Shown here: piece by piece, positions 1-15,282 of the stretch | Position numbering within the stretch: position 1 is the first letter of the stretch | How the letters are laid out: each line of letters begins with the position of its first letter | Notes under the pieces: model-generated | What the model was told of the DNA's origin: nothing | The model's database searches: none | Seen by the model: the letters and a program-made list of their open reading frames with translations, nothing else | Origin: Thermoplasmatota archaeon | GTDB lineage: Archaea > Thermoplasmatota > Penumbrarchaeia > Penumbrarchaeales > Penumbrarchaeaceae | DNA: 15,282 bases | Assembly (NCBI GenBank): GCA_965234725.1 | Contig: CBDDUX010000037.1 | Coordinates: forward strand, 1 to 15,282 | Direction: 5' to 3' | Translations under genes and position numbers: made by a program

Positions 1-18
1 TGGACGAAGAAGGAAAAT
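1..18 (+). repeat. Partial copy (right-hand site only, cut by window edge) of the 69-bp intergenic cassette-boundary element
   Basis: tgga-c-gaagaa-ggaaaat matches the right end of the other copies (tgga-c-ggaaaa-ggaaatt at 5025-5042; tgga-c-gtaata-ggcaaaa at 10112-10129). Same orientation, 55 nt beyond the stop of the 1531-aa gene. Confidence 0.75.
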
Positions 19-22
19 CTGA

Positions 23-50
23 GCCTTCTTCTTCTCGGAGAGGAGGAGGC
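23..50 (+). other. Short stem-loop (possible terminator-like hairpin) next to the boundary element
   Basis: gccttcttctt (23-33) pairs with gaggaggaggc (40-50) in an 11-bp stem with 3 G-U pairs on the + strand. ccttcttc (24-31) is also the perfect complement of gaagaagg (6-13). Confidence 0.3.
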
Positions 51-73
51 GAGGACCAGTTTATTTGATTCCT

Positions 74-3000
74 TCATTCCATCGGTGGATTGTCATATTC
101 CATGAAATAATCTTCTTCGGAAGCTTCGTTGAATGATTGATCCAAATTTGAATCTGCGGGGCCGTAGAGATCCTCGTAGGTTGTGGCGGATTCCCTTATC
201 AGATCACCCACATCTTCTCCTTCGGTGATTTTTTCATTAGTTTCGTTTCCTTCATCATTCGCAGACGTTTTTCTCCTGGCAACAATGATCAAGGCGATGA
301 TAATGATCAATACCACGAGGATGACCAGGATCAGGACCGGGACTATCGGGAACTCATCTGCATTTTTTTCTCCTTCATCGATCGTACTCTCCTTCAACAG
401 AACGATTTCACCAAGATCCTTCTTATCCCCCATGATCACATCGATCTCTATGGTTGAATTATCGTATCCATCTTTATAGAAGATCAGCTTGTAATGACCG
501 TTCTCCAGAGACAGAAAGAAGTCTCCTGTTTGTCCGGTCTTCATCATCATCAATCCGTTTGCATAAACCTCGACATCTCTCAGGATGTTGGAATTTTCAT
601 CCACAAGTGTCCCTTTGACTTCGGCATATCCGATCGTTGTGAAGGTCCAGTTGAAAGGATCAAATGGAAGTCCGTCAATGTCGAAACCAGAGAAATTGAC
701 CCTGTATTGTGTGGATGGATCCAATGCCGAATCCGGAGCGAAAACAGCCTTGTTCCCGGAAATCGTGAGAGTTCCGTTTACTCCCTCGAGACGGAGATCC
801 AGGACCCTAATATTCTTCGACAGGACCACCTCTACCGATGAGTCCATTGGAACATTGTCCCCCTCGGGTGATATCGATACCAATGTGGCAATCTCTCCGG
901 TTAAGAATTCGATACGATCATGAGCCCAGTTGCCAGCAAGATCAACCGCCTTTATTCTGGTCTCATGTTTACCTGGATTGATATCCGAAATGGTTATGGT
1001 TCCAGTGTTGGGAATCAAGTAGAAATCTTCATCGTCGAGTGAGAAAAGAATTTCCATCAATCCAGATCCTGTTTCCGTCAGGTCCCAGTTGAAAGTAACC
1101 GCATCCTCCTCGATCAGGGTGCCTGGATCGGGAGAAGTGAAACGAATGAAAGGTCGATCGGTATCGCACTGGAATCCGAGTGCGGTCACGTTCTGATTTC
1201 CTGCATTATCAACACCCATGACTCTGAGTGTATGGTTTCCGGTTGAAATATCGTTGAAAGAGAAACTCGTTTTATTCCCCCAGTATTCCCAACCGCCGTA
1301 GTTGATGCTTATCATATAATATCCGATTCCTGTTATCGGATCCTCAGCAGACCAGTTTATTCCAACCGTCGTCCGGTTCGTTATAACTGCTTCCAGGTCC
1401 GACCAGATATCCAGGACAGGTGGTGTAGTATCTACGATGAAGGAGACCATCCTTGTCACAGGATTACTAACTTTATCGATTGCTTTGACTATAACATGAT
1501 GTATCCCGTCAGTCAGATTGACAAGAGTGTGAGAGTTAATCGAATCGGCCCTGACCCATTCTCCATCATCGAGTGAAATCCATGCCTCATAAAAACCTGT
1601 ACCATCATCCAGGACTTCCCATTCAAGCTTCACATCTGATCTGTTGAAGATGGTATTATTGACAGGATCCAGTTTATGGAAGAATGGTGATGTTCCATCT
1701 CCTATCAGATCAATGGACTCTGACAGCACACTCTCACCATATTGATTGAGCGCCGTAATCCTATAGGCATATCTCTTTTCATTGACGATGGTGGTATCAT
1801 TGAATGAGTCCATGCCACCTTCAACATCGAAAACCTGGGTCTCCTCCCCCTGGGAATCCCTGTATATCTTGAAACCCTCGATAGAATCAAGACGATTCCA
1901 TTCAGGTTCGTCCCATGAAACCGATACATTCCCGTTTCCGACCGTTCCCGAAATGTTGATCGGAGGACCTATCAGTCTGAAAGGATGATCGACAAGAGGA
2001 TAATTGTCATGATTGACCTCACCAGAAAGAGGGTAAGGCTCGTCAACAATTCCGTCATTGTTGAGATCAGGACCTGTCCAGTCGCTCCAGTAATTCCCAC
2101 GTAGATAACTGTTATTCCAGTAATCGGCATTGTTATCGCATCTTGCCTGGATATGGCTGGAATTGAATTCCTCTCCGGCTCCGTTGTTGTTTATGAAGAT
2201 ATTAGAATAGAACCAGGAAGTCGATTCATGATAGGGATTTCCGTCGGTTAAGATTGCATAACCTGGGCATTCGGCGAATAGATTATCATGAATTTCTTGT
2301 CTATTTATATGGCTTGGTCTCAGACCAGTTGACACATTGATGAAAATATTGTGATACACCTTGGTTTCAACGCCAGGGTAGGATACTCCAGTACCAGAGA
2401 GATTTCGCAAATCACAATTCCTGATGAATCCCCTTGATACTCCGCTGAAGCTGATTGCCTTTTTACCTCCTTTGAAAAAGCAATTATCCACATCAATGTT
2501 ATTGGTATGTTCGACATAAATAGATCTTTCTATACCAGTAAAGAAACAATCCAGAATCTTGACATTTTCAGGTTCATCGTTTCTTTCGCCAATTATAGTA
2601 ATCCCATTCTCGGAATTGTAGAAACAGCATTTCTCAATAAATAAATCCGGAGAGTATTCCAACAAGATACAAGTGGATGAATTGGAAAACCCACTGTCTG
2701 TTATTCTCATGGATCCGCAATTATATGTTCTTATACAACTGCCGGTATCTTTGAAACTCAGGTTGTGGATTTTCAAACCGGAAGATGAAAAGGCCTGTAT
2801 TGAGTGGGACCTGTTGGTAATGGTAAGATCCTCGATCCTGTAATTATTCACCTTGTTGATGATGATCTGTCCCCAGATCTCATCTTTTCCTATCACATGA
2901 TTATTACCCGATGTCATGAACAATACAGGTCTTCCGTCAAGTGAATTATTGGAGGGCAATATTATATCCAGGTCATCTGGAGAATCGATGATGAAAAGAA

Positions 3001-4669
3001 AATCACCCCCGATCAGTTGGTTGGAATAATAGCTTACTGAAAAACAATCCTCCTGATATACTCCGGTATCGGATCCAGAGATTCCGATATCGGATCCGGA
3101 GATAATTGTGTTGTCTACAATATAAATCTCATTATTATCTTCGAGTGAAACACCACCGTAAAAGGTTTCAATTCTATTTTTTCTTATAATTATAGAATTA
3201 CTGTCTTCAATATTCACAGAAGATGATGAGGATATATTGCATCCTTCAATACGGATTTGTTCACAATTTCTGATATCAAAAGGAACGTATCCTGTTTTTA
3301 TATTGAGTCCTATAAAAACACTGTCAACAGAGGATCTCATTTCAAATATCTTACTTCCATGATTATCAGTTATGTTGCAGGAAATAAACCTGAGTTCACT
3401 GGAATCGATTATATTGAAACAATCATATGAACCATTCTTGAAATTGCAATCCTTGACATATAGTTCTTCAGAATTCTCTACTTCAATGAAACTTGCCTGG
3501 AGGTCTTCCATTGTACAATTCTCTATTGATATCCTTGAACAGTCATACATTGAAATTCCAAAAAAGCTATTAGAAATTGACAGGTTATCAATAAGAATAT
3601 CATTTGAATAAATCAACTCAAAACATTCAGGATACGCTTCGTGGTCATTTCCTGAAATTCTCAATGAGGACATGTTGATCATTATCAATTGAGAATGATT
3701 CGGATTCTCTTTGAATGGTGTGAGGTTGTTGTCCATTAATACCAATATCGGAAGACCGTCAATTGTGTTGTTTAGTGGGATTTCCATGGTATAAATGTCC
3801 GATAGCTCTCCACCGACCTTCAAGCCCCATCTGCCAAGTTGGTTGTCATACGTAGTTACGTTTCTTGATGAGGAAATGTCTATATGTCCACCTGATCCGC
3901 TCATATTGTTACTCGAAATAAGAACTTGTTCACAATTGTATATTGAGAATCCATCCGGATATGAAGGCCCTCTGCTGTTATTTTTTATGACAATATCAAC
4001 ACAAGATGTGAATCTGAATAAGTTAGTATCATTCAATTTATTGCTTAGGATGTTGATATCATTAGATTTTTGAACCTGAAGGTTGTAATCATCCTGCCTA
4101 TTATTAAAAAAAGTAAAATTGATGCAGTTTACAACGTAGGTTCTGTCCTTTAAATTGGATTTTGATATTGAAAGGTTTTTACAACCATTGAAATAACCCC
4201 AATAGTCAAAACCATGACCATGGGTCTTGATATCGGTCAATTTAATACAAGAACATTGATATGCATAGATTAATTGACCCCATTCTTGTATGGAAAGGTT
4301 TTCCATGATGATATTACTGACATTTTTGAGATGTATACTGGTTTCATGAAGATAGGATTGCGAAGAACAATTCTTCATGTTAATATGAAGGTTTACGTTT
4401 TTTATTTCAAGAGCATACCCTTCATATCTTGGAAAAACCAATCCCTCGATTATATAAGGGTTGGATTCGGTTCCGTTTCCCGGCCATCCGTTGGATGAGG
4501 ATTGGTTTACAAGATCACTATTGCCATCGATCAGAATTGGAGTGAACTCAAGAGGAGGATCATCTCGCAGAATGGTTTCATTTTGGATTTCTCTTCCCTC
4601 TCCATCCATTGGAAGGTTTATCATTGATACAATCAGAACAATGATTACAACTATCTGCTTCAAATTCAC
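74..4669 (-). CDS. Large secreted, membrane-anchored surface protein: NosD/CASH-like right-handed parallel beta-helix repeats, FN3, about 3 Ig-like domains, Big_5/SbsA-like Ig, carboxypeptidase-regulatory-like domain, C-terminal TM and acidic tail (1531 aa)
   Basis: N-terminal signal peptide (KQIVVIIVLIVSMI). PILIDGN..GWPGNGTESNPYIIEGL cap, many I.I.N..I beta-helix turns and GNYWSDWTGPDLNNDGIVDEPY..D.YPL typical of archaeal NosD-like proteins. FN3 motif (VSWDEP..GFKIYRD..YAYRITALNQYGES), repeated DTTPP/D.AGN Ig units, TM IVPVLILVILVVLIIIIALIIVA followed by RRK. GTG start. Domains recognised by eye. Confidence 0.9.
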   Translation of the reverse strand: MNLKQIVVIIVLIVSMINLPMDGEGREIQNETILRDDPPLEFTPILIDGNSDLVNQSSSNGWPGNGTESNPYIIEGLVFPRYEGYALEIKNVNLHINMKNCSSQSYLHETSIHLKNVSNIIMENLSIQEWGQLIYAYQCSCIKLTDIKTHGHGFDYWGYFNGCKNLSISKSNLKDRTYVVNCINFTFFNNRQDDYNLQVQKSNDINILSNKLNDTNLFRFTSCVDIVIKNNSRGPSYPDGFSIYNCEQVLISSNNMSGSGGHIDISSSRNVTTYDNQLGRWGLKVGGELSDIYTMEIPLNNTIDGLPILVLMDNNLTPFKENPNHSQLIMINMSSLRISGNDHEAYPECFELIYSNDILIDNLSISNSFFGISMYDCSRISIENCTMEDLQASFIEVENSEELYVKDCNFKNGSYDCFNIIDSSELRFISCNITDNHGSKIFEMRSSVDSVFIGLNIKTGYVPFDIRNCEQIRIEGCNISSSSSVNIEDSNSIIIRKNRIETFYGGVSLEDNNEIYIVDNTIISGSDIGISGSDTGVYQEDCFSVSYYSNQLIGGDFLFIIDSPDDLDIILPSNNSLDGRPVLFMTSGNNHVIGKDEIWGQIIINKVNNYRIEDLTITNRSHSIQAFSSSGLKIHNLSFKDTGSCIRTYNCGSMRITDSGFSNSSTCILLEYSPDLFIEKCCFYNSENGITIIGERNDEPENVKILDCFFTGIERSIYVEHTNNIDVDNCFFKGGKKAISFSGVSRGFIRNCDLRNLSGTGVSYPGVETKVYHNIFINVSTGLRPSHINRQEIHDNLFAECPGYAILTDGNPYHESTSWFYSNIFINNNGAGEEFNSSHIQARCDNNADYWNNSYLRGNYWSDWTGPDLNNDGIVDEPYPLSGEVNHDNYPLVDHPFRLIGPPINISGTVGNGNVSVSWDEPEWNRLDSIEGFKIYRDSQGEETQVFDVEGGMDSFNDTTIVNEKRYAYRITALNQYGESVLSESIDLIGDGTSPFFHKLDPVNNTIFNRSDVKLEWEVLDDGTGFYEAWISLDDGEWVRADSINSHTLVNLTDGIHHVIVKAIDKVSNPVTRMVSFIVDTTPPVLDIWSDLEAVITNRTTVGINWSAEDPITGIGYYMISINYGGWEYWGNKTSFSFNDISTGNHTLRVMGVDNAGNQNVTALGFQCDTDRPFIRFTSPDPGTLIEEDAVTFNWDLTETGSGLMEILFSLDDEDFYLIPNTGTITISDINPGKHETRIKAVDLAGNWAHDRIEFLTGEIATLVSISPEGDNVPMDSSVEVVLSKNIRVLDLRLEGVNGTLTISGNKAVFAPDSALDPSTQYRVNFSGFDIDGLPFDPFNWTFTTIGYAEVKGTLVDENSNILRDVEVYANGLMMMKTGQTGDFFLSLENGHYKLIFYKDGYDNSTIEIDVIMGDKKDLGEIVLLKESTIDEGEKNADEFPIVPVLILVILVVLIIIIALIIVARRKTSANDEGNETNEKITEGEDVGDLIRESATTYEDLYGPADSNLDQSFNEASEEDYFMEYDNPPME

Positions 4670-4772
4670 TAACCCACTTCCAATATAGTCAGGATTACCC
4701 TCTTCCCTTCCGGGACTTTATCGAAATTGATTGTAGGAGTTGATAAAGATTATCTCTGTATGTGTAAATTGA

Positions 4773-4961
4773 TCACTCCCACTCAATGGTTCCGGGAGGT
4801 TTGGATGTGACATCTACAGCCACTCCATCCACTCCATCAAGGCTCATCAATTTCTCAACTATATCATCAAAGAATGCATCCGGAAGCTCAGATACCTCCG
4901 CAGTCATGGCCCTCCTGGACCAGACAGGTCTTATTAGTAATATCATCCGGACCAAGAACAC
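4773..4961 (-). pseudogene. guaA: Orphan 3' fragment of GMP synthase (GuaA/GuaAB C-terminal dimerisation domain)
   Basis: The translation ends LIRPVWSRRAMTAEVSELP...V.GVAVDVTSKPPGTIEWE*, the diagnostic GMP synthase C-terminus (R.V....MTA...D.TSKPP.TIEWE). Only about 60 codons are present. The upstream part is missing and the boundary element starts 12 nt further on. Confidence 0.88.
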
Positions 4962-4973
4962 TGAAAGATTCAG

Positions 4974-5042
4974 CTTTTCAACGAGAAAGGCAAAATCTAA
5001 ATGGTGAGAAGATGTTTCCTCAATTGGACGGAAAAGGAAATT
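4974..5042 (+). repeat. 69-bp cassette-boundary element, copy 1
   Basis: cttttcaa-c-gagaaa-ggcaaaa-tctaaatggtgagaagatgtttcctcaattgga-c-ggaaaa-ggaaatt. By hand count 52/69 identical to the 9132 copy and 50/69 to the 10061 copy, ungapped. Confidence 0.92.
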
Positions 5043-5123
5043 TCTTTTTATTCTATGGCAATTAGGTAGTTCAGAATAAATACCTTCAGTTATTATGATT
5101 ATTATTGATTTGACTATTTTTTT

Positions 5124-8100
5124 CTATCTGGAATGGATGATTTTCCCCTCCCTTCTCAGGGTAAAAAATGCCGCCATTGTAATAGATCCTGCAAGAATGG
5201 CAACAATGATCAGAATGGTCAGTATAATTACCAATGAATTACCAACCCTGTCACCCTTGATCTTATCTGTCTCGTTCCCTGAAGTAGTACTATTGTCCAG
5301 ATTATACCCCCTAATATTTTCATCATTTGTGATATCCTGGTTATTTAATGGAGAGAGCATCATATGGCACGGTGCAACATTCCTACCGTCGGTAAGATCC
5401 AAAAGTAGCATCCCTTCGTTCCCTGATAGCTGTAATACCTTTAGATGGATAAGATATGGATTCTTTGTATCCATTTCTACGAACCTCCATGATCCTTCAG
5501 ATATGTAGGCCGATGAGATCCATGCTTTCACTGATATTCCACCTTTCATGGCTGAGATAAGTATATGTTTAGTCGGTGTACTGTTCTCGAAAGATTCAAA
5601 TAAATCTATTCTGAACTCAAGTTCTGGTTCAATCCGCTCCTCATACTCGATTGGAATGACTCTGAGATAAACAGATTCAGAAGCCAGGATCTTTCCATTG
5701 AGGTCTATAAATACAGTGACCGTTGATTCCACCTGCGCAAAAGGTGCTGTGTAATTTATGGACCAGGCACCAGGGAATAACTCCTCAAAAGTGGAGAAAG
5801 AACCTCCAGCTTCATTGTCATTTATTTTGAGTACCATTCCACCTTCAAGCATTTTTTCGTTCAAGATGATGAACAATTGGGTGGATGAACCTTCGATGAT
5901 AGTCTTTGATCCGGCTCCAATTTGAAGTGCTGGTGGAAGAGGAACTTCTTGAGTATCTTCCTCCACATCATTGATAACCATGATATTGATGAACTCCTCC
6001 CAGAGAATGACTTTATCGATGATGGCCTTGAAAACAAGATCCTTCTCTCCATGATCACGCGGGCAGTATTTCGCCATCCAGATGGAATCTCCTGCTTTGA
6101 ACATCTCGATATTCGTATCCATATTATCAATATCGAACAATTCCAGTTCCAGGTTCTCCTCCTTGAAGTTCCCAACTACCTTTGCAGATATCGATACCAT
6201 TCCATCTATTGTTATCCTTGGTGGGAAAACCATGAGGTCAACATCGAATTCAATTTCTTCCTTATCAGGCAGCAACCGCTCATCAACGATCTCAACCATC
6301 TGATGTGAACTGACTGAAATACCTTTTATCTTGATCTCGGCTGTTAAAGTAACAGCTCCAAAATAGCCCTTGGGAACCGTCCATCGGGTAGAATATATCC
6401 CCAGAGAGTTCTCGGTGGTTTCAGTAAAGGTTCCAAGACCGTTGGTCGAATACCATTCTATCTCTGCATTCTCGAAGATACCATTCAGATCTACAGCGGT
6501 AGCAACCATGTCGATATATTGGCCCTCTGCAGCAATGTGTTTGCTGGCCGTTATCTCCATCCTAGCATCCACCGGGAACGAATAGATACGGGCCAATGTT
6601 ACAACAATTAGAGAATCACTCCCTCTCTGGTTCTTGCAAAGCCATGAGTTTGTGATAGCCCCCAATTCCTCGCTGATCTTCTGGACCTTGCTTGTGAAAC
6701 CATCGAAAAGGGTCAGTTCCAACGCATGTGTCCATGGGTTGCTGAAATAATTAGAACGGTCTGTCATCATGAAAAGTACATCATCCAGACCATCCGAATT
6801 CATGTCTTCAGATATGAAAGGATAGGAAATACCCCCAGATTGTTTCTCTGTGAGGAATTGATATCTGTTTTGAGATGGCTCCACCAGATAGATAGAATCC
6901 AAAGTCTCAATAAGAATTTCATCTTCAAAATTGTTGTTAGTGTCAAATCCACCGATTATCAATGAGGACTTGTTCTCCCACAGGATCTCTCCGGTTTCTT
7001 CATCATGTATGGTAATTTTCGAAAATAGTTTTTGAGAAGTATCTATATTTATATAGGAATCCCACCTGAGAAGTATCTCATGGTCTCCATCTCCATCGAA
7101 ATCGAAGTAGGATGCTTTTACTGGTTGGACCCATCTTGTTGAGGAAACATTGAGTATAGACCATTTTTCTGTACCAGTCTCTATATTGATGGAACTGATT
7201 TCATACAACCCATCCTGCAGTGTATAGAAAAATCCAGTAGGATAGTCATCTTCTTCCTCCATTATCATATTGACATATTTCATATCGGTCTCCCAATCAT
7301 ATGATATCATATCATCTTCGATCCTGGTAAGCCTGAAATCCGAACCTATGAAATTCAACACATAAAGTGAATCATCATCCATTATAGTCTCAAAATATCC
7401 ATAATCAAAGATGTCTCTTTGTTCCTTGAACAATTTCTCCCCTACTCCACCTACCCATGGATCCCAAATGTTAAACGTGGATTCGTATTTATCAACAAAG
7501 AAGACAAGATCACCGTTTTGAGAGGGAATCGTTCTTATCGATTCAAATGAGGAGTAAGTATAACCGGAATATGTGAATGATTGCAGTTCGCCTGATGTCA
7601 TATCCAGTACATTTAATTCATTAATCATTTCTACAAGAATATAATTATTGCCAAGAGGCCCCATCAACCTCTTGATTACATGATTATAACCGGACCACCC
7701 TTCGAGATGTGTAGACCAAAGGGTTATTCCATTCGACGGGTCCAATCTCTCGACAGTTGTGGTTGTTGCGTTATGATCAATGATGAAAATATCCTCTTCC
7801 ATATCATTATCTATGTCTGATAAAGATATCCATCTCCCAACATACTCTCCGGACCTCATGGTGGTCCTCTTTTCCCAGATAATACTTCCATCAACGGTGT
7901 CGATATAACATAAACGGGCAAGATCCTGGGTCCAATATCCACAAGATGTCAAAATTCTCTGGTATCTTGTGCCTTCATTATCGATCCCTGTGAATGTGGA
8001 ATAGTCTCTGAAGGTTGTCATCCAGTCTGCCCTGTAATTCCTTTTGAGTGAAAAATCCCCTTCAAGTTCTTCTAGTTTCACCCTGCCAGAAAAGAACATA

Positions 8101-8954
8101 CCAAGACTTTCTGTGTCAACAAATGATTTCAGACTGAAATCTATCTCATCAAGGTCACCTGAAGTCAAATGGCCTTCTGATTTCAGTTCCAGAGGCTCAA
8201 CTCCAGAAAGATCGAATGGAATATCTGGAGGTACTATCAAACCCAATTGGATCCTGCTTGTTCCATTGAGGATCGAGGATATCTCCAAGGGAAAGACCGG
8301 CTCGTCTGTTTCGAACTCATAGATCAACGGATCTATGGATGTCTGGACAGTTCCAATGGGAAACCTGTCAAGAGCAAAATAGGGAAATCCCCTGGCGACA
8401 TAATTTTCAATTACACCCTCTAGTTTCTCTGGCCATACTTCTATCTCCATGTCCAATCTGTCAAGCATATCATTGATACCGGTTTTCAGATCCGCTACAG
8501 AATTGACTTTAATCACCAGTACATCATGGACTCCCAACGATTCTTCAAGGATTATCGAGATACCGTCATCAGGACCTCCTGCACCATTACTTTGTTCACC
8601 ACTATCACCAGTCCTGTAGTCCCAACTGGCATCATGTTTGAGTCGATCTTCGAAAACATTGGTTATGTTACTGAATATGGTTGCATTTCCCAATGATACA
8701 TCTGGTTCCGATGGAAAGGGTACGAAATGGATACCTTCTGTTTCTCCCGTTCCCCAAATATTGATTGACAGATATAATCGTTCGATATTACCATTCCAGC
8801 ATACAATTGCATTCTGTCCTGGTTCATAGACTTGAAAATCTACAACTGGAATATAACATCCATCACCCTTAGTATTCAGTGGCAAATGTAATATCATCAG
8901 CAGCCCAACAAAACAGGTTATTAGGATGCTAACTCTTCTCCTCAATTTCATCAA
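5124..8954 (-). CDS. Secreted, membrane-anchored protein: N-terminal DUF2330-like domain, PQQ/FG-GAP-like beta-propeller, Ig-like stalk, C-terminal TM (1276 aa; start may be the ATG at 8951)
   Basis: Signal peptide (KLRRRVSILITCFVGLLMIL). DUF2330-like motifs (DGCYIP..QNAIVCWNG..ERLYLSI..FVPFPSEP; YVARGFPYFALD; PLIYEFETDEPVFPLEISS). PQQ-type G..lW repeats (GSIIWEK, GITLWST, GTEKWS, GEILWEN) and Ca-loop motifs (DIDNDMEEDI, DFDGDGDHEI, DMNSDGLDDV). TM near the C-terminus. GGAGG upstream. Confidence 0.88.
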   Translation of the reverse strand: MMKLRRRVSILITCFVGLLMILHLPLNTKGDGCYIPVVDFQVYEPGQNAIVCWNGNIERLYLSINIWGTGETEGIHFVPFPSEPDVSLGNATIFSNITNVFEDRLKHDASWDYRTGDSGEQSNGAGGPDDGISIILEESLGVHDVLVIKVNSVADLKTGINDMLDRLDMEIEVWPEKLEGVIENYVARGFPYFALDRFPIGTVQTSIDPLIYEFETDEPVFPLEISSILNGTSRIQLGLIVPPDIPFDLSGVEPLELKSEGHLTSGDLDEIDFSLKSFVDTESLGMFFSGRVKLEELEGDFSLKRNYRADWMTTFRDYSTFTGIDNEGTRYQRILTSCGYWTQDLARLCYIDTVDGSIIWEKRTTMRSGEYVGRWISLSDIDNDMEEDIFIIDHNATTTTVERLDPSNGITLWSTHLEGWSGYNHVIKRLMGPLGNNYILVEMINELNVLDMTSGELQSFTYSGYTYSSFESIRTIPSQNGDLVFFVDKYESTFNIWDPWVGGVGEKLFKEQRDIFDYGYFETIMDDDSLYVLNFIGSDFRLTRIEDDMISYDWETDMKYVNMIMEEEDDYPTGFFYTLQDGLYEISSINIETGTEKWSILNVSSTRWVQPVKASYFDFDGDGDHEILLRWDSYINIDTSQKLFSKITIHDEETGEILWENKSSLIIGGFDTNNNFEDEILIETLDSIYLVEPSQNRYQFLTEKQSGGISYPFISEDMNSDGLDDVLFMMTDRSNYFSNPWTHALELTLFDGFTSKVQKISEELGAITNSWLCKNQRGSDSLIVVTLARIYSFPVDARMEITASKHIAAEGQYIDMVATAVDLNGIFENAEIEWYSTNGLGTFTETTENSLGIYSTRWTVPKGYFGAVTLTAEIKIKGISVSSHQMVEIVDERLLPDKEEIEFDVDLMVFPPRITIDGMVSISAKVVGNFKEENLELELFDIDNMDTNIEMFKAGDSIWMAKYCPRDHGEKDLVFKAIIDKVILWEEFINIMVINDVEEDTQEVPLPPALQIGAGSKTIIEGSSTQLFIILNEKMLEGGMVLKINDNEAGGSFSTFEELFPGAWSINYTAPFAQVESTVTVFIDLNGKILASESVYLRVIPIEYEERIEPELEFRIDLFESFENSTPTKHILISAMKGGISVKAWISSAYISEGSWRFVEMDTKNPYLIHLKVLQLSGNEGMLLLDLTDGRNVAPCHMMLSPLNNQDITNDENIRGYNLDNSTTSGNETDKIKGDRVGNSLVIILTILIIVAILAGSITMAAFFTLRREGKIIHSR

Positions 8955-8961
8955 GAAATTG

Positions 8962-9002
8962 CCTCCTTCTATTAAATGAGGTTATTTCTTCCCATAAAAA
9001 GG
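8962..9002 (-). promoter_or_regulatory. Candidate archaeal TATA box and Shine-Dalgarno for the 1276-aa gene
   Basis: The minus strand reads cc-TTTTTAT-ggg (9002-8991) and then aaGGAGG (8968-8962), which ends 7 nt before TTG 8954 and 10 nt before ATG 8951. Confidence 0.55.
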
Positions 9003-9040
9003 TTGTAGAACATGAGCTGAACAAGAATTGTTTTTCGTTG

Positions 9041-9166
9041 ATGAGTGAAATACTATCAAGTGAAGCAATAATTGTTGCATTGCTCATCACTTTACCCACT
9101 TCAGTTCTATCATTCGTTAACACGCATTCCTCTTCTCGCCGAGTACGGCAAAATCTAAATGGTTAG
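9041..9166 (+). pseudogene. Possible truncated 5' end (signal-peptide-like) of a divergent gene, cut by the boundary element
   Basis: ATG 9041 gives MSEILSSEAIIVALLITLPTSVLSFVNTHSSS, then runs into the repeat and stops inside it (TAG 9164-9166). It has a hydrophobic stretch, but is short and has no recognisable domain. Confidence 0.25.
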
Positions 9167-9200
9167 AAGATGTTTTCCAAAGTGGTCGTAATTAGTAAAT
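9132..9200 (+). repeat. 69-bp cassette-boundary element, copy 2
   Basis: cttctcgc-c-gagtac-ggcaaaa-tctaaatggttagaagatgttttccaaagtggt-c-gtaatt-agtaaat. Ungapped alignment with the other copies and the same 47-bp CG-to-CG spacing. Confidence 0.92.
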
Positions 9201-9207
9201 AGGAAGA

Positions 9208-10020
9208 TTGCAAATGATGAAAAAAGTACCTATAATAATCACTTCACTTATTCTAATTTCAATAGGTATATCTGGTTGTATGGATTTAAAAAGGAATGAT
9301 CAAAAACAAGATCCAAATGAGAACGGTGATAATAATATTCTGAATACAGATGAAGCTGAACCAGATATTGTCAGTTCTATTGACCATAAAAAAACTGAAA
9401 CAAATAGTGATTTCAATCCTGTCATTATTGTGAATAATGATGATATCAGAACACATACAACCTATGAGTTTTCAATTGATGATACACCCAATAACTCCAA
9501 TATTACTTGGGATTTTGATGATGGGATTATCTTATATGGAAGAAATGTTAGTCATCGCTATACAGTCTCTGATTATTACACGATCGAGGTAAAAATTACT
9601 TGGGAATCATCTTCAGCGGAAAGTGAATTGTCTGTAGATGTAAGAAATGCTGATACTGTAACAGGTCTTGTTGCGGATATAAATCGAATTATTGTTGGAT
9701 ATAGTGGTTTTGGACTTGGTGCAGAGATCCAGAAGGGAATAACAATCCCAGAAAGTGATGTTTACTTGAATTTATCACAATTAACCTGTGATCTGTCAGT
9801 AACAATAGGGTTGTTTGATAATGAAAGTAATGAAATAATAATCTTAATTACTGATTCTATAATAGGTCAAAAATTGACTTTAAATAAATATTGGCATATT
9901 ACTGGGGATATGATTGAACCATTTGATGAATTCAGGCCTATGTTCCTTAACTTGAGGATTAATTGTGATGATTATGTTGGACACGCAATTTGTGAGTTTA
10001 CAATAATACTCACATATTAA
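9208..10020 (+). CDS. PKD-domain lipoprotein (270 aa; true start probably ATG 9214 or 9217)
   Basis: MMKKVPIIITSLILISIGISG-C lipobox, N/D/Q-rich linker, and the PKD signature ITWDFDDG....GRNVSHRY.....YTIEVKIT. AT-rich (20-37% GC in three 60-nt samples). Confidence 0.85.
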   Translation: MQMMKKVPIIITSLILISIGISGCMDLKRNDQKQDPNENGDNNILNTDEAEPDIVSSIDHKKTETNSDFNPVIIVNNDDIRTHTTYEFSIDDTPNNSNITWDFDDGIILYGRNVSHRYTVSDYYTIEVKITWESSSAESELSVDVRNADTVTGLVADINRIIVGYSGFGLGAEIQKGITIPESDVYLNLSQLTCDLSVTIGLFDNESNEIIILITDSIIGQKLTLNKYWHITGDMIEPFDEFRPMFLNLRINCDDYVGHAICEFTIILTY

Positions 10021-10060
10021 TCCGATCAATGAAGTTTATCTTTGTGGAATATTGTTGCCC

Positions 10061-10129
10061 CCTTTCGCCGAAGAAGGCAAAATTCATATGTTGAGAAAGT
10101 GATTCCCCAAATGGACGTAATAGGCAAAA
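10061..10129 (+). repeat. 69-bp cassette-boundary element, copy 3
   Basis: cctttcgc-c-gaagaa-ggcaaaa-ttcatatgttgagaaagtgattccccaaatgga-c-gtaata-ggcaaaa. It lies between two convergent genes and is 48/69 identical to copy 2. Confidence 0.92.
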
Positions 10130-10149
10130 TCGAGTGGGAATTCGACATC

Positions 10150-13100
10150 TCATTCTTGTCCTTCTAGGTCCTCGATCTGTTCATGAATATAGTCTTTCAA
10201 CTCTGAAGTAGTCATTCCTTCTTCATTCTTTTCAGGAGCAGGAACGCCATAGAGGTCCTCATATGACGGAGTATTGTCTTCTTTCTCTTTTTCAAGAGCA
10301 GCTCTTTCTTCTTCACCACGTTTGATAGCAGCTTCATCCATTTGCTTTTTCTTTTTTATAAAGAAGAAGATTCCAAGAGCAAGAAGGATGACGACTATTA
10401 CCACGATGATTAATATCAGGAACAATGAAGATGATGAACTCTCTCCTTCGCCCACTTCTATATCGAAGGTTGCAGTATTTGTTTCAATTCCATCTGAAAC
10501 CTCCACAGTAACTGTATGGAGCATCACTTGGTTGTCTTTCGGTGTCCACCTTATCATGCCTGTTTCCTCATTGATCGTCATCCCATCCGGAGCTTCCACC
10601 AGAGAATATCTCAAATTGGGAAGGTCCTCCGTATCCTGATCTGTGCAGGAGATCTTGAATTTGAAATCAGTTCCAGCTGAGATCTTCTGGTCCTCAATGG
10701 TCTTGAATGTGGGTTTGTAGTTGACCCTGAATGACATCACTCCTGAAGTGCATAAACCGTCAGAACAACCGTCATTTGGGATAACTGTCCAGAAGTATGT
10801 TTTTCCTGGATCCAGATCAGAGAGCGTGATGTTTGTACCCTCGAATTCTTCTTCAAAGAGGGCTTCTTCTCGATATCCCTGGACAAATACCTCTGTTTGG
10901 TGAAGATAAATGTCGTAGGTAATTGATTCTCCTTCAGGATCTGTACCTTCCCAGCTGAGAATAGCACCGGTGGAAGCTCCTTTTTCACCATCTCCAGGAC
11001 CAATTAACTCCACATCCGGGGGTAGAGAAGCTAATACCGTGATAGTGAAGGTCCTATTGGCAAATACAAGTCCATCCCATGCTGATACAATTACTTCTAG
11101 TTTGAACGGAGCTTTATCGAAAATATGGATGTCAGCTGTCCAGTTTATTTGTCCGGTATCTTCATCAATTGTAATATCGGAATCCGGTGCGGATGAAACG
11201 GAATAATATGTTGTATCTCCATCATAATCCGTAGCGTTCACATCGAAGAGATATGTTTTTCCATGAACAATATTTATATTTTCAGGAAAATCTACCCAGG
11301 CAGGTCTATCATTGACGTTTAGAACCTCCAATGTGAAGTTATGGAAATCGAACTCATCCGAAAGGTCCCAGACTGAAACGTTTACGAAGTAGGACCCAAC
11401 ATCCATTGGTCCTGGATTTCCGGACAGTGTTCCCATTTCATAATCGATTGAAAGGAAGCCAGCATCGGTATGGAGTTTCCATTTGATCTCATCTCCGGAA
11501 TCGATTTCAAGAGCTTGATAATTCTTGAGGAATGGATCGTTTTGATAGACTGACAGGGTGTCATTTGTGATTATTATTGGAGGGTCGTTAACATTGATTA
11601 CCTTGATATCGAACTGTCTTGAATCCCAGCCTTCATTTCCGTCATGCACAGATACAGTGACTGTTACAATTCCCACATCATCATTTGTAGGTGTTCCGTT
11701 CATAATACCCGATAGATAATCCATTGTGAGCCATTCAGCATTCGATGAAAGATGGTAGGTTACATTGCCTTGTCCATCATCATTACAGTCGTAGTCCACT
11801 TCATAGTATTTTCCCTGGTTAATCTCAAGAAGATTCTCCCCAGTCAAGATCGGATTGGCATTCTCAACAGATATCAAGAACTTTTGCGAAGAGAAATGAC
11901 CGATATCGTCACTTAGGTTCAATGCTACAGACGTGATTCCCACATCTTCGTTTTCTGGAGTACCAGATAATATTAGAGTACCTGTATCGAATGATAACCA
12001 ATCTCCGATGATCTCAAATGTCCAGCTTGAAAAATCTGCCAAACCTATATTCGAATATTGAACAGAATATTCTTCGTCCTCATTTGCAATTCTTATTGGT
12101 TCTGTTGGTCCTATCTCCACCAGTTCACATACCATAACCTTCGCATTCTTTGTTGGGTCCTTTGCTGAGATCACAGAGATATTATCGAACATCTCGGTTG
12201 AGTTTGGAATAAAAAATTCATTCCGATAGTTGCCTGTGTGTAAACCAGTTTCTTTGAGCAGCATTAAAATTGGGGGTTGTATTGTTTTCTCAAAAGTAAG
12301 ATTGACAAAAGCATAGTCCCTTGTCAGAGGATTCTCATCCTGTCCTATCACCTCGATATGCAATGTTTCCTCCCGTTGTATCTTGTTGATCTCTTTACTA
12401 TGGGTGGAATCCCAGTATGTTTTTACGGAGTCTATTCTTGTGGGGCTGAAGGGTTTGTCGACATTGATATTCCTGTAAAAACTTGGGTCCCTGCAGGAAA
12501 CGACCTCAATATTTTCGAACCACACGAATGTTTCAGGTACCTGAAATTCTCCGCGGTATGCTCCCGTATTGATCCCTGTCTCATTGAGCAAAATTGGGAT
12601 CCGGAGTGGCATGCTGTATGTGGAGGAGATGTTCACCAGAGCAAAGTTCCGAGAAACCGGATTTGCATCGGTTCCGATAACCTCAATGTAGAAGGTATCT
12701 TCAAGGTCTGCTTTGTCCGCTTCAATTGTACATGCTGAATCATAGTAGGTCTTCAATGAGCTTATTGATGTGGGCCTGAATGGGTTATCAATGAAAAGGT
12801 GTGCAAACTTTGTGGGATCCTTTCTTGATGAGAAGTTCAAGGTATCGAGGTAAATCGTTCCTGGAGGAATGATGAAAAATCCCCTGTATATTCCAGTGTT
12901 GTTTCCCGTTTCGATATAAGCAACTCTTATCAAACCAACTGACCCTGGCCTGAATGTGATATTTACAATGGCAGTATCTTGATGGGAGGCATTGCTGTCG
13001 AGACCTTTAACCTCGATGTATATGGTGCTCCCGATATCAGCAACTGTCGCGGGTGTTGAGAATCCTGAGTCGGAGTAGAGATCGACCGAATAGACCTCTA

Positions 13101-14637
13101 ATGGTTCGGAATAACCAAGGCCTGATATCAGGTATGTCTGGCCCGCATCATACCCGCCCTCATCGTTATTATTAGCTCCTACGAGGATGTCGTCGTATCC
13201 GTCCCCGTTCACATCCCCCGCTCCTGAGACCGAATACCCTGAACCATCATCTGCAGCCTCGCCGATGAACGATGCATCCGCTGAGGATAGGTCCATGTCC
13301 ATGCTCCACCCCGTCGACCGACCCAGGACAAGATATGTCTGGCCCGCATTTGACCCACCCTCATCGTTATTATTAGCTCCTACGAGGATGTCGTCGTATC
13401 CGTCACCGTTCACGTCACCAGCTCCAGAGACAGACCACCCTGAACCATCACCTGCAGCCTCGCCGATGAACGACGCGTCCGATGAGGCCAGGTCCATATC
13501 CATGCTCCAACCGGTTGACCGGCCCAGGACAAGATATGTCTGGCCCGCACTTGACCCACCCTCATCATTGCCAAAAGCTCCGATCAGGATATCATCGTAT
13601 CCGTCCCCGTTCACATCTCCCGCGCCGGAGACAGATTGCCCTGAATTATCACTTGCAGCCTCGCCGATGAACGATGCATCCGCTGAGGATAGGTCCATGT
13701 CCATGCTCCACCCCGTCGACCGACCCAGGACAAGATATGTCTGGCCCGCATTTGACCCACCCTCATCGTTATTATTAGCTCCTACGAGGATGTCGTCGTA
13801 TCCGTCACCGTTCACGTCACCAGCTCCAGAGACAGACCACCCTGAACCATCACCTGCAGCCTCGCCGATGAACGACGCGTCCGATGAGGCCAGGTCCATA
13901 TCCATACTCCAACCGGTTGACCGGCCCAGGACAAGATATGTCTGGCCCGCATTTGACCCACCCTCATCATTGCCAAAAGCTCCGATCAGGATATCATCGT
14001 ATCCGTCCCCGTTCACATCTCCCGCTCCTGAGACCGAAACCCCTGAAAAATCACCTGCAGCCTCGCCGATGAACGACGCGTTCGATGAGGCCAGGTCCAT
14101 ATCCATGCTCCAACCGGTTGACCGGCCCAGGACAAGATATGTCTGGCCCGCATTTGACCCATCCTCATCGTTCTTATATGCTCCGATGAGGATGTCGTCG
14201 TATCCGTCACCGTTCACATCCCCCGCTCCTGAGATCGATCTCCCTGCCCAATCATCTGCAGCCTCGCCGATGAACGATGCATCCGCTGAGGATAGGTTCA
14301 TGTCCATGCTCCAACCAGTTGACCGGCCCAGGACAAGATATATCTGGCCCGCATTTGACCCACCCTCATCATTATTATATGCTCCGATGAGGATGTCATC
14401 GTATCCGTCCCCGTTCACATCTCCCGCTCCAGAGACAGACCACCCTGAACCATCACCTGCAGCCTCGCCGATGTACGTTGCCAACGAAGCATCGGAGATG
14501 TTCAGGTCCATCTCGAAATCAACAAACCCCCTTGTTTTCATTTGGGCAGTCACTTTGATGTCAATATTATCAATTAAAATAGAGAAAGATCCGATTATAA
14601 GAAGAATAGAAATAAGCGTTATTGTAGATTTATTCAT
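10150..14637 (-). CDS. Integrin-alpha-like FG-GAP seven-bladed propeller adhesin with three ETGxxTG repeats, cadherin-like/putative Ig domains, an FN3-like domain, C-terminal TM and charged tail (1495 aa)
   Basis: Signal peptide (KSTITLISILLIIGSFSILI). Seven SVSGAGDVNGDGYDDILIGA..AGQTYL units, three 110-aa repeats, several LSGTP.N.DVG..V...V.D / NVNDPP cadherin-like units, LSWEGTDPEG..YDIYL..LDPGKTYFWTV, and a TM followed by KKKK. Confidence 0.92.
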   Translation of the reverse strand: MNKSTITLISILLIIGSFSILIDNIDIKVTAQMKTRGFVDFEMDLNISDASLATYIGEAAGDGSGWSVSGAGDVNGDGYDDILIGAYNNDEGGSNAGQIYLVLGRSTGWSMDMNLSSADASFIGEAADDWAGRSISGAGDVNGDGYDDILIGAYKNDEDGSNAGQTYLVLGRSTGWSMDMDLASSNASFIGEAAGDFSGVSVSGAGDVNGDGYDDILIGAFGNDEGGSNAGQTYLVLGRSTGWSMDMDLASSDASFIGEAAGDGSGWSVSGAGDVNGDGYDDILVGANNNDEGGSNAGQTYLVLGRSTGWSMDMDLSSADASFIGEAASDNSGQSVSGAGDVNGDGYDDILIGAFGNDEGGSSAGQTYLVLGRSTGWSMDMDLASSDASFIGEAAGDGSGWSVSGAGDVNGDGYDDILVGANNNDEGGSNAGQTYLVLGRSTGWSMDMDLSSADASFIGEAADDGSGYSVSGAGDVNGDGYDDILVGANNNDEGGYDAGQTYLISGLGYSEPLEVYSVDLYSDSGFSTPATVADIGSTIYIEVKGLDSNASHQDTAIVNITFRPGSVGLIRVAYIETGNNTGIYRGFFIIPPGTIYLDTLNFSSRKDPTKFAHLFIDNPFRPTSISSLKTYYDSACTIEADKADLEDTFYIEVIGTDANPVSRNFALVNISSTYSMPLRIPILLNETGINTGAYRGEFQVPETFVWFENIEVVSCRDPSFYRNINVDKPFSPTRIDSVKTYWDSTHSKEINKIQREETLHIEVIGQDENPLTRDYAFVNLTFEKTIQPPILMLLKETGLHTGNYRNEFFIPNSTEMFDNISVISAKDPTKNAKVMVCELVEIGPTEPIRIANEDEEYSVQYSNIGLADFSSWTFEIIGDWLSFDTGTLILSGTPENEDVGITSVALNLSDDIGHFSSQKFLISVENANPILTGENLLEINQGKYYEVDYDCNDDGQGNVTYHLSSNAEWLTMDYLSGIMNGTPTNDDVGIVTVTVSVHDGNEGWDSRQFDIKVINVNDPPIIITNDTLSVYQNDPFLKNYQALEIDSGDEIKWKLHTDAGFLSIDYEMGTLSGNPGPMDVGSYFVNVSVWDLSDEFDFHNFTLEVLNVNDRPAWVDFPENINIVHGKTYLFDVNATDYDGDTTYYSVSSAPDSDITIDEDTGQINWTADIHIFDKAPFKLEVIVSAWDGLVFANRTFTITVLASLPPDVELIGPGDGEKGASTGAILSWEGTDPEGESITYDIYLHQTEVFVQGYREEALFEEEFEGTNITLSDLDPGKTYFWTVIPNDGCSDGLCTSGVMSFRVNYKPTFKTIEDQKISAGTDFKFKISCTDQDTEDLPNLRYSLVEAPDGMTINEETGMIRWTPKDNQVMLHTVTVEVSDGIETNTATFDIEVGEGESSSSSLFLILIIVVIVVILLALGIFFFIKKKKQMDEAAIKRGEEERAALEKEKEDNTPSYEDLYGVPAPEKNEEGMTTSELKDYIHEQIEDLEGQE
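12130..13110 (-). repeat. Three diverged 330-bp (110-aa) domain repeats with the motif IEV.G.D.N....D.A.VN....ETG..TG.YR
   Basis: IETGNNTGIYRG, NETGINTGAYRG and KETGLHTGNYRN occur at exactly 330-nt spacing (near 12901, 12571, 12241). Confidence 0.85.
13120..14481 (-). repeat. Intragenic tandem repeat: 7 x 201 bp (67 aa) FG-GAP units, including a near-identical 402-bp-period duplication
   Basis: The units recur every 201 nt. 13252-13623 and 13654-14025 differ at only 2 of 372 positions by eye comparison. Confidence 0.93.
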
Positions 14638-14644
14638 ATCGATT

Positions 14645-14690
14645 CCCCCCGGATTCCAATATTGAATAATCTATAGGGAATAAAAAGTTT
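14645..14690 (-). promoter_or_regulatory. Candidate TATA box and G-rich ribosome-binding site for the FG-GAP gene
   Basis: The minus strand reads aaac-TTTTTATT (14686-14679) about 45 nt upstream of the ATG, and GGGGGG (14650-14645) 7 nt upstream of ATG 14637. Confidence 0.5.
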
Positions 14691-14718
14691 GGGGCCCTCG
14701 GAGGGGCCCTTTTCCTTT
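14691..14718. terminator. GC-rich hairpin flanked by T-tracts, terminator-like and possibly bidirectional
   Basis: gggccc-tcggag-gggccc (14692-14709) is followed by ttttccttt on the + strand and by caaacttttt on the - strand. Confidence 0.55.
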
Positions 14719-14825
14719 GCTCTTGATCATCTATCTTAAAAGCATCCAAAGAGATTCTTACCCATTTCCCCCCAAGAAAGGAATATATCCAGTTATGATG
14801 ATATCTGGAGGGCCTGGGTGGTTAA

Positions 14826-15044
14826 ATGCTAAAACTTATGGAAACTAAAAAGAGAAGCATATTAAAATCTATTACTTATAGGATTATTTGTATTATTTCA
14901 TTGTTATCTGTTACCTTATTATTGACCGGAAATTTTTCTCAATCTATCTTAATTACATTCGTGTTTCAATCAATACAGACTATTCTTTATTATTTACATG
15001 AAAGATTTTGGGTATACTATTTTCCCATAAAGAAAGAACATTAA
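14826..15044 (+). CDS. Small DUF2061-like membrane protein (start possibly ATG 14838)
   Basis: METKKRSILKSITYRII...two hydrophobic helices...YYLHERFW matches the DUF2061 pattern RS..K..TWR...YY.HER.W. Very AT-rich (23-27% GC in two 60-nt samples). Confidence 0.8.
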   Translation: MLKLMETKKRSILKSITYRIICIISLLSVTLLLTGNFSQSILITFVFQSIQTILYYLHERFWVYYFPIKKEH

Positions 15045-15282
15045 AAAAAAATTCTCGATCCCCCCAAAAAGAGGCATTTATTTATGGATGTTTTATTAAC
15101 ATCCTCAAGGGTTTTCTTATGATTATATGGGTCGTTTCCGACTTGCGCACGTTTTTCGCAAAAAAAATCACTTCATGAGATCTGGCTACAAGGAAAAAAA
15201 ATCATCTGTGTAACCCACTAATAGGACCATATGTCAAAAAAAGTGAAGAATCGGAATTTTCGAGTCCGATACAACCATGGTA

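Follow-up and report, generated by a model that had tools for sequence, protein, structure and literature searches.

Why should the surface-protein genes of an archaeon be set apart, one by one, by copies of the same short sequence, all pointing in the same direction? The question is raised by contig C37 of a Thermoplasmatota MAG (G000), analysed here over its entire length of 15,282 nucleotides, to which we refer as the window; relatives carry labels such as G001-G004 and G021. A sequence-only reading of this DNA had proposed a site-specific recombination platform that shuffles surface-protein cassettes. Our analysis leads us to a locus that looks like a new kind of gene-cassette system in an uncultured marine-sediment archaeon.

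A repeated element between surface-protein genes

The 69-bp element in the window is a real repeat family. A repeat search of the window recovered direct repeats at 4968-5033, 9126-9191 (79%) and 10055-10120 (71%), all on the + strand, and MAFFT aligned these three copies without gaps at a mean column identity of 75% over 121 columns, the two methods agreeing with the earlier claim of the same element at several positions. Window positions 1-18 correspond to the 3' half of the second unit; as the window is the whole contig, this copy 0 is truncated by the contig end (Table 1).

The domain search detected surface-type domains (beta-helix/NosD, FG-GAP, PKD and He_PIG) in all four window genes, as had been supposed from their sequences. 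The gene ends also lie as close to the element as first described: 55 nt (stop of A), 81-83 nt (stop of B), 7-15 nt (start of C), 35-40 nt (stop of C) and 20-22 nt (stop of D). The further claim of one intact gene per interval holds for genes A, B, C and D, with the qualification that the A interval additionally contains a guaA 3' fragment and a maf 5' stub. The guaA' fragment has a match to PF00958 (1.9e-11) and shares 92% identity with the intact guaA that contig C2 carries (tblastn, blastn and a 5-way alignment).

Table 1. Positions of element copies, genes and gene remnants in the window
Feature	Position	Strand	Description
copy 0	1..20	+	3' half of unit (TGGACGAAGAAGGAAAATC); strict unit pattern match at C37:2
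maf' stub	25..77	-	initial ~17 codons of the Maf gene, as aligned with G004:C7 and G000:C2
gene A	74..4669	-	1531 aa, beta-helix/NosD/Big surface protein
guaA' fragment	4772..4936	-	last 55 codons of GMP synthase, 165 nt
copy 1	4968..5041	+	unit 1, core (TAAATGGTGAGAAGATG), unit 2
gene B	5124..8954	-	1276 aa, DUF2330/FG-GAP surface protein
copy 2	9126..9199	+	ends 7-15 nt ahead of the gene C start codon
gene C	9208..10020	+	270 aa, PKD lipoprotein-like
copy 3	10055..10128	+	flanked by the stops of the convergent genes C and D
gene D	10150..14637	-	1495 aa, FG-GAP/He_PIG surface protein

The site is a unit of about 30 nt

The 69-bp element is dimeric: it consists of two adjacent ~30-nt units, each an imperfect inverted repeat of 26-30 nt, TTGCC(G)-N14-16-(C)GGCAA, in which short arms (5-6 bp) surround a 14-16-nt centre with a conserved and asymmetric motif, T[CG]G[AC]CGAA. 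By inspection of a 15-copy alignment (A2), the TTNCC...GGCAA arms form the consensus or invariant columns. The build is modular: the number of units varies, additional modules such as GAGAAGAGCAATTCTAAC occur, and a variant with a 1-nt indel is found in C68 and C23. The functional site is this ~30-nt unit rather than the 69-bp dimer. Stop codons, together with the 1-nt indel, rule out the whole element as a coding sequence on either strand.

Pairing and covariation of the arms are weak, with 14 Watson-Crick versus 19 other combinations in 33 distinct units. RNAalifold on 16 copies yielded no consensus RNA structure (-2.5 on the + strand, 0 on the - strand), and in single-stranded DNA folds of the three window copies on both strands z ranged from -1.82 to +0.48 and the ends never paired. 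An Rfam E-value scan of the window returned 0 matches at E<=1, ARAGORN found 0 tRNAs within it, and the element has only 9-10-nt chance words in common with the 40 tRNA genes of the genome. The exclusion of two known site types in the sequence-only reading is upheld: the element is not attC, having neither RYYYAAC...GTTRRRY boxes nor an end-pairing hairpin, and it is not dif, as it has no 11-6-11 arms.

Distribution in the genome and among relatives

An HMM built from the three copies, the scan that had been suggested as a check, gave 14 matches at E<1e-5, spread over 9 contigs of this genome, and, after one iteration, 18 matches at E<0.01. The strict unit pattern matched 29 times in the genome versus once in a shuffled genome, and this excess together with the HMM matches indicates that the repeat is not a product of chance. 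The genome holds about 18 elements plus single units. About 35 sites were counted, spread over more than 20 contigs. The element was found in 8 of 40 relatives (9 of 41 genomes with G000), all belonging to family f1, with 18 matches in G000, 9 in G001, 8 in G004 and 1 in G003; these MAGs are fragmented, with completeness of 97.65% for G000 and 95% for G001.

A first pattern scan of public genome contigs returned 0 records, and a second returned 4 records in public genome contigs and 2 in metagenome contigs. A protein-based search of metagenome contigs recovered no relative of the cassette on C17. The stretch itself is present in its probable source sample only, and no RNA run was listed among those containing it. 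No matching prior description of the element was found in the literature searched.

Co-oriented arrays and their cargo

All 30 pairs of neighbouring sites separated by less than 10 kb are co-oriented, independent of gene orientation. Such pairs occur on 7 contigs of G000, 4 of G001, 2 of G004 and 1 of G021, and also on 2 contigs from the public-collection pattern scans (L099 and L034); the site-gene-site arrangement first noticed in the window therefore recurs on other contigs and in other species. On G004:C9, two sites separated by 25 kb are opposed, which is evidence against a replichore-wide bias. Gene orientation inside the arrays is mixed, about one third of the cargo genes being inverted relative to the sites. 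By hand tally, about 17 of 24 complete intervals contain exactly one gene and the rest two. BLASTP among genes A, B, C and D, among four genes of C68 and among three of C17 gave 0 hits. As the cargo genes of one array are thus not paralogues, tandem duplication fails to explain the co-orientation, and we rejected it as the origin of the arrays.

Secreted and giant proteins are over-represented among the products of the genes flanking the elements: an N-terminal hydrophobic segment is present in 31 of 47, versus 34% of 2498 ORFs, and 22 of 47 reach at least 700 aa versus 15% of ORFs. The view of the cargo as adhesins and other surface proteins fits the window genes; it does not extend to all arrays, as small membrane proteins and toxin-antitoxin-like pairs also occupy intervals elsewhere.

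Synteny breaks at or near the units

Gene order differs among relatives, as the cassette proposal had anticipated, and the breaks fall at units or within a few nucleotides of them. The tract C17:107-872 is 89.6% identical (686/766) to its counterpart on G003:C70, with flanks at 29/60 and 25/60, against a G000-G003 baseline of 73% (guaA), 71% (next gene) and 67% (gene A). It starts at CGGCAATTTTG and ends at ...ACGGCAA, with a GGCAA arm at both ends, and is the one exchanged cassette found clearly above the baseline. The ortholog of gene C lies next to this cassette on G003:C70, with a unit before it, an element after it and different neighbours, while in G000 gene C and the C17 cassette are on separate contigs. 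Homology between gene D and its ortholog in G004:C9 (94% identity) begins at about window position 10119, on the GGCAA arm of copy 3, and it is from this same arm that the C17 paralogue of gene D becomes closely similar. Past the arm the neighbours differ, with a HicB-like gene in G004 and the PKD gene C in G000. Another break of gene D homology (window position 14543) lies within the gene, away from any element.

In G004 (88.5% identity) and G003 (67%), the ortholog of gene A is flanked by guaA and maf, without elements. The order guaA-gene A-maf is found in these two genomes, so that the Maf gene follows gene A in the sister species G004, and guaA and maf are directly adjacent in G002 and on contig C2 of G000. 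In the window, gene A lies between copies 0 and 1 together with the stubs of these former neighbours; the guaA' end is 31 nt before unit 1 of copy 1, off any GGCAA arm. No ortholog of gene B was found in G001-G004. BLAST of contig C23 and of the C59 end against G001-G004 and G021 returned nothing at E<=1e-15; on this comparison the arrays there are lineage-specific, and they contributed no information on cassette boundaries. The C101 copy and the orthologous G004:C9 gave no alignment outside the element.

The species comparisons yielded no clean filled-versus-empty site for the unit itself. Among MITE-type features, 5-6-bp terminal arms were seen, and no target-site duplications were identified. 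No excision circle, empty site or element-element joint was present in Logan contigs, which cannot show rare excision products; Logan unitigs end at elements, with loose ends from other copies.

The unit as a target of mobile elements

The unit is itself parasitised. The IS110 copies in G000:C42, G003:C70 and G004:C1 all start directly after the GTT[GT]CC of the unit, C13 providing an uninterrupted paralogous site, and the 5' end of a group II intron adjoins CC-N5-T[CG]G[CA]CG in 3 of 3 junctions. These junctions show that the group II intron and the IS110 element use one fixed point of the unit as homing site. The unit is thereby a defined homing site for a group II intron, and the fixed-point insertion of IS110 provides a recombinase of the bridge/seeker-RNA type with a naturally occurring target site in an archaeon. 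In other systems, IS1111-family elements target attC and REP sites and IS110 relatives target REP sequences (excerpt of PMC11187229), and group IIC-attC introns insert at attC (excerpt of PMC3001079).

Search for a dedicated enzyme

The recombinase or HUH nuclease that the sequence-only reading expected at one end of an array did not materialise: none was found at array ends in these fragmented MAGs, and none co-distributes with the element. G000 has 7 PF00589 matches, none adjoining an array end. Only two are on element-bearing contigs, 5-6 kb from sites, and their families are absent from the element-bearing G001, G003 and G004. The integrase-like family of C68 has 5 paralogues in G000 and none in G001-G004, the C102 and C44 integrases are found in G005 and G015 and not in G001-G004, and PF00589 in G001 is represented by a 104-aa fragment only. 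No PF00589 match lies beside arrays in G001, G003, G004 or G021, and Y1_Tnp (PF01797) had 0 hits in G000. Two other candidates for the element's enzyme were rejected, since both occur in genomes without the element as well: IS110 (PF01548), present in 13 of 41 genomes, and a serine recombinase of ~287 aa (PF00239), present in 23 of 41. Given these results, we infer rather than observe that any recombination is site-specific; the array layout and the synteny breaks at units speak for the proposed platform, the search for its enzyme against it.

Cassette junction, expression module or dispersed repeat

The reading to which we tentatively incline, without calling it probable, is that the units are cassette-array junctions, formed via site-specific or homologous recombination. 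Each interval would be an independently acquired module, usually one secreted or giant surface-protein gene and sometimes a toxin-antitoxin-like pair. Recombination at the units, breaking at or beside the GGCAA arm, would lead to the gain, loss and exchange of such modules between loci and species. We infer that recombination takes place at the unit. By which route is a further matter: a dedicated site-specific enzyme acting at the units is rather doubtful, and so, to a similar degree, is general homologous recombination between the repeats, which would yield the same layout. That TTGCC-N14-16-GGCAA is the recombination site of a putative enzyme cutting at the GGCAA arm, as part of an archaeal cassette platform, is likewise a minority prospect. 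Counting against junctions of cassettes are the breaks on conserved motifs, which homology-driven exchange would also produce, the hypervariability of surface-protein islands in any case, and the G004 source loci of gene A and C17:1247-3619, which are free of elements.

A possible though unlikely alternative is a shared expression module, a conserved promoter or 5' leader (TATA-like AAAATCTAAAT, Shine-Dalgarno-like GGTGA, short upstream ORFs) that precedes the secreted-protein genes of one regulon and spreads with gene 5' ends, the arrays being co-regulated islands. The 3'-side gene is co-directional in 32 of 48 cases (hand tally), its start codon mostly 9-60 nt away, and with about two thirds of the elements just upstream of such a start, they may play a role in expression. 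The core between the two units carries GGTGA with an in-frame ATG 4 nt on, a TAAATG stop-start overlap, further ATG codons and an AT-rich TATA-like stretch, and may therefore also supply the downstream gene with expression signals. In G001, L099 and L034 the element occupies the entire spacer between co-directional small genes, the unit-to-ATG stretch is nearly identical before orthologs in G000 and G003, and long conserved regulatory sequences common to unrelated genes are reported for archaeal viruses (excerpt of PMC11065993). However, neither the orientation nor the spacing is fixed as in a promoter or leader: in 16 of 48 cases, including window copies 1 and 3, the 3' side meets the stop codon of a convergent gene, and start codons lie anywhere from 0 to more than 300 nt away from the unit. 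In the peptide frame discussed below, a start codon is absent from many units. Gene A has its own conserved 100-nt upstream region, with copy 1 pointing away from it, and its G004 ortholog, like that of C17:1247-3619, does without the element. Co-orientation of sites whatever the gene direction would also be unexpected of promoters.

It is improbable that the units are a selfish dispersed repeat of REP-, BOX- or MITE-like kind, non-autonomous or copy-prone, piling up in the tolerant spacers of flexible islands, with the breakpoints as by-products of repeat-mediated rearrangement. The modular build, the REP-like imperfect palindrome, the many dispersed sites, the confinement to family f1 and the copy number that varies between sisters would all suit such a repeat, as would orthologous genes both with and without elements and the targeting of REP sequences by IS110 relatives noted above. 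Yet no RAYT/Y1 transposase came to light, and neither did a target-site duplication or a clean filled-versus-empty site for the unit itself; uniform local co-orientation is not what random insertion would yield, and the opposed pair on G004:C9 speaks against a replichore-wide bias as its source. The strong enrichment beside secreted and giant protein genes and the regularity of one gene per interval are further points against it.

Highly improbable, finally, is a peptide-coding role, present or past, in which every unit would specify 10-20 aa with the motif P-x-[VILM]-[DA]-E-x-G-K-I and the element would be two very small genes or degenerate gene starts. In its favour, most units keep the ...P-x-V-D-E-x-G-K-I frame open, several of the substitutions (GAC/GAT, GTG/GTA, GGC/GGA, D/E) are silent or conservative, and an in-frame ATG or GTG follows GGTGA or GGAG in many copies from several genomes. 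Against it, a stop codon immediately precedes many of the units, which also have no in-frame start, variable positions retain specific nucleotides (NAA, NTG, GNA) instead of free synonymous usage, 0 to 18 residues follow the motif, the 1-nt indel variant occurs, and the peptide is too short for the protein tools applied.

Comparison with known systems

The cassette-junction reading invites comparison with integrons and with CALINs, clusters of attC sites without integrase that are also reported in Archaea (excerpt of PMC9668308). Both systems have short co-oriented sites, mostly one ORF per interval, very short intergenic spacers, mutually unrelated cargo with toxin-antitoxin-like pairs and many small genes of unknown function, and arrays mostly without an adjacent integrase; in both, an IS110/IS1111-type element and a group II intron act as parasites of the sites. 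In contrast to attC (55-140 nt), the site here is 26-30 nt (or a 69-bp dimer), lacks R''/L''-L'/R' boxes and does not fold as a single strand, and IntI was not found; the cargo includes 4-6-kb giant genes, part of it is inverted relative to the sites, and the element is known from one Thermoplasmatota family only.

In the pdif modules of Acinetobacter plasmids, genes are bounded by XerC/XerD dif-like sites, giving a similar site-gene-site build and discrete modules in different contexts. Whereas pdif sites are 28 bp long, with 11-bp XerC/XerD arms around a 6-bp spacer, and alternate in orientation, neighbouring sites here are all direct, with much shorter arms and a longer centre, and no Xer-type enzyme co-occurs. 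The modular intergenic repeats of bacteria (REP/BIME, pneumococcal BOX, Neisseria Correia elements) are likewise short imperfect palindromes with variable module number in intergenic spacers, which may contain expression signals and give rise to rearrangements, and which the IS110 family can use as targets. Unlike the present element, they lie genome-wide beside any gene, without strict local co-orientation or one-gene intervals, and REPs are accompanied by RAYT transposases, for which the PF01797 search of G000 found no counterpart. The Mycoplasma vsa, vsp and vpma loci also combine variable surface-gene clusters with a short conserved site per gene; their sites, however, lie in inverted orientation within gene 5' ends, and a local Xer-like recombinase acts on them by inversion, whereas here direct repeats lie outside the genes and would thus give excision and integration rather than inversion.

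Implications

Among platforms that place single genes between co-oriented sites, integrons alone are, to our knowledge, well understood; those known from archaea have canonical attC sites. If the cassette-junction reading is true, the unit would represent a second, unrelated site family with integron-type architecture, and cassette filing would have evolved more than once. The platform would be an integron analogue able to carry 4-6-kb giant genes, and it would take up, store and exchange cassettes for surface proteins, membrane proteins and toxin-antitoxin pairs, both within species of a sediment Thermoplasmatota lineage and from one species to another. Under repeat-mediated homologous exchange, too, the units would mark where genomes break and swap surface genes, and they account for the fragmentation of MAG assemblies at exactly these points. 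The cassette-junction reading, if true, would explain how wall-less Thermoplasmatota of the sediment diversify their cell surface, very large adhesin-like proteins included.

Anatomy and distribution of the element

As the sequence-only reading had it, the three full 69-bp copies in the window were recovered as same-facing direct repeats with a gap-free alignment. The partial stretch at 1-18 belongs to a fourth copy, of which the contig end leaves just the tail. The window is the complete 15,282-bp contig C37 of G000, a draft genome of 3.54 Mb in 114 contigs with 45% GC, and the sole run containing this stretch among the sequencing runs searched is a marine sediment metagenome. An HMM built from the three copies gave 14 matches in G000 at E<1e-5, and 18 at E<0.01 after one iteration. 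These often lie no more than about 100 nt from contig ends, indicating that the repeat interrupts the assembly; unitigs of the source run in Logan likewise terminate at elements.

An alignment of 15-16 copies resolved the element into two homologous ~30-nt units, TTNCC-N6-TCGCCGAA-N3-GGCAAAATC (unit 1) and TTTCC-N5-TGGACGAA-N3-GGCAAAAT (unit 2), separated by TAAATGGTGAGAAGATG, a core that hardly varies. The arms of more distant copies take the form TTGCC(G)...(C)GGCAA, a 5-6-bp inverted repeat with a 14-16-nt asymmetric centre. Solitary units exist too, the strict unit pattern matching 29 times in G000 versus once in the shuffled genome, and additional modules such as GAGAAGAGCAATTCTAAC may come after a unit. 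The element had no match in an Rfam scan and no similarity to tRNAs, of which the window holds none; the aligned copies yielded no consensus RNA structure, base-pair support for the unit arms is weak, and single-stranded DNA folds were no better than those of shuffled sequences. It fails the defining tests of attC, dif and REP/RAYT. For the archaeal integrons so far described, canonical attC sites and IntI are reported (PMC9668308). No description of such an element was found in the literature searched.

A survey of 41 genomes including G000 with a sequence-only covariance model (R1) found the element in nine. Within the genus, matches number 18 in G000 and, in its other species, 9 in G001, 8 in G004, 1 in G003 and 0 in G002 (68% complete); the five further carriers all belong to the same family, f1, where 8 of about 23 relatives of G000 carry the element. 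The 17 genomes searched from outside the family gave no match. Pattern scans of public collections added two carriers, L099 (metagenome_contigs) and L034 (genome_contigs), both with the same layout.

Layout and cargo of the arrays

The arrays of G000 are spread over seven contigs, with counterparts in G001 and G004 (see table). Neighbouring site pairs less than 10 kb apart have the same orientation in 30/30 cases, as against 1/3 of those more than 10 kb apart. About 17 of the 24 complete intervals contain a single gene (hand tally), the remainder two, e.g., RelE/CopG-like pairs. Among the flanking genes, 31/47 encode an N-terminal hydrophobic segment (34% in the background) and 22/47 encode at least 700 aa (15% in the background). 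As the genes of one array show no paralogy, tandem duplication of a gene together with its element is ruled out as the origin of the arrays.

Within gene D lie six tandem 201-nt (67-codon) repeats with 86-91% mutual identity and 55% GC, versus ~40% elsewhere in the gene; one metagenome contig omits 168 nt of them (14007-14176).

Coordinates of the genes, arrays, repeats and mobile elements (in G000 unless stated)
Feature	Location	Strand	Description
Gene A	C37:74-4669	-	beta-helix/NosD, surface-type protein
Gene B	C37:5124-8954	-	DUF2330/FG-GAP, surface-type protein
Gene C	C37:9208-10020	+	PKD, surface-type protein
Gene D	C37:10150-14637	-	FG-GAP/He_PIG, surface-type protein
Gene D repeats	C37:13130-14434
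Element copy 0	C37:1-20	+	partial
Element copy 1	C37:4968-5041	+
Element copy 2	C37:9126-9199	+
Element copy 3	C37:10055-10128	+
Array	C37	all +	4 sites
Array	C68	all -	4 sites; genes - + - +
Array	C17	all +	4 sites
Arrays	C23, C81, C59, C102		2 sites on each
Arrays	G001		four contigs
Array	G004:C5:1-14,000		7 sites
Group II intron	C68 (L002):12281-13040		full copy
Group II intron	C17:3642-3818		fragment
Group II intron	C17:9090-9266		fragment
Group II intron	C66		fragment
IS110-family element	C42:~3600-4901
IS110-family element	G003:C70 (L064):~7097-8560
IS110-family element	G004:C1 (L039):~15417-17858
Serine recombinase	C62:27551-27988		PF00239
Recombinase-like paralogue	C68:13787-15022
Second repeat	C37:15043-15176
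Second repeat	C38:4644-4758
Second repeat	C54:2645-2759
Second repeat	C81:6038-6162
Second repeat	C8:3096-3199
Second repeat	C33:5223-5286

Synteny with sister species

Baseline identity to G000 is ~90% for G004 and ~70% for G003. On C37, two gene remnants flank gene A: the final 165 nt of guaA, with 92% identity to C2, and a maf stub of ~17 codons from the start of that gene. The whole block is enclosed by copies 0 and 1, and the maf stub stops 5-9 nt past the GGAAA arm of copy 0. G003 and G004 have the order guaA-gene A-maf and no elements there; in G002 and on C2 of G000, maf directly follows guaA with no gene A between them. The guaA and maf remnants thus indicate that the block comes from a guaA-gene A-maf locus and now lies within the array. 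The guaA-maf junction itself is polymorphic in the genus (G000:C2 52360-54200 vs G004:C7 and G003:C21), being tight and overlapping in G000 and G002 and split in G003 and G004, where the 4.7-kb gene A intervenes; the Maf N-terminus differs between the joined and split states.

The alignment of gene D with its G004 ortholog (94%) begins at about 10119, on the copy 3 arm GGCAA; the unit cluster of G004 at this end differs in composition and is followed by a HicB-like gene where G000 has gene C. The opposite end of the homology (14543) falls inside the signal-peptide region, away from any element. Gene C has a G003 ortholog (71%) with a unit ahead of its start, an element past its stop and different neighbours, and no ortholog of gene B was found among G001-G004. 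The cassette at C17:107-872 is 89.6% identical to its counterpart on G003:C70, well over the baseline, with flanks at 42-48%. This tract begins and finishes on 3' arms of units: CGGCAATTTTG in the preceding unit and ...ACGGCAA in the first one behind it. In G003 the counterpart has the gene C ortholog nearby; in G000 the cassette and gene C are on separate contigs. The G004 ortholog of the gene at C17:1247-3619 is not in any array.

At the 5' end, where the signal peptide is encoded, gene D (14544-14637) and the C17:1247-3619 gene (1247-1292) show no relation to their G004 orthologs, although the remainder of each gene is 88-94% identical; these 5' ends appear to have been exchanged.

Candidate enzymes and a second repeat

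No array end was found to carry a tyrosine recombinase, G001, G003 and G004 yielded neither of the two PF00589 families of element-bearing contigs, and the search for a Y1 HUH transposase was negative. Both IS110 transposases and a serine recombinase of ~287 aa occur, yet in element-free genomes as well. The serine recombinase and its relatives are present in 23/41 Thermoplasmatota genomes searched, usually as one copy, an unusually wide spread for an archaeal resolvase-type gene. G000 also has five tyrosine-recombinase-like paralogues of 411-445 aa, 38-42% identical, on C68, C55, C66, C56 and C97; only one reaches PF00589, and searches of the other four species of the genus found no member. 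A mobile element family not yet recognised probably carries them.

A second repeat, ~115-125 nt long and likewise intergenic, occurs six times in G000 and several times in G004. It combines a conserved body with a TATA-like GGCATTTATTTATGG and a T5 run, has no Rfam match and may represent a gene for a small RNA. On C37, metagenome word depth over the repeat is ~20x that elsewhere on the contig, and on C37 and C81 it stands at the same array end in the same relative orientation.

Alternative readings

The sequence-only reading had proposed a site-specific recombination platform with its recombinase encoded outside the window. The layout, unrelated cargo, breaks at units and bounded exchanged cassette fit a cassette array, and we tentatively favour this reading, in which the units would be the junctions between cassettes. 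Recombination would then proceed by a dedicated site-specific enzyme or by general homologous exchange between the repeats, to which we assign about equal weight.

That the element is a shared promoter or leader module appears rather unlikely. The gene 3' of the element is co-directional in 32/48 cases, its start usually 9-60 nt off, and such a module would account for this two-thirds bias and for the SD/ATG-bearing core, with transcript starts expected ~25 nt past AAAATCTAAAT. However, in the other 16/48 a convergent stop codon faces the element (both hand tallies), and these convergent copies, the co-orientation and the element-free orthologs are left unaccounted for. Still less probable is a selfish REP/MITE-like repeat: it leaves strict local co-orientation and the cargo bias unexplained, although it accounts for modularity and copy-number differences. 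A minor rival holds that the units encode short peptides, as the frame P-x-V-D-E-x-G-K-I is frequently open and GGTGA and ATG frequently precede it, but many units are missing a start codon and the variable positions appear constrained at the nucleotide level.

Intron and IS110 insertions in the unit

An ORF-less group II intron (RF00029, 60.5 bits) is present in G000 as one full copy and several fragments, its 5' end adjoining CC-N5-T[CG]G[CA]CG, the unit 5' arm, antisense to the unit at 3/3 junctions seen. Over a stretch of 177 nt it matches G003:C32 with 99% identity. Three IS110-family elements with ~72% mutual identity, one each in G000, G003 and G004, start directly after GTT[GT]CC of a unit, and an uninterrupted paralogous site is found at C13:~60-100 (- strand). 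IS1111-family elements are described as targeting attC sites and REP sequences (PMC11187229), and group IIC-attC introns as targeting attC (PMC3001079). These parallels mark the unit as a stable landmark present in many copies, without telling a recombination site apart from a REP-like repeat. The IS110 insertions make the unit a natural archaeal target for a recombinase of the bridge/seeker-RNA type.
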